Below, one piece after another: positions 1 to 64,000 of a stretch of 64,000 nt of DNA (within the stretch, counting starts at the first letter, position 1; each line of letters begins with the position of its first letter). Source of the stretch: a virus; the IMG/VR virus record IMGVR_UViG_3300000228_000003, positions 1 through 64,000 of that record, one strand, 5' to 3'. The position numbers were made by a program, and so were the translations under genes. Below the pieces are notes generated by a model. It searched no databases. It saw nothing but the letters and a program-made list of their open reading frames with translations, and was not told where the DNA came from.

Positions 1-23
1 TAGGAGTGAAAACTACTACACTA

Positions 24-337
24 CATGACGAACTACAACACACTACAACTACTAACATAGCATGCTAACCTAGAACATGACGAAGTACAACACAGAGAGA
101 GCTAGACACTACTACAACACACTACAACGACTACTAACTACTAACTACTAACTACTAACTACTAACTACTAACTACTAACTACTAACTACTAACTACTAA
201 CTACTAACTACTAACTACTAACATAGCATGCTAACCTAGAACATGACGAAGTACAACACAGAGAGAGCTAGACACTACTACAACACACTACAACGACTAC
301 TAACCTAAAACATGACGAAGTACAACATAGAGAGAAC
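24..337. repeat. Non-coding G-poor repeat region: 91-bp direct repeat (48-138 and 214-304) and four copies of CATGACGAA(G/C)TACAACA (at 24, 76, 242, 311)
   Basis: Read directly from the sequence; no ORF on either strand. Confidence 0.9.
130..220. repeat. Tandem heptamer (ACTACTA)x13
   Basis: 13 perfect copies counted; stop codons in all frames on both strands. Confidence 0.95.
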
Positions 338-595
338 TGAACATTATTACGAAGTAAACTACTAACTATTAAACATGAAAATTACAACATACACTGACTT
401 AGTTAACTTTAAAACTTAATACAGAGAGAACTAACTACTACTATGAATGTAATAACACGACTACTAATACTAAATAACAACTTATAAACTATACTAAACA
501 TAAAGACTAACACACTTTATTACCATACAGCAATACACTAACTAAATAAAATTACTAATAACAAATACTATGAAAACTAATACTAGGAGTATCGT

Positions 596-877
596 ATGTT
601 TATATTTTGTAATAAGACACCTGTGAACTTTGATTTAACTATTAAAGAATTTATACTTGGTTGTATGTATGTTGTATCTATACTATCAGTAGCTTACATC
701 TTAGCTAACATGATATATTTATCGAAAACTAGAATATGGCTTTATACACACAATCCGGATGCTAGTTCAGTTGGGTTGTGTTATGCTAAAGAAGCAGAAC
801 AAGATGATTGGTTATCACCTTGGGAGAAATTAACAATAAATTGGTATATAACAAAAGATGAATTTTTACGTAAGTAA
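596..877 (+). CDS. Hypothetical protein with one predicted TM helix
   Basis: AGGAG RBS upstream; hydrophobic stretch FILGCMYVVSILSVAYILANMIYL. Confidence 0.7.
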   Translation: MFIFCNKTPVNFDLTIKEFILGCMYVVSILSVAYILANMIYLSKTRIWLYTHNPDASSVGLCYAKEAEQDDWLSPWEKLTINWYITKDEFLRK

Positions 878-897
878 ATTGCGATATTATCTAATCC

Positions 898-949
898 TAT
901 ATTATTAAAGTAGAACATCTTATGGTGTTACTAAAAACAAAAGGATTTA
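898..949 (+). promoter_or_regulatory. Candidate early (virion RNAP) promoter TATATTATTAA..TAGAACATC plus TATGGTGTTACTAAAA..AAAGGATTTA leader
   Basis: Same motif at 23015, 30399 and 56997; core also at 6734, 8607 and 62124; resembles the phiKZ early consensus TATATTAC. Confidence 0.6.
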
Positions 950-951
950 AA

Positions 952-1527
952 ATGGCTATATTAAAAACAAACGAACTTATTCTGGATATGAAAGAGTTAA
1001 TGAGTATGTATCCTGATAAAAGAATCGTGCCGTTGTTGTCAAGTAGTATAATAGAAGATACTGAGCTTATATCTTATCTGTCAAGATTTAGAGTTACTTT
1101 GGAATTAGAACACGGTGTGATACTAAATGACTTTCCGATAGTTACAAAGGCAATGTGGTGGCGGGTTATATTAATGGATCATCTTGCTAGTCGTATGATA
1201 ATTAATTATGATATGTACGAACTTTTTCCAGAGATACGTAAAATACCAGATAACATAAATGTTAGTGTTGGGTATAAACTACTGTACCAGTACGGTTCTA
1301 TTAGTATCATAGACTCAGACACAGGCGTAGAAGTACAGCCTTACTTGGTGAGTGAACATACTAAAGTAAAACTATTACTAGCATTGCTTATAAGTAACGG
1401 TGCGTTAGATAATAATAGTTTATTGTACATTACAGAGGAATACGCTGCGATGTTAACAGAGTATTTAGCTTCATTAGAGGCTTGGGGAGTTACGTTAGTG
1501 GTTGTGGGTAATATAAATAAAGGATAG
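952..1527 (+). CDS. Hypothetical protein, probably early
   Basis: Start moved from 922 to ATG 952 because 922 lies within the shared leader motif and AAGGA precedes 952. Confidence 0.75.
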   Translation: MAILKTNELILDMKELMSMYPDKRIVPLLSSSIIEDTELISYLSRFRVTLELEHGVILNDFPIVTKAMWWRVILMDHLASRMIINYDMYELFPEIRKIPDNINVSVGYKLLYQYGSISIIDSDTGVEVQPYLVSEHTKVKLLLALLISNGALDNNSLLYITEEYAAMLTEYLASLEAWGVTLVVVGNINKG

Positions 1528-1531
1528 TGTT

Positions 1532-2011
1532 ATGTGTTATGTTTTAGATAAACCTTGTGCACAGCATGTGTTTACTTTAGAAGAAATTATACTATACACA
1601 GAACTACGAAGTAAGTGTTTAGTTATGGACAAGAACGGACGGTTATATAACTTTAATGGTTTTTTTATGGATAACACTGTTAATATAAAAACTAAATTTA
1701 ATAGTACATTACATTTAACACCAGCTAGCTTTAATAGTTATATTGTTATTTATAAACTAGCTAGTGTAGTTAGATACGATGATGTATTTCTTATTAAAAA
1801 TAAAGATAATACTACGTGCGTATTATGGTGGGTTAATAATATTCCACAGTATTTTAGGTTGTCTAATGTTGGTCGTATAGTGTCAATATTATACTATAAT
1901 AGTACATTGCGTATAAGAACAGATACTGTGGTGTACTACTATAATATACGTGCTATAGTAGTATCTGGTGTTGTATCGTATGTTGCTAATTTAAAAAAGA
2001 GAGTAATGTAG
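1532..2011 (+). CDS. Hypothetical protein
   Basis: 159-aa ORF tightly packed in an operon. Confidence 0.7.
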   Translation: MCYVLDKPCAQHVFTLEEIILYTELRSKCLVMDKNGRLYNFNGFFMDNTVNIKTKFNSTLHLTPASFNSYIVIYKLASVVRYDDVFLIKNKDNTTCVLWWVNNIPQYFRLSNVGRIVSILYYNSTLRIRTDTVVYYYNIRAIVVSGVVSYVANLKKRVM

Positions 2012-2012
2012 T

Positions 2013-2351
2013 ATGTGCAAAATGTGTGCTTTAGTTTATGTTGTAGATACTATACATACGTCTGATTTACATTTTACTAACACTACTAATGATGATAAAC
2101 TTGACTTAGGTGCTGTCAGTATGTTAGTTGGTCATAACATGGATAAATATAATAACTGGGTAGATAAGCATGGTGTTTATACTACACGGTTTATAGAGCA
2201 GATAACACTTGCTGAATTTAAATTAAAGGAGCAGTTTTACGATAGTGACATAAGCGTTATGCAGTATCGTTTTAAACAAATGGTACTTGGGTATAGTGAT
2301 ACATATGGTATGTTTTTAAAAGATATTTTAAAAGCTTATAAAAGTCATTAG
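2013..2351 (+). CDS. Hypothetical protein
   Basis: 112-aa ORF starting 2 nt after the previous stop. Confidence 0.7.
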   Translation: MCKMCALVYVVDTIHTSDLHFTNTTNDDKLDLGAVSMLVGHNMDKYNNWVDKHGVYTTRFIEQITLAEFKLKEQFYDSDISVMQYRFKQMVLGYSDTYGMFLKDILKAYKSH

Positions 2352-2441
2352 TATGTTAGTTGGTCATAATAAACTAGTTATATCGTGGATGTTTTTCTCT
2401 TAACTTTGTAGTTATTATGATTTAAATCTTAAGGAGTTATC

Positions 2442-2873
2442 ATGGGTTTTATATTACCTTGGTTAGCAGATGTGAAGGGTGGTATTATAATCATAATGAC
2501 TATGATTATAATGTCTTGTGTCTTTATTATATATAGTAAAAACGCATCAATAGACGAGCAAAAAGAAATCATTCGTCTTAATGAAAAGGAAATACATAAC
2601 TTAAGACTAGCTAATGCGTTAGAAAAAGCTAATGTTAATACGTTGCAAAGTGCGTTAGATAGACAAAATAGTGCTGTGGCTGATTTAAATATTACTAACC
2701 ATAATAACAAGTTAGCGCTAGAACTATGGCGTAAGAAAGCTATAGACCGAAAGTTTTCTAAAGAAATTAGTGCCGTGCTAACTAACACGAATAGTGATTG
2801 CGATACAATAATGGACACATTAAAACTACTTAATGGTTCAACACCAAGTAACTTTATAAGAGGTGAACAATGA
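2442..2873 (+). CDS. i-spanin (Rz-like)
   Basis: N-terminal TM helix, long coiled coil, C-terminal Cys; overlaps a lipoprotein gene by ATGA; AAGGAG RBS. Confidence 0.75.
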   Translation: MGFILPWLADVKGGIIIIMTMIIMSCVFIIYSKNASIDEQKEIIRLNEKEIHNLRLANALEKANVNTLQSALDRQNSAVADLNITNHNNKLALELWRKKAIDRKFSKEISAVLTNTNSDCDTIMDTLKLLNGSTPSNFIRGEQ

Positions 2874-3106
2874 AAACGATAATATTATTAGCTACATTGC
2901 TTATCGCATTAACTGGTTGTTCTACTAAGCAACCATGCGAACCAATAGTGGTGTATAACACAAAAGATGTTTATATACCAGTGCCTTGCAAAATAGAACA
3001 TCCGGAGTGTAGTTTATCTGGTACTACTAATAAAGCAGTATTAGATAATATGATTAAGTGTATAGCTGACCAACACATGGCTATAGAGTCTTGTAAAAGT
3101 AAGTAA
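2870..3106 (+). CDS. o-spanin (Rz1-like lipoprotein)
   Basis: Signal peptide with lipobox LTG-C; small, Cys/Pro-rich; directly downstream of the i-spanin candidate. Confidence 0.78.
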   Translation: MKTIILLATLLIALTGCSTKQPCEPIVVYNTKDVYIPVPCKIEHPECSLSGTTNKAVLDNMIKCIADQHMAIESCKSK

Positions 3107-3137
3107 CACAATAACATTTAAATTTAAAGGATATAAA

Positions 3138-3992
3138 ATGGCATCAAAAGTAAACTCAGAATTTGCGTATATTACAGTAGTAAATGGACTTACACCTTGG
3201 GAGAGAATAAGAACCATTAGAAACTTTATAGAAGATAGAACTATAGCGCTAACTATAAAAGATACTATCAGTGTAAAAGTAGACGCGGCAAAAGCTGAGT
3301 TAGAGGCTTGGGAGTATGAAATGTCTAGAGATGATATTGGTACTAAAGATAAACTTTTAGCCAAAGCTAAATATTTAGAGGCTTTAGCTAAACGTATGGA
3401 AAATGAGGCTTTTGCAGCACAGCAAAAAGACGGTTATGATAAACTAGACGAGGAGCTAGCCTTTTTGATTAAATATGAAAAAGAACTAGCAAATATATGT
3501 GAAAACACCAGACTACCTGGTAAGACGGATTCCGAGATGTATGAACTTAATAAACCACTAGAAGACTTAATGCGCCATACCAAAGCCGTAGAGGTGGACA
3601 TACTGTCTAAAGTGTTGCAGCTTAGTAGAGATGTTGTTGAGAACGGAATTAAAAACCCGTTATTTTATAACAAAATGAAAAATACGCACGAAGCGATGCA
3701 GCTGCCTGTGCCACAGAAAATACAACTAGGTGACAGTATGGATACTATTGACAGTAAGTTATCTGTATATCATATGTACATTGATAGCAGTGCAGGAGCC
3801 TCTGGTGATAAGTTGTATAACGCCGCACTATCGGCATTCTCGCTTAAGCAAAAAACGCTGATGGCTAATGGTATACAATTAGATAAAATACCAGACACGA
3901 TAGGTGACCATACGTTTAAAAATACTAATATTAACGCTCTAGAGTATGATGCGTCGACTATGAAAAATTTGTTATGTTTAAATGTTGACTAA
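3138..3992 (+). CDS. Coiled-coil-rich hypothetical protein heading the propeller cluster
   Basis: 284 aa; helical charged N-terminal half; motifs MASKVNSEFAY..TPWE and TRLPGKTDSEMYE. Confidence 0.8.
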   Translation: MASKVNSEFAYITVVNGLTPWERIRTIRNFIEDRTIALTIKDTISVKVDAAKAELEAWEYEMSRDDIGTKDKLLAKAKYLEALAKRMENEAFAAQQKDGYDKLDEELAFLIKYEKELANICENTRLPGKTDSEMYELNKPLEDLMRHTKAVEVDILSKVLQLSRDVVENGIKNPLFYNKMKNTHEAMQLPVPQKIQLGDSMDTIDSKLSVYHMYIDSSAGASGDKLYNAALSAFSLKQKTLMANGIQLDKIPDTIGDHTFKNTNINALEYDASTMKNLLCLNVD

Positions 3993-4048
3993 TAAATTTT
4001 AAACGTTAGTTAATAATATCGAGAGTATTTAATAAAAGGAAATAAAAG

Positions 4049-4945
4049 ATGGATAAGCACACACAACTAGAGAACACGACACACAATGCACACAACATAG
4101 GTATATACTATGGCGGAAATGATAATATCGACATATATAACATAGTAACTAGACTAGACGCTAGTGGTGTTAAAGTGGGAGAAGAGACCAGTGCAGGTAC
4201 GGCTAGGTATTTTTTAGCTGGTGCTGGTGTAGGTAACATAGGTATATATCATGGCGGGTATGATGGTAATAATATACATAACTTAGTAACTAGAATAGAT
4301 GCTAGTGGTATTAAAGTGGGAGATGAGACTACTGTTGGTACTACAGCTAGATATCTTTTAGCCGGGGCAGGTGTGGACAACATAGGATTATTTTATGGTG
4401 GAAGTGATACTGACGACACATTTAACTTAGTAACTATACTAGACGCTAATGGTATTAAAGTGGGAGATGAAACTAATGTTGGTACTGAAAGATTATATTT
4501 AGCTGGTGCAGGCATAGGTAACATAGGTATATACTATGGCGGGTTCGATGGTGATACACATAATTTAGTAACTAGAATAGACGCTAGTGGTGTTAAAGTG
4601 GGAGACGAAACTAATGTTGGTACTGCTAGAAACTATTTAGCAGGAGCAGGCATAGGTTGCATGGGCGTGTTTTATAGTGGAAACTATGGTAATGACCGAA
4701 TATTCAACACAGTAACTAGAATAGACGCTAGTGGTGTTAGAGTAGGAGACGAAACTAATGTTGGTACGGCTAGGTATCTTTTAGCTGGGACAAGTGTAGA
4801 TAACATAGGACTATTTTATGGTGGATACGACGGTAATGATAATACACTTGATGTAGTAACTATCATAGACGCTAATGGTACTACAGTAGGGTATGAGACT
4901 AATGTTAGTACTGCTAGAGATAGTTTAGCAGGAGCAGGTATATAA
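4049..4945 (+). CDS. Six-blade Kelch-like beta-propeller repeat protein A
   Basis: Six ~47-aa repeats NIG[IVL][YF]YGG..N.VT[RI][IL]DA.G..VG.ET.VGT[AE]R..LAGAG; Kelch-like R..hydrophobic..GG..D pattern. Confidence 0.85.
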   Translation: MDKHTQLENTTHNAHNIGIYYGGNDNIDIYNIVTRLDASGVKVGEETSAGTARYFLAGAGVGNIGIYHGGYDGNNIHNLVTRIDASGIKVGDETTVGTTARYLLAGAGVDNIGLFYGGSDTDDTFNLVTILDANGIKVGDETNVGTERLYLAGAGIGNIGIYYGGFDGDTHNLVTRIDASGVKVGDETNVGTARNYLAGAGIGCMGVFYSGNYGNDRIFNTVTRIDASGVRVGDETNVGTARYLLAGTSVDNIGLFYGGYDGNDNTLDVVTIIDANGTTVGYETNVSTARDSLAGAGI

Positions 4946-4954
4946 CAATATAAG

Positions 4955-4984
4955 TAGTAGTAGAGGTTATAACCTCTACTACTA
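4955..4984. terminator. 30-bp perfect palindrome, likely terminator hairpin
   Basis: TAGTAGTAGAGGTTA|TAACCTCTACTACTA followed by a T-rich tract. Confidence 0.75.
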
Positions 4985-5024
4985 TTACTTATTTTTATTT
5001 ATAAACGATAATAAGGAGATAAGA

Positions 5025-5477
5025 ATGGCGCGCAATAAGCATAACATATGTATGTTCTATGGCGGATATAATATTAGTATAGGAGCATTCAACACAGTAA
5101 CTAGAATGGACAGTAATGGTGTTAATGTGGAAGATGAAACTAATGTTGGTACTGCTAGATATATTTTAGCAGGAGCAGGTGTAGGTAACATAGGTGTGTA
5201 TTACGGTGGATACGAAACTAATATTGTCATGCACAACAGAGTAACTAGAATAGACAGTGATGGCGCTATGGTGGGAAACGAGACTAATGTTGGTAATACG
5301 GCTAGATATAATTTAGCTGGAGCAAGCGTTAATAACATAGGTATATACTATGGTGGATTTAATAATAGTAATACATTTAACACAGTAACTAGAATAGACG
5401 TTAGTGGTGCTATGGTGGGAAGTGAGACTAATGTTGGTAATACGGCTAGGTATTATTTAGCTGGAGCAGGTATATAA
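5025..5477 (+). CDS. Three-blade (half) Kelch-like propeller protein B
   Basis: Exactly three repeats with the same N-terminal register and LAGAGI* ending as A and D; AAGGAG RBS. Confidence 0.85.
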   Translation: MARNKHNICMFYGGYNISIGAFNTVTRMDSNGVNVEDETNVGTARYILAGAGVGNIGVYYGGYETNIVMHNRVTRIDSDGAMVGNETNVGNTARYNLAGASVNNIGIYYGGFNNSNTFNTVTRIDVSGAMVGSETNVGNTARYYLAGAGI

Positions 5478-5484
5478 TATAAAT

Positions 5485-5508
5485 AGTAGTAGAGATATCT
5501 CTACTACT
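5485..5508. terminator. 24-bp perfect palindrome, likely terminator
   Basis: AGTAGTAGAGAT|ATCTCTACTACT just after the stop of gene B. Confidence 0.7.
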
Positions 5509-5550
5509 TATTACTAAAACATAATAAACACATAATCATATTATAAAATA

Positions 5551-5590
5551 ACATATAGGTAATGGAGGATATCCTCCATTACCTATATGT
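5551..5590. terminator. 40-bp perfect palindrome, likely bidirectional terminator
   Basis: ACATATAGGTAATGGAGGAT|ATCCTCCATTACCTATATGT between convergent genes. Confidence 0.8.
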
Positions 5591-5593
5591 CGT

Positions 5594-6688
5594 TTATTTG
5601 CCTACTATGCTTTTTATATTACTCACACTAGTTACGTATCTATCGTAAATTATAGGTGGTATTCTATTTTTTATTTTAGTATTTTTACTCTCTATTTTCT
5701 TTATTACCATCCTAGTTGCATACACTATACCAGTATTTTTACTTATACCTTTACTACCCATAGTGTTTAACAGTTTGTCTATGTAAAACACACGACTTAA
5801 CCATAATGCCCATTCAGACTGTGTAGTGTAATACTCTTTATCTATACGTAAAGCATCTAGTGCACTAGTATTTAAAAACATAGGTATATTCATAAGTAAC
5901 GCTTCTAACGTTATACTAGTATTATTAAGTTCATCATACTTATCAGTTATACACGTTGTTAACATATGGTCTTGGCTAGATAACGCAAAGATATAATCAT
6001 GTTCTGTTAACAGCTTAACAGGGTTATAATAGTTACCTAAAAATAGATTTATAGTAGCTATATTAAAAATACTAGGTATCAAATTAGGTAGTACTACCTG
6101 TGTTATAAAAACAGCTACATCAACACTACTAGTATCAGATATTATATGCTTATCATACCATAATTTATATTGTAACACTAGATGTACTAAATCTATTTGA
6201 TAAACAGACAGTACTCTATTATCAAGTTCTTTATTACCATCTGGTAACCACATATTGCAATCACCATCTTCAGAATATATACATTTTATAGCAGATGTTG
6301 ATAAACAAGTGTCTATACTATAATAATAATCTATAAAAGTATTTTCTACATGTAAAAATATCTCTGTAGAGTTATAACCATATAAAATATTAGAAGTACT
6401 ATTACCATAGTTAATATCACTGACTATATTAAATGTTTTACTATAGTACGATACAGTGTTCATAGCTGTATTGATAAATTTATCCACACTTATATTAACA
6501 TCTGGCGCAATGTGTTTTATAAGCCTAACTAGATAATGCTGGTTATCAACACGAAACTCTCTATTTTTATAATACTTTTTTATAGTATGTAAATTATCTA
6601 AAGCTATTTTTCTTACATAATCATTATTATGATGTGTGCTTATTATAACGTTATTATTAAGTTGCGTATTTAAAAAGAAACTAAACAT
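5594..6688 (-). CDS. Conserved phiKZ-like hypothetical protein, possibly virion-associated
   Basis: 364 aa; YV...NL..I..YY.....V...H.LVRL motif recalled from phiKZ-like phages (unverified). Confidence 0.6.
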   Translation of the reverse strand: MFSFFLNTQLNNNVIISTHHNNDYVRKIALDNLHTIKKYYKNREFRVDNQHYLVRLIKHIAPDVNISVDKFINTAMNTVSYYSKTFNIVSDINYGNSTSNILYGYNSTEIFLHVENTFIDYYYSIDTCLSTSAIKCIYSEDGDCNMWLPDGNKELDNRVLSVYQIDLVHLVLQYKLWYDKHIISDTSSVDVAVFITQVVLPNLIPSIFNIATINLFLGNYYNPVKLLTEHDYIFALSSQDHMLTTCITDKYDELNNTSITLEALLMNIPMFLNTSALDALRIDKEYYTTQSEWALWLSRVFYIDKLLNTMGSKGISKNTGIVYATRMVIKKIESKNTKIKNRIPPIIYDRYVTSVSNIKSIVGK

Positions 6689-6772
6689 AACTTATATCCT
6701 TAGTGAGTTATTACTTCAGATAATTTTCAACACTATATTATTAAATAGTAAGATAAATTATTTTACTATTAA

Positions 6773-6883
6773 CTTGGAAAGGTTGACAACGTAGTAACTA
6801 GAATAGACGCTAGTGGTGTTAAAGTGGGAGATGAAACTAATGTTGGTACAACTAGACATGCATTAGCAGGTGCAGGTATATAA
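6773..6883 (+). pseudogene. Orphan single C-terminal blade of the propeller family, no start codon
   Basis: Frame between TAA (6770-6772) and TAA (6881-6883) reads LGKVDNVVTRIDASGVKVGDETNVGTTRHALAGAGI*; 6792-6849 matches 4566-4623 at 57/58 nt. Confidence 0.85.
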
Positions 6884-6905
6884 CATAAATAATAAGGAGA
6901 TAAAA

Positions 6906-7769
6906 ATGGCACACAATGTACACAACATAGGTATGTACTATGGTGGAAGCAGCGGTAATAATAAACACAACTTAGTAACTAGAATAGACGCTAGCGGTGT
7001 TAAAGTAGGAGATGAAACCAATGCTGGTACTGCTAGAGCATATTTAGCAGGGACAGGTATAGGTAACGTAGGTGTCTATTATGGTGGAAGCGATAATAAT
7101 GAACTTAACTTAGTAACTATAATAGATAGCGATGGCAGTACGGTTGGAAGTGAGACTGCTACTGGTACAGCTAGGTATTTTTTAGCTGGGGCAGGTGTAG
7201 GTAACATAGGTGTCTATTATGGTGGGTTCGATGGTGATATACTTGATATAGTAACTAGAATAAACGCTAGTGGTACTAAAATAGGAGATGAAATTACTGT
7301 TGGTGCTTATTATAGAGATAGTTTAGCTGGGGCAGGTGTAGGTAACATAGGTATCTATTATGGTGGGTTCGATGGCGATATACTTAATATAGTAACTATA
7401 CTAGATGCTAGTGGGGTTATAGTTGGAAGTGAGGTTACTGTAGGTACCGCTAGGCAATTTTTAGCTGGGGCAGGTATAGGTAACATAGGTATATTTTACG
7501 GCGGTAACGATGATAATGAACACAACAGAGTAACTAGAATAGATGCTAATGGTGTTATGGTTGGAAACGAGACTATTGTTGACACGGCTAGGCAACTTTT
7601 AGCTGGCGCAAGTGTTAATAACATAGGCATATTTTACGGTGGATATGATGGTAGCGGTGGTAGTAATGTACTTAACACAGTAACTAGAATAGACGATAGT
7701 GGTGTTAGAGTAGGAGATGAGACTAGTGTTGGTACTGCTAGAGATGGTTTAGCTGGCGCAGGTATATAA
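6906..7769 (+). CDS. Six-blade Kelch-like beta-propeller repeat protein D
   Basis: Six repeats ending LAGAGI*; start moved to ATG 6906 after AAGGAG. Confidence 0.85.
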   Translation: MAHNVHNIGMYYGGSSGNNKHNLVTRIDASGVKVGDETNAGTARAYLAGTGIGNVGVYYGGSDNNELNLVTIIDSDGSTVGSETATGTARYFLAGAGVGNIGVYYGGFDGDILDIVTRINASGTKIGDEITVGAYYRDSLAGAGVGNIGIYYGGFDGDILNIVTILDASGVIVGSEVTVGTARQFLAGAGIGNIGIFYGGNDDNEHNRVTRIDANGVMVGNETIVDTARQLLAGASVNNIGIFYGGYDGSGGSNVLNTVTRIDDSGVRVGDETSVGTARDGLAGAGI

Positions 7770-7798
7770 TAACTTAAATACACGAAATATGTAGTAAC

Positions 7799-7879
7799 TA
7801 GGTTATGGTGTTACAAAAAAGTTAACACTATACTATTAATTAGTATAGCGTTAGCTCTTACTAAATTTCTTAAAAAGGA
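7799..7879 (+). promoter_or_regulatory. Leader repeat copy 1, with hairpin CTATACTA-TTAAT-TAGTATAG
   Basis: Near-identical to 8576-8659; ends in the AAGGA RBS. Confidence 0.85.
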
Positions 7880-8502
7880 TGACTATGAGTAAAGTACTTA
7901 ATGTACTTATCACAGGTGATGTAGATTCTAAAATCAGTGCTATGTTGGCTAAATACATTTTCCTAAGAAAACCAAATAACGATAATGGTTTTAACCAGAC
8001 TGAAAACGAGCTTATAGTCAGTGTAACAGACTATAATTTTAGTATAGTAGAAGCTATAGAGTTCGCTATGACTAAAGGTACAGTCGATAATATTACAATA
8101 GCAGGTCTTGGTTTACATACTCAAAACTTAAGCGCTTTTAAAGAGCACATGAACCATAGAACAGGTGTAGTGTTTCAGGATTATAATGGTGACACGTTTA
8201 AAGGGTTAGCTAAGTACTGGCAAGATAAATTTCCAGATGAACACATGCCACCTGTATTTGGATTTTTTATCACCGATATTTATAACCCCATGTATGTGCC
8301 AACCGGTATACCTCTAGACACTATGACTACTCATGTTATTGGTAAAATGTATCACCATAACCGGAATGTTAATTATGCTGAGTTTTTATCAAAAGCTATA
8401 ATTACTTTAGGTAGTGATATAAGACACCTCTCACCAGAACATACTAACTTTACATTAGGCGTAATGTATGGTCTTTGGAATAGCGCGACTTTTAGTAGTT
8501 AA
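7879..8502 (+). CDS. Hypothetical protein, possibly a degenerate DHH-phosphoesterase-like fold
   Basis: N-terminal beta-strand followed by GDVDSKISA resembles the DHH DxDG..SA motif; no clear DHH triad. Confidence 0.35.
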   Translation: MTMSKVLNVLITGDVDSKISAMLAKYIFLRKPNNDNGFNQTENELIVSVTDYNFSIVEAIEFAMTKGTVDNITIAGLGLHTQNLSAFKEHMNHRTGVVFQDYNGDTFKGLAKYWQDKFPDEHMPPVFGFFITDIYNPMYVPTGIPLDTMTTHVIGKMYHHNRNVNYAEFLSKAIITLGSDIRHLSPEHTNFTLGVMYGLWNSATFSS

Positions 8503-8575
8503 AATAAGCTGTATATAATTTATTATATGAATATATATTAGTGCATTAGCATTAGTATATGCGACCACGGTACAT

Positions 8576-8659
8576 TAGGTTATGGTGTTACAAAAAAAGT
8601 TAACACTATATTATTAATTAGTATAGAGTCAGCTCTTACTAAATTTCTTAAAAAAAGGA
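8576..8659 (+). promoter_or_regulatory. Leader repeat copy 2, upstream of chimallin; contains TATATTATTAA
   Basis: Near-identical to 7799-7879. Confidence 0.85.
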
Positions 8660-8667
8660 AAAACTAA

Positions 8668-10491
8668 ATGTCACAGAACGCGGCAACAAATAATGCGTCA
8701 ACAGCAGGTGTTTTGTCTATTGGACAAGGTAATTATGAGAATAATAATGACACAACTAACACAATGGGTAGCACGAAAGTAAATATGGTATCTAATACGC
8801 TGACTAATAGTTGGTTAAGAGCTTCGTCAGAAACGGCTACTAAGTATTACGAACAGTTTAAAAAAATAGAAAGTAAAAACACCAATAACAAAATAACGTT
8901 ATTGCTTATGGATAGTCTAACGCACGGATTAGGTTACAGTCTAATACTAGCGGTACAAGTACTACCTAATAGTTTAGTGGTTGTACCACTAATCATAGCA
9001 GATGCTGGAAAAACAGTGTTAACAGTAGGTGATATAAGCCAAAAGATAGTTAACCAACGAGATAAAAGCGTGATATACACACCTGTAGATGTATTAAATA
9101 CAGTGGGTATAAACAAAATAAATATGTTCTTGTCAACTACCTATGGCAATATAGGTATTACTATGCTAGACACGATTGTAGTGCCAGCTAAAACAGATGA
9201 AGATATAAATATGTTAACGATTTTATTAAAAGCTTCTACAGCTTTAATAGAAGAACATATTGCGGCAATGTCAGGTACAATCTCTCCAAATCTAAAAGAG
9301 ACTATGTCAAACGCTATTATGCGATTTAATTTAACGTCACTACCAGGTACTGTTAAAACAGATATCTTTGGCAAAAAGATATCTGTTGATACAGAAATCT
9401 CACTATCTAAGACCAGTATATTAAGCGCTGGAAAAATAGATATAAATGCTGGTGAACAAGATGATGTGGAACTGTGTCGTGTCACGACAGTACTAGATGC
9501 TATGCCGTATGAGCTACAAGAACGTAATAATATGGGCGGTGTTAATAATGTTATAAAAATGATACCTATAGTGGTGGTAAGTTCTGCTATAACCGCTGGA
9601 TTTACGCCATTTAACTTCTTATTAACAATACTAACGGCAGCTACAGCTAGTACACCAACAGGTATATTTAATGCCATATATAGGCAAGGTGCTAACAATA
9701 AACATGGTGCGTTAAACATTATTACGCAATCTACAAGAACACCTACAGGTGTCACGTATGGAGATAACTGGGAGAATAAAATAGGTGAGCACTCTGACCT
9801 AGGTGAGTTCATGACACTAGTTAAACACTTATATAACGTATCGTCTCCTATCATGGCGTTCGATATATCGTCTGGTACACTAACCAGTTGCCTAGCTGGT
9901 ATACTGGTCGCTGGTGCTAAGAATAATGTACTTGGGTACGATAGCGCACTACGTGCTATCGTCAAATCGGCACATACTCTTACTGCTGGTAAGTTCCCAG
10001 TTGACTATGATATTGCTAATATTATAACAGCAGCACAAAAGTTACCAGACGGTACATATATGTCACCAAGTGGAATACGTCCACTAAGTGAAATTGACTA
10101 TAAAACACTATTAGCGGAGAATAGACTTGACCTAGCTAATAGATATCTACAAGTTATGAATGACAACAGTGGTACTGATATGCCGTATGCGGAAATGATT
10201 AGAATTTACAGCGAATTAAAATTGTCGCAAGCAGAAATAACAAATGAAAAGTACAGAGTGTACTTGAACGCAACATTTGTTAATACCTTATTAAAGAGTA
10301 TAGCACAGCTAGGAGTAGCTGGAGATGTATATACAACGTATATGGTGCCAATGGATACAGAGTATTATTTATCTAATAGTAATACGTTAGGCGGAAGTAT
10401 GATAACAGGTGGTATTCCTAACTATTCCACACAACACGGACCAGTGGCATCATTAGCATTTGGCGGAGGGCAATGGGGTAGAGCATACTAA
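8668..10491 (+). CDS. chmA: Chimallin (phage nuclear shell protein; phiKZ gp54 / 201phi2-1 gp105-like)
   Basis: 607 aa immediately upstream of the nvRNAP beta' gene; colinear motif matches to 201phi2-1 gp105 as recalled (TDIFGKKISVD~HDTVGNPIRAD, KHGAL~DIGAL, PIMAFDI~PVFQIDL, AIVKSAHTLTAGKF~TIIRQINNLGGGGF, LNATFVNTL~YNAKFIEAL). Confidence 0.85.
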   Translation: MSQNAATNNASTAGVLSIGQGNYENNNDTTNTMGSTKVNMVSNTLTNSWLRASSETATKYYEQFKKIESKNTNNKITLLLMDSLTHGLGYSLILAVQVLPNSLVVVPLIIADAGKTVLTVGDISQKIVNQRDKSVIYTPVDVLNTVGINKINMFLSTTYGNIGITMLDTIVVPAKTDEDINMLTILLKASTALIEEHIAAMSGTISPNLKETMSNAIMRFNLTSLPGTVKTDIFGKKISVDTEISLSKTSILSAGKIDINAGEQDDVELCRVTTVLDAMPYELQERNNMGGVNNVIKMIPIVVVSSAITAGFTPFNFLLTILTAATASTPTGIFNAIYRQGANNKHGALNIITQSTRTPTGVTYGDNWENKIGEHSDLGEFMTLVKHLYNVSSPIMAFDISSGTLTSCLAGILVAGAKNNVLGYDSALRAIVKSAHTLTAGKFPVDYDIANIITAAQKLPDGTYMSPSGIRPLSEIDYKTLLAENRLDLANRYLQVMNDNSGTDMPYAEMIRIYSELKLSQAEITNEKYRVYLNATFVNTLLKSIAQLGVAGDVYTTYMVPMDTEYYLSNSNTLGGSMITGGIPNYSTQHGPVASLAFGGGQWGRAY

Positions 10492-10493
10492 AA

Positions 10494-10532
10494 TAGTTAG
10501 AGTTAATGTTGATACAACATTAACTCTAACTA
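10494..10532 (+). terminator. Hairpin after chimallin (18-bp stem, ATA loop)
   Basis: TAGTTAGAGTTAATGTTG-ATA-CAACATTAACTCTAACTA. Confidence 0.7.
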
Positions 10533-10563
10533 CAGTATCTTATTTTTCTAGTAAGGAGGGGTA

Positions 10564-12069
10564 ATGGCACTATATTTTGAGTTAGAGGATTTCGAACAGC
10601 AATATAGTCTTTTAACAGGAGCTAAAATTGTGGTTAACGATATAAGTACTTATGAAGCATCTAAGGTAGCTAGCACTATAGATAGACTTAGTACTACTAT
10701 CAATGACCCAGTATTAAGCACAGTACCGCAGTGCGAGTGTGGCGCTTTAAAATACGGATACAACATAGGCACAACGTGCACTCTATGTGGTACTACAGTA
10801 GATGACCCATTCGATAGAGTAAATGCGTTAGTATGGCTTAAGATACCTGACCAAGATTTAAAATTTATTAATCCAACGTATTATACGTTAGTTAATAAAT
10901 TATTTAGTAACAAAATCGATTGTATCAATTGGCTATGCGATACCAAGTCTAGAGTTAAGTTACCCAACACACTGAATATACTATATACTATAGTAGAAAC
11001 AGTTATGGGTGGTGTAAGAAGCTATGCTTCGTTCGTAAATAACTTAGAAAATATATTACAATACTTACTAACACTACAAGGTCAAAAAGATAAAAGACAT
11101 AAAGTAGAAGTGTGTTTAAAATTATTACAAAATAATAATAATTTATGTTTTACTAAGTATCTACCTATGTTCAATAGTCGTATTTTTACTAAAGAGTTAG
11201 CTAGTAAAAATACATTTTTATCACTACTCTTAGGCGATATAGTAAGTGTTGTTAGAAACTGGATTGAGAAGTGTAATGCTATAAAAAATTATGCTACTAC
11301 CGATGTTAAATTTAGTAGAACTGTTAACAACATGATGGTGTACACACTATTTAAGTTAGCACAATTATACCAGCAATATATAAAAGACTATCTTGGTAAA
11401 AAGCCAGGTCTGTTTAAAAAACACATATTTGGTGCAAGGTCACATTTCACGTTTAGAATGACTATGTTACCAATAGTAGTACCACATAGGTATGATGAAA
11501 TACACGTGCCTATGTTAGTAGGTTTAGTTGTTTATAGACCACATATTATAAATATGTTGGTAAATAAACATGGATACACGCTTAGTGAAGCTAATAACAA
11601 AATAGCTGTTGCTATAAAAAAGTTTGATATAGAACTGTATCAATTACTTAATGTTCTATTAGAAGAAGCTCCGCTTATAACAGGTACTAGTATACACGGT
11701 TTACCTGTTATTAAACAGAGGAACCCGTCGATGTACCAGTCATCGATGCTAAAAGTATATATAACTAAATTTAAAGAAGACTTATCAGATTTAACTGTGT
11801 CATCTTCTAGTATGTTAGTTGTTTACTTAGGTGGTGACTTCGATGGTGACCAATTTCAGTTTACACCATTACAAGACGAGTTAATGGCTAATGAGTTCGA
11901 TACACTATCACCGTGGTATAACGTTCCAGCACATAGTACACCTTACGGTATATCCTCAGGATTAACTATTGGTAGTCCAGCTGTGTCTGTTATAAGTAGT
12001 GCATTAGCTTCTAAAACAGAAATTAAGTTAGATACGATATACGATAGCTTAAAAAAGGTTAACTTATGA
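10564..12069 (+). CDS. Non-virion RNA polymerase beta' N-terminal subunit (phiKZ gp55-like)
   Basis: CECG...CTLC zinc finger, FKKHIFGARSHFTFR, RNPSM, catalytic DFDGD. Confidence 0.93.
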   Translation: MALYFELEDFEQQYSLLTGAKIVVNDISTYEASKVASTIDRLSTTINDPVLSTVPQCECGALKYGYNIGTTCTLCGTTVDDPFDRVNALVWLKIPDQDLKFINPTYYTLVNKLFSNKIDCINWLCDTKSRVKLPNTLNILYTIVETVMGGVRSYASFVNNLENILQYLLTLQGQKDKRHKVEVCLKLLQNNNNLCFTKYLPMFNSRIFTKELASKNTFLSLLLGDIVSVVRNWIEKCNAIKNYATTDVKFSRTVNNMMVYTLFKLAQLYQQYIKDYLGKKPGLFKKHIFGARSHFTFRMTMLPIVVPHRYDEIHVPMLVGLVVYRPHIINMLVNKHGYTLSEANNKIAVAIKKFDIELYQLLNVLLEEAPLITGTSIHGLPVIKQRNPSMYQSSMLKVYITKFKEDLSDLTVSSSSMLVVYLGGDFDGDQFQFTPLQDELMANEFDTLSPWYNVPAHSTPYGISSGLTIGSPAVSVISSALASKTEIKLDTIYDSLKKVNL

Positions 12070-12650
12070 TAGTAAGGGAGGTAACAGACCCACGGTCTAT
12101 AAGTGCATCATTGTATTCTGTTACACCACCTGCTATGGTCAGTTATTTTAGAGATAATCTAGGCGCAGCATATGCGTCGTTAAAAGATATAGGTGGTTCT
12201 ACGCTATCAGCTATCTCGTCAGCTTTTAACACATATAATTCCGATAGCGCCATAGCTGCTACTAAAAGAGCTATGCACCAAATCTATAATAACATTACAG
12301 CAGCTGACACTATACACGAGATATCTTGGGCGGACATATATGTTCCAAACGCAGTAATGAGGCATTATATCTTGACAGACCCGCTGTTACATAAACTAGC
12401 TAAGGCTGATAAGATATTCGGATATAAAAATGTATACATTGACCCAGAGGAGAATGTACCGCATAAATTTAAACAGGCATATGGTGAAGTTTATAATGGG
12501 CTATACCAGAATAATGGTTTGGTAGAAACTATATATTTCATACCAGGCGCAGTAGCAGTGCTAGACATAACAGACGCACTAGCCATACTAAGAACGCAAA
12601 GTAAAATAAAACAGTTAATAGCAGAAGGCGAAGACCCTACAGAAATGTAG
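12066..12650 (+). CDS. Conserved phiKZ-like hypothetical protein
   Basis: 194 aa, overlapping the RNAP subunit stop codon. Confidence 0.7.
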   Translation: MIVREVTDPRSISASLYSVTPPAMVSYFRDNLGAAYASLKDIGGSTLSAISSAFNTYNSDSAIAATKRAMHQIYNNITAADTIHEISWADIYVPNAVMRHYILTDPLLHKLAKADKIFGYKNVYIDPEENVPHKFKQAYGEVYNGLYQNNGLVETIYFIPGAVAVLDITDALAILRTQSKIKQLIAEGEDPTEM

Positions 12651-12693
12651 GGTCTTCTCCAGATTAGCAATATTAATTTAAATAAGGATAGAT

Positions 12694-13230
12694 ATGCGTG
12701 CAATTTTTTTAATATTACTAACACTACAAATAATGTTTGCGGGTAGTTTTAACAAAAGTAATAAAGTAATGTTAGCTAACTACACTATCGCGTTAAGTAA
12801 AAATAAAGACAATATAAATTGGATTATTAATAATGGGTATGTAGGTAAAGATAAATACTTATTAGCAGCTATAGCTTGGGTAGAAAGTGATTTTAATAAT
12901 AGTTGTGTTTATTATAATTGCTATGGATTATTGCAACTACATATGAGTAGTTTATATAATTATAATAAAGATAAGAAGTTAGGATTGACTAATAAACAAT
13001 TAATAAAAAGAGCTACTAGTAGCCTTAATTTTAATCGCGACGTAGCAATGCATGAGTTATCAAACTGGAAAAAAATTAAAAGTATTAAGGAGAAGCTTAG
13101 TAATAAAGATTTATTACGTTATTACAATGGAGGAAATAGAGCTTTTAAATTACCACGTACGAATGGATATGCTAACGAGGTTCTTCATAGAGAGAAGTTT
13201 TTAATTAATTATTATAAGGACGCATTATGA
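12694..13230 (+). CDS. Soluble lytic transglycosylase (SLT); candidate signal-peptide endolysin
   Basis: LAAIAWVES (catalytic Glu), GLLQL, YYNGG; hydrophobic N-terminus. Confidence 0.8.
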   Translation: MRAIFLILLTLQIMFAGSFNKSNKVMLANYTIALSKNKDNINWIINNGYVGKDKYLLAAIAWVESDFNNSCVYYNCYGLLQLHMSSLYNYNKDKKLGLTNKQLIKRATSSLNFNRDVAMHELSNWKKIKSIKEKLSNKDLLRYYNGGNRAFKLPRTNGYANEVLHREKFLINYYKDAL

Positions 13231-13500
13231 CAGAAAATACACTGATATACAATAGAAGTCTAAACTCTTTACAGGTTGTCTTTATAGGCAGTAGCGATAT
13301 TAAGATTGTTGATACTAAAGACTTTATTGTTAATATCATCACTATTAGAATGCCTTGATGCATTTTATAGATTAGATTTTGTAGCTAATCATTATCCAGA
13401 GTTTCTTAAGATACATAAAAGTATAATGTTAAAACAGCTTTGTGAAAAAGATATTTTAACATTAACTCTTTGGCAATTTGTAGTATTACTAATTGTGTAA
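13227..13500 (+). other. Two overlapping short ORFs (13227-13358, 43 aa; 13306-13500), possibly one frameshifted gene
   Basis: ATGA coupling to the SLT stop; first frame ends CCT TGA while the +1 frame stays open to 13500. Confidence 0.4.
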
Positions 13501-13576
13501 ATAATAGAATACTATTAACCGCAGCAGGACTTGCGTTGAATATAGTAGCTGAAGATGAATATTAGTAAGTACATTA

Positions 13577-13614
13577 ACTATAAGATAAGACGGTTAACCG
13601 TCTTATCTTATAGT
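13577..13614. terminator. 38-bp perfect palindrome, bidirectional terminator
   Basis: ACTATAAGATAAGACGGTT|AACCGTCTTATCTTATAGT between convergent genes. Confidence 0.8.
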
Positions 13615-13628
13615 GTACAACACTGTAT

Positions 13629-14621
13629 TTAGTTATTAAAATATTCTTCTGGTATTTTTTTTATTTGCATAGACAGATTTTTACCATCTAAAGTATCACA
13701 CGCTACAAAGAGGATGTTATTTTTTATACATACCATATCATAAATAGCTGGTGTCTTTGTTAGTTTTAAATCTATTGATAACTCTAATAGCTGACCGTGT
13801 TCTCCTACGTACATTAATTTCTTAAAGTAATCTACGCCAGTAGCTTCGCTATTATAGGATATAATGTTACTAAGTATAGGCATTTCTAACTTATTTCCAC
13901 AAAACAACACTGTTAATTCTTTATAACCTAATGTAGCTTTACTAACGTGTATATACGTTGGACTTGTTACAGGTGTTATACTTATTTCAACATTGGAGTC
14001 TGTAGTGTCAGAAGGTAAATTTATATCTCTAGCTAATAACCTACCAGCTATTACATTGTTAGTAATATTAGTAGGAAGTAAAACATTCTCGTAAGAGGTC
14101 ATATTTTTTATTATAACTGTAGAGGTTATACTATCACTATTAATATTACATTTAAGCATATTTACATTCTTGTGATTTACTACATAATTACGATTATTTA
14201 AAATACCTGATGCAGTAAAGCCACCTTGTAGTGTAAATCCATCCTCATTACTAATTACACTAGGCATAGCTATAGTAAAGTCTGTATCTATTTTTTCTAA
14301 AAGTATGTCTAGTTCACCATCATTTTCTGTTATGTTTATAACAGTAGCGTTAGTTACAAACACATTGTTTGTCATACCACCTACGACATATACTTTATTA
14401 AATTCATTACTAATCATTACATAGCCAGTATCTGGTAGCTCGTCTTTTAATACAGTAATGGTCTTTAAGGAAAAGAAATGCATATTATCGTCTACACGAA
14501 TTACACTTATTTTCTTTTTTAGACCATGTGGTCTTATTAATAATAAATAGTTATTATTAAGTTTAGTAACCATCTGTGTAATAAATTTGTTATTAATAAT
14601 ATTAGGCGGTTTCTTCATCAC
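13629..14621 (-). CDS. Divergent Kelch-like protein, paralog of 26316-27587
   Basis: VYVVGGMTNNVFV, FTIAMP, LQGGF motifs shared with the paralog. Confidence 0.6.
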   Translation of the reverse strand: MMKKPPNIINNKFITQMVTKLNNNYLLLIRPHGLKKKISVIRVDDNMHFFSLKTITVLKDELPDTGYVMISNEFNKVYVVGGMTNNVFVTNATVINITENDGELDILLEKIDTDFTIAMPSVISNEDGFTLQGGFTASGILNNRNYVVNHKNVNMLKCNINSDSITSTVIIKNMTSYENVLLPTNITNNVIAGRLLARDINLPSDTTDSNVEISITPVTSPTYIHVSKATLGYKELTVLFCGNKLEMPILSNIISYNSEATGVDYFKKLMYVGEHGQLLELSIDLKLTKTPAIYDMVCIKNNILFVACDTLDGKNLSMQIKKIPEEYFNN

Positions 14622-15315
14622 TATTCTCCTCTGGTGTTGGTGCGGTAGAAAAAAATCCCACTGATATAGGGACGCAGCTTATTAATGGACTAAGGGTCTT
14701 TATTAAAATCTCAAATATATTAGCATCAATATCTTCTACCAGTATTGATTTGCTGGCTATAGTTGGTATCACCAAACTTGTACCGAGTATAGGTGCACTA
14801 GTAGTATAACCAAGCACGTGCTGTGACTCTAGCCATTCTAATCCGTCAAACATAACTACTGTGGTTATGTCATTCTCTTTTATCCATTTAGTGGTTACTT
14901 CTATATATGGATTAAGGTGTATTACTTCAATGTTAATGTTAGGATAATAACTACTAACCATATATAATAAATTAGTAATTTCATCATTAGTTAACACATA
15001 TGGATATGTGTTAACATACATATTAGTACTAATAAAACTATCTCTCTCTGCGTGGTTAGTAATGGTTTTATTTATCACATCGTTTAAATAAACATATATA
15101 CCAGTAACTGTACTGTACTTTAATATTTCTTTATTTCTATAAGCGTAAAATATATTAAATATGTCTTCTGATATCCATCCTAATACATTTTTTTTACGTA
15201 GTTGATAATCTTTATGTAAATCTATTTTATCTAATATATCATTATCTATACCCATAAATATAGGCAACCTTGTGTCTAGTATACTATCTAAACTAATGTA
15301 TATAGCTTTAGACAT
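14602..15315 (-). CDS. Conserved phiKZ-like hypothetical protein
   Basis: N-terminal ISLDSILDTRL motif; overlapping operon. Confidence 0.65.
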   Translation of the reverse strand: MSKAIYISLDSILDTRLPIFMGIDNDILDKIDLHKDYQLRKKNVLGWISEDIFNIFYAYRNKEILKYSTVTGIYVYLNDVINKTITNHAERDSFISTNMYVNTYPYVLTNDEITNLLYMVSSYYPNINIEVIHLNPYIEVTTKWIKENDITTVVMFDGLEWLESQHVLGYTTSAPILGTSLVIPTIASKSILVEDIDANIFEILIKTLSPLISCVPISVGFFSTAPTPEENSDEETA

Positions 15316-15757
15316 TATTTTCCTTTTCTATTTCGTTTTTAACAGTATCAGAAAGTGTTTTTAATTTAGCTAACTCTACTGCAGCTACTTCGTTTAATAG
15401 CTCTTTTTCAGTTAGTGTTAATTCAAAATACTCATATAGATTTAAACCAAAAAACTTATTAATATTATTAATTACAAACTCATGTACCCAATCTTTAGCT
15501 GGTGTATATGGTACGCAATCTGTGATGTCAGTATAGTATTGCGTGTTAAATACACTTAGCGTAGTTGGTTTTTCAAAAGCTGTAAAAGGCGTTATAAACA
15601 CATCTTTATAGTACTGTTTCATGTAGCAGGCGCGGGCAGTTGCATCTGGTATAGCACTAACACCATTAAATAATTCGAGTAAATGATTACCATCTGATAA
15701 TTTAGTTATGTCTGAAATAGCAGCATTGACGGCATCATTATCTCGAAAATCTTGCAT
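15308..15757 (-). CDS. Conserved hypothetical protein, possibly T4 gp51-like baseplate hub assembly factor
   Basis: FGLNLYEYFEL motif; adjacent to a hub-like gene. Confidence 0.4.
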   Translation of the reverse strand: MQDFRDNDAVNAAISDITKLSDGNHLLELFNGVSAIPDATARACYMKQYYKDVFITPFTAFEKPTTLSVFNTQYYTDITDCVPYTPAKDWVHEFVINNINKFFGLNLYEYFELTLTEKELLNEVAAVELAKLKTLSDTVKNEIEKENNV

Positions 15758-17124
15758 TATATCTCGGAAACCTCTTTTATTATCGAGGTACGTGACTCCA
15801 CGCCTAGGACTAAAAAATATCTAAATACATTAATAGGAATATAATTACTTCCAAAATCTCCTAATTGTTTTTCTTGTTGCTTCTTTTTACACTCAGGGCA
15901 TACAAAATCTTCAACAGCTACGATAGCTACAGTGGTATTATCCATGTGTTCTTTAACACCATTAAAAAATGGTTGTATAACACTTTTCATATTGCTTAGA
16001 TTACTTAATAATATTCTGATATCACCTGGTTCGTCTATGACATCTGTGTCTGTATAAATACATTTAACATAGGACGCATATGTTGTTAGCGATAACGTAC
16101 TAACTAATCTATTTAGTATATCATCCTTATTTAGTGTATCATTAACCGCTAAAATATCATCTGCTTGTTCTATTAGTTCATTACACCAAACTTTACCGTC
16201 GGCTATGTACTCAGCAACCGTAGGTGTTTTATACTCTATGGTGATTTTTAGCCCGTTAGTATGTGTTATTTCTATTTTATGCGGCGGTGATATTTTATCT
16301 AATGTGTCTTTATATGTTTTAACGTCTTCTAGTGTCATAGCATTAGGCGAGTTCTTTAACATATGGGCAGTCATTTCTGGTGTTAGTTTACTATTTAACA
16401 CTATTTCTAGTTCTTTTAGGTCTATTTTATAATCCTCAGTATATGAGCAGACAGGCGTACTATTATCTTCATTAAGCTCATAATTATACTTACAACTTTT
16501 AGTTATATTAAATCCATTAGGATACATAGATTTACATAAACCTAATGTTATTAAATATAAATCTCTATTGTCTATATACTCGCTAATAGATTTATTGCTA
16601 GGTAATACTAAACTAGTACTAATTATTCTTGATTCTATAAAATTAAGTACTTTTTCTACAAACACAACTGTATGATTAGAGAAAACTAGATTTTGTGTGG
16701 CTAAACCTAGTTTTACTTCAGACTCCATAAGTGTGTATAATAATGTTACTATGTCGTTCATTTTAGGAGGAGTAATAGTAATATGAAAACCACTGTGCCA
16801 CAGTGCTATGCTCGTAGGCGCACCTAGTCCTAGTTTAGACGTTATAGCGGCTATAGCTAGCGCACCAGCTGTGTTTTCTTGTTTAGAACTAAGACATTTT
16901 AATCCTATAGTTTTACCACTTACAGCAACACCGTTAGTAGGATTATTACCAGGTATTAAAATGTTAGAAAAGGTACCTTTTGGAGTAATAAACTCTATAG
17001 ACCTTTCGGCACATTCTAACCAGCTAGCATTCTTTATTAAATTTTTAATAGTTGTTTCTGATAGACTCTTAATTGTTTCCATAGTTTGATAACTGAAGCA
17101 CGGTAGAGTGTGTGCTGATGTCAT
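15757..17124 (-). CDS. Conserved phiKZ-like protein, possibly T4 gp26-like baseplate hub
   Basis: LWHSGF.I.I.PP motif and C-terminal CPEC..KQ. Confidence 0.5.
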   Translation of the reverse strand: MTSAHTLPCFSYQTMETIKSLSETTIKNLIKNASWLECAERSIEFITPKGTFSNILIPGNNPTNGVAVSGKTIGLKCLSSKQENTAGALAIAAITSKLGLGAPTSIALWHSGFHITITPPKMNDIVTLLYTLMESEVKLGLATQNLVFSNHTVVFVEKVLNFIESRIISTSLVLPSNKSISEYIDNRDLYLITLGLCKSMYPNGFNITKSCKYNYELNEDNSTPVCSYTEDYKIDLKELEIVLNSKLTPEMTAHMLKNSPNAMTLEDVKTYKDTLDKISPPHKIEITHTNGLKITIEYKTPTVAEYIADGKVWCNELIEQADDILAVNDTLNKDDILNRLVSTLSLTTYASYVKCIYTDTDVIDEPGDIRILLSNLSNMKSVIQPFFNGVKEHMDNTTVAIVAVEDFVCPECKKKQQEKQLGDFGSNYIPINVFRYFLVLGVESRTSIIKEVSEI

Positions 17125-17552
17125 ATTGTTGCTCCTAATTTCATTTTTGCATTTAACACGGCGGTAGTACCGTCTATGTACGTGTTAACTAGTGTTTTTA
17201 ATTGTTCATCATCCGACGAACAAATTAATGTACTAAACACAGTCATTAACTCTGTTATTTTTTCCATATAAGTAACACTATTTAAACTTATCTCAATTAG
17301 TTTATTTAGGTCAGTACCTTTAACATAGCCATTACTTATAACTAAACTACTTTCTAATGTTACTACTTCTACTGTTAGCTCTTCTAGTTCTTTACAAACA
17401 TCTACTAATTTACTAGATACTTCTTTTTTTTTAAGTTTTGTATACTCTTTTATAATATTAGCTAAATAGTGTATATTAGCTTTTGTGTTTTCTATGGAAC
17501 TTACTATTTCATTAGTTAGTTCACGCTTGTGTGCCTTAATGTTATTAGCCAT
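17121..17552 (-). CDS. Hypothetical helical protein
   Basis: 143 aa; first gene of the minus-strand operon, AAGGA RBS. Confidence 0.7.
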   Translation of the reverse strand: MANNIKAHKRELTNEIVSSIENTKANIHYLANIIKEYTKLKKKEVSSKLVDVCKELEELTVEVVTLESSLVISNGYVKGTDLNKLIEISLNSVTYMEKITELMTVFSTLICSSDDEQLKTLVNTYIDGTTAVLNAKMKLGATI

Positions 17553-17617
17553 TTGTGTCCTTTTAATATTAATATCAAGTATATGTTAATAGGTGAATAT
17601 TATTATGAGGGATTTAT

Positions 17618-18172
17618 ATGGAATACATATTATCTGTGTTACAAACATATAGTGATGCTTTTAAATATAATCTAGTAAAGAGGGCTTTAACTGTTATAGG
17701 TTATTTACATAGTATTGATTATCGCACCAGTCAATTATCGAAAATCTATGCTATAGATATTCTAATAGATTACTTAGATACTAAAGAGGAAATAGACCAA
17801 AGTGCACTAGATGAGTTCTTTATTGTTTTATCTAAATGTGTAGATAACTATTTATTGTGTTTAGGTATTATAATACACAGCAACACTGTGTTGTCTAAAA
17901 AAATAGAATTATTAGAATTTATATATGCTATGTTTACACTAGACCAAAATCTAGCTACACACGTATTACAGGTATTAGAGACAGATAGTAATAGATTACA
18001 GCAGTTTTCTAGTATGATGATGGAATATACTGAATGGACAGAAATAGATGTTATAGAAACGATACAGGAACTAGATAGTGAAATTATGTACGCATTAGAA
18101 GAGGTATATAAAAATACTGAAGCAAAAATAAGTAGACAACAGGATGAATATGACACTAATAGAATATTTTAA
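17618..18172 (+). CDS. Conserved hypothetical protein (phiKZ gp79-like position)
   Basis: Acidic 184-aa ORF overlapping the RNAP subunit gene. Confidence 0.65.
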   Translation: MEYILSVLQTYSDAFKYNLVKRALTVIGYLHSIDYRTSQLSKIYAIDILIDYLDTKEEIDQSALDEFFIVLSKCVDNYLLCLGIIIHSNTVLSKKIELLEFIYAMFTLDQNLATHVLQVLETDSNRLQQFSSMMMEYTEWTEIDVIETIQELDSEIMYALEEVYKNTEAKISRQQDEYDTNRIF

Positions 18173-19424
18173 TTATGGTTTAAAAAGTAGGTATTTTATA
18201 GATTTAGTGTGGTTACACGGTATACTATCTATACATTTAGACACCACTGTTAATAAGTATATAAAAAAAGATATTACTTCTTATAAAGTACTAGTTGATG
18301 GTGAGTTTATAAGTATAGAGGCGGATACAACTAAACCACTATTTAGTATAGGTGCACGAATACTAGTAAAAAAAGGTAGTTTAGATAATGTAGAAGAAGA
18401 CACATTAACTACAATTGGTTTAGCTATAGCTAACGCCGTAGTTTTAGTTTTTCCTTTTGGTAATCTTATACCATACATTAATAAAACATTTTCTATAAAA
18501 GAAATAGAAAGTAAATATGTATCACCTCTTTTATTAGAGCAAAATATAACAGTAGAGAAATATGACAATTTTACAATAGCAGTAAAAGCACTAGAGGGAT
18601 TAAGCGCACTTATTTCTATAGCTGGTACTAAGAAATCAATGATACCACCAGTTGGGATAAACGAGTACAAAAATAAATTAATTAAAGAACTAGATGAGAA
18701 GTATACTAGAGAAGTATGGACTACTGACAGAGGACACATAGCGTACTACGAGTCTAAACTAGTTGAATATCATAAAGAGTTTCTTGCGGATGACCCGTCT
18801 TATAATAAATTTATTACCAATAAGATTTTTAGTAACTCTATGGGTAAACAATTTAGAACCTTTGGTGCCGATGTGGAGTTTGACAAAAAAGATTTAAATA
18901 CATTATTAGTAATAAATCCGTTGTCAACTGGATATCCTAAAGATAGTAAAGCATTAGCTAAGATGTTAAATACATCTAGAGCAGGCTCTTACGATAGAGG
19001 ATTTAGTACTAGAGACGGAGGTGTAATTTCTAAAGAGTTATTTCGTTCTGTAAGTAATATTGAGTTTATTAATGGTGATTGTGGGTCTATACAAACATCT
19101 CCGGAATTAATAACACAACAAAACTATTTAAAATATCTTTTTAGATATAAAATGGAAAACGGTATACCTATACTGTTAACTAAAGAACTTCTTGAGACAA
19201 GTATAGGACAAGTAGTAAACTTAAGAACACCTAAATGGTGTAAGCAAAAACCTATAGGTAATTATTGTTCTACTTGCGTTGGTAAATTAGCTAGCAAGAG
19301 TAAAAAAGAGATTATAAATATAGTATCGGCTGTTGGGTCTACTGTTACTAAATCAGCATTAAAAGTTATGCATAATTCGCAGGTGTCTACTATTAAGATA
19401 GATTATTTTAAAACATTAAGCTAA
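18144..19424 (+). CDS. Virion RNA polymerase beta' C-terminal subunit (phiKZ gp80-like)
   Basis: SRAGSYDRGFST (bridge helix-like), DCGS, LRTP..C...GNYCSTCVG zinc site, SALKVMH. Confidence 0.88.
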   Translation: MNMTLIEYFNYGLKSRYFIDLVWLHGILSIHLDTTVNKYIKKDITSYKVLVDGEFISIEADTTKPLFSIGARILVKKGSLDNVEEDTLTTIGLAIANAVVLVFPFGNLIPYINKTFSIKEIESKYVSPLLLEQNITVEKYDNFTIAVKALEGLSALISIAGTKKSMIPPVGINEYKNKLIKELDEKYTREVWTTDRGHIAYYESKLVEYHKEFLADDPSYNKFITNKIFSNSMGKQFRTFGADVEFDKKDLNTLLVINPLSTGYPKDSKALAKMLNTSRAGSYDRGFSTRDGGVISKELFRSVSNIEFINGDCGSIQTSPELITQQNYLKYLFRYKMENGIPILLTKELLETSIGQVVNLRTPKWCKQKPIGNYCSTCVGKLASKSKKEIINIVSAVGSTVTKSALKVMHNSQVSTIKIDYFKTLS

Positions 19425-19435
19425 AGGATAAAAAA

Positions 19436-20113
19436 GTGACAGACATATTAGAAACATATAATAACACACCAAGTGATAAAAGTAACATACCTAAATATAA
19501 TCTGTGGGAAGATAACAAGATTCTACCGCAGGATATAAGTATAACGGAGTTAAAGATAACTAACACATTCGCGTTTTATTATAACCAAAGAGTTGACGCT
19601 GGTAAGACAACGTTTGAAGATGATGTTAATAAAGTGGTAGATAGATTATTATCTACTGGTAAATTAAGAATAAGAAATACTGGTGATAGAACAGATATAC
19701 TGGTACCAACTTTAAAAGAGTTTGTAGCTATAGAGTATGTAATACCAATAAAGAAGTTTAGCGATATTGAAAAACCAACTATTACTAGGTATAATAAACT
19801 AGCTTATAATATAGCTTGTCAGTATAGTAAAAATTTTAACGATAAACCAAACGCAGTAAGAGCTTTTCTAGCAAGAGACGTGCATGTTATTTTAGGAGAA
19901 GACTGCAAGTCGCCGATAAAGTTTATGTTAATATGGTCTAGTACTGGTATAACTAAATTAGATAAAAAAGTAGATTACATAACACTAGGTAATTTACCTT
20001 ATATTTTAAAGATATGTGAAACAGCAGGTATACCAGTATTTAATCTATATTTAGAAAGTAGTCAAAAAGACTTATTTACGTTCTTAGGTATAACAGATAA
20101 AATACAAAATTGA
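19436..20113 (+). CDS. SLOG/DprA-like superfamily protein, degenerate
   Basis: LARDVHVILGEDCKSPIKFMLIWS and AGIPVFNL resemble phage SLOG/Smf-like proteins; GTG start with AAGGA. Confidence 0.55.
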   Translation: MTDILETYNNTPSDKSNIPKYNLWEDNKILPQDISITELKITNTFAFYYNQRVDAGKTTFEDDVNKVVDRLLSTGKLRIRNTGDRTDILVPTLKEFVAIEYVIPIKKFSDIEKPTITRYNKLAYNIACQYSKNFNDKPNAVRAFLARDVHVILGEDCKSPIKFMLIWSSTGITKLDKKVDYITLGNLPYILKICETAGIPVFNLYLESSQKDLFTFLGITDKIQN

Positions 20114-20143
20114 TTTTTTGAACTTAAAACAAAAGGAAATAAC

Positions 20144-20650
20144 ATGGCACCAGAAGTAAGAACTAATAAGAAAGAAGCTGGCGATCTAACTGAAAAGCAA
20201 AGCACTGTAACAATTAAAGATAAAAATGATATTATAGAGACAAGTAACAGTGTAGAAAATACTGTTACTACTACTGATGTAACTATGGATGCTACTATTA
20301 TTGACACTACTACTAATACTAAGCAAGATGAACAACCGGTTGCGGCTAGTGAGGAAAAAATAATACACGCGCATAAAGACGAAGCAGTGATTAAAGTAGC
20401 TAATAGAACAACTGCTGCTGCTATGCTAATAGCTAGACTACCAAAAAATAAGATAGAATATATACTAGCACTAACAAGCGATATAAACGTTATTTTAAAA
20501 GAACTATGTGTACTACATAATAGTAATAATATAGTACTAGAGGATATAACTAGTACTTGCGGTGTACATATGTTCGAATATATTATAAGTAACTCTAATA
20601 GCGCACAAGTAAAAGTATTAATGAATATTATAAATAAAGAGGTTAAATAA
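20144..20650 (+). CDS. Hypothetical protein with Thr/Glu-rich disordered N-terminus
   Basis: 168 aa; AAGGA RBS. Confidence 0.7.
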   Translation: MAPEVRTNKKEAGDLTEKQSTVTIKDKNDIIETSNSVENTVTTTDVTMDATIIDTTTNTKQDEQPVAASEEKIIHAHKDEAVIKVANRTTAAAMLIARLPKNKIEYILALTSDINVILKELCVLHNSNNIVLEDITSTCGVHMFEYIISNSNSAQVKVLMNIINKEVK

Positions 20651-21202
20651 ATGGCAAATGTAGACACAAGTGTAGTAGACCAAACTGTAAGACCAGTGTC
20701 AGTAGTAGACGCTGTGGCTAGTGTACTAAAGCAATCTAAAGACACAGCTACGAAATTACAAGATATAGCTAAAAGCAATAAAACAGGCGAATACGGCGAA
20801 CAGATTGGCGTGCTATTAAGAGACATAGCAACAATAAACAATATAAAAGATACTATATATTCTAGTAATTTGTCAGCAGTACAGCTTTCTACATTTACTA
20901 ACACTATGTCTTCTTTTCTTAATACACTAAAAGACATGATAGCTAAGAATGATAAATTAAACATAGATTTAATATGTCTTGTATTTATGGCATTAATAAA
21001 CGATAAAATAGATGTTAACATACTTTACGCACATGAGAATAGTTATAATAATGAAAAAGAAGCACAACTATTACATATGTTAGTACACACATTTAGATAC
21101 TTAGCAGATGCTGGTAGCAGAACAGTTAAACTTAAGGCAATAAATTTTGCTGTTATACCAGAACCGTATGGTAATATATTGAAAGAATACTTTACAAGAT
21201 AA
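20651..21202 (+). CDS. Conserved hypothetical protein
   Basis: 183 aa; abuts the previous stop. Confidence 0.7.
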   Translation: MANVDTSVVDQTVRPVSVVDAVASVLKQSKDTATKLQDIAKSNKTGEYGEQIGVLLRDIATINNIKDTIYSSNLSAVQLSTFTNTMSSFLNTLKDMIAKNDKLNIDLICLVFMALINDKIDVNILYAHENSYNNEKEAQLLHMLVHTFRYLADAGSRTVKLKAINFAVIPEPYGNILKEYFTR

Positions 21203-21233
21203 CTATAGATGGGACATATGTCCCATCTATAGT
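21202..21233. terminator. 32-bp perfect palindrome, bidirectional terminator
   Basis: ACTATAGATGGGACAT|ATGTCCCATCTATAGT between convergent genes. Confidence 0.8.
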
Positions 21234-21257
21234 ATATTTTAAGTGTTTAGTAAAGAA

Positions 21258-22931
21258 CTAGAGCTGTTTTATGGTAGTAGCAATATTTTTTTTCAGTGTA
21301 AGTAAATTAGGAAAGTTGTACATAGTAGTACAATATTCTAAACTATTAACGGTACCAAATAAAGAATTTATATTCTGTAATTTAAATATGTCTTTATCAA
21401 TACCAGCGATGTCTATTACTTCTCTTTCAGTAGTAGCTTTACTAACATTACCAGCTTCTTCATTCGACGGGTAACCAGCTTCCTGGTCTGCGTCTCTATT
21501 ATGTCCTCTGATATTAGTAGCTAGTGTAGGAGCTCCTTTTATGTTTTTTACACCATTATCCTTAACATTATAAGATGGTAGTATAGCTATCCATTTATCT
21601 AAACCTAATATCTTATCATTAACTATAATAGGAGCCTTAGTACTTATTATACCACCATTTTCTTTATAGAAATAATATAAAGAGTTAACACTTCTTTTAG
21701 GATTAGAGTTAAACACATTAAATGGGCTAAGACCGCTTTGCATAGGTAAGTCGAACTTTAAGTCTCTTGTTACATCATCAGCGTGCAACATAGAAATGGT
21801 ATCCCATATATTGTATATAATAAAATGTAAAGGATACTTTTCAGCCATAATCTTAAACCAAGCATACTTAGCCAACCCTTCTGTTCCTGGTAAGGGTATT
21901 TTAAGTTTTTTATACTTATTACCTAGTACTATAGACAATATGCTGTCTAGACCATAACCACCTACTATTTTTTTACTGCCAGGTCTTAAAAAGTAATAAG
22001 CACACATACCGTCTATCCAGTAAAAACTAGCTGGTGCATAAACAGTATGCCACTGTTCAAAATATTTTAGTGGTTTAAACACACCGGCTTCGGTTGTTCT
22101 ATGTTTCTGTCCCTCTTGATAATCAAACACTTTATAATTATCTGGTAATGATGGGTCGCAAAACACATTCTTTGGGTCTATATTGTTTTTCTTAAGAACA
22201 TTTAAAACATATGGTACATCGAAGTCTATATTCCACACCTCTACAAAATCAGGTTGCCATAGGTGCAGTCTTTTAAATGTTTCTAAAATTAAATCAACTT
22301 CTGTATCACATATTAAATACTCTTTTTTTATATTATTAGTTATATCTGTTTTAGGCATATGCTCATTATATAAACTATTGAGTTTATCTTCTAAATCAGT
22401 ATGCTCTAAAACTATACATCTGTTAATAGCTACGAATAATTTATCGTGTGTAGCTATAGATATAATAATAATCTCCCCAGTAGTAACTAGCGTTTCGATA
22501 TCAAATCCACATACATCGTAAATAGCTTTATCTCCATGCAAGTCTGGGTATTTATCAACATAAGCTTTTTTTATGTGTACCCAACTAGACGTATCGGCAC
22601 CGTACAGGTAAGGTGACATAGCTACGTCTCTCATAGTTGGTTTATACTTATTTATTCCTAACCGGATAGCCGCATTAGCTGGTAAGTCTGATACTGTAGA
22701 AACATACTTTACTAAATTTTCAATATCTTCATACTCTTTTTTATCTTTATGATTTCTTTTATGCTGCTGTGTAATATAAAATGGTATTTTATAATCTTTT
22801 ACTATTTTTAAATTAGGCACAGTTTTACCATTATCATAATGAAGTTTTTCTTTTATAATATGTATATCATTACGTACACCATCTATTGCTGGTATGTGAA
22901 ATAGAAACTTAAATTCTTTTCCTAGTAGCAT
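21258..22931 (-). CDS. DnaQ-like 3'-5' exonuclease, part of a split family-B DNA polymerase (phiKZ gp82-like)
   Basis: ExoI FDIET, ExoII WNIDFDVPY, ExoIII YNIWD; start set at ATG 22931 after GGAG. Confidence 0.82.
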   Translation of the reverse strand: MLLGKEFKFLFHIPAIDGVRNDIHIIKEKLHYDNGKTVPNLKIVKDYKIPFYITQQHKRNHKDKKEYEDIENLVKYVSTVSDLPANAAIRLGINKYKPTMRDVAMSPYLYGADTSSWVHIKKAYVDKYPDLHGDKAIYDVCGFDIETLVTTGEIIIISIATHDKLFVAINRCIVLEHTDLEDKLNSLYNEHMPKTDITNNIKKEYLICDTEVDLILETFKRLHLWQPDFVEVWNIDFDVPYVLNVLKKNNIDPKNVFCDPSLPDNYKVFDYQEGQKHRTTEAGVFKPLKYFEQWHTVYAPASFYWIDGMCAYYFLRPGSKKIVGGYGLDSILSIVLGNKYKKLKIPLPGTEGLAKYAWFKIMAEKYPLHFIIYNIWDTISMLHADDVTRDLKFDLPMQSGLSPFNVFNSNPKRSVNSLYYFYKENGGIISTKAPIIVNDKILGLDKWIAILPSYNVKDNGVKNIKGAPTLATNIRGHNRDADQEAGYPSNEEAGNVSKATTEREVIDIAGIDKDIFKLQNINSLFGTVNSLEYCTTMYNFPNLLTLKKNIATTIKQL

Positions 22932-23069
22932 TTTTCTTATCTCCAATGTAAGGCTATTCACAATAATTCTAACTATAGAAAATAATAAAACTACTTTCCA
23001 ATTTATTTTTATACTATATTATTAATATAGAACATCTATATGGTGATACTAAAACAAAAAGGATTTACA

Positions 23070-23402
23070 ATGACAACGTTGGAAGAAACAGCTATTGCAG
23101 AAATGCGAAAAGACAGTATGCTAAATCAAGAAGTATCAGATGAGGATATACTGATAGGACTTAAATGGTTATCAAAAGTCTATGAAGCGTATAGTGCAAT
23201 AGAACTTGAAGATGGTAGTTTTGAAGATACCTCTTTCAAAAGTATCGAGGAGGTAGCTGATGCCATTACTATGGTAATAAAAAATTTATATGGCACGAAC
23301 GCAGCTGACAACATTACAGAGTTCCTTAATGAGAACGTTGTAAATGACCAGATGCGCTGCATTTTCTTAGCGGAGATATTAGATAAGTTATCGCCTGTTT
23401 AG
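23070..23402 (+). CDS. 110-aa hypothetical protein, cassette copy 1
   Basis: Paralog of 30456-30788; ATG 23070 after AAGGA; own promoter motif (23015) and hairpin (23406-23431). Confidence 0.8.
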   Translation: MTTLEETAIAEMRKDSMLNQEVSDEDILIGLKWLSKVYEAYSAIELEDGSFEDTSFKSIEEVADAITMVIKNLYGTNAADNITEFLNENVVNDQMRCIFLAEILDKLSPV

Positions 23403-23487
23403 TAAGTATAAGCGAGATTACTCTCTTATACCTCTATTATATTTTTTTTAATTTTGAATGATAAATCTTAATACATAAGGATAACAC

Positions 23488-24957
23488 GTGGTTGGCAACA
23501 AAACTTATCTAGATGATAAACAAAATGAAAACATAGAAAAAGTAATAGCACTAGAGAATATCGCACCACAACTAGAAGACCCAATTGTTGATGTGTTAGT
23601 AAAATATATAGCTGATATAAGAGCATTATTAATTAAACACGAGATTAATACTTCTGATGCGGCTTTTAATAATAAAGACATAGCAGTACTGTTTGGAAAA
23701 ATAGATACCGCATTAACCAATAGGTTCGGTGTATCGTTTAAACATTTTTATAACACGTTCGAAATAGCATATGCAATAATGCCTATAGCGCCGTACAATA
23801 ACCATGTCTTTAACGATAGACTTTATTATGCATATAATGATTTAATAAAACAAGCTAAGCATATTAAAGCAGCGGATGATTATATGCCAGATAATAGTGA
23901 CTTCAGAAAGTTTATAAAAGTAGCTAGTGAGTCTGTTACTGAAATGAAAGAAGCAGAAGTAATAATAGATTTTAAAAAGGCTAAGATACATTGTGATAAA
24001 CCTATTAATCTACCATTAACTTTAGACATAGCTGTTGTGTTTTTTCCGTCACAATTAAATACTAATGGGCTAACAGATAGGGAAATAGTTACTTGTATGT
24101 TACACGAGGTAGGACACGCTTTTACATACTTAGAACACTCTAGTAGACAAGTAAAAAATATATTATCCATTACAGATAAGATAAATACTAGTTTAAATGT
24201 AAAAAATGAATCACCAAGAAAAACTATGGAAATAGTATATTCTGATAGTGTTAATAAAGGTAAAACAGATAGTCAATATAAACTAGCTATAGTTATTAGA
24301 ACTATAAAAGAAATAATAGATACAAGCATAACACATTACGGAAGTAGCGATGCAGAAAGATTAGCTGATGATTTTGCTATCAACTTTGGACTAGGTAAAG
24401 AACTTGCTAATATTAGAGATATGTTTCACCGCACACAACTGAGGGTGAAGTATTTTAAGTTAGCTAGTAATTTATATGTACCTAAAACATTAATCTATTT
24501 ATTATTAGTAGAACTATTTTTGGGCCTGTTAGCCAGTGCGTCTATATTATTAATACCATTACTAATATTATCAGATGCTGTTATCATAGGTTTCATTGTA
24601 GGACTTATAGCACATGGTTTAACCAGAGGTAATGAAGTAAAAAGAGAATATGCTGTAACTAAAAAAGAGTTAATAAATATTAAATTAGAATTAATTAATA
24701 TTATTAAACAAACAGATAAACACAATGTAGCCACAGAACATGTTATAAGTGCTTATAACGAAGTTAAAGAACTTATAGATAGACAAGATGAAGAAAATAC
24801 TATGTTGACAGTTAACTTTGCGTATAAAACAATATGTGATTACATATTTGGTGCACCGAACACTAAAGCTATGGACGTAAATAGAATACTGTCATTAACG
24901 GATGAGTTAATTAATAATGATGTGTATATGGCATCTGCTAAAGTAAAAGGAATATAA
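23488..24957 (+). CDS. Putative virion protein with zincin metallopeptidase motif and hydrophobic segment
   Basis: IALE processing-type site, MLHEVGH, ERLADDFA, hydrophobic stretch near aa 330-375. Confidence 0.7.
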   Translation: MVGNKTYLDDKQNENIEKVIALENIAPQLEDPIVDVLVKYIADIRALLIKHEINTSDAAFNNKDIAVLFGKIDTALTNRFGVSFKHFYNTFEIAYAIMPIAPYNNHVFNDRLYYAYNDLIKQAKHIKAADDYMPDNSDFRKFIKVASESVTEMKEAEVIIDFKKAKIHCDKPINLPLTLDIAVVFFPSQLNTNGLTDREIVTCMLHEVGHAFTYLEHSSRQVKNILSITDKINTSLNVKNESPRKTMEIVYSDSVNKGKTDSQYKLAIVIRTIKEIIDTSITHYGSSDAERLADDFAINFGLGKELANIRDMFHRTQLRVKYFKLASNLYVPKTLIYLLLVELFLGLLASASILLIPLLILSDAVIIGFIVGLIAHGLTRGNEVKREYAVTKKELINIKLELINIIKQTDKHNVATEHVISAYNEVKELIDRQDEENTMLTVNFAYKTICDYIFGAPNTKAMDVNRILSLTDELINNDVYMASAKVKGI

Positions 24958-24958
24958 A

Positions 24959-25393
24959 ATGAACATTTCAGGCTTTTTAAAAAATACATTAGATAAAAAT
25001 CAACGTACTAGTGATGAGTTGTTTGTAGGGTATTACGCCTTTTCATTATTTGTAGTAAAACAGCTATTTAAAAAATACCCAGATATAGTATCAAAAGGTA
25101 TTACAGCTGACACTAAGGTAATCATTAAGAAATTTCTTAATGCTATTAACGAGCAAGTACCAGTTGATATAGGTAATATAAATTCTATTTTAGAAAAGAT
25201 TATAAATACTTTAAATAATAAAAGTAATAATAACATTATGGCAGAATCAACATTACAAGGTATGTTTGGCTATTATGATTTTATTTCGGCTAGCGAGTTT
25301 GATAAAATAAATGTTAATATTAAATACTTTAAAAACTCTTATAGCGTAGTGGCTGGTGATATAGACGCTATATCAGGATTACTAGATGTCTAA
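24959..25393 (+). CDS. Hypothetical protein, possibly virion-associated
   Basis: 144 aa in an operon with the previous gene. Confidence 0.65.
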   Translation: MNISGFLKNTLDKNQRTSDELFVGYYAFSLFVVKQLFKKYPDIVSKGITADTKVIIKKFLNAINEQVPVDIGNINSILEKIINTLNNKSNNNIMAESTLQGMFGYYDFISASEFDKINVNIKYFKNSYSVVAGDIDAISGLLDV

Positions 25394-26264
25394 TTTACCC
25401 AGAATTATATTAAAAAGAAAAATACGTACGTTTAAAGAACAACTAATAGATAATAACGGTATAAATAAAAAAGATTTTATGGAAGTAGTAAATTTATTTA
25501 GTGGACATGGTCTAGTAGAAGAAACATTTACTACAGTTAGAACTAAAACTAACTACAAAGTCGTTTTAAATATTATAGATAGAAAACTAGCTGAGTTAGA
25601 TAACACACCAGTAACACTTGTTGATATGTCGGAAGCTATTAGTACTCTAAAACATACAATAAGTAGTTATATACATATTTTAATAAAAGATTTTAATAAT
25701 TGTAATTTAGAATATTTTATGGAGAATATTAAAAATAGTGAGTACATATACTCTTATAATGGTAAAGATAAAGAAATACTTGATGAGCCTATTAGTATTA
25801 TAGAAGAATTACCACTGCTAGATGTTTTAACTAGTAGAAAACAATTTATATCTGATATATTAATAACAAATAATTATTTAAATGTTATAGATACAGAAAT
25901 AAAAAACATTTTAGAAACATTACCTACTGTAGATGCGTTTACACTAGGGTATTTGCCTGTGCTACATTATTTAACTTATAAAGAAATAACATTTGATAAT
26001 GTAGATTACGACGACCCAGTGTTGAAAAGAACATATACATTTAGAGATATGATGATTCTATTAAATAATAAAGAACATATACATCAAAAATTAAGTAATA
26101 TGCTTGTTGCATTAGATACTTTATGGACTAATTGTTTAACAGACAGTAGTCTAGATTTAGAAAATATTTATGAACAGTTAATAGAATACACTGAGTTTAT
26201 TAGTTGTAATAAAACAACTAATGTTCTACATCTTATGTCGATTTTAACTAAAAGTAGTGACTAA
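25386..26264 (+). CDS. Hypothetical protein, possibly virion-associated
   Basis: 292 aa; overlapping start. Confidence 0.65.
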   Translation: MSNLPRIILKRKIRTFKEQLIDNNGINKKDFMEVVNLFSGHGLVEETFTTVRTKTNYKVVLNIIDRKLAELDNTPVTLVDMSEAISTLKHTISSYIHILIKDFNNCNLEYFMENIKNSEYIYSYNGKDKEILDEPISIIEELPLLDVLTSRKQFISDILITNNYLNVIDTEIKNILETLPTVDAFTLGYLPVLHYLTYKEITFDNVDYDDPVLKRTYTFRDMMILLNNKEHIHQKLSNMLVALDTLWTNCLTDSSLDLENIYEQLIEYTEFISCNKTTNVLHLMSILTKSSD

Positions 26265-26287
26265 GGGGATAACCCTTAGTCACTACT
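26253..26287. terminator. Hairpin with 15-bp stem, bidirectional terminator
   Basis: AGTAGTGACTAAGGG-GATAA-CCCTTAGTCACTACT. Confidence 0.7.
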
Positions 26288-26315
26288 GTGTTGTTTAGGA
26301 TATGGTCTAACGTCT

Positions 26316-27587
26316 TTATTTAGCATAACCCTCATACGCAGATATTCTACCACAAGTATCATAAACAGGGTTAGCTAGTGTAACTAAATCAAATCTAGAC
26401 AAAGATAACCCTGCATAATAAACCTCTATATTAACTACTATATAAGTGTTAGTAGCTATTTCTGGTAGAGATATAAGTTCTGTAGTGTAATTAAAAATTG
26501 GTAATCCTTGTGTATTTAAAATATTATTTTGTGTTCGTTTTACACTAGCTGTAGCGATAGAATGGTGTATTAAATTATCACCCCTAATCCTAAAACTCTT
26601 ACCAGTATAGTTCAACATATGAGGCATTGCTTGTTCTGGTAAAATATTATATATAGTAGAATATATAGGATTAATATTATTATCGCTTGTACTACCTGGT
26701 ATTAACACTAGTTCGTTACCTATATACTCTAGAATATAATTACTAGTATCAAAGTACATAGTTCTATTATCCATACTATACGTAACTAAACCATTATCTA
26801 TTCTTACCTCTGTAATAATAAATAGGTTATTAGTGTCTATGCAGTTACCGCCTAATATAAGTATATTATCATTAACCTTAGCTATTACGGGATTAGTATA
26901 TCTAGGCGTAGGTACGTTAATAACAGTGTGTGTGAATGTACTATTTACTATATTAGTAAACCAGGTAAGTGACGTGTTATTACCAGTGTTATTAGTAGTA
27001 GCTGTAGTTATACAGAATAAACTATTTTCAATAGCAGCATAGTCGCCTAAGAAATAAGGCATAGGTAATATCTCTTGCTCTGTATATATAGGTACAGTAT
27101 TATTAATAACTGGATTAATATTTATAGTATAAGCATTACGTATTTGACCTAAGCCATTATCACCACCGGCTATATAGAGTGCGTCTAAATTAGGTGCGTA
27201 ACACATATGTCCATATAGAGGTTCCTGTAAATCTGGTAGCAGTTCTATGGCTAAGTTCATGCCACTAATGTCTATAATATAGTTTTTATTAGTTGGTACG
27301 TTATTAGAGAGACCACCTGATATAACAATCTTATCTTCCAGTACACATATACCAGGATACGCTATGTCAAATGGTAATGTAAATTCCTTAGTTATTCTAT
27401 ATTTCTCATCTGGTATGTTTGTGTCCATTACAGTTATTACAAATACATTATTAGTATATCCTCCTACCACAATAATAGTATTGTTTATTTTAACACTAGT
27501 AAATCCAGATGTTAAATGCATACATTCGGATGTTTCATCACAATACACCACATCATGATGTAACTGTGCAACTGCTATAAATTCCAT
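26316..27587 (-). CDS. Kelch-repeat beta-propeller protein with C-terminal beta-rich domain
   Basis: IIVVGGY, IVISGGL, LYIAGGD, ILILGGN Kelch double-Gly motifs at ~50-aa spacing. Confidence 0.72.
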   Translation of the reverse strand: MEFIAVAQLHHDVVYCDETSECMHLTSGFTSVKINNTIIVVGGYTNNVFVITVMDTNIPDEKYRITKEFTLPFDIAYPGICVLEDKIVISGGLSNNVPTNKNYIIDISGMNLAIELLPDLQEPLYGHMCYAPNLDALYIAGGDNGLGQIRNAYTININPVINNTVPIYTEQEILPMPYFLGDYAAIENSLFCITTATTNNTGNNTSLTWFTNIVNSTFTHTVINVPTPRYTNPVIAKVNDNILILGGNCIDTNNLFIITEVRIDNGLVTYSMDNRTMYFDTSNYILEYIGNELVLIPGSTSDNNINPIYSTIYNILPEQAMPHMLNYTGKSFRIRGDNLIHHSIATASVKRTQNNILNTQGLPIFNYTTELISLPEIATNTYIVVNIEVYYAGLSLSRFDLVTLANPVYDTCGRISAYEGYAK

Positions 27588-27656
27588 AGATATCCTTATT
27601 TATTTTATTCACTAATCAATATTTTATAGAATAGAATAAATAAAGGTACAATAAAG

Positions 27657-29144
27657 ATGGCAAAAGACGATAATACTATTAGACCAACTTATGGCGATAA
27701 CGTGGCACCAAGCTTACCTATAAATGTAGGTTGTTTACAAGATATACCTAATAGCACTATAGTAACTGGTGCTAAAGGGGAAAAGATAATACTAGGCGGA
27801 TATAACAAAATAGATTGTGAAGTAGGCCCTGCTAATTGCTTTAAATCTACACTTATGAATTACATAGCAGGTGCAGCTCTTAATGTTGTGTGTGCTGATT
27901 ATCCAGAACTAACATCATTAACTACCTACGATACAGAGGTAAACGGTATAGTAGATAGACTAGAAAAGTTATTATCAATATTTCCTTATATACCAAAATA
28001 TCCAATTACGGAAAATGGTATATGGATATATCGTACTAAAGCATCAGACGACGGTGATAAATGGGCTGCTAGTACACTAGAATTTTTAGAACAACGTATA
28101 AAAGATAAAAAGGTAGTATCGTATACTGCTTTTAAAGACCAGTATAATAAAGCAGAGGTTTATAAAGCTAAAGTACCTATATTTTTTCAGATAGATAGCT
28201 GGTCAGAGTTCGAGTCTGGTGATACATTTAATAAGCTTATGCATATGGGAGAAAATAATACTAATACGATATTCGCTACACAGGGGCTATTTAAAACTAA
28301 ATTATTCCAATTACTACCAGCACTAACAACAAGAGCTAATGTTAAGTTCCAGTTAACTGCGCAGATAGGCGAAAATATAGATATGGCAACAGGACCAGCT
28401 GCTTATATTAAACCAACTAAAAAATTACAATATCTTAATAGTGGAGATGTAATAAAAGGTGTTAGTAATAAGTTTAATTACTTACCATCTATAGTATACT
28501 TTATGAGTCCGTCAAGAGTTTTAAAAAACGCATCCACTGGTGAGCAAGAGTATCCTGATACAGCACTTGGTGTTTTTGTGCAAGATTTAAATATTATAAC
28601 TATAACACCATTACGTAATAAAGCTGGTAATAGTGGTATAGGAACACAATTAATAATTTCACAAACAGAGGGCGTGCTAGCGTCATTATCAGAATTTCAT
28701 TTTATAAAGGAACACGATAGGTTTGGTATTAGTGGTACACTACAACACTATGCTTTAGATTTATATCCAGAATGTAAATTAAGTAGAACAACTATTAGAG
28801 ATAAGATAAATAAAGATTGGAAGCTAAGAAGATGTTTACAAATAACTGCGGATTTACTGCAGTTACAAATGTATAAACCGACATACGCAACTACTATGTC
28901 AGTAGGTGATTTATATAAAAAGATTATAGACTTAGGATATGATTGGGATATTCTTTTAAGAACTAGACCATATTGGTGTATCGACCAATATAATGGAAAT
29001 AAACCCCCATTTTTATCAGTAATAGACTTAATAGAAATGGTTGAAATTGATAAAAAACCTTATTTTTTAGATGAAAATAAGAAACCACTTAAGGAATATA
29101 AAGAGGCAATGAATAATGTAGAAGCGCATATGCGTAAAAATTAA
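27657..29144 (+). CDS. uvsX: UvsX/RecA-like recombinase (phiKZ gp152-like)
   Basis: INVGCLQDIP..G..GE.I..GG N-terminus, Walker A GPANCFKST, YDTE, Walker B QIDSWSEF. Confidence 0.85.
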   Translation: MAKDDNTIRPTYGDNVAPSLPINVGCLQDIPNSTIVTGAKGEKIILGGYNKIDCEVGPANCFKSTLMNYIAGAALNVVCADYPELTSLTTYDTEVNGIVDRLEKLLSIFPYIPKYPITENGIWIYRTKASDDGDKWAASTLEFLEQRIKDKKVVSYTAFKDQYNKAEVYKAKVPIFFQIDSWSEFESGDTFNKLMHMGENNTNTIFATQGLFKTKLFQLLPALTTRANVKFQLTAQIGENIDMATGPAAYIKPTKKLQYLNSGDVIKGVSNKFNYLPSIVYFMSPSRVLKNASTGEQEYPDTALGVFVQDLNIITITPLRNKAGNSGIGTQLIISQTEGVLASLSEFHFIKEHDRFGISGTLQHYALDLYPECKLSRTTIRDKINKDWKLRRCLQITADLLQLQMYKPTYATTMSVGDLYKKIIDLGYDWDILLRTRPYWCIDQYNGNKPPFLSVIDLIEMVEIDKKPYFLDENKKPLKEYKEAMNNVEAHMRKN

Positions 29145-29155
29145 GGACTAATTAA

Positions 29156-29494
29156 ATGGAACCAGTAGAAATAGGCATAGTTATTAAGGAATTAAAAATT
29201 ACACAACCACCACCTATACAAGATATTATATCTGATATAGGAAATAAGATTAAAGAACGGTCAACTAGCGATTATTTTAATTTTACTACACATGTAAAAA
29301 CAGAAGCTATAGATAAACAACCAGCTATTGACCAAATTAAGAGTATAAGAGTATTTATAAAATTATTAGCAGAGCTACATAAGAAGAATGTTAATTTATT
29401 TCTAGTGTCTGATGTGTCAAATGAAAACTTAGCTGGCGCCGTGCTCGATATGAAAACGGCTATAAAGAACATATATAATAATAAGGCTAATTAA
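29156..29494 (+). CDS. Hypothetical protein
   Basis: 112 aa; AAGGA RBS. Confidence 0.65.
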   Translation: MEPVEIGIVIKELKITQPPPIQDIISDIGNKIKERSTSDYFNFTTHVKTEAIDKQPAIDQIKSIRVFIKLLAELHKKNVNLFLVSDVSNENLAGAVLDMKTAIKNIYNNKAN

Positions 29495-29496
29495 AG

Positions 29497-30330
29497 ATGA
29501 ATGATAATAGAATAACCAGAGTAGTTGAACTATATGATAATAATACTAATAAAAACCTTTTACAAAATATAACTGTTAATATATTATTAGAAAGTGGATT
29601 ACCAGTATTTGTTAATATTAATAAAACAGTAGAGCGCTGTAACATTGCATTACATAGTGACTTAGCTGGCTTTATAAATATAAATGACATAGTAGGTATT
29701 ATTACAGACCAAGAGTATTTAGCACTACATGGAGTAGAAAGATTTAATTTCGTAACTGCTATTTATGGAGGATTTGGCAACAGTAGAGTAGTTATGTATT
29801 ATGATAAGAAATATAGTGATATAATTTTAATACCAGACCAAACTGATTTAATTATAAACGATAGTATCTTATCAGGATGCGCGTATGCTGTACTAGGTAA
29901 ATGTATAACTAACCTAGTAGATGTTAGACAACACACACAGAGACTAGATGACCCAGTGTTACCATTAATTAAAGATACAAGTATTACTAATAATATCAGC
30001 AGTACTAAGACTACGTTTACACCCGTAAGCATTAGTGTTGCTGATATATATGGTGTAAATCCTGGTGTTAGTACTAGGATATTTACCTATCTTGAGCAGT
30101 CTATTACAAACAGTACAACAGGTGTGTCTAGTAATTATGGTATCCAAAATCTTAACGGAGATGTAGTTGTGTGTATAAATCTTGGTAAAGAGAGCGATAT
30201 ATTTGATGTACCTAATAACACACTGCCACTAGCAGGCTTTTATAGAAGAGGTTTCGGAACTACAGACATAATGTATTTTGGCAGTAAAAAACCAGCAGAC
30301 TTTGATTTATGGATTATACTAAAACTTTAA
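29497..30330 (+). CDS. Hypothetical protein
   Basis: 277 aa; no recognised motif. Confidence 0.7.
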   Translation: MNDNRITRVVELYDNNTNKNLLQNITVNILLESGLPVFVNINKTVERCNIALHSDLAGFININDIVGIITDQEYLALHGVERFNFVTAIYGGFGNSRVVMYYDKKYSDIILIPDQTDLIINDSILSGCAYAVLGKCITNLVDVRQHTQRLDDPVLPLIKDTSITNNISSTKTTFTPVSISVADIYGVNPGVSTRIFTYLEQSITNSTTGVSSNYGIQNLNGDVVVCINLGKESDIFDVPNNTLPLAGFYRRGFGTTDIMYFGSKKPADFDLWIILKL

Positions 30331-30335
30331 CTACC

Positions 30336-30367
30336 AGTATACTTGGTGAGTAATCACCAAGTATACT
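30336..30367 (+). terminator. Hairpin with 14-bp stem and GTAA (GNRA) loop
   Basis: AGTATACTTGGTGA-GTAA-TCACCAAGTATACT. Confidence 0.7.
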
Positions 30368-30455
30368 ATGCTGCGCTTTTTCCAATTTATTTTAATTTTA
30401 TATTATTAATATAGAACAGCTATACGATGTTACTAAAACAAAAAGGATTTATAAT

Positions 30456-30788
30456 ATGTCAATATTAGAAGAAACAGTTATCGCAGAAATGCGAAAAGAC
30501 AGTATGTTAATTCAAGAGACATCGGACGAGACTATACTGATAGCTCTTAAAGGGCTAAAGAGAGTATATGGTTTGTTCTGTAACATGCAGTTTGATAGGG
30601 GTAGCTTTGACCCTATCTTCTTCGACAGTATCGAGGCGTTATCTGCCGCCACAGTAACAGTGGTAGTAAGTTTATATGGTATGAACGCTTCTGTCGGTAT
30701 TACAGAGTTCCTTAATGAGAACTCTGTAAATGACCAGCCTCGCGGTGTTTTCTTAGCGAGGATACTGGATAAACTACCAGTTGCTTAG
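30456..30788 (+). CDS. 110-aa hypothetical protein, cassette copy 2
   Basis: Paralog of 23070-23402 with matching promoter (30399) and hairpin (30792-30819). Confidence 0.8.
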   Translation: MSILEETVIAEMRKDSMLIQETSDETILIALKGLKRVYGLFCNMQFDRGSFDPIFFDSIEALSAATVTVVVSLYGMNASVGITEFLNENSVNDQPRGVFLARILDKLPVA

Positions 30789-30835
30789 TAAGTATAAGAG
30801 AGATTACTCTCTCTTATACCTCTGTTGTATTTTTT

Positions 30836-33658
30836 TTATATTTGGTTAATGATAAGATTATAAGCATAGCTTACTATGTACTCACCAGACTTATTTATAC
30901 TTAATCTTTTTTTTAAGCATAGTCTATCTTCTTTATTAGTAAATATCAAAAACTTAGCCTCGTCGTTAATATCTATACTAGATATCTTAACACCAAGTAT
31001 TTTTTCACCAATGAACTGTTTTATTTTATCTTCTAAAACAGATATATCTAAATAACTATTATCTAAAAATAAATGTATAATTTTACCTAGAGTATGACTA
31101 TATTGCCCTATCTCTTCTATAGATAGTGTGCTACCTTTAGTATATAATATTACATCAGGTACTACATAATACGGGAGATAATGCGTGCTTTTATTAACAG
31201 TCACACTAACAGGGTTAACCGTATTAAGCGGTTTATATTGCACTATAGTGTTTTCTAGTACTATCTTATTCATAACAGCTAAGTCATCAGTTAGCCAGCT
31301 ATTGATATTATTATAAAATACTTTTCTGTATGTGTTATAAACATCTGAATTAGCATATAGAAAATCTAGTTCTAATAGTGTTATGTCCAATGCTCTCTCT
31401 ACCCCAGCATCGACATCTATTACAGGTACTCCGTTAGTATCAAGAACTAGGTCGTCTTTGTAATGTTTAATAATAGGAGTATCATCAGTGTTTAACATAG
31501 TAGTACCTGCTCTATGCAATATATTTCTAACAATTGAACCATCTACTATTTTTATAGTAGTACCATTACTAAAAACTTCATAAACGTCGTTTTCATAAGT
31601 CATAGGTACATCGGCTGCGTACGTTAAAAACTTTCTGCCTATATATGATGTTCTAACTCTATTCCATAGATACTTAAGATTAGTACCAAGTGTGTACTTT
31701 AATAAGTCTTTACTAACAACAATAAAGTTAGAACTAGTGTTAGTGACGATTTCACTTCTTAAGAAGGTACTTGTATTTATAGTGTTATCTATAAACAAAT
31801 GTATGTATACACTACCTACTAACGGCAGTAGTTTATTATATACATTACTAGTACCATTATTAATAATGATGTAATCGTTGTCTATAAAAAAGTCAGTACT
31901 TATATTAAACTCGTAAAAACCAGTATCAATATTACGCATACCTAAAAAACTAGCTTTAGCATCAGTACCATATAACATAAAAGTTGCTTGTAGTTTAATA
32001 TCGTTTATGTTGTGTGCACTAACATATGTATTAGCTAATAAATCTATAACTAATTTATAGCCAGTGTCTGTTTTATAAATACCATACCTGTTTATATTAG
32101 CATTTTCAGGAACACTAGTATTTCTATCTACAATACTATATGTCGTTATAGCCGGACTATCTAAATCATATACTACAGATGTGACAACAGTATCATCTTT
32201 CTTTATGACATAGTAATACGGCGTATAGAAGTATCTGTTGTCATCTAGTAAAGTTATAAAATCAACACCTGTGCTACTATTAATAATATCGAGTTCCTCT
32301 TGATTAACTATAGATATAACGCTGTTGTTCTCTTTAAAGACAGCGCCTGATTTTACTACTATATATTTATCATTATGTATTATGTGTGGATTATTATAGG
32401 CATCTTTAGATATATTAACAGTACAACAAAATATATCCGGAGAAGCGTGTATTAATGGGTCTGAACTCTCTGGTAAGTTTTTACTAGCAACATACACCCT
32501 AGAAGTTATTACATCTAAAGCTTTTGTAATTTCAAAACCATTATAACTACCGTATTTCATTAAGTTATGGAACGTAACTGGTACATCTACAGGACCAGTA
32601 CTATTATACACTATAGACTCTCTAAGTTCTTTTAAGGGCATACCATTTTTACCACCCTCGCTAGAACCACGAGACATAACGTGCATAAGCACACTTCTAC
32701 TAATAGCACTAGCTGCGTCTTGTGTGGTTTTTCCAAGTATTATACTAAAATCAGTTACTTTAAAAGTATTCAGTGGTAAATTAATATAGCCGGATGTCTC
32801 ATACGTATCTATTTGTATATTACCAGTTAATCTTAAATTTATAGAATACAAGTCTGGTATTCTATAATACAACGACTTATCTACACTGTTGATATATATA
32901 GTTGGTGTATTAATGTCTATGTAATCTTCTACTAAAGATTTTTTAAGCTTTATATTACCAGATAATGTATTATACATAGCGTCTGTAAAGTAATACCAAC
33001 TAGATAGTAATAATGTTTTTTTATACCCGTTGTTATCTAAGATAACATCGTTAATAGTACTGCGGTATACTTGCTTTATTCTGGTCTCTAAGACTATCCA
33101 AGTTTTACCATCTGCGTCGTTAAATTTTTCACATGGTAATATACTTAAATCTGATATAGAAATATCTAAATCATTATTATGTTGTACAGCGTACACACTA
33201 CCATTATTGTAAAGACGCACCTCTATATCATTAAGTAATGTAAAAGTATAACCACCAACAACTATTTCTGTAAATATAGGTATTTTAAACATTGTGTAAT
33301 TACCATCTATATTTTCTATACCATTATCTCTAACATCTATTAAATTAATATAGAACACAAAAGGGGCTTCTGATGGCATAGCAAACATACCTTCTAATTC
33401 TTTATCTGTTATATGTCTAAATATTTCTTCAGGTGAAGATGCTAAGTTTGGGTATATTGACCTAGTAGTGACATGGTTTTCCATTTTTAAACTAGCACCT
33501 ATAGCAGACGTTGCTTCTAGTAACATAGTAAATGGGTTAGTTGCATCTTTTACATATAAAGTTCCGTCACTAGCTGTGTCTATCATACCCAGTATAGTGC
33601 GTTGCACCTGTGTTGGGTCGTCTAATATACTTCGTATATCTATAATAACGTTTTCCAT
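30836..33658 (-). CDS. Large virion structural protein, baseplate wedge-like (phiKZ gp87-like)
   Basis: 940 aa; D.TNPFTMLLEA motif; divergent from the head-protein cluster as in phiKZ. Confidence 0.65.
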   Translation of the reverse strand: MENVIIDIRSILDDPTQVQRTILGMIDTASDGTLYVKDATNPFTMLLEATSAIGASLKMENHVTTRSIYPNLASSPEEIFRHITDKELEGMFAMPSEAPFVFYINLIDVRDNGIENIDGNYTMFKIPIFTEIVVGGYTFTLLNDIEVRLYNNGSVYAVQHNNDLDISISDLSILPCEKFNDADGKTWIVLETRIKQVYRSTINDVILDNNGYKKTLLLSSWYYFTDAMYNTLSGNIKLKKSLVEDYIDINTPTIYINSVDKSLYYRIPDLYSINLRLTGNIQIDTYETSGYINLPLNTFKVTDFSIILGKTTQDAASAISRSVLMHVMSRGSSEGGKNGMPLKELRESIVYNSTGPVDVPVTFHNLMKYGSYNGFEITKALDVITSRVYVASKNLPESSDPLIHASPDIFCCTVNISKDAYNNPHIIHNDKYIVVKSGAVFKENNSVISIVNQEELDIINSSTGVDFITLLDDNRYFYTPYYYVIKKDDTVVTSVVYDLDSPAITTYSIVDRNTSVPENANINRYGIYKTDTGYKLVIDLLANTYVSAHNINDIKLQATFMLYGTDAKASFLGMRNIDTGFYEFNISTDFFIDNDYIIINNGTSNVYNKLLPLVGSVYIHLFIDNTINTSTFLRSEIVTNTSSNFIVVSKDLLKYTLGTNLKYLWNRVRTSYIGRKFLTYAADVPMTYENDVYEVFSNGTTIKIVDGSIVRNILHRAGTTMLNTDDTPIIKHYKDDLVLDTNGVPVIDVDAGVERALDITLLELDFLYANSDVYNTYRKVFYNNINSWLTDDLAVMNKIVLENTIVQYKPLNTVNPVSVTVNKSTHYLPYYVVPDVILYTKGSTLSIEEIGQYSHTLGKIIHLFLDNSYLDISVLEDKIKQFIGEKILGVKISSIDINDEAKFLIFTNKEDRLCLKKRLSINKSGEYIVSYAYNLIINQI

Positions 33659-33663
33659 ATTAT

Positions 33664-34740
33664 TTATCCTTTACTATAAATTTTTACCAATTCTTTATAG
33701 GTGTGACTATCTTTCTTTATCCACCATTCTAATTCGCCATTTGACGTATTTATCCTAGGATACGCTCTATTACTAACTGCCTGTAATAGTGATTTAGGTA
33801 CTTTTTCCATCATATTAGTATCTTCATTAGTTTCTAATTTTAACATATCCTTATTAAATATACCTACAGCTTGGTTAAACTCATACATCAGTATATCCTC
33901 ATTGTACATAGCACCAAATGATTTAAACCTAATAGGTATTGTTCTTATTGTGTCGTTATAAACAGTACTATTAGCAGTAATGTCAAACACACCACCTAGT
34001 GGTATATTGATAGGAAAACTAGCCCCAGTAGTAGCTATGTATTTTACATGCGTGAGTGTTTCATCTAGTATTAGAACATAAATTCTTGTTTGGTAATCTA
34101 TTTCATTCTCTGCTATAAAGTCCATGTATTTAGACATTTTACCTTCGTATATAAGTGTCATATATTTCGTCCAAGTACTAAGCAACAACATTAGTGTGTC
34201 GTCTTGTACATTATTAAATGTAGCATTAATATCATAACTGCCATACAACTCCATACTACCATCGGCTATACCCCATCTTTGCCCACGCATACCCTCTTTA
34301 CTCTCATACGTCGGAACGATAGGGTCTGGCCATCCAGATAATGATAGTAGTGAGTTAGATAGTAAAGGTATAAAGCAATTCTCTTCATCCACTAATGCTG
34401 ATTTACCTAATGGTCCAGTACTAAGTCTTGGGTCTAATATTCTACGAACATAACCATGTGCTGAATTGCTATTTGTACTTAACATATTATAAAAACTTCT
34501 TACATTAGCTAAGTTAACATTTGTTAAGTTTAGTTGCGGTCTAGTAAAAAATACTTTACCATACACCGTTTTAGAAATAGACGCGCTATTTTTACCGCCT
34601 GTGTTTAGACCATAAAGCGTGTTACTTATAGCTCTGTCTTTAGAATTTATAGGTTGCGTATAAGTAAAAAAATTATCTAATGTAGAAACTCTACTTAGAT
34701 TAAAATTAACAAAAGGATTTAATTTTTCTAAAACAGCCAA
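33664..34740 (-). CDS. Virion structural protein, baseplate/tube-related (phiKZ gp88-like)
   Basis: FFTRPQLNL, SLSGWPD, YQTRIY motifs; synteny. Confidence 0.65.
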   Translation of the reverse strand: MAVLEKLNPFVNFNLSRVSTLDNFFTYTQPINSKDRAISNTLYGLNTGGKNSASISKTVYGKVFFTRPQLNLTNVNLANVRSFYNMLSTNSNSAHGYVRRILDPRLSTGPLGKSALVDEENCFIPLLSNSLLSLSGWPDPIVPTYESKEGMRGQRWGIADGSMELYGSYDINATFNNVQDDTLMLLLSTWTKYMTLIYEGKMSKYMDFIAENEIDYQTRIYVLILDETLTHVKYIATTGASFPINIPLGGVFDITANSTVYNDTIRTIPIRFKSFGAMYNEDILMYEFNQAVGIFNKDMLKLETNEDTNMMEKVPKSLLQAVSNRAYPRINTSNGELEWWIKKDSHTYKELVKIYSKG

Positions 34741-34801
34741 GTTTATATCCTCCTTCTAGGCGGTATTTCAATGAAAATTCAGATTAATATGGAGAAAACA
34801 T

Positions 34802-36088
34802 ATGATAGAACAGGTTATTGGGTTAGGTACAGGGCTAGTAAATCTATTAAAAATAAATGATGTTTTACAAAATAGCAGCGACATTACTGACATAGATACT
34901 AAGTTAAGAGAGTTACGAGACAATAATAATAAATATGCATTATTAAAAACTAAAGGCTCTATAGTAAGACTTACAAAAACTTTACAAATAACACCTACGG
35001 TGATTATTTCTAAAACTTTACAAAGAGAAGAAATAATACAAAGAATAATATCTGCTAATTTAGATTTATTTACAGCTTTTTTTACACAAGCATTCAATAT
35101 GATAACTGGTATATATGGAGAAAAGCCATCGTATGCTCTGTCTATACTAAGTACTGAGTCAACTACAGAAGTAGTAGCTAGAGACGCTATAAAAAATATC
35201 TTTAGTGGTGGGCATCTAGGTGTTACTTTTGAAGATGATGACACGTCTTTAACAGATATGTTACTAGATGACAGTGTAGTAGGTAGACCAACTAAGAGAC
35301 CTATTAATGGTGATGTAGCGGGTAACACTTCGGTATCTACTAGAGGCAATGATTTTAAAGACACATTACTCAGCAGTATATATATGCGAGAAATTATGAT
35401 AAAAGTAGACTTACCATACGGTGTAATAACTAATAAAAATGAGTTCGAAGAAGCAAAAAAATCAAATAAGAATGTTGAACCTATCTTTAAAGAGATGGGT
35501 AAAAAGACTATAGAGCTACCATTACTAATAAGAGCTAATATAAAATATATTGAACCATCTAGTTTTTACGACGCTATATCTACTAACAACACTAGAAGAA
35601 AAATAGGTTTTAGATTTAACGAATGGCGTTCTGGTTTATTGTCTTTAAAAGATTTATTATTAGCAGATGATTTAATAACAGAGTATGGTAAAGCTGCTTT
35701 TAGAGATAGAGATGATTTATTAAATTTTATTAATAACAAAAACGCAGCGGCTAATAGTAAGTTATTGATGGATAGAACTATTGGATTTCAGAAATACTAT
35801 AATATGCTGATTATTGATAAAACAGAAGCAATTTACGCGTCAAGAGAAATGATGGGTGATATAACAACTGAAAAGAATAAAGACAATTTCTTAAATGCTA
35901 TAGGTGGATTAATGTTTAGTGTAGTAGATACATCTTGGGAAGTAGTTGATATACATATAAGAGATTTAAAAGGTGTTTCTAGCGTTAGTTTTAAAAATCT
36001 TAAAAAAGGTGGTAAGAACGATAGTGTCGTTAATGAGCTAACAGACGTGTTCAAAAGTATGATGATGAACAGAGCGCCGTCTTTTTAA
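34802..36088 (+). CDS. Head/inner-body protein (phiKZ gp89-like)
   Basis: 428 aa; VTFE processing-type site; synteny. Confidence 0.6.
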   Translation: MIEQVIGLGTGLVNLLKINDVLQNSSDITDIDTKLRELRDNNNKYALLKTKGSIVRLTKTLQITPTVIISKTLQREEIIQRIISANLDLFTAFFTQAFNMITGIYGEKPSYALSILSTESTTEVVARDAIKNIFSGGHLGVTFEDDDTSLTDMLLDDSVVGRPTKRPINGDVAGNTSVSTRGNDFKDTLLSSIYMREIMIKVDLPYGVITNKNEFEEAKKSNKNVEPIFKEMGKKTIELPLLIRANIKYIEPSSFYDAISTNNTRRKIGFRFNEWRSGLLSLKDLLLADDLITEYGKAAFRDRDDLLNFINNKNAAANSKLLMDRTIGFQKYYNMLIIDKTEAIYASREMMGDITTEKNKDNFLNAIGGLMFSVVDTSWEVVDIHIRDLKGVSSVSFKNLKKGGKNDSVVNELTDVFKSMMMNRAPSF

Positions 36089-36108
36089 ATAAATAAATAA
36101 GGATAAAC

Positions 36109-37005
36109 ATGCTAAGTGATGTAATAGAGTATTTTAAAGATATTTATACGTCTTTTACAAAAGATAATACACTAAGAGCCGTATCGCAACTAGCCACAGC
36201 TCTTAGTAGTGATGTGATACCAGCTTTAACTATGTTAGATAGTAATTCTAATTTAGAGGTAATAAAAAGAAGCGTACTGCTAACTAATATTAATAAATTA
36301 GCTAAACTAGGTGCCAAGGATAATGTGGAGTTAATTTCAATCTTGTTAGAGCGATTTAAAATATACGAAAAAAAGTGTCAAGATTTAGAAGAACTAGTAG
36401 AAAGTAATCTAGCTAATTACACAGCTAACACTGGTACTAGTCTAAAAGATATAACCATACTAAAAGTTATAGAAGATATATCAGATTTAACACTTTATAC
36501 ACTAGATATTATAGACTATATTTTATTAAATGGTGGCGATAGTAATAACTATCCAGCTGCTAAAATAAAATATATTAAAGAAGGTGTGTATCCATATGTT
36601 AAACTTTTAGATTATTATACTAGAGAAAAGTTGACATCCATTATAAAAATTATACCAAAATTATCTGATAAAACAGTGGATGTTGTCAATAATAAAAAAA
36701 GTATGGTTATGACATTATTTGGTAAAACAAGTAGTGATGTAGAAAATTTACCTATCAACGGATTTATAGGTAATCCTATCTACCATATAAGAATATATAT
36801 GGTAGATAAAGAAATAGCTAAATATAAAATACTAAAAGATAAAAAGAAACTTATAGAACTTAGGATATTGGAACTTAAAGCAAAAGAACAATCTGCACCA
36901 ATAGAAGAAAAGAGTAGATTAGAAACAGCTATAGAGTATCACACTAAGATGTTATTAGAGCAAGAACGCTCTTTAGAAAAAGTAGAAAAGAAATATGGAG
37001 GATAA
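36109..37005 (+). CDS. Head/inner-body protein (phiKZ gp90-like)
   Basis: 298 aa; GFIGNPIYHIR and C-terminal coiled coil; synteny. Confidence 0.6.
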   Translation: MLSDVIEYFKDIYTSFTKDNTLRAVSQLATALSSDVIPALTMLDSNSNLEVIKRSVLLTNINKLAKLGAKDNVELISILLERFKIYEKKCQDLEELVESNLANYTANTGTSLKDITILKVIEDISDLTLYTLDIIDYILLNGGDSNNYPAAKIKYIKEGVYPYVKLLDYYTREKLTSIIKIIPKLSDKTVDVVNNKKSMVMTLFGKTSSDVENLPINGFIGNPIYHIRIYMVDKEIAKYKILKDKKKLIELRILELKAKEQSAPIEEKSRLETAIEYHTKMLLEQERSLEKVEKKYGG

Positions 37006-37008
37006 GAT

Positions 37009-38406
37009 ATGTTGGATAATAGTTATTTAAAAAAAGATATTGAACCGGCAACACCCGTAATACCAATCGGTAATACTGATATAGTATTATCATTAGAATC
37101 TGTAGAACGAGCTACTTTTGTAGTAGATAACGATTTTGATACTAATATTACTACACTTGAAGCAGCGTATAGTGTATTATCAGGTACATTTTATAAAGTT
37201 TCTAGTAAACTAAATATGTTAAAAAACAACGAGTGTACTGTTGAAGAACTTGGGTTAATACAACTTAATATGTTTTTAGCACATGAAACACTATGTACTC
37301 TTGGTGTAAAAAGTGAAGAACTAAATTTACCAACATTTGAACATAATTATGATAGTAAATTATTAGCCAGTAACATCACGTATGAGGGTGTAGTTGATTT
37401 TATAACAAGAATGTTCGAAATGCTAGGAAGACTATTAGAAAGTATCTTTGGTAAAAGACGAGCTATCTCAGCTGGTATATCTAATATAATAAAAAAAGAA
37501 TTAGTACTTAAGAAAATAGATTTATCTAAAGTGCCAGATATAACATTAGTTATAAAAAAAGAAGAACTAGAAACATTATACACAATATACTGCGGTGTTA
37601 TACATACTGCTAATAAATCTCTATTAGAATCAATATTTTTAAGTGCTACTAGTGCTGCTGCCGGTGGAGCTAAGTACATAAAAGCACTACCTAGTTACTA
37701 TAAAGAATTAGAAGTAGCATTCAAAAAGGCGGTAGACGAAGAAGATAGTAACGCTGTGATTGATCTTACTATTGTCAAGTTACCAGAAACAGGCATACTA
37801 GAACCAGGTTACCAAGCAGCTCTTGCTAGTGAAACAACTAGGCATAACACAACAGATACTCCTATTAAAAAATATATACAAGATAATAACTATGGCGCAT
37901 TACAAAGAATATTATTAATAAATAACAATATTTTTATGCTTTGCGCTAAAACTTTTAAAAATTTAACTTTACCAGCATATGTTGCTAGTAAAACTCTTGA
38001 TAGTTTAGAAAAGTTACCAAAAGATGTACTTGCTGGTGAACCTGACACGTCTGAAATACCAGCTAGAGTACTAGCTGAAAGTTTAAATAAACTAATAGAC
38101 GCAATAGCAATTATAAATAGTACATATGAAACAACAAATTATGAAAAAACTATGTTAGAGACAGTTAACACACTACATGAGTACATAAAAAATAAAGTAA
38201 CTAACCAAGATATGGCTAGTGACATAATAATGTTGGCCAACGGATTGTTTAAGGATACAAACGGTAATCCAGGTGGTTTATTTACTTTAAATATGCTTAC
38301 TAAAGAGTCAGGATTAATATCATTAGCTAATGCTACATTTACTATGTATAATAAAAAAATAGAAGAACATAGTAAAAATAACACTCCGCAACCACCAGCT
38401 GCATAA
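37009..38406 (+). CDS. Internal head protein paralog 1 (phiKZ_IP/gp93-like)
   Basis: Acidic propeptide, LSLE and ITYE sites followed by amphipathic helix VVDFITRMFEMLGRLLESIF. Confidence 0.7.
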   Translation: MLDNSYLKKDIEPATPVIPIGNTDIVLSLESVERATFVVDNDFDTNITTLEAAYSVLSGTFYKVSSKLNMLKNNECTVEELGLIQLNMFLAHETLCTLGVKSEELNLPTFEHNYDSKLLASNITYEGVVDFITRMFEMLGRLLESIFGKRRAISAGISNIIKKELVLKKIDLSKVPDITLVIKKEELETLYTIYCGVIHTANKSLLESIFLSATSAAAGGAKYIKALPSYYKELEVAFKKAVDEEDSNAVIDLTIVKLPETGILEPGYQAALASETTRHNTTDTPIKKYIQDNNYGALQRILLINNNIFMLCAKTFKNLTLPAYVASKTLDSLEKLPKDVLAGEPDTSEIPARVLAESLNKLIDAIAIINSTYETTNYEKTMLETVNTLHEYIKNKVTNQDMASDIIMLANGLFKDTNGNPGGLFTLNMLTKESGLISLANATFTMYNKKIEEHSKNNTPQPPAA

Positions 38407-38417
38407 GGAAAGAAAAT

Positions 38418-40019
38418 ATGATAAGCAATAAACGTGTATACACTATGGAAAATAACGCATTTGATAGCAGCGATGACCATATATTAAGTGTTGATGGTGA
38501 CGAAAGTACTGCTATATCTTTTAGTAGTAATAATGAAGATGATACAGATATTAGTTTAGAAGAACTAGATACATATACAAGAAACTATCTTAATGGGTAT
38601 TTAGCGTTATCTAATGCTAAAGCTTATGCTGTAGAACATAGTAGTACACCGCTTGGTTTAAAGGTATTAACTACAACATTAGAAATGGTTAATAGTACAT
38701 TAAAACTAAAATCTAAAGATACATATGTTATTACTGTAGAAAGCAATACTTATTTAAGCTATACTATTACGATTGAAGCAGCTGATGGTATGATGTCTAA
38801 AATATGGGAAGGTATAAAAACATTCTTTAAAAAGATATGGGATGGCATAACTTCATTATTTAGTAAAACTAAAAGTAAAAATGCAGAAGAAGTTAAAAAA
38901 ATAGAAACTTCTTCTGCAGAGATTGTTAATTTACAAAAACAAGTAGAAGCCACTAAAACTATAGAGGTGGAAGATGTTTTATCAGTAGAAGTTTCTATGG
39001 GGTTAGTTAAACCATTATCAGGCTTTATATATAAAAACCCTACTATAACTATACAGCAATTACAAACTAACATAGCGGCGTATTTTTCGTATACAGCTAG
39101 TAATGGACACCCAATACTTGCTTTCATCGACACATTGACTAGTTCGATAAATAGTATAATATCAATTATGCAAGCTATACCATCTGGTCCTGCAACAGAT
39201 ACAAATAGCGTTATTAAAATGACCAGTTCAGAAGCGGAAGTTAAGATAAACGAAGTATTATTAAAAAATGGCTTTGCAAAGTATTCTGGATTAGTTACTA
39301 AGTTAAATATAGATGTTAGTAAATTAAATGGAGATACTTCGTTTATTAGTAATAAATACTATATACCACTAGGTATTCATAATGATGAATTCTATATATA
39401 TATTATAGGCACTAAAGATTTTCCTGGCGAGGATAAAGATAGATATAAATCTAGTATTGAAAAACTCACTATAAAACCAGAGGTGTATAGTAAGATAAGA
39501 TTACCTGTTATGAAAAACGAGAATGATATTAGTGTATATTCCAAGACGGCTGAGACATGGAGCAATGCAGTAACAAGTACTAGTAATAGTGTAGACACTG
39601 TTAAAAATAAAACCAATGAGCTTTTAAATAAAGTAGATGCAGAAGTAAAAAGACAAAATGATAATATACCTAGAAATTTCATAGACTTTGCAAACACTAT
39701 AATAACAGGTTATTTGTCAGCACTAAATATCTACGCACATCGATTATATGGTACAGACCTTATTACTTTAAGTAACTATTTCGATGCAGTAAAAGACCAT
39801 TATAATGCAGCATTAGCTGTTAAAAATGAAAAAGCAGCAACTAATCAAGCAGAAGCGGATAAAACAGCAACTAACCAAGCAGCAGCTAACCAAGCAGAAG
39901 TTGATAAAGCAGCAGCTGACCAAGCAGCGGCTAACCAAGCAGCAGCGGATAAAGCGGAAGCTGATAAACCCAAGGGCTTTATTAACAGGGCTAAAAACTT
40001 TTTAGGTAGTAAAAAATGA
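38418..40019 (+). CDS. Internal head protein paralog 2, with C-terminal Ala-rich repeats
   Basis: ISLE and ITIE sites, helix MSKIWEGIKTFFKKIWDGITSLF. Confidence 0.72.
   Translation: MISNKRVYTMENNAFDSSDDHILSVDGDESTAISFSSNNEDDTDISLEELDTYTRNYLNGYLALSNAKAYAVEHSSTPLGLKVLTTTLEMVNSTLKLKSKDTYVITVESNTYLSYTITIEAADGMMSKIWEGIKTFFKKIWDGITSLFSKTKSKNAEEVKKIETSSAEIVNLQKQVEATKTIEVEDVLSVEVSMGLVKPLSGFIYKNPTITIQQLQTNIAAYFSYTASNGHPILAFIDTLTSSINSIISIMQAIPSGPATDTNSVIKMTSSEAEVKINEVLLKNGFAKYSGLVTKLNIDVSKLNGDTSFISNKYYIPLGIHNDEFYIYIIGTKDFPGEDKDRYKSSIEKLTIKPEVYSKIRLPVMKNENDISVYSKTAETWSNAVTSTSNSVDTVKNKTNELLNKVDAEVKRQNDNIPRNFIDFANTIITGYLSALNIYAHRLYGTDLITLSNYFDAVKDHYNAALAVKNEKAATNQAEADKTATNQAAANQAEVDKAAADQAAANQAAADKAEADKPKGFINRAKNFLGSKK
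39834..39968 (+). repeat. Nine degenerate 15-bp coding repeats
   Basis: AATNQ AEADK TATNQ AAANQ AEVDK AAADQ AAANQ AAADK AEADK. Confidence 0.85.
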
Positions 40020-42388
40020 TAACTAGTAACATATTAAAAAAAGGTGTAATTAAAACACCAGGCAGAGTAGATGTTTTAAACATTCCACAGTTTATGGATT
40101 ATAATATTGAATTACAAAATATAGAAGCAACGCTAGAACAAGCTTCTGTAATGATTAATACTTTAGATATCTATGTGAATACTATTAATAAATTTAAAGA
40201 CGCTAGTTCCTTACAGGAGTATAATAAAGCTTTTTGTAGAATAACTAATTTAAATTATGTACCAACAGTCGCATTAGAAAGCATAACTCGCGTTAATACG
40301 GCGGTGGCGTATATTATTACTATGGAAGAGAGTAAATCTCTTATAGGAAGAATGTACGAAAGTATTAAGAACTTCATAATGAATATCTTTAGATGGATTA
40401 AAGGTCTATTTGTTAGTACTAAAAAAGATGTTGAAAATAATGAAGATAAATTAGACAAAATAGATGGTCAGACATCTAGTACTAAAGCAAGAACAGGTAT
40501 AGACGAAATGCCAGCTGACATTAATGAAAAATATAGTAAAATGTTTGCTAGTTTAATCTACACTACACCTAATCTAACAGCACTAGAGCTTGAAACACTA
40601 ATAATCAAATATGGAAACCATATAGGAAGTGGTAGCATAAGTGACGTAATATTTTCATCAGCTACTACGGTAATAGATAATATAGTGAAAGAACAGACTA
40701 TTAAGGGTAGTTGGTTCAGTAAGGACACAAAACAACTAAAGTTTTTAAATAAGTATGATACTGTGCAAGAGTACATAGTTGAAAATATTAATAATAACGC
40801 GGCAATAAAACAAGCTAAAGCTAATATGCCGGTTATAATAGATAAAAGTAAATTAGAAGATGCAGAGGATGTAGATAGTCTAAATATAGTTCCATTAGGA
40901 TATAAAAATAGTACTATATTTGCTCTGTCACTAGGCACTAATGGACAAAGCGACGACCTTAATGACTATAAACCAGGTATAAAAAAATTTACTGTAAAAC
41001 AAAATGTTATAGATGCTATAAAGATACCGTTATTTACAGAAATAAACATAGCGCATACTAGTAGTAGACTTAGACAGTTAAATAGTAAAATTTTAAGTAA
41101 ACAAACAGAACTACTAGAAGTAACTGCACGTATAGAAGGATATATGACTAAGCTGAATATGGATATGAGCGAAGAGATTAGTGACTCACCTCGTTATACA
41201 TTAGCCGTTTCTACACTAAGTTATAGTTTAACATTATTAGGTACACTAGCTAATAGCGCACGCGTTGTTGTAGATACTGTTATTAATAATAGTATAAGTC
41301 ATTTTATATCTTATCTAGAAGATTGTATTAGTGTTTATAATAAACAAGCTGAAGAAGAAAAACAAAACACTGATAAAGAAGCAGCAGATAAAAAAGATGT
41401 AACTACAGAAAGCGTTCGCGATGCTGCTTTGGATTATTATACTATGAGTACTGATATTGCCCAAGGTTATTATGTAGGTAATCGTAAAAAAGAAGAAACA
41501 GAGAGTGTTATAAGTAAAAATAAAAATATAATATTAAAGGTAAATAAAAATAAAATACCTACATTACATTTTAATAAGAGTGACATTAATGAAATATCAA
41601 AATACACCCACGGTTTAAATGTTAATATTAATAATGGTATAATAAATAGTATGATAGAATATTTTGAGTTACTAGATAAGGTTATTGCTAACTCGCTAAT
41701 TATTATGTCAGATGTTAATAAAGGGATTTCTATATTTAGAAATATCATACTAGACACCATAAAGAAAGGCGAGTTACTAGACGCGGTAACTAATAATGAT
41801 ACATATAGCACATTATTTCCTATGACATTGGTACAACCGTTTATAAAAAGTGTTGATAATTACAATAAAAGTATAATACCATTACAGCACGGAGATAGCT
41901 TCGCTAAAACATCGAGTACTGTAGTACGGGTGCTGAACTATTATGCCTTTGGTGGTATAATGCGTAATTTATTAGAATATAAAAAAGTACTACCTATACC
42001 AGAACTATATACTGTAAAAGACACAGTTTTTGAAGAAAGTACTGTGCTAGAAGACAGGTATGTTAGTAAAATAACTACTGCATTACCTACTAATACTATA
42101 ATAAGTATAGTAGCTAAGTTAAATAGAGGTTTAGAAGTAGTACTTAATAATAGTTTTGATAACGAGAAACTTATGGAGTCCGTGTTAAAGGATATAACTG
42201 ATGCCGTTATTAAAAATAATAAAGACATAAGCTCTAGTAAAATAAAAAGTACACTAGCACATTTAACCAGAACAGGTGGTGAGTTAACTGGTATTAAATA
42301 TTATAACTATAATACACTAATTTATAGAAATAATATAGAAAACGCTATACAGAAAATATTTGAAGTTATAGAAAATAAAATAGATTGA
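40016..42388 (+). CDS. Internal head protein paralog 3 (790 aa, possibly two-domain)
   Basis: VALE and ITME sites, helix LIGRMYESIKNFIMNIFRWIKGLF; additional internal VTTE site. Confidence 0.7.
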   Translation: MITSNILKKGVIKTPGRVDVLNIPQFMDYNIELQNIEATLEQASVMINTLDIYVNTINKFKDASSLQEYNKAFCRITNLNYVPTVALESITRVNTAVAYIITMEESKSLIGRMYESIKNFIMNIFRWIKGLFVSTKKDVENNEDKLDKIDGQTSSTKARTGIDEMPADINEKYSKMFASLIYTTPNLTALELETLIIKYGNHIGSGSISDVIFSSATTVIDNIVKEQTIKGSWFSKDTKQLKFLNKYDTVQEYIVENINNNAAIKQAKANMPVIIDKSKLEDAEDVDSLNIVPLGYKNSTIFALSLGTNGQSDDLNDYKPGIKKFTVKQNVIDAIKIPLFTEINIAHTSSRLRQLNSKILSKQTELLEVTARIEGYMTKLNMDMSEEISDSPRYTLAVSTLSYSLTLLGTLANSARVVVDTVINNSISHFISYLEDCISVYNKQAEEEKQNTDKEAADKKDVTTESVRDAALDYYTMSTDIAQGYYVGNRKKEETESVISKNKNIILKVNKNKIPTLHFNKSDINEISKYTHGLNVNINNGIINSMIEYFELLDKVIANSLIIMSDVNKGISIFRNIILDTIKKGELLDAVTNNDTYSTLFPMTLVQPFIKSVDNYNKSIIPLQHGDSFAKTSSTVVRVLNYYAFGGIMRNLLEYKKVLPIPELYTVKDTVFEESTVLEDRYVSKITTALPTNTIISIVAKLNRGLEVVLNNSFDNEKLMESVLKDITDAVIKNNKDISSSKIKSTLAHLTRTGGELTGIKYYNYNTLIYRNNIENAIQKIFEVIENKID

Positions 42389-42421
42389 CTAAGATAAGAG
42401 GGATATCCCTCTTATCTTAGT
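42388..42421. terminator. 34-bp perfect palindrome, bidirectional terminator
   Basis: ACTAAGATAAGAGGGAT|ATCCCTCTTATCTTAGT between convergent genes. Confidence 0.8.
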
Positions 42422-42423
42422 AT

Positions 42424-45400
42424 TTAGTTAAAATATAAATTTATAGCACCTTTTTCTATTTGTTTAATAACAGCTATAGTTGTACTCATTAAGTCAGGCG
42501 AACCAACTATACGAGCAAATACGCTAGTGCCACTAAACTTTGCTTCTATAGGTATACCACTGTCTGTAGTTATATCTTCTGTAAAAACATGCCCAGCAGT
42601 AAATTTTAATTGGTTACAAAATATAAACTTATCGCCAGTACCTACGCTATCTAGTCTATCTATATATATCTTAATTTCTACAGCTTGTGGTTTTAACGGA
42701 ATACCTTTTATGCTATACGACCCATTTACTTTACCAGTGTATCCAGTGTTTGCTAATAAAAACTTATCAGATACATTAGCTATTTCTTGTAATGATTTAC
42801 TCAGTTCTAAAAACTCGCAGTTGTAGTATAATACTATTTTACTTATAGTTCCATTATATTTAGCTTTAGGGGAACTTTTAGCTATGTCTTGTAATATACT
42901 TAACGTTCGTTCGTCTATGTTGTGTCCACCGAGTATATTACTATTGTTTATAGTTAATAAAGGTTGTGTTGCTTTTATAACATCATTAACATTTACTATA
43001 TTATTTATATTCTGATTAGCTTCTACAACTATAGACCTAGTGTGCGTAACTTTAGTAGTTAACTTATTATTAAGCTTAGTAGACAACACACCTGAATCTT
43101 CTAGAGTAGCGGACTCTTCTGATATAGCAACTGTTACAACTGTACCTTGTTTATATATAACTTGGTTCTTTATAAAAACACTAGGTGTAAAAAAAGCAGC
43201 ATCATATGTAACTATGTCGTCTTCTTCTACAGTATCGCCAACTTTAAGAGAAGTTATTAGTTCGTGTGTATAACAGATATTAGCTTCTTCTTTAGATGTC
43301 CATTTGTACAATTTAAACTTATCTTCTTTTGTATTATTATATAGAATAGTTACAGTGTCTTTAGTAATACTTGTAACCTTGCCTTTACCTTTAGCCTTAC
43401 CTATAAATTTTATTCCAGCTTTATGCGATATCATATGTTCATATCCGGTGATAACATATGGTGTTTCGCTTCCTAGTATAGGTATAACATGAGACCCCAT
43501 TATGGCACTAAAATTAGAACGCTTAGGGTCATCGTATCTTGAAAACGGCATCAGTACACCAGTAGTAGATAGTATATTACTCCAAGTATCGTTATCTTGT
43601 AACAGTTTAGTTTTCCCTCTTATAGAAGTAACATTAGGTGTAGCAGATAGACCAGCAGTTATACCAACATCACCACTGTCTTTACTATGCTCACTAAGTA
43701 TACCTATGTCTTCTGGGAATATAGACCTTGTGTTTACAGACATCCCTTCTCTACTTCTACCACCAGCACCTAGGTATGTGATTTCTTCATTTTGCTTAAC
43801 ATTAGCCAGTGGATTTAAATCTTCTTCTAACATAACAGTACTATCTTCGTTTATAGCTTTTATAATACTATAAGGGTCAACATTCACGCGACTTTTAGTA
43901 TAGTTACTATTATTGTTATGTTCTTTTATAGCTTTTATAAGTTGTTTATACATTAACCCGGCTATACGTTCGTGTCCTTTAATAAGCATTCCGCTCGTGT
44001 CATTAGGATTTTCATACTTATCATTTTTTAATAATTCAGACGAACGTATCAATAACCCTATAAAGGTAGCTGGCTCTTCCATAGAGACCAATATCTCTTT
44101 AGTTATAGGGTCTACGTAAGAATTTTCTAATATGTTAATCTCGTTGATATAAGTAACAGCTAGCTGCATATCTGAGAAAATCTTCAAATAGGATATCTTA
44201 TTATTAAAACTATCAAAAGTGTTATTTTTCAAAACACTGTCTATGCTTAATAAACCAAATACTAAGTTGTCTTTATAATTATAACTTCTACTTAGTATTA
44301 AGTATTTATCTTTAAACTTTATAACTGTATTGTCTACAGCTAATGAACCTCTATCTACTTTATCAACAACTTTAAAAGTATACTTTAGTATATTTAATAT
44401 ATTAGTTAATCCTAAATAATACATTAATAAAAAGATTACCGGTATCTTGGTATTATAAATAGCAATACTAATAAACTCTACAGGTACTTTAGTTTTATCT
44501 ATCTCTAGTAAGTGATATATACTTTCATAAGTAATAGCATTATTTTTAGTTACTATTTTTATTAAATTATTTCTATCCATAGTTACATAGCTAACATTGT
44601 TACATCCTATTAATATTAAACCGTCTTTCTCAATACTAGCTAGTGGTATGTTTAATCCACCATTACTTAGTAATGCGGCTCTTTTAAAATAGTCGAATGT
44701 GTAATTTATGTTATTATATTCAAAAGCTTTAATGTATCTAGCGATAACACTGTAGTCATTAGGTAAATCTGCATTTTTGTTATCTACACCTAATTTTACT
44801 AGTTTTTTAAGATTAGGATTAGTGACGGCGATACTAACTAGTTGCTTATACACCCAAAAGCCAGCGTCATTAGTTTTATTAAAAGCTCTTGTTATAAAAA
44901 GTTTACCGTAGTAACTAGATAAAGCAACTTTATTCTTATCTATTTTACGTATAGGTATGTCTGATAACTGTTTACGCATAACATATGTGTTACCGCTTAA
45001 AATGAATCTACCATCTTCTCGTATTTCTGGCAATACTATTTTAATATTATTAGATACACCATTTAGCATAGTTAGTTTTACATCGTGTGTTATAGTACTA
45101 CCTAATATACTAGCTGTTTTATATGTACTATAACCAGAGATTAACGCGTTAGCAGCATTAACACTGAAGATGGTTTTTACTATATCATCGTTATAAAATT
45201 CTGATATATATTTTTTATTATAGTTATTGATTATAGCTTTAGTATCATTAGTTTTAAGCACAGGACTTTTTATATTAATAACTGTTTCATTTAGACTAAC
45301 ATCTTTTTTATTTTGTAAGATGTCTTTAACAGTCTGTGGACTATCTGGATATGGTTTAATATTAAGAGACTCTTTTAAAACGTTTTTATATACAGAACTA

Positions 45401-46722
45401 GCCTTCTTATTTATAATACCATTTTTTTCTAGAAGATCAATGTTATTATTAGATATATCTTCTAAAGTAGAAGTATCTTTATATATACTATCTATATCCG
45501 TATAGGTAGTGTCTTTATTAAGCTCAGTAATATTAATACCCTGTAGTGCTTGATTAAGTGTATTTAGTACATCAGTTTTTTCAATTTTATCAACATTAAT
45601 AGCAGCTTCGTCTTCTTTAGCTCTAATGTCTATGTTATTAAGTATAGTATCTAAATCAGATATATCACTACTGTTTTTATTATTTGTGGTACCAATAGTA
45701 GTAGAACCGTTAGTGATACCTAACATGATTTTATTATCAGTTTCTACATTATCTACTTCCGTATTAGGTGTATCTACTGTGTCTTCCATAAGTGTTTTTA
45801 TTTGCATATTGTATAGTAACACATATAAAAGTTTCTGTGCATCAGGTTTATTAACAGATATTAAATTTATTTTATTTTTAGTATCTTTATCTTTAATTAT
45901 TAGTGTTCTTAATGTATATAAGTTAATAGGCACTACACTGCTTTCTAACGTTAATAATAATACTGTGCTTTTACTTTTAATCTCGGTGATACCATTCAGT
46001 GTGCATAGCTTATCACTATTAACATCAAACATTCTATATAGATTTAGAAAATTAAGTTTATCAGCAGTATCAAAAGTGGACATAAAATCGCTAGTAGGTG
46101 TAGTTAGTTTTATATATTTAACTAATACTTGTCTTGTTATAGGTATACTAGGTAACTCTATTCTTATATAATTTACTCTATCTGTCTCTGTGTTATTTAT
46201 AGTATCAGCTAGTGTTACTTGTGTGTTATACCAATGGTAATAAGTGTTAAACCTGTGATTAGCATATTTATGTAGAAATGTAAGCGCAGTGTAATCTACT
46301 AATATAGTATCATTCTTATATATACTAACAGTACGCTGCTCGTATTTTAAATATTTAATATTAACACTCAATGTTTTATAGTCTGTTAGTAATTTATCAT
46401 AACTAATACTTTTTTTAGTATATGCTCCTAACGTAGTTCCTCTATAGTCATAAAGGTATTTATAATAAATATTACTTTTAGGGCTAGCAAGTATGTCGTT
46501 ATGTTTAATTCGTAATGGTACATCTGTTTCTGTTATGTAATGGTATATACTATTAAAAGGTAATATTAATGTACTACTATTAATTATTCTAGGTTGTAAG
46601 AAGTTACGTATGCCAATTAACCCATAACTACGATACCATAAGTCAGTAGGCATAATAGTATTTTCCATGGTTATAACATTGTCACGTGATTCAAATGTGT
46701 GGTGCAGTAATGTTGTAGACAT
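42424..46722 (-). CDS. Virion RNA polymerase beta subunit, large part (phiKZ gp178-like)
   Basis: ~1430 aa; GGRSREGM, DSGDVG, DDPKRSNFSAIMGSH, GTGDKFIFCNQLKFT; start set at ATG 46722 after AAGGA. Confidence 0.9.
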   Translation of the reverse strand: MSTTLLHHTFESRDNVITMENTIMPTDLWYRSYGLIGIRNFLQPRIINSSTLILPFNSIYHYITETDVPLRIKHNDILASPKSNIYYKYLYDYRGTTLGAYTKKSISYDKLLTDYKTLSVNIKYLKYEQRTVSIYKNDTILVDYTALTFLHKYANHRFNTYYHWYNTQVTLADTINNTETDRVNYIRIELPSIPITRQVLVKYIKLTTPTSDFMSTFDTADKLNFLNLYRMFDVNSDKLCTLNGITEIKSKSTVLLLTLESSVVPINLYTLRTLIIKDKDTKNKINLISVNKPDAQKLLYVLLYNMQIKTLMEDTVDTPNTEVDNVETDNKIMLGITNGSTTIGTTNNKNSSDISDLDTILNNIDIRAKEDEAAINVDKIEKTDVLNTLNQALQGINITELNKDTTYTDIDSIYKDTSTLEDISNNNIDLLEKNGIINKKASSVYKNVLKESLNIKPYPDSPQTVKDILQNKKDVSLNETVINIKSPVLKTNDTKAIINNYNKKYISEFYNDDIVKTIFSVNAANALISGYSTYKTASILGSTITHDVKLTMLNGVSNNIKIVLPEIREDGRFILSGNTYVMRKQLSDIPIRKIDKNKVALSSYYGKLFITRAFNKTNDAGFWVYKQLVSIAVTNPNLKKLVKLGVDNKNADLPNDYSVIARYIKAFEYNNINYTFDYFKRAALLSNGGLNIPLASIEKDGLILIGCNNVSYVTMDRNNLIKIVTKNNAITYESIYHLLEIDKTKVPVEFISIAIYNTKIPVIFLLMYYLGLTNILNILKYTFKVVDKVDRGSLAVDNTVIKFKDKYLILSRSYNYKDNLVFGLLSIDSVLKNNTFDSFNNKISYLKIFSDMQLAVTYINEINILENSYVDPITKEILVSMEEPATFIGLLIRSSELLKNDKYENPNDTSGMLIKGHERIAGLMYKQLIKAIKEHNNNSNYTKSRVNVDPYSIIKAINEDSTVMLEEDLNPLANVKQNEEITYLGAGGRSREGMSVNTRSIFPEDIGILSEHSKDSGDVGITAGLSATPNVTSIRGKTKLLQDNDTWSNILSTTGVLMPFSRYDDPKRSNFSAIMGSHVIPILGSETPYVITGYEHMISHKAGIKFIGKAKGKGKVTSITKDTVTILYNNTKEDKFKLYKWTSKEEANICYTHELITSLKVGDTVEEDDIVTYDAAFFTPSVFIKNQVIYKQGTVVTVAISEESATLEDSGVLSTKLNNKLTTKVTHTRSIVVEANQNINNIVNVNDVIKATQPLLTINNSNILGGHNIDERTLSILQDIAKSSPKAKYNGTISKIVLYYNCEFLELSKSLQEIANVSDKFLLANTGYTGKVNGSYSIKGIPLKPQAVEIKIYIDRLDSVGTGDKFIFCNQLKFTAGHVFTEDITTDSGIPIEAKFSGTSVFARIVGSPDLMSTTIAVIKQIEKGAINLYFN

Positions 46723-46823
46723 ATAAATCCTTATGAGTTGATTAATCATTTATCTATTTTTTTTATTTTAATAGTATAAAGAGTGCTGCTTTGTTGAATA
46801 TTTGGTATAAAGGAAAATAGAAC

Positions 46824-47360
46824 ATGAAAAAAGACAGTAAATATACGAAATGTATTAGCGATATAAAAGAGTTACAAGCTCATACAGAACAGGATAAATT
46901 AGTATTTGATGTTAATATATCAAGAGTTTTTATTAATATACTAGAATTAGGATATCATAGTAATAATATACAGATGTTTAGTAACATTAAAAATATAGAA
47001 CCTGACAGTAATAGACATAGTGGTATAAATAGTTATCATACACTAACAAGTCTAATAGTTGCTTTAAAAGATAAAAATAAGTTAATACCTTGGTATGGTA
47101 ATGACATAATATCTTTACTAATGAAATACTTATTAAATCCTAATAGTAATAATAAACCGGCGTTTCCTTGTGTACAAGACTTTGTAGAAACAGCTAAGTG
47201 TACTAATAAGTTAGAATATCTATTTCCTAAAGACGCTAAGTTACCTAGAACTAATATAGAAGAGATTGTTATTCTTTTAAGTAATATGCACACTAAGCAG
47301 TTAATAGATACGTTATATCCATTATTAACATGCGTGGTAACAAATGAACCAAATACATAG
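46824..47360 (+). CDS. Hypothetical protein
   Basis: 178 aa; AAGGA RBS. Confidence 0.65.
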   Translation: MKKDSKYTKCISDIKELQAHTEQDKLVFDVNISRVFINILELGYHSNNIQMFSNIKNIEPDSNRHSGINSYHTLTSLIVALKDKNKLIPWYGNDIISLLMKYLLNPNSNNKPAFPCVQDFVETAKCTNKLEYLFPKDAKLPRTNIEEIVILLSNMHTKQLIDTLYPLLTCVVTNEPNT

Positions 47361-48867
47361 AACACTATATGGTTTAGAAACCACAATAGATAGACCAAAT
47401 GCTATAATAGTAACTAATGGTATAAAAAGATTACTAGGTATTAGTAATAAGGAAATATACACAACATATACTATTGACGATACTACCTATAGAAGAAAAA
47501 CTAATACAGCTAAAGTTCAAGGTCAAAGTAATACCTATAATGAGTATATGAGTGTTACGTATAAAGAAGTAAGTCAAGATAGACAAGATGTATCATTACT
47601 AATATATAATCCATTTTTTACTCCTGTTTATAGGGACAAGAGTATAGAAACTATAATTAAACCACTTTATCACAAGAGAATGGTTACTATGGCAGTAAGG
47701 TATGGTAATAAATCTAAATCTTACATAACAGGACTTATCAATAGACTTAGACTAACTACTGCTAGAGAGTTATTTTATACATATCACGATTTAGAATACT
47801 CGTATGTAATAGAAGGAGATGCCCTTCTATTACTTATGGAGATATTAGAAAGAAAAAATAAGTATGAAAATACTAAACTAACATTAGAAGAGTACTTTAA
47901 TATATATTTTGATAAAAGACTTATAGTTAATTACTCACACACGGGTGATTTACACAAAGCCGAATATCTAGTTCGTGAAACACAGTTAGGTATAGCTGGA
48001 TTTATTAACGAAGATATGCACACTATAGAAGAAGAGTACGATGAAAATTTAAATTTACACTATGTAGAATTTACATATTCATTTAGATATGATAAACCAG
48101 TGTCTTTAGAGATAAAATACCCATCGATAGTATATAATCAACCACTACCATTAAAATACACTAGAACCATAGCTCCATCAGGTTGGGCTGAAATAGGTGA
48201 CGGTGTAAATCCTATACGTATAGAAGATATTTTATACAATGTAAGATTAGATGGTAAAACATATGTAACTATACCTAGGAACGATGTCGCTATACGTACA
48301 CCTGTACCAGACTATTATGTTAGGGTATTTACAACTATGATTATAGTGGAACCTCAAGACAGGTATACTCTTTTTAATCTAAATGAGATACCTTGTATAA
48401 GAATTAAACAATGTGTATATGATTGTTTAATTAAAAGTACTAGTACTGATATAAGTAAAAGAAGAAAACATCTTGTGTATATACAATTAATCGAAAATGA
48501 TAATAAAATAGAAGATGGTAAAATTTATGTAGATGAACTAGGTAATCTTAAAACGACGTTTGAGTTAGACATCACTAAGTTATATAGATTATCTTTTAAT
48601 GTTATGTATAATTTATCATACTTAGATATGGATGGTGAAAGTAATTTGAAGAACTGCGGTGACCAAGAGGACCCACTTAGCATGGTCAAGTGTGTGTTGT
48701 ACATGCTTGGTAAGACAGAAGACGAAATAGCACTTATACTAGCGAAGTGCCCTAATCAAGACGTAACGTGCTTGTGCACATTTTTACAATGTGCTGAGTA
48801 TAGATGGTTTTTAGTTCAAGTTGCTAGTACTATTATATTAAATATGCTGGAAGGAAAAGTAAACTAA
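47344..48867 (+). CDS. Putative virion structural protein (phiKZ-like)
   Basis: 507 aa; YDKPVSLEIKYPSIVYNQPLP motif; located in the structural cluster. Confidence 0.6.
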   Translation: MNQIHRTLYGLETTIDRPNAIIVTNGIKRLLGISNKEIYTTYTIDDTTYRRKTNTAKVQGQSNTYNEYMSVTYKEVSQDRQDVSLLIYNPFFTPVYRDKSIETIIKPLYHKRMVTMAVRYGNKSKSYITGLINRLRLTTARELFYTYHDLEYSYVIEGDALLLLMEILERKNKYENTKLTLEEYFNIYFDKRLIVNYSHTGDLHKAEYLVRETQLGIAGFINEDMHTIEEEYDENLNLHYVEFTYSFRYDKPVSLEIKYPSIVYNQPLPLKYTRTIAPSGWAEIGDGVNPIRIEDILYNVRLDGKTYVTIPRNDVAIRTPVPDYYVRVFTTMIIVEPQDRYTLFNLNEIPCIRIKQCVYDCLIKSTSTDISKRRKHLVYIQLIENDNKIEDGKIYVDELGNLKTTFELDITKLYRLSFNVMYNLSYLDMDGESNLKNCGDQEDPLSMVKCVLYMLGKTEDEIALILAKCPNQDVTCLCTFLQCAEYRWFLVQVASTIILNMLEGKVN

Positions 48868-50111
48868 TGGACATACTAGAAGCAGTAGAAGAATTGGAGT
48901 ACAACGAGGTAGTAGAAGAAGCAATAGTGTCTATGGAAAGTATTAATAGTAGATTTAACTATGCCATGGAAGATTATATTAGGATACTAGATAAGATTAC
49001 AAAGAATGGTTATACACCTACTAACTATAGCATTATACAATCTACACTTGAGAATTATAAAATAGATACTACGTTTAACGCTATAACACTAGAAGAAGCT
49101 AATTACTATTATAAGAATAGTATCTCTTTAGAGTTTAATATACTAGACTTAATATCTAGATTTATTACATTTATTAAGAATTTAATACACGTAGCTAGCA
49201 CTAATATTAGGTCATTCTTTAGTAAGCTAGGTAATATATTTGTTAATATAAATAAGCGTGTTGAGAACATAAGATATAATATTACACAGATGAACACTGT
49301 TGACAGTTTTAAGTTAGATGGCAAGTATGTGGATAAAGCTAGTAGTGTTAGCGCGGTTATATCACGTAGTACTACTACTATGTACGATATGTCTGGTAAT
49401 AACTTTTCTATTATTATTAAAACATATCTAGATATAATAACAGATGAAAATATATTTACATACATAGCTGACATAGTAAATAAAATGGTACAGGTTTTTA
49501 CTAAAAAGGTAACTAGTCTCACGCCACAGGAAGTAGATGCCGCTAATGATATTTTAAAAGAAGCTATCAATGTGGTTAATACATATGGTAATAAACAAGC
49601 TACACTTATTACTGCTTTTAAAGAAAAACTATCTAAAGAAGAGGGATACATATTAGGTAATGTATTTAAACCTGTTATAGTTAGAGCAGACTCATCTGTT
49701 ATAAAAGCTTTTTTCTTTAAGAAAGAAGACGAGGGTGAGTATCCTAAGCCTGTAGTTGCTAGTATAAACTCTAGTAAGATCGAGAAAGCCAATATGCCAC
49801 TAGCTGTTAGTAAAAAAGAGATGCTATCTACACTAGATGGTATTTTATTATTTAATGCTAAGCATCAAGCTAGTATCAATGCTGGTGATAGAATGTTAGT
49901 TATTTTAGATAAAACTATAAATACATTAACTAATTTAAAAACAACAGCTTTAGATTTAAAAGGTTTAGATAAAGATTTAAGACTACTACAAGGTTCTTGC
50001 AAAGTAGCACTAAATGATGTTATAGTAGACAGAATGATAGGTTTTAAAAATGGTATATTGGATAGTGTAAATTTAGTTAATATGTACTATAGTAGCACAG
50101 CTAAAAATTGA
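48867..50111 (+). CDS. Internal head protein paralog 4
   Basis: VSME, ITLE and ISLE sites, helix ILDLISRFITFIKNLI. Confidence 0.7.
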   Translation: MDILEAVEELEYNEVVEEAIVSMESINSRFNYAMEDYIRILDKITKNGYTPTNYSIIQSTLENYKIDTTFNAITLEEANYYYKNSISLEFNILDLISRFITFIKNLIHVASTNIRSFFSKLGNIFVNINKRVENIRYNITQMNTVDSFKLDGKYVDKASSVSAVISRSTTTMYDMSGNNFSIIIKTYLDIITDENIFTYIADIVNKMVQVFTKKVTSLTPQEVDAANDILKEAINVVNTYGNKQATLITAFKEKLSKEEGYILGNVFKPVIVRADSSVIKAFFFKKEDEGEYPKPVVASINSSKIEKANMPLAVSKKEMLSTLDGILLFNAKHQASINAGDRMLVILDKTINTLTNLKTTALDLKGLDKDLRLLQGSCKVALNDVIVDRMIGFKNGILDSVNLVNMYYSSTAKN

Positions 50112-50151
50112 TTGATTAGCAAAAGCTAAATATTGATAAAAGGAAACAAAT

Positions 50152-51825
50152 ATGGGTTTATTTAGTAAATACAACTACCAGACAACGGAGCAAGACGACA
50201 CCGGATCAACTACTGTAACTGTAGCTGGACAAGATATTCTTAAAGATACAAGTAGTGATATTCATGATTTAGATATTGATATTGAAGGCGATACAACTAA
50301 TTTAAATAATGGATTAGCAGCAGCAAAAGTTATGGATACTACTATTAAAAGTACGCAAATAGCTACTGATAATGGTGCTAATGTAACACAAGAACATATT
50401 AATGCACTAAATAATTGCTTAACACTAACTCTTAATTTAATAGGTGGAAAAGAAGTAGCTGCTAATACATTAATAGCTTGTGAGAGTAAAACATCGTTAA
50501 CAGAAATGTACACTGTTTCACTAGAGGGGTTTACCGATATTGTATCTGGTATTTATGATAGAATTATAAAAATACTAGAGAGTGTTTATTCTAAGATTAA
50601 ACTTATTATACCTAAAGCTATGGGGTATATGCAAAAGATAATAGGCAAAGCAGAAAGTCTTAAGAAAAAAACTAATGCATTAAAGAGTAATAGCACAGTA
50701 AACGCTATAGTAAGTGCTACAAGCCAAGAACTACTTAAGAAACTAGGTCTTTTTATACTATTACATAATAGTAACACAATTCCTGCTAACTCAACTGGAT
50801 TAGGTTCTTTCTTAGTAAGTAAACTTAAAGAATTAAACACCGCTAATGAGTTAACAAATATAAATACTGCTATAAGTGCTATCATCACACAGGTAGCGTC
50901 TGCTAGCGTTGCTGAATTAAAAGCTCTTACGCCACAGAGAATGTATAACACTATTAATGGTAGTATCGTTAAAATAAAAACAGATACTGACATTATAGAA
51001 AAAGCTACTGCGGCTGGTATTTTTAAAGAGTTGGACGATGGTGTTAGCAGTGCTAATCTTATAATATCACGTGTGAATAATACAAATGTGGATGTTATAG
51101 CACTAACACCAAAAACAGTTGGTGCTGCTATGGAAAATATAAATTGGTTCCAAAGTATATTTACCACTGAAAACACTAAAGAAGAACTAGAGAAAAAGAT
51201 TGACGTACTTAAAGAAAGTATTGCTAGTCATAAAGAGGAACTAACTAAAAACCCTAATGATGAAGACGCTAAAAAAAAATTAGCCTCTGATGAAGATAAT
51301 CTTAAATTGACAGAGGAGGCTTTAGCAAAACTAACAGGTACACCAACTCCGGTTGTTGACGAAAATCCACCAGGTAATGTTGAAGACGGAACTTCAGGTG
51401 CGGATATGTACGATGCTAAAAAATACACATTAGCATTCGCGTCTGAAAAAGCATCTGGATATACTATACCAGGACTTGTAAAATCAGATATACTAATAGT
51501 ACTTAATGCAGTAATTGCTAATCAGAATAATCTTTCTAAATATTTTGAAACGGCTAATGAAACTATAAATAATATTATTAAGAAACTAGGTGATATTAAG
51601 AAAATGGCTACTACGGATATAGATGGTAATACTATAGATGGACTAACTGATAAAGTACAGTTTGTTACTAAGTTAGCAGGTCTATTAGGTACTAACTATA
51701 TTTACTCTATTATGATGCAAAAGTTTAACTTTCAATCTTTAGCTGTAGACGTTTGTAGCGCTTCATACGAAGGGTTAGCTAGTGCACCTAAGGAAACTAA
51801 ACCTGCTACACCAGCGAGCGTATAA
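50152..51825 (+). CDS. Internal head protein paralog 5
   Basis: MGLFSK start, VSLE site, C-terminal DID...DKVQFVTK motif. Confidence 0.75.
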   Translation: MGLFSKYNYQTTEQDDTGSTTVTVAGQDILKDTSSDIHDLDIDIEGDTTNLNNGLAAAKVMDTTIKSTQIATDNGANVTQEHINALNNCLTLTLNLIGGKEVAANTLIACESKTSLTEMYTVSLEGFTDIVSGIYDRIIKILESVYSKIKLIIPKAMGYMQKIIGKAESLKKKTNALKSNSTVNAIVSATSQELLKKLGLFILLHNSNTIPANSTGLGSFLVSKLKELNTANELTNINTAISAIITQVASASVAELKALTPQRMYNTINGSIVKIKTDTDIIEKATAAGIFKELDDGVSSANLIISRVNNTNVDVIALTPKTVGAAMENINWFQSIFTTENTKEELEKKIDVLKESIASHKEELTKNPNDEDAKKKLASDEDNLKLTEEALAKLTGTPTPVVDENPPGNVEDGTSGADMYDAKKYTLAFASEKASGYTIPGLVKSDILIVLNAVIANQNNLSKYFETANETINNIIKKLGDIKKMATTDIDGNTIDGLTDKVQFVTKLAGLLGTNYIYSIMMQKFNFQSLAVDVCSASYEGLASAPKETKPATPASV

Positions 51826-51841
51826 ATTAAATAGCTATACA

Positions 51842-51873
51842 TAACTCAAGATGTGATATCACATCTTGAGTTA
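51842..51873. terminator. 32-bp perfect palindrome
   Basis: TAACTCAAGATGTGAT|ATCACATCTTGAGTTA. Confidence 0.75.
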
Positions 51874-51891
51874 ACTTAAAAGGATAAAAAT

Positions 51892-53169
51892 ATGTCACTA
51901 TTCACTGGAGATTGCACCAACGCTGATAATGCTTCGCAAATAGATAACCAAGTTTATATAAAACAAGAAGAACTACAAACATCATTACTACTATCCAACG
52001 AGCACGCTCTAGATGCGATTATTAACAATATAACTGGAGCTAAATGGGAAGTTACTTATTTTGGTCAAGCTAGAGACCTTAATGATACTATAAATAATCC
52101 AGATATTAATGTGACAGCTACACTACAAAAATATAGAAGAATAGATAATTTAATTATTTATGTACAGTCACCGTTGCCTAATGATAAAGTAGAAAATATG
52201 ACTGGCGACGCTATAATTAATGCTGGTTTCGTACCTTATAAAGGTGATATTATATTAGCACAGTTATTAAATGGTAGAGATGTATTATTAACCATAGAGA
52301 CTGTGGAAGTTAAACACTATAATTTACATAATGTTTATAATATTACATATAAATATTTTGCATTTGTAGATACTAATGTAAATATCTATAACGACATAGT
52401 AAATAAGGTAATAGAATATTATGTTTATGATAAAGACTTTATAGTAACACAGTCGTCTCCTATAGTGTTAAAAAAACAGTTTTATATTAGGTTAGAACTC
52501 AATGCTGAAATAGAAAAATTAGTAGACTACTATATGACTACTTTTAAAGATGCTAAAAGTAAATTAATAGCATTACCAACTGATGATAGAAATATTTATG
52601 TAGATACATATTTACAAAACTTTGTAATAGAGGTATTATCTTCTTCTAACCGTACAGATTTTTTAGATATAGCAATAATACCGCATACACATATTAAAAT
52701 ATACACTATTTGGGATAGTCTATTAAAAAGAGATTTAAATATACTCAAGATAGCAAAAAGGAATCTACAGTTTTTACCATATAAACAAGATAATAACATA
52801 TATACTACTATGCTTACATATTTAAAAGTATCACATATAGTAAGCCATACGTTATTACCTTATGACGCTATTTTATCACCATTATATAAAACTAATGAGT
52901 TATATAGTGATGACATAGTTACTACGCCTATTATGGAAAGAGATGCTTATGTGTTTTCTAATAATTTTTATAATAACCAAGGTGCGTCGCTAGGTATATT
53001 AGAATTAGCTACTTTTAATTATATTAATAAAAAAGAAGTTAATATTCTGTTAATAGAAATTATGTTAAAAGAGTATATGTACTGGGACACATATGACCAG
53101 TACTATGGTGTGCCTATTTTAATATTCTTAATAAAGAATAGTGTACTTAATACATTTTCACCACTATAA
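51892..53169 (+). CDS. Virion structural protein (phiKZ gp101-like)
   Basis: I.G..W.V.YF.Q and P..GD...A.L.NGR motifs. Confidence 0.6.
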   Translation: MSLFTGDCTNADNASQIDNQVYIKQEELQTSLLLSNEHALDAIINNITGAKWEVTYFGQARDLNDTINNPDINVTATLQKYRRIDNLIIYVQSPLPNDKVENMTGDAIINAGFVPYKGDIILAQLLNGRDVLLTIETVEVKHYNLHNVYNITYKYFAFVDTNVNIYNDIVNKVIEYYVYDKDFIVTQSSPIVLKKQFYIRLELNAEIEKLVDYYMTTFKDAKSKLIALPTDDRNIYVDTYLQNFVIEVLSSSNRTDFLDIAIIPHTHIKIYTIWDSLLKRDLNILKIAKRNLQFLPYKQDNNIYTTMLTYLKVSHIVSHTLLPYDAILSPLYKTNELYSDDIVTTPIMERDAYVFSNNFYNNQGASLGILELATFNYINKKEVNILLIEIMLKEYMYWDTYDQYYGVPILIFLIKNSVLNTFSPL

Positions 53170-53177
53170 GGTTTAAT

Positions 53178-53693
53178 ATGTTGTCAAGATTAAAAAAGAG
53201 ATATAAAGTTATAGTACCTACTATAGCGACTATATCAGAACAAGAACTGTTCGACGCAGGTTTACCTATGGGGCAAGATAATGGCATAACAACTGACCTG
53301 GATATTAAAGAACTAGATGCGTTCGTAACTACAGTTACGGCGTACTTTACAGTGGATAAGATAATAAATACATATATAGCAGGTTTTAACATATCATTAG
53401 CTGCTTTTTCAGATGTTAAAAGTTTATATAACGAATTATTAAATTATTATATTGAAACTAACCAGGAGGTAGCTAGAAGTATCAACACACCAATTAACGT
53501 AGAGAACAGAATGTCTGACATATTAGAGCTGTTAACTAGTTTAAAAGATAAAGCAGATAACTACATACCGCCTAGAACGTTAGCTAAAGACATTTTAGTT
53601 AGTGATAGACATGGTCTTTTAAAAGCATCTAGTATGCCTAAGGATAGTAATGGTGATTTAACTAGTATTGCTAATAGATATAAATACTGGTAA
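53178..53693 (+). CDS. Conserved hypothetical protein
   Basis: 171 aa following the gp101-like gene. Confidence 0.65.
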   Translation: MLSRLKKRYKVIVPTIATISEQELFDAGLPMGQDNGITTDLDIKELDAFVTTVTAYFTVDKIINTYIAGFNISLAAFSDVKSLYNELLNYYIETNQEVARSINTPINVENRMSDILELLTSLKDKADNYIPPRTLAKDILVSDRHGLLKASSMPKDSNGDLTSIANRYKYW

Positions 53694-53750
53694 AAATTAA
53701 ATGAATAGCGTTTTTGCTATATAAACTATATAAGGAGAGTTAATAAGCTA

Positions 53751-55163
53751 ATGGGTTTTTTTAGTAAAAATTATGCGTACGAAGACGAAGCTAATGCAGC
53801 AAGCGGACCAGTTGCAACAACTATGTCGGATGATGAAGTATCACAGCATGTGGATACTGTAAACGATATTAATGCTGATGAAGCTAAAATAAATAGCGCT
53901 ATCAGTGATGTTGCTATGCAAGAAAAAGCACTTGATACCAACATACCAGTGGTACAAGAGTTTAATAAAAAAATAGAGACTGAGCCAGCTACTGTGACAT
54001 CAGCAACAGTTGAAGCTATAGCTCTTTCATTAGAGAACTTGTGTTTAATTCTAGGTACAGCACCTAGGGCACTAGGTGTTCATATTACATCAGAAAATGT
54101 AGGTGCCACGCCTATGTTCAGAGCAATAGAAGCAGTTGAGGGACTTAAAGAAATAATCTCTAGAATCATAACAGCTACATATAATATTATTAAGGATGTT
54201 ATGGACTGGATAGTTAGAATGTATGCTAAAATAACTAATACATTTCAGTATTACTTTAATGCTTGTGATGCGTTAAAAAATAAACTTAATAGTATAAATT
54301 CTAAAAACGATGATAAAGTATCTATACCTAGTGAGGAACAGCGAAATATTATTAATAAAATTGGTAACTTTATGGTATTAAATAATATCGATGCTTTTAG
54401 TAATACTAATGTAAGCACACTTGTGGATAGACTGAACGGTTTAAAGACAACAGCAGAACTTGATGCTATGGCTACTGGTTTTACGAGTTTAACAAAGTAT
54501 ATCTCTAGTGCTACTAAAGAGACATTAATAAGTGAAAATAATCAAGAGTTATTTACTAAAATAACAAACGCGACTAGTGGTATAAATAAATACGCTACTG
54601 GTAGAGTAGTGGATGTTTTATCCTTGTTATCTAGTAATTACGAAGATGGTGATGACAAAGAATTACAAAAAAGTATAGTTGTTATAACCGCGTTTAATGG
54701 TTTTAAACTACAATTAGTTACTGTTGCACCTAATGCTAAACACATAACTGAAGAAGGTGTATTTACACCAGAAATTATGACACTTAAAATGAAAGAAAGT
54801 GTAGCACATAAACTAAAAGTAGAAATACTATCAAGAGATAGTATTAAAACACTATTAACTACTTCAAAAGGAGTAATAGAGGCTAAAAGTAAATATATAA
54901 AAGATTTTAACGATGTTGTTACAAAAGTTAGTGGTGCGGTTACTAATCTTAGAAAAATAGATACTTTGGATATAGACGATACTGATATATCAGAAGCAGT
55001 AGAAAAAGTAAGGTATGTAACTAAAATAGCGAGCATAGCAGCTAGTAGTATAGTAGCTAAAGCACTATTGGGTAGAGTACGTTTTATAGACAACGTTATA
55101 AATCTGTGTAGAATACAAATAAGAATGTATGACGAAGCAGGCAAACTTAAAAAACAAAAATAA
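53751..55163 (+). CDS. Internal head protein paralog 6
   Basis: MGFFSK start, AYE/LSLE/AVE sites, C-terminal DID...EKVRYVTK. Confidence 0.75.
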   Translation: MGFFSKNYAYEDEANAASGPVATTMSDDEVSQHVDTVNDINADEAKINSAISDVAMQEKALDTNIPVVQEFNKKIETEPATVTSATVEAIALSLENLCLILGTAPRALGVHITSENVGATPMFRAIEAVEGLKEIISRIITATYNIIKDVMDWIVRMYAKITNTFQYYFNACDALKNKLNSINSKNDDKVSIPSEEQRNIINKIGNFMVLNNIDAFSNTNVSTLVDRLNGLKTTAELDAMATGFTSLTKYISSATKETLISENNQELFTKITNATSGINKYATGRVVDVLSLLSSNYEDGDDKELQKSIVVITAFNGFKLQLVTVAPNAKHITEEGVFTPEIMTLKMKESVAHKLKVEILSRDSIKTLLTTSKGVIEAKSKYIKDFNDVVTKVSGAVTNLRKIDTLDIDDTDISEAVEKVRYVTKIASIAASSIVAKALLGRVRFIDNVINLCRIQIRMYDEAGKLKKQK

Positions 55164-55176
55164 AAAGGAAATAACA

Positions 55177-56556
55177 ATGGGATTATTTAATAAAGTTAGA
55201 GCATATGAAGACGAAGCAGCAGAAATTAACATTAACATTGAACCAGGTACTGGTGATTCAGATGTACTAGAAGAGACAAAAACGGATACACTTATAAACG
55301 ATGTAGTAGATACTGTAGAAGAATTAGAAGCAGATGGTGTGGACGTATCTAATGCAGCTGACGCAATGGATCAACTAGAAGATAAAAATGAGCAAATAAC
55401 TGAAATATTAGCAGACGACCCTAGCGTGGTAACAGACGCTGTTGCTAATATGGCTATCGAATCTGTAGCTATGATACTTACTAGACTTGATGCTGGTAAA
55501 ACGCCTGAGGCTATCACAAGAAATACAGGACTAGCTATTAGCCAAGAGTCTTATCAATCAGCATATGATAGACTAGTTATAACTAATGAATCTATCAGTG
55601 GCACTATTAGAAATATTATACAAAAGATAAAAGTTATATTCGAAAAGATTAAATCTTACATTTCTAAACTTATATCTAAAGTTAAAATAGGTTTTGTAAG
55701 ACTAACTGGTAGACTAGACAGACTTAAATCAAGATTATCTAAAGCTAAAGATACTTCATCAGCAGCAATAGCTTCATCAGACGCTAGAAGAATAGCCAAA
55801 AAACTATTATTTACTATGATGGCAAATGAAGAAGCGCGTACTGTGTCAACAATAGTAGAGGGTGATATAGACGCATTAATAACTACATTTAAGGGTTTTA
55901 AAACAGATAATACACTTAAAACAGTATCAGACGCACTAATCGCCGTTACTGGTACTATGACTAGTAAGAGCATAGCAGAATTAAAAGCTGACGTATTTGC
56001 AAATAAGGTTGTTGTGACTCCGGCTCTCCAGGAGAAGATTGTTGCTAAGATTGACGACTTTGATGCTAGCTTAGGCGATATAGCGTGCGCAGTAGCAAAC
56101 GGTCTTAGATTTGTAGTAGTTCATGCTGGTAGTATTGCCGATGATGGTACTGTGTCGGAAATGCCTGTTGCGGTAAGTTACAAATCCACAGAAGATGTGT
56201 TTAATGCTATTAGTGTTAGTTGTCCAGGAAATAAGGCAAAACTAGCAGCAATGATATCTGGTATGCAGACTGCTACTAAAAATTTTGATAAATATATTAA
56301 GGACATAGAAGAGAAGGTAGTTACACCGATGCTAAATAGTCTAAATAAACTAAGTAAGATTAATGTTGACGATATAGACGGTAAACAAGAATCGGACGCT
56401 CTAGAAAAAATAAGATATGTAACTAAGTTTATTAATCTCGTTGGAACAACTCTTTCAACCGCTGCTATTTCTGGTAGAACAACAGCAATACTTGGTGTAA
56501 TAGATTATATAGGCACTTGCGTATCTGCATTCGAAGATAATGGTAAGAAAAAATAA
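55177..56556 (+). CDS. Internal head protein paralog 7
   Basis: Start moved to ATG 55177 (MGLFNK) after AAGGA; AYE/AIE/SQE sites; DID...EKIRYVTK. Confidence 0.75.
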   Translation: MGLFNKVRAYEDEAAEININIEPGTGDSDVLEETKTDTLINDVVDTVEELEADGVDVSNAADAMDQLEDKNEQITEILADDPSVVTDAVANMAIESVAMILTRLDAGKTPEAITRNTGLAISQESYQSAYDRLVITNESISGTIRNIIQKIKVIFEKIKSYISKLISKVKIGFVRLTGRLDRLKSRLSKAKDTSSAAIASSDARRIAKKLLFTMMANEEARTVSTIVEGDIDALITTFKGFKTDNTLKTVSDALIAVTGTMTSKSIAELKADVFANKVVVTPALQEKIVAKIDDFDASLGDIACAVANGLRFVVVHAGSIADDGTVSEMPVAVSYKSTEDVFNAISVSCPGNKAKLAAMISGMQTATKNFDKYIKDIEEKVVTPMLNSLNKLSKINVDDIDGKQESDALEKIRYVTKFINLVGTTLSTAAISGRTTAILGVIDYIGTCVSAFEDNGKKK

Positions 56557-56561
56557 TACGT

Positions 56562-56593
56562 AACTATAGGATAGCATATGCTATCCTATAGTT
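56562..56593. terminator. 32-bp perfect palindrome; 13 nt of it are repeated over the next gene's RBS and start
   Basis: AACTATAGGATAGCAT|ATGCTATCCTATAGTT; AGGATAGCATATG at 56568 and 56606. Confidence 0.8.
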
Positions 56594-56615
56594 GATTTAA
56601 ATTAAAGGATAGCAT

Positions 56616-56993
56616 ATGGGAAATGAAAAAATAATAATACAAACTATAATGTTTATTTTAACTTTTACTATAATAGCAATAACGATATTAACTGGTTTTG
56701 CTATGTACAGGGATACGGTAGATATTAAAGTAGTATATGACCATTTTAGAGATATAATAATGGCTATTATTACATTACTAACCGGAGTGATTACAGGTAA
56801 ATTCGCATTGACTACACCTGGTAGTAAAATAAACGACGTAGGTCCATTACCGCCACCAGATTTAGTATTACCACCTGAAACATTTAATGGTGAAGTAAAC
56901 AACCAGTCTACTAACACGGAAGATAGTGTAATTAACATACAACATGCAACTATAAATGTGTATGACGCAGTAGATATATCTAAAAAAAGCTAA
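56616..56993 (+). CDS. Small two-TM membrane protein, holin candidate
   Basis: Two hydrophobic helices (about aa 6-30 and 47-64) and a hydrophilic tail. Confidence 0.45.
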   Translation: MGNEKIIIQTIMFILTFTIIAITILTGFAMYRDTVDIKVVYDHFRDIIMAIITLLTGVITGKFALTTPGSKINDVGPLPPPDLVLPPETFNGEVNNQSTNTEDSVINIQHATINVYDAVDISKKS

Positions 56994-57057
56994 GCCTATA
57001 TTACTATAATAGAACATCTTTATGATGTTACTAAACTTTAATATATAAGGGTATATT

Positions 57058-57747
57058 ATGCGCACATTTACGCTAACACCTGTCGCGGTACTTACATTAG
57101 ACTTGTACAACTACTTAGTAGATAGCGATAATGAAAGTTTTATTATGCAGTCATATTGTGTACTTTTTAAGACAGCTGGTGTGGAACATAAATTCTATTA
57201 TACAAATTTAGAACTGTATCAACTACGCGGCTTATTTAGCCTTTACGATGTGAAGGATTACACCTCGAACATAGATACACTAATCAATATCTATCATACT
57301 GAGGAAAAAAGAATACCAGAGTTCTTCTACACTGTTGATAAAGATATTAATTTATGGAAATACGCATTTGACTTACTAGTATACAGCGCATTTAGAAGGT
57401 ATGTGTATAAAAAACTAGAATCCAGTATAAAAAATAATACTATAGAGGATTTTAAAAAGACTCTAATCAGTAATTCTTTCATATTGCCATACAGTGACAT
57501 ATTACAGTATGACCAATATATGTGTTCTTTTGATAACACACTTAAGACATCCTTAACTTATAGCGATTGTTCCACAATAGCATATTGGTTACTAGAAAGT
57601 AAAGAAGTAAGAATTAAGTATATGAAAAAACCAAAAGTATTACCGCATGGAACATCAGTAGATGGTAACAATATAGTTAATGTTAATGGTGATGGTATAT
57701 TTACTAATCACTACTTAATAAAAAATAACTATATAATATACACATAA
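57058..57747 (+). CDS. Hypothetical protein
   Basis: 229 aa downstream of the TATATTAC promoter motif at 56997. Confidence 0.7.
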   Translation: MRTFTLTPVAVLTLDLYNYLVDSDNESFIMQSYCVLFKTAGVEHKFYYTNLELYQLRGLFSLYDVKDYTSNIDTLINIYHTEEKRIPEFFYTVDKDINLWKYAFDLLVYSAFRRYVYKKLESSIKNNTIEDFKKTLISNSFILPYSDILQYDQYMCSFDNTLKTSLTYSDCSTIAYWLLESKEVRIKYMKKPKVLPHGTSVDGNNIVNVNGDGIFTNHYLIKNNYIIYT

Positions 57748-57749
57748 CC

Positions 57750-57783
57750 AGTATAACAAGAGGAATGTTCCTCTTGTTATACT
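57750..57783. terminator. Near-perfect palindrome, bidirectional terminator
   Basis: AGTATAACAAGAGGAA-TG-TTCCTCTTGTTATACT between convergent genes. Confidence 0.78.
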
Positions 57784-59296
57784 AAAATATAAAATCATCT
57801 ACTGTATCTTTTTTATTTTCATTAGAGTTCGTTTTATTAATATCTTCTAAAATAACAGGTATGCCTTTTTCAAAATCTAATGTAAAGAATTTATCTTCTT
57901 CGTCTATTACAGTAGGTAGCTTATGTTTACCTCTACGTACAGTTAACACCCATTTGCCATTTTTAATAGCACGGTGTAAGTATATATCTAAATCTATAAC
58001 TTGGTCTAGTTGTTTACTATAAGCAGTATAACCTTTTTCAGCTACTTCATTTACAAAGTGTAACCCAGACACACCGTTCTTAATAAGTTGTTTAGCAGCA
58101 GTATCTAGTTGATGTGGTGTTAAGAAGGTTATATCTAATCCAGCACAAAAGTTTCTAACTATCTGAAACATCTTCCTATGTGGAGAGTCACCAGGTGCGT
58201 CTATGGAAATACCAGTGACCGGTAATTCTGAAAAATAATCTACGAATAACCCTTCAACATTAAAACCATTAGCATTGTACTTTAATACTAAGTTAGTTAA
58301 ATCTTTATAAGTCCAAAGAGATGGATTTACTCTTAACATTTTTATACTGAAACCATTTTTTTGTAATGAGTTTTTTATGTATTTAGATATATCAGCATCT
58401 TTAGTAGTAGTTATATCTGGCATTACTTTAAACTCATTATAGTAAAGGTATGTATAAGCAAACACTAGAAATGAAGCTGGGTTGTCCTCAAAACTTATAA
58501 ATAGTAATAAAGGTTTCTTACCATCTTCACGTGCATTAGGCGTATTGTATCTAGGTATCTGTAAAAATAAACTTAATAGAAAACTAGACTTATAATTATG
58601 CTGTAATGCATTTATCATACAGAAACCAGGGCGTAATCCGCCTTGGAGGGCTTTATTAAGCGCATCCCAGCCAGTTCGCCATATTTTTTCACCTACAGCT
58701 ATAGCTTTAGCTTTAGTAACTATATTAGACGTAGTTATTTCATTATCAATATCTAGCTCAGTCATAATAGCTGGGTCGTAGTTGTCTTTAGTTACTAGAC
58801 TAGTTAATTGGTTTTCTATTTCCATAATATATTGCTTAGCATAATCTTTTAATGTTAATTTACCTAAATCACCATTTAACAACTTAGCCGCACCACTTAG
58901 TATTAAGTTTCTTAATTTAAAATCTCTATAATAATACACGATAGCTTGTCTAAGACCTAGTATATAATTAATATATTTATCTTTATCGTTAATATAACCT
59001 AGCGAAGAATCTAACATTTTTATTAATGATTTTTTATCATATAGAAGTGCACTAAGTTTAGTTATTAGATATTCCTCTGTATATAACTCTGGTGTTTCTG
59101 TTATTTCTGTAATGATATCTTTAAGCTGGTGTAATAACTCAGTATCTCCGCCCATAACGTTGTCTTTAAATTCTTTTATTAAACCAAAAAAAGAATTTAC
59201 AAGTTCTAAAGAACTACTGTCGTCAGGTACTTTAATCTTATTCTCTGCATATATTAATAATATACATTTTAACATGAGTTCTAGTTTTTTATACAC
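57782..59296 (-). CDS. DnaB-like replicative helicase (phiKZ gp118-like)
   Basis: RTGWDALNKALQGGLRPG, ALQHNYKS (Walker A variant), ISFED, VDY, HQL. Confidence 0.88.
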   Translation of the reverse strand: MYKKLELMLKCILLIYAENKIKVPDDSSSLELVNSFFGLIKEFKDNVMGGDTELLHQLKDIITEITETPELYTEEYLITKLSALLYDKKSLIKMLDSSLGYINDKDKYINYILGLRQAIVYYYRDFKLRNLILSGAAKLLNGDLGKLTLKDYAKQYIMEIENQLTSLVTKDNYDPAIMTELDIDNEITTSNIVTKAKAIAVGEKIWRTGWDALNKALQGGLRPGFCMINALQHNYKSSFLLSLFLQIPRYNTPNAREDGKKPLLLFISFEDNPASFLVFAYTYLYYNEFKVMPDITTTKDADISKYIKNSLQKNGFSIKMLRVNPSLWTYKDLTNLVLKYNANGFNVEGLFVDYFSELPVTGISIDAPGDSPHRKMFQIVRNFCAGLDITFLTPHQLDTAAKQLIKNGVSGLHFVNEVAEKGYTAYSKQLDQVIDLDIYLHRAIKNGKWVLTVRRGKHKLPTVIDEEDKFFTLDFEKGIPVILEDINKTNSNENKKDTVDDFIF

Positions 59297-59371
59297 GCTA
59301 TGCCTTTTAATTATTATTTCAAGTATACGATACTTATGATATTTTATTGAAATCCTACACCAAGGGGGCGT

Positions 59372-59893
59372 ATGTTAACTGCTAGTAAAATAAGAGATAT
59401 TAAAATGTTGTTTATACCTTATTACATAATACAATACGCAAATTTAATTAAATTAGAACTATCGCACCTTATTAATGCCTGCGAAACAAAAAATGCAGAT
59501 GTATTATCTAAAGTAGATATAGAGAAAATAATTTATCTAAATAAGCTTGTATATGGTATATTACAATCTGTAGACCCGCCGTTATTTATTGCTGATGATA
59601 GTGCTTTCACTATTAATGATACTAAGAATACAATATCTGAATTATCCAGTAATAGTGTATTAGACGACAGTAGTGCGTACAATATTATTGAAAACAATCA
59701 GTATATTGTGGTGGTGTGTAATCCTGGATTTAGTAATTTTTTAATAAAAAATAAATCTATGGATATTGTATTAAGTTTTACTAAAGATATACTAGATATA
59801 TTGATTAGTAGGTTTAATATTAGCGAAGTGCGAAAATTGCCATTATATATGGTTTATATTAAAGAAAGGTTAAAATATGATACAAGTAACTAA
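59372..59893 (+). CDS. Conserved hypothetical protein (phiKZ gp119-like position)
   Basis: Between helicase and major capsid protein. Confidence 0.6.
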   Translation: MLTASKIRDIKMLFIPYYIIQYANLIKLELSHLINACETKNADVLSKVDIEKIIYLNKLVYGILQSVDPPLFIADDSAFTINDTKNTISELSSNSVLDDSSAYNIIENNQYIVVVCNPGFSNFLIKNKSMDIVLSFTKDILDILISRFNISEVRKLPLYMVYIKERLKYDTSN

Positions 59894-62069
59894 AGCAGCA
59901 AATACAGCTAGCGACAAATCTAACAAATTTAATACGTTCGGAATAGAGATACAATCTCTTATCCACATTGACTCTGATTATAACTCTGTTGCTTTTGAAG
60001 ACGCCGTGGGTAGTGCAGCTAGAACCGCCACTAGTCTAGTAGTAAAAGCTACAGAAGATAAAATTGACCCAGCATTTGAAAATGTTAGTATAGATTTGAT
60101 TAAAGCACTTAAACCAGGTGGTCTTAAGAAACTTTACAGTAAAAGCGATGTTAAAAATGGCATATTTGGAGCTATTAATCCAAGTAAATTTGACGAGCTA
60201 GCTAATAACATTAGTACAGCTATGGAATCTTTTGACGGACAAAATCCAAATAATCCTATATATATGTCACTAGTTACTACATACGCTGTAATGCAAGGTG
60301 ACCCGTTTATAAACGATTTCTATCCTATTATGCCATTGGATATGGAACAATCACATATTACAATACAAACACCAATAACAGCACTGCATAACCCACTAAG
60401 TGAGAGAGATGTAGACGGGCACGGTAAATCAACTGATAAACTATTTAATAGACTACTTCTATCTAAGAATATTTACTCTGACGTATTTACTAGCTCTACA
60501 AATAAATGTATTCCAGTATATGATGTTGCTAATGCTGCGCACGCTAACTTGTTTTACACAGGCATTGCTCCGGTAGTAGATAACACAAGTGGTAAAAATG
60601 TAATAACACTACCATTAAAAGTAAATACACCTATAGATATTATATCTATAAGTAAAACAAGTACAGAGATTTCTAGAGGCGTATCTGATGCTATTGAAAC
60701 ACTTGTAAATAGTATTAAGCTCACAGACCTATATTTTAGTCTTAGAAGAACAATTGGTGGTACTCCAGTAACAGAAACATTTAAAATAGATATTAGAGGT
60801 ATAGACTCAGCAGTATTCTCGCAAAAAGCTATTGGCGAAGAGAGAGATTACCATTCGCATATTAATACAGATGTAGCTGTATTCTCCCTAGAGCCTATCA
60901 ATAGTGCTGGCGGAGCAAGTGCTATTCTTACAGACATTGGCTTAGCTAATTATAAAGTAAGACTAGGATTAGAAGTAATCGCTGGTGTTAACCTAGAGTC
61001 TAGCAGTATGAAAGTTAGTCCAGCTGGTAAAGGTATAACTTTTGTGTCCCTTTACGATGGTACAAACATACAACTCGCACCTACTGCTACTGCTTCTACA
61101 GATGTTAAAGCGTTATTCGATACAGCTGAAATAGTTGGTTATTATCAAGAGTCTTATAGAACTAACTCAGACCTTAGAACTGCTGGTTTAACATTTACTG
61201 TTATTAACAAACAAGCACAACTATATGCTCCTTACAAAAGTGGGTCAACTGCGTATACACCTATAGTGGAATTTGGTAATAGTAATGATGCTAACAGACT
61301 CAATGGTGGGTCACTACCAAATGTAACGCTTATACAGATGCATAATGCCGCTATTGAGCAATTGTTAAGAACAGAAAGCACCTTGGCTTCTGTAACAAGT
61401 AACGGTTCACTTGTTATATCTGACACTACACAAGCAGTGCTAGGTCTTGGTTCTTACCATGTTACACCTACGTATATTAAAGACACTATAGACCTTTCAG
61501 CATTTATATCTTCTACTAAGTCATCAGAAAGAAAAGAAGACATAAAAGCAGCTATTTCGCAAAAGCTAATAGATGTACTGTTACATTTAGGTAATGTGTC
61601 TAATTACTTTGTATCTAGTATGCTACTCTACGGTAGCCACGAGACGACTGGTGCTATTAGAGCTACATACGTTGTTCTTGTTTGCGACCAGTATATTTAT
61701 AACTATCTTGACCCAGACCAAAATGGTGAAATTAGAATAAAAGACTTTATTATAAGATGTAGTAAAACTCTTAATCCTAAAATGGCTGGCAAAATGTACT
61801 TTACGTTTGGTGGTATGCAAGCAGCTACTGAAGTAAGTAACAATGTTGTAACTATTAATCCTATTAGTGGATTAGGACTTACACTTGTTAGACCTACAAT
61901 CGTTTCACCTGCCATAGCAACTAGGACTAGTAATGGTGGTACACTGCTTAGGTCTGATACATTTCCTTGCTGGGAGTTTCATAACACTAATCCAGTACTT
62001 TGCCGCATAGACATAACTAACATTACAGAAGCCCTTGCTAAAATTACCTTTAACACACATGCTGTTTAA
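59877..62069 (+). CDS. Major capsid protein (phiKZ gp120-like)
   Basis: 730 aa; AME|SFDGQN propeptide cleavage, F...FYP...., helicase-gp119-MCP-gp122-gp123 synteny. Confidence 0.88.
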   Translation: MIQVTKAANTASDKSNKFNTFGIEIQSLIHIDSDYNSVAFEDAVGSAARTATSLVVKATEDKIDPAFENVSIDLIKALKPGGLKKLYSKSDVKNGIFGAINPSKFDELANNISTAMESFDGQNPNNPIYMSLVTTYAVMQGDPFINDFYPIMPLDMEQSHITIQTPITALHNPLSERDVDGHGKSTDKLFNRLLLSKNIYSDVFTSSTNKCIPVYDVANAAHANLFYTGIAPVVDNTSGKNVITLPLKVNTPIDIISISKTSTEISRGVSDAIETLVNSIKLTDLYFSLRRTIGGTPVTETFKIDIRGIDSAVFSQKAIGEERDYHSHINTDVAVFSLEPINSAGGASAILTDIGLANYKVRLGLEVIAGVNLESSSMKVSPAGKGITFVSLYDGTNIQLAPTATASTDVKALFDTAEIVGYYQESYRTNSDLRTAGLTFTVINKQAQLYAPYKSGSTAYTPIVEFGNSNDANRLNGGSLPNVTLIQMHNAAIEQLLRTESTLASVTSNGSLVISDTTQAVLGLGSYHVTPTYIKDTIDLSAFISSTKSSERKEDIKAAISQKLIDVLLHLGNVSNYFVSSMLLYGSHETTGAIRATYVVLVCDQYIYNYLDPDQNGEIRIKDFIIRCSKTLNPKMAGKMYFTFGGMQAATEVSNNVVTINPISGLGLTLVRPTIVSPAIATRTSNGGTLLRSDTFPCWEFHNTNPVLCRIDITNITEALAKITFNTHAV

Positions 62070-62073
62070 ACAA

Positions 62074-62111
62074 ATCGTAACTACACCAGGTTTCCCTGGT
62101 GTAGTTACGAT
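62074..62111 (+). terminator. Intrinsic terminator after the major capsid gene
   Basis: 17-bp stem ATCGTAACTACACCAGG / CCTGGTGTAGTTACGAT followed by ATTTTTT. Confidence 0.85.
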
Positions 62112-62158
62112 ATTTTTTAAGTATATATTATTAATAAGATATTTACACAGGAGTTCTA

Positions 62159-63226
62159 ATGACTTGCGACGACATACCACAGCACGTGTCTGTGCATAAA
62201 AATTATACATACGATAATAACATAAACCTTACTAGTATTGTAGTACCTAATAAAATAGGACAGAGCAGATATATTTATAATACTATGCAAGAGGAGTGCA
62301 GCGTTATTAAAAATGGTATCCTGTCTAATATTGTTAAGAGCACAGAATTAACATACAGTCAAGATTTAAAGAAGATATTTCCAACTTTAAATATTAATGG
62401 CGGAGTATTTATTATAGACTTTACAGCTATTAATATAACTAATTGTAAAGATGAGTTGATAAAATACTACAGCAGTGACAATGGTATTAATATAGTGATA
62501 AATAGATTAATACTAGAAGCGATACACACAGCTAGTCCATTAACGGAAATAATATACTTAAGAGTAATATACTATGTGCCGCATAGTATATTAAGTATTA
62601 ATAAGGAGGTGAGTGTTTCTAAGTTAGGATTAATTTTTAATTTAGGTAGTGTTGCGATACCACAGTATAACTATACAACTGAGGATATACTAAGCGGCAT
62701 ATTTAAAATTATTATTATTAATAACGAAGTTCCTGGTAAAAAGTATTATGTAGAATTAGGAGGTGTGGAGGTACCATTATCATCAGTAGTATCTAGTAAA
62801 ATAGCATCTGGTGCCATCGTCGAGATAAGTACTAATAATAGTCCAAAGAAGACTTTATATAAATTAGAGGAGTTAGAAAGTGTAGGTGTATACTCTGATA
62901 TAGAAAAATTAAGAAAGAGTAGATTACTTAATAAAGAGTCTAGGGAAGATAGATTATCTGCATTAGATTATTATTCTAAAGTGGATAATAACCGTACTAA
63001 TATGTTGCTAGCACAATCTAAACTCAACATGCAGTACTCGGCAGAAGCGTCGGCTAATAATTTAGCAGTGTATAATATGATAATAGTTAAATTAAAACTG
63101 CTGCAGACTGTTATTGATATCAATACTCCAAATAAAGTAGCTGCTGGCACTAAAGGTAACTCGAAAGATACGGTTTTACTGGAAATATTTGATTTAGTTA
63201 AAAAAATAGTCATAAAAAAAATATAG
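62159..63226 (+). CDS. Conserved hypothetical protein (phiKZ gp122-like position)
   Basis: 355 aa; preceded by TATATTATTAA at 62124. Confidence 0.65.
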   Translation: MTCDDIPQHVSVHKNYTYDNNINLTSIVVPNKIGQSRYIYNTMQEECSVIKNGILSNIVKSTELTYSQDLKKIFPTLNINGGVFIIDFTAINITNCKDELIKYYSSDNGINIVINRLILEAIHTASPLTEIIYLRVIYYVPHSILSINKEVSVSKLGLIFNLGSVAIPQYNYTTEDILSGIFKIIIINNEVPGKKYYVELGGVEVPLSSVVSSKIASGAIVEISTNNSPKKTLYKLEELESVGVYSDIEKLRKSRLLNKESREDRLSALDYYSKVDNNRTNMLLAQSKLNMQYSAEASANNLAVYNMIIVKLKLLQTVIDINTPNKVAAGTKGNSKDTVLLEIFDLVKKIVIKKI

Positions 63227-63267
63227 ATGGTATGATTAATGACTTTAATAAAAAAAGGATGTGATAT

Positions 63268-64000
63268 ATGTCTGGTATAAATAATACGTTGGCATCTCTA
63301 TTAGACAGCTCGACGCCTAAGTTTAATTCACAAATAACAAGAGGGTTTGCTAAAGAGGTATTAGAAACTGCTATAGATGCTTTTTTACCAAACATACTGT
63401 ACGGTGGTATGCGTACATTGCGGTCTAATATACCGTTAACATTTAATGGTATAAGAAAAATATCACCTGTTGAAGATTTTAATACTATCTTTAAAAAGAA
63501 CGAAGGGGTTAAATTATCGCTTAATAACTCTGATGTATATCCTGTGTATTTACTATTTGAATATGATGGAGCACCTATACATTTAAAAATATACTTGCCT
63601 TACTGTAGAACTGGTAACATTATGAAAATAGATGGTACTACATATAAAATAGTGCCCGTGTTAACAGATACAGTAATATCACCTAGTGACATAGGTGTGT
63701 TCATAAGACTTCTTATGGGTAAAAATATGGTATATGGCCCAGCTAAGAATATAGTTATTAATGGTATCAAAACTCATTTACAGATATTGCAAACTACAAC
63801 AGTGTCTGTTAAGGCTGGTATAGCAAATAACTTAGGTAAAGTTAATACTCCTTTATCATTATATCTTTTATCCGTATACGGACTAGCTGGAACATTACGT
63901 AGGTATTATAATATAAATATAGACGAGTTTATAGTAACGGATACTTATCCGGATAATAAAGACGATTATAATATTTATGAGTCATTCGGTAGTAAGCCTA
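63268..64000 (+). CDS. Non-virion RNA polymerase beta N-terminal subunit (phiKZ gp123-like), truncated by the window edge
   Basis: Absent from the ORF track; hand translation MSGINNTLAS...IYLPYCRTGNIMKIDGTTYKIVPVLTDTVISP..VFIRLL; frame runs to the window end. Confidence 0.85.
   Translation, partial: MSGINNTLASLLDSSTPKFNSQITRGFAKEVLETAIDAFLPNILYGGMRTLRSNIPLTFNGIRKISPVEDFNTIFKKNEGVKLSLNNSDVYPVYLLFEYDGAPIHLKIYLPYCRTGNIMKIDGTTYKIVPVLTDTVISPSDIGVFIRLLMGKNMVYGPAKNIVINGIKTHLQILQTTTVSVKAGIANNLGKVNTPLSLYLLSVYGLAGTLRRYYNINIDEFIVTDTYPDNKDDYNIYESFGSKP

What the first reader, a model, noticed from the sequence alone, without database searches (positions are those of the whole stretch)
4049..7769. Cluster of highly symmetric Kelch-like propellers with variation focused on the predicted binding face
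Seen: 15 blades in three genes (6+3+6) plus one orphan blade share a nearly invariant ~47-aa scaffold, and every gene starts at the NI(G/C)..YGG strand and ends LAGAGI*. Variation sits in the loop after GG (YDGNNIH, SDTDDTF, FDGDIL, YETNIVMH, YDGSGGSNVL...) and the two residues after the conserved Arg (YF, YL, LY, NY, DS, AY, QF, QL, DG, HA). Established: in Kelch propellers these loops form the ligand-binding face. Inference: a recombination-fed library of small binders (receptor-binding tips, lectins or anti-defence sponges) built by recent blade amplification. The proteins have no signal peptide and no obvious virion-anchor domain.
Basis: partly seen in the sequence, partly recalled or inferred. 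Interest (0 to 1): 0.8.

Follow-up and report, generated by a model that had tools for sequence, protein, structure and literature searches.

The report
Phage Kelch propeller genes with partner
A giant nucleus-forming phage carries three neighbouring genes (six, three and six blades) and one gene remnant for very regular Kelch-type propeller proteins. They belong to a large phage-only family that usually sits at the tips of tail proteins and travels with a helical partner gene, so they are most likely swappable host-binding heads.

Summary
Genes A (4049-4945, 6 blades), B (5025-5477, 3 blades) and D (6906-7769, 6 blades), plus a start-less terminal blade fragment (6785-6883), share a 46-49-residue unit. 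The AlphaFold2 model of A (pLDDT 94.9) is a six-bladed Kelch propeller.

- **Where variation sits:** it peaks in the loop after GG and in the two residues after the Arg. The opposite-face turn and the outer strand vary too.
- **Selection:** the loop dN/dS is about 1, so this is relaxed constraint, not shown positive selection.
- **Age of the blades:** dS of about 0.54 between blades argues against "recent" amplification. High symmetry without positional orthology is a property of the whole family.

New points:
- The family is large, found in phages and metagenomes, and absent from Pfam. Members have 3, 4, 6 or more blades.
- Longer members carry the propeller at the C-terminus of tail or tail-fibre proteins.
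- The helical gene 3138-3992 has homologues beside the propeller gene in 6 of 8 loci from very different phages.
- Related strains in other metagenomes lack gene A.
- D has an early-type promoter identical to that of chimallin.

Best reading (0.45): accessory host-binding heads with a dedicated partner. The main rival is early intracellular binders.

This scan has noted a tandem phage Kelch array before on other DNA (e1-5351987).

The parts
3138..3992 (+). 284-aa helical partner gene. Its N-terminal ~140 residues are conserved and its C-terminal part is variable.
   Evidence: Pairwise BLASTP to the genes next to propeller genes: L012 E=2e-20, L006 E=9e-16. HMM hits in L015, L014 and L013 at E 1e-43 to 1e-54. 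Alignment A3 has 23 invariant columns. No Pfam, PDB or PHROG match.
4049..4945 (+). Propeller gene A: 298 aa, six blades, 15-residue N-terminal extension.
   Evidence: AF2 pLDDT 94.9, pTM 0.91. Foldseek matches designed SAKe6 and KLHL12/17/20/Keap1 Kelch domains at TM about 0.8 and E about 1e-16. Missing in related strains of runs X6 and X7.
4953..4986 (+). Hairpin terminator after A (15 pairs, T-rich tail).
   Evidence: No other + strand terminator lies between about 898 and here.
5025..5477 (+). Propeller gene B: 150 aa, three blades, with its own RBS (AAGGAG box), start and family C-terminus.
   Evidence: Complete three-blade relatives exist in other phages: P0031 inside L012, and P0035 inside a 4.7-kb contig. 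The monomer model has low confidence, pLDDT 59.8.
5485..5508 (.). Palindromic hairpin just after B, related to the one after A.
5551..5590 (.). 18-19-pair bidirectional terminator between convergent genes B and 5594-6688.
5594..6688 (-). Conserved chimallivirus core gene, homologue of phiKZ gp52 ('structural head protein'). It is not a propeller and splits the array.
   Evidence: BLASTP E=8e-20 to phiKZ gp52. tblastn hits in 100 jumbo-phage records. phrog_3938 E=9e-39. Gene order gp52-gp53-gp54 (chimallin)-gp55 as in phiKZ.
6729..6748 (+). Early-type promoter motif AACACTATATTATTAA followed by N-TAG. It is the same 16-mer as the one 61 nt upstream of the chimallin gene.
   Evidence: It matches the AR9 early (virion RNA polymerase) consensus core TATATTAT-(6N)-G (PMC5312081). 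The same subclass precedes the chimallin/nvRNAP operon and a further RNAP beta gene at genome position 95156.
6785..6883 (+). Orphan terminal blade fragment (32 codons plus stop, strands C-D-A) with no start codon. It lies in the leader of D.
   Evidence: 6792-6850 matches 4566-4624 of blade A4 at 57 of 59 nt. Its stop is followed directly by D's RBS box, which equals B's RBS box.
6906..7769 (+). Propeller gene D: 287 aa from ATG 6906, six blades.
   Evidence: 65% identical to A.

Best explanation
A, B and D are stand-alone ligand-binding heads of a large phage-specific branch of the Kelch propeller superfamily. They work together with the helical protein encoded at 3138-3992.

Proposed mechanism (inferred, not shown):
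- Each closed six-bladed ring presents one face built from six B-C loops and six D-A loops, including the pair after the Arg. This face recognises a host-surface structure, glycan or protein.
- B supplies half a ring and must pair with itself or another half to close.
- The helical partner serves as a dedicated adaptor or assembly factor. It docks the otherwise anchor-less heads onto a tail or fibre component, replacing the covalent N-terminal anchor seen in relatives.
- Several paralogues with different faces give alternative specificities. Whole genes are gained and lost between strains, as is usual for accessory host-range genes.

Shown: the fold, the family, the fusions in relatives, the conserved gene pair and the strain variation. 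Inferred: virion association, the ligand, B oligomerisation and the partner's role.
For: - **Fold:** AF2 model of A has pLDDT 94.9. Foldseek top hits are Kelch domains at TM about 0.8. The family profile hits the KLHL20 Kelch domain at E=1.6e-9 in register over five blades.
- **Family size and forms:** 161 cluster representatives at E<=1e-30 and 1272 at <=1e-10. Many 520-890-aa members carry the propeller at the C-terminus.
- **Fusions to tail proteins:** 4 of 10 long members tested have N-terminal tail-protein, tail-fibre or virion-structural domains. P0199 matches phrog_13857 at E=2.5e-67 and also phrog_23008; P0275 matches phrog_2163 and phrog_3904; P0205 and P0215 also have such domains. 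A distant member carries the Peptidase_S74 fibre chaperone domain.
- **Shared N-terminal domain:** most 320-380-aa members have a 65-aa N-terminal domain. About 190 proteins share it, with other distal domains: Gly_rich_2 at E=1.3e-12, an SBBP propeller, and precomputed GP38 labels. Vibrio phage nt-1 has it on an FG-GAP protein.
- **Neighbourhood:** in L012 the order is major head, adaptor, tail fibre (phrog_38058, E=9e-24), three-blade propeller, helical partner.
- **Partner gene:** adjacent in 6 of 8 propeller loci and in 0 of 2 GP38-like loci.
[quoted passage not shown] The Kelch protein CBB_552 is found in the virion (PMC5259590). BFVD look-alikes include 'virion structural proteins' of PhiPA3, Noxifer and Phabio.
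- **Strain variation:** contigs of related strains join 3983 to 4868 (X6) or to 4914 (X7, a different study), so they lack gene A.
Against: - A, B and D have no anchor domain.
- D is preceded by an early-type promoter identical to that of chimallin, whereas virion genes of AR9-like phages are late.
- The genes lie among early or core genes (chimallin, nvRNAP), not among tail genes.
- There is no sequence relation to phiKZ gp298 (hhalign probability 0.2), so that precedent is an analogy of fold only.
- The GP38 label on the N-domain proteins was sub-threshold in my own scan (16 bits against a cut-off of 25), and there is no PDB link.
- Positive selection on the face is not shown.
- No virion data exist for this uncultured phage.
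Confidence: 0.45

Rival explanations
1. Intracellular early binders. The bare propellers are made early in infection and bind host cytoplasmic proteins or small molecules, as anti-defence sponges or host take-over factors. The helical partner acts as co-factor. The paralogues track variable host targets.
For: - D has the chimallin-type early promoter, TATATTAT-(6N)-G.
- The genes sit next to chimallin and nvRNAP genes.
- There is no anchor domain or signal peptide.
- Gain and loss between strains also fits defence and counter-defence genes.
- In L006 and Vibrio phage nt-1 the relatives lie in accessory, non-tail regions.
Against: - All domain fusions found in the family are to tail, fibre or virion modules, and none to enzymes or regulators.
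- L012, and less clearly L015, place the pair within or near virion-structural genes.
- A lies at the end of a terminator-free run that contains a spanin-like pair. That run is headed by a composite promoter with an AR9-late-like AACA-(6N)-T[AG] element.
- No PADLOC or anti-defence relation was sought. That scan was not run.
Confidence: 0.27
2. Capsid or tail decoration lectins. The propellers stick the virion loosely to biofilm matrix or cell-surface polysaccharide (the samples are soil and biofilm metagenomes) and do not determine the primary receptor.
For: - The variable face is rich in Tyr, Phe and His, as in propeller lectins. This comparison is from general knowledge.
- The phage occurs in biofilm and soil metagenomes.
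- The neighbouring gene is a homologue of phiKZ gp52, annotated as a head structural protein.
Against: No sugar-binding motif or lectin family match was found. The top structural matches are protein-binding Kelch domains. There is no evidence of capsid association.
Confidence: 0.13
3. Decaying or selfish repeat genes without a current function. The array is a by-product of unequal recombination between blades and is in the process of being lost.
For: An orphan remnant is present, gene A is absent in related strains, and overall dN/dS is high at 0.49.
Against: - All three genes are intact, with RBS, start, family C-terminus and terminators.
- Scaffold columns show strong purifying selection: dN/dS 0.23 with dS about 0.6.
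- The family and its partner gene are conserved across very distant phages.
Confidence: 0.07

Closest known systems
Kelch domains of BTB-Kelch substrate adaptors (KLHL12/17/20, Keap1) and the designed symmetric Kelch proteins SAKe6
   Same: Six four-stranded blades. GG doublet at the end of strand B. Conserved Arg before strand A. Ring closed by the C-terminal strand. TM about 0.8 and profile E=1.6e-9. Internal symmetry is close to that of the designed SAKe proteins, which are the top structural hits.
   Different: No BTB/BACK domains. No Pfam Kelch model matches, even at E<=1. The Kelch Trp is absent. The proteins are phage-encoded, bare or tail-fused. Blade identity is far higher (62%) than in cellular Kelch domains.
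phiKZ gp298 and other jumbo-phage Kelch proteins (CBB_550/552/554; PhiPA3, Noxifer and Phabio virion proteins)
   Same: Small Kelch-fold proteins of jumbo phages, encoded away from tail genes among accessory genes. gp298 and CBB_552 are virion-associated, and gp298 is a conditional adsorption factor. CBB also has three Kelch genes in one cluster.
   Different: No detectable sequence relation. gp298 matches Pfam NANM and Kelch models weakly, and these proteins do not. No helical partner, half-propeller or high symmetry has been reported for those proteins.
Highly repetitive ('continuously amplified') beta-propellers and oligomeric propellers with identical blades (Pereira & Lupas 2022, PMC9218822; Afanasieva et al. 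2019, PMC6805158)
   Same: Blades are more alike within a protein than between homologues, and positional orthology is absent. Blade number varies among close relatives, and disrupted remnants occur. The 2022 survey lists Kelch among lineages with such members, and a few viral cases.
   Different: Here this is a phage family with a conserved partner gene and natural complete three- and four-blade genes. dS of about 0.54 shows the blades of this array are not freshly amplified.
T2/S16-type gp38 tail-fibre-tip adhesins and tail-fibre assembly proteins (Tfa)
   Same: Relatives have a short N-terminal domain followed by a distal binding domain. A small gene with a conserved N-terminal part and a variable C-terminal part lies next to the adhesin gene.
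   Different: No significant similarity to GP38, Caudo_TAP or any solved structure. The window's proteins lack the N-terminal domain. This is an analogy of architecture only.
Tandem arrays of RCC1-like propeller genes in Rak2-like jumbo phages, and the eight-gene Kelch array in a T4-like phage noted earlier by this scan
   Same: Rows of paralogous propeller genes in large phages, read as swappable binding modules on the particle (AI notes, unchecked).
   Different: The fold differs (RCC1, seven blades) for the Rak2 arrays. The shared 12-residue tag described there is not seen here. Identity of the family with the earlier Kelch array was not tested.

Membership tests
Kelch-type beta-propeller superfamily | Six (or more) four-stranded antiparallel blades forming a closed toroid | tested here: met
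   AF2 model of A has pLDDT 94.9 and pTM 0.91, with about 24 strands in a six-fold pattern. Foldseek PDB hits are all six-bladed Kelch domains at TM 0.75-0.81.
Kelch-type beta-propeller superfamily | 44-56-residue repeat with a hydrophobic strand followed by a GG doublet and a conserved Arg before the inner strand | tested here: met
   Units are 46-49 aa. G8 and R42 are invariant, and G7 is present in 14 of 15 blades. The profile aligns GG to GG and R to R against KLHL20 over five blades, E=1.6e-9. The usual Trp of strand D is absent.
Kelch-type beta-propeller superfamily | Match to curated Kelch sequence models (Pfam Kelch_1-6 and related) | tested here: not met
   No Pfam family at E<=1 for A, B or D, nor for ten relatives. 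Membership therefore rests on fold and on profile-to-PDB similarity: a divergent branch without a model.
Kelch-type beta-propeller superfamily | Ring closure by a terminal strand completing the first or last blade | tested here: met
   Every gene starts at strand B and ends with strand A (LAGAGI). The model has strands at 18-24 and 291-297. Read from the model's secondary structure, since coordinates could not be inspected.
BTB-Kelch substrate adaptors | N-terminal BTB and BACK domains | tested here: not met
   Only 5-15 residues precede the first blade. No Pfam hit.
Phage receptor-binding or adhesin proteins | Presence in the virion and a role in adsorption | not testable with these tools
   The phage is uncultured and no RNA or proteome data are available. 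Support is indirect: fusions of relatives to tail proteins, tail-module context in L012, and the phiKZ gp298 analogy.
Phage receptor-binding or adhesin proteins | An anchor that connects the binding domain to the tail (N-terminal domain or partner) | tested here: inconclusive
   No anchor domain in A, B or D. Relatives have a 65-aa N-domain or tail N-termini.
gp38-type tail-fibre adhesins (Pfam PF05268) | GP38 glycine-rich receptor-binding domain and N-terminal attachment domain | tested here: not met
   No PF05268 hit for A, B or D. Even the N-domain relatives reach only 16 bits against a cut-off of 25. No PDB link.
Highly repetitive (recently amplified or homogenised) propellers | Blades more similar within a protein or lineage than to blades of homologues, and no positional orthology | tested here: met
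   Window blades are 62% identical to each other and 47% to blades of other members. Family-wide, same-position identity is 45.5% and different-position identity is 45.1%.
Highly repetitive (recently amplified or homogenised) propellers | Recent origin, shown by near-identical nucleotide sequence of blades | tested here: not met
   Nucleotide identity is 65-83% and dS about 0.54. Only the orphan against A4 is near-identical, 57/59 nt, with permutation P=0.06.
Oligomeric propellers (half-ring subunits) | A subunit with fewer blades than the ring assembles into a closed propeller | not testable with these tools
The B monomer model has pLDDT 59.8 with a 9-sequence alignment, which decides nothing. 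Complete three-blade genes recur in other phages.

The most novel reading that the evidence does not exclude
The family is a natural 'construction kit' of Kelch blades. Complete three- and four-blade genes (such as B) assemble into closed rings as homo- or hetero-oligomers. The conserved helical partner is a new kind of docking or assembly protein that mounts these anchor-less rings on the particle. A phage could then change its binding face by swapping, deleting or recombining whole genes or half-rings. This would be a natural counterpart of the designed symmetric propellers and a previously undescribed two-gene host-recognition module found across chimalliviruses, T4-like phages and podovirus-like phages.
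Probability: 0.2. Interest if true: 0.72.

Novelty: new variant of a known kind. Interest (0 to 1): 0.5.

Why it matters
Kelch proteins of jumbo phages have long been annotated without a function. One of them, phiKZ gp298, was only recently tied to adsorption on some hosts. This locus links a much larger phage-only Kelch branch, which has no Pfam model and no cultured representative, to tail-protein fusions and to a conserved, unknown partner gene. That gives a concrete, testable two-gene module for accessory host recognition. The natural three-blade genes are also rare natural test cases for how propellers arise from fewer blades. If the rival reading holds instead, the same proteins would be a new class of early, anchor-less binders in nucleus-forming phages.

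Tried and rejected
- **The search for related loci** with alignment A1 failed. With chimallin or A it found no relative in IMG/VR. Megablast against GenBank phages found nothing.
- **tblastn against GenBank phages:** A hits only Synechococcus phage S-SKS1 weakly. The partner hits nothing.
- **phiKZ gp298 as a sequence relative:** rejected, hhalign probability 0.2.
- **L005's 179-aa gene as partner:** rejected.
- **Word-index search with the partner:** found only itself and one close relative. The ESM Atlas gave no usable hit. PDB and Pfam gave none.
- **GP38-like protein against PDB:** no hit.
- **dN/dS of columns chosen by entropy (4.2):** discarded as circular and replaced by structure-predefined classes.
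- **GENECONV-style test:** best tract P=0.06, with no significant tract among intact blades.
- **B monomer fold:** pLDDT 59.8 from a shallow alignment, not interpretable.
- **Sequencing runs:** no RNA holder listed. Parts of the stretch without contig cover, and the many short 'goes back/skips' joints between blades in run X6, were not interpreted. They may be other paralogues or assembly effects at repeats.

Full report
**1. What is there**

The window is the first 64 kb of a 118,709-bp IMG/VR virus record, estimated 41% complete and about 31% G+C.

It comes from a nucleus-forming jumbo phage:
- 8668-10491 matches the nuclear shell protein family (phrog_4795).
- It is followed by a non-virion RNA polymerase beta gene (phrog_2987).
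- The minus-strand gene 5594-6688 is the homologue of phiKZ gp52 (E=8e-20), found in 100 jumbo-phage records.
- The order gp52, gp53 position, chimallin, RNAP beta is that of phiKZ.

The propeller genes are therefore accessory inserts on both sides of a core gene.

**2. The observation**

| Gene | Coordinates | Length | Blades |
|---|---|---|---|
| A | 4049-4945 | 298 aa | 6 |
| B | 5025-5477 | 150 aa | 3 |
| D | ATG 6906 to 7769 | 287 aa | 6 |

- The repeat units are 46-49 residues. TRF scores run up to 873.
- Each gene starts a few residues before the N-I-G...Y-G-G strand and ends L-A-G-A-G-I.
- A fourth piece, 6785-6883, encodes the last two-thirds of a blade and a stop, but has no start.
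- Nine columns are invariant in all 15 blades. Mean blade identity is 62% (protein) and 74% (DNA).

**3. Fold**

- The AlphaFold2 model of A, built with 38 sequences, has pLDDT 94.9 and pTM 0.91.
- Foldseek against the PDB returns only six-bladed Kelch domains. The designed symmetric SAKe6 proteins and KLHL12/17/20/Keap1 come first, at TM about 0.8 and E about 1e-16.
- A profile of the family hits the KLHL20 Kelch domain at E=1.6e-9, with GG on GG and Arg on Arg.
- No Pfam model matches, even at E<=1. This is a divergent Kelch branch without a curated model.
- In gene order each unit is strand B, B-C loop, strand C, strand D, D-A loop, strand A. The C-terminal LAGAGI strand therefore closes the ring with the N-terminal three strands.

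**4. Where the variation is, and what it means**

- Column entropy is highest in the B-C loop (columns 9-20) and in the two residues after the Arg (columns 43, 44). By Kelch topology these lie on the face that binds ligands in Keap1 and the KLHL proteins.
- Columns 26, 29 and 30 (C-D turn, opposite face) and 33 and 36 (outer strand and its exit) are also variable.
- Nei-Gojobori estimates with classes fixed in advance from the structure, relative to the global dS of 0.54:

| Class | dN/dS |
|---|---|
| Strands | 0.23 |
| Opposite-face turns | 0.59 |
| B-C loop | 1.03 (bootstrap 0.69-1.40) |
| Two post-Arg columns | 1.65 |

- This shows a strongly constrained scaffold with loops evolving about neutrally. 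Positive selection is possible at the post-Arg pair, but two columns cannot show it.
- The dS of about 0.54 means most blades are not recent copies.

**5. Symmetry is a family trait**

- A search of 5.8 billion proteins gave 58 relatives.
- A profile search of 1.84 billion cluster representatives gave 161 at E<=1e-30 and 1272 at <=1e-10.
- I cut 35 members into blades with an HMM. Blades at the same position in different proteins are 45.5% identical, and blades at different positions 45.1%. Blades within one protein are 37-81% identical (A 64, D 61, B 65).
- So there is no positional orthology anywhere in the family. Each lineage keeps its own blades alike, by repeated amplification or by homogenisation. 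This phenomenon is described for propellers in general, Kelch included (PMC9218822; PMC6805158).
- Within this genome, A and D blades show no one-to-one correspondence.
- A permutation test for shared tracts gives only P=0.06 for the orphan against A3/A4, and nothing among intact blades.
- The orphan is 57/59 nt identical to part of blade A4.

**6. Blade number varies**

- Complete genes with three blades occur. Examples are P0031, which is internal to contig L012, and P0035, which is internal to a 4.7-kb contig, along with P0029, P0036 and P0039.
- Genes with four blades also occur (P0003, P0020).
- L005 carries a 657-aa member with at least ten blade hits.
- Giant proteins carry 4-11 propeller stretches.
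- B is thus one of several natural half-rings. The monomer model has pLDDT 59.8 with only nine sequences, which decides nothing.

**7. What relatives are attached to**

- Most 320-380-aa members have a 65-residue N-terminal domain that A, B and D lack.
- About 190 other proteins share that domain with different distal parts: Gly_rich_2 (E=1.3e-12), an SBBP propeller, and many with a precomputed GP38 label that was sub-threshold in my own scan. Vibrio phage nt-1 has it on an FG-GAP protein.
- Of ten longer members with a C-terminal propeller, four have N-terminal tail-protein, tail-fibre or virion-structural domains: P0199 (phrog_13857, E=2.5e-67), P0205, P0275 and P0215.
- A distant member ends in the Peptidase_S74 fibre chaperone domain.
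- In L012 the gene order is major head, adaptor, tail fibre, three-blade propeller.

**8. A conserved partner**

- The protein encoded just downstream of the L012 propeller turned out to be homologous to the window's 284-aa helical protein (3138-3992), which lies 56 nt upstream of A (E=2e-20).
- It is also homologous to the gene overlapping the stop of the propeller gene in the 200-kb T4-like contig L006 (E=9e-16 and 3e-36).
- An HMM finds it next to, or one gene away from, the propeller gene in L013, L014 and L015 as well. That makes 6 of 8 propeller loci. It is absent from both GP38-like loci examined.
- The alignment has a conserved N-terminal 140 residues, with motifs such as W-E-[RK]-[LI]-R and G-K-T-D-x-E-M-Y-E-[LI]-N, and a variable C-terminal part.
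- It has no Pfam, PHROG, PDB or Atlas match, and no match in 50,697 GenBank phage records.
- The pair therefore moves together through chimallivirus, T4-like and podovirus-like backgrounds. This is the strongest new functional link. It confirms, with data, a note made from memory on this window (e1-5927416).

**9. Local gene organisation**

- A and B are each followed by related hairpins. A large bidirectional terminator separates B from the convergent gp52-like gene.
- The orphan's stop is followed directly by D's ribosome-binding box, which equals B's. The orphan-D junction therefore looks like the A-B junction without the hairpin.
- The orphan lies between an early-type promoter motif (AACACTATATTATTAA at 6729-6744) and D. 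The same 16-mer lies 61 nt upstream of chimallin.
- The motif core, TATATTAT-(6N)-G, is that of the early promoters of phage AR9 used by the virion RNA polymerase (PMC5312081).
- In this genome such motifs normally lie 35-61 nt before a start codon. The orphan is therefore best read as the scar of a fourth propeller gene that lost everything between its ribosome-binding site and its last blade.
- A has no such motif of its own. It ends a terminator-free run that starts at a composite promoter near 898 and includes a spanin-like pair (2442-2873 and the lipoprotein gene 2870-3106).

**10. Variation between strains**

- The stretch occurs in soil and biofilm metagenomes of two named studies, plus three runs that name no study.
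- Contigs of two runs are identical to the window.
- In run X6, a contig about 93% identical joins 3983 (nine bases before the stop of the partner gene) through nine other letters to 4868 in the last blade of A, and runs on into B.
- In run X7, from a different study and year, a contig joins 3983 through 56 letters to 4914.
- Many further blade-to-blade joints in X6 were not interpreted, because repeats can mislead short-read contigs.

**11. Reading**

All fusions and several neighbourhoods of the family point to the distal end of tail proteins, and a dedicated partner gene travels with the propeller. In addition, a Kelch protein of phiKZ (gp298) is a low-abundance virion protein needed for adsorption to some hosts (PMC12676376), and one of phage CBB is in the virion (PMC5259590). 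Neither of these shows sequence relation to A (for gp298).

I therefore favour accessory host-binding heads that use the helical protein as adaptor or assembly factor (0.45).

The main rival is early intracellular binders (0.27). It rests on the chimallin-type promoter of D, the lack of an anchor and the genomic position. A lectin-like decoration role (0.13) and decay (0.07) are less likely.

**12. Novelty**

Already known:
- Kelch proteins in jumbo phages.
- Rows of propeller paralogues in large phages.
- Highly repetitive propellers.
- This scan has already noted an eight-gene Kelch array in a T4-like phage on other DNA (e1-5351987; not checked here).

New here:
- The link of this model-less phage family to tail fusions.
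- The conserved unknown partner gene.
- Natural three- and four-blade genes in the Kelch lineage.
- The strain-level loss or gain of a whole propeller gene, with a matching scar inside the same array.

Noticed in passing
window 898, 6734, 8607, 23015, 30399, 62124; genome 76837, 83364, 87069, 90176, 95115, 101817: Promoter-like motif TATATTATT(A/T)A lies 35-61 nt before start codons. The exception is the copy at 6734, which lies 172 nt before D's start with the orphan blade in between. Seven of the twelve copies fit the AR9 early consensus core TATATTAT-(6N)-G, including those before chimallin, an RNAP beta gene and D. The others are fused to a second element.
   Followed up: partly
window 910-950, 23027-23070, 30411-30456, 57009-57058; genome 76638-76680(-), 80338-80366, 83376-83418, 83890-83937, 85298-85342: A conserved leader, ATAGAACA-N7/8-GTGTTACTAAAA-N5-AAGGATTTAAAATG, precedes many small genes. 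[quoted passage not shown]
   Followed up: partly
window 2442-2873 and 2870-3106: An overlapping gene pair: a 143-aa protein with an N-terminal membrane segment, and a 78-aa lipoprotein (signal peptide and L-T-G-C lipobox). It looks like an i-spanin/o-spanin pair, in the same terminator-free run as the partner gene and A.
   Followed up: no
run X6 contig over window 3700-3983 / 4868-5294: In the related strain the junction is in frame by my count: 3983 ends codon 282 of the partner gene, nine letters follow, and 4868 starts codon 274 of A. The partner protein may therefore end in a 25-residue blade fragment (strands D and A). The X7 junction is not in frame.
   Followed up: partly
N-termini of B (5025) and D (6906), and of partner proteins in L006, L015, L012 and L014: B and D begin M-A-[RH]-N-x-H-N-I. 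Partner proteins of other phages begin M-A-R-V-N-H-N-A-x-Y-L-F. This could be a shared short N-terminal tag or strand mimic. The window's own partner lacks it, so it may be chance.
   Followed up: no
L005 6148-11891: A distant relative (helicase 36% identical to this genome's) has its own tandem set of propeller genes of 657, 377 and 362 aa, with different N-terminal extensions. They are followed by an endolysin-like gene (phrog_669), and no helical partner is present.
   Followed up: partly
L016 2140-2703: The gene two places downstream of a six-blade propeller starts with the same 65-aa N-terminal domain but has another, unidentified distal part. Several N-domain proteins may be encoded side by side.
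   Followed up: no
L013 1-4196 and L014 1-3890: In two contigs the propeller gene lies shortly downstream of a roughly 2000-aa protein with DUF4815.
   Followed up: no
window 7808-7853 and 8585-8632: The stretch GTTATGGTGTTACAAAAAA-GTTAACACTATA[CT]TATTAATTAGTATAG occurs before both the 205-aa gene (7885-8502) and chimallin, as another note on this window says. The first copy has C for T inside the promoter core.
   Followed up: no
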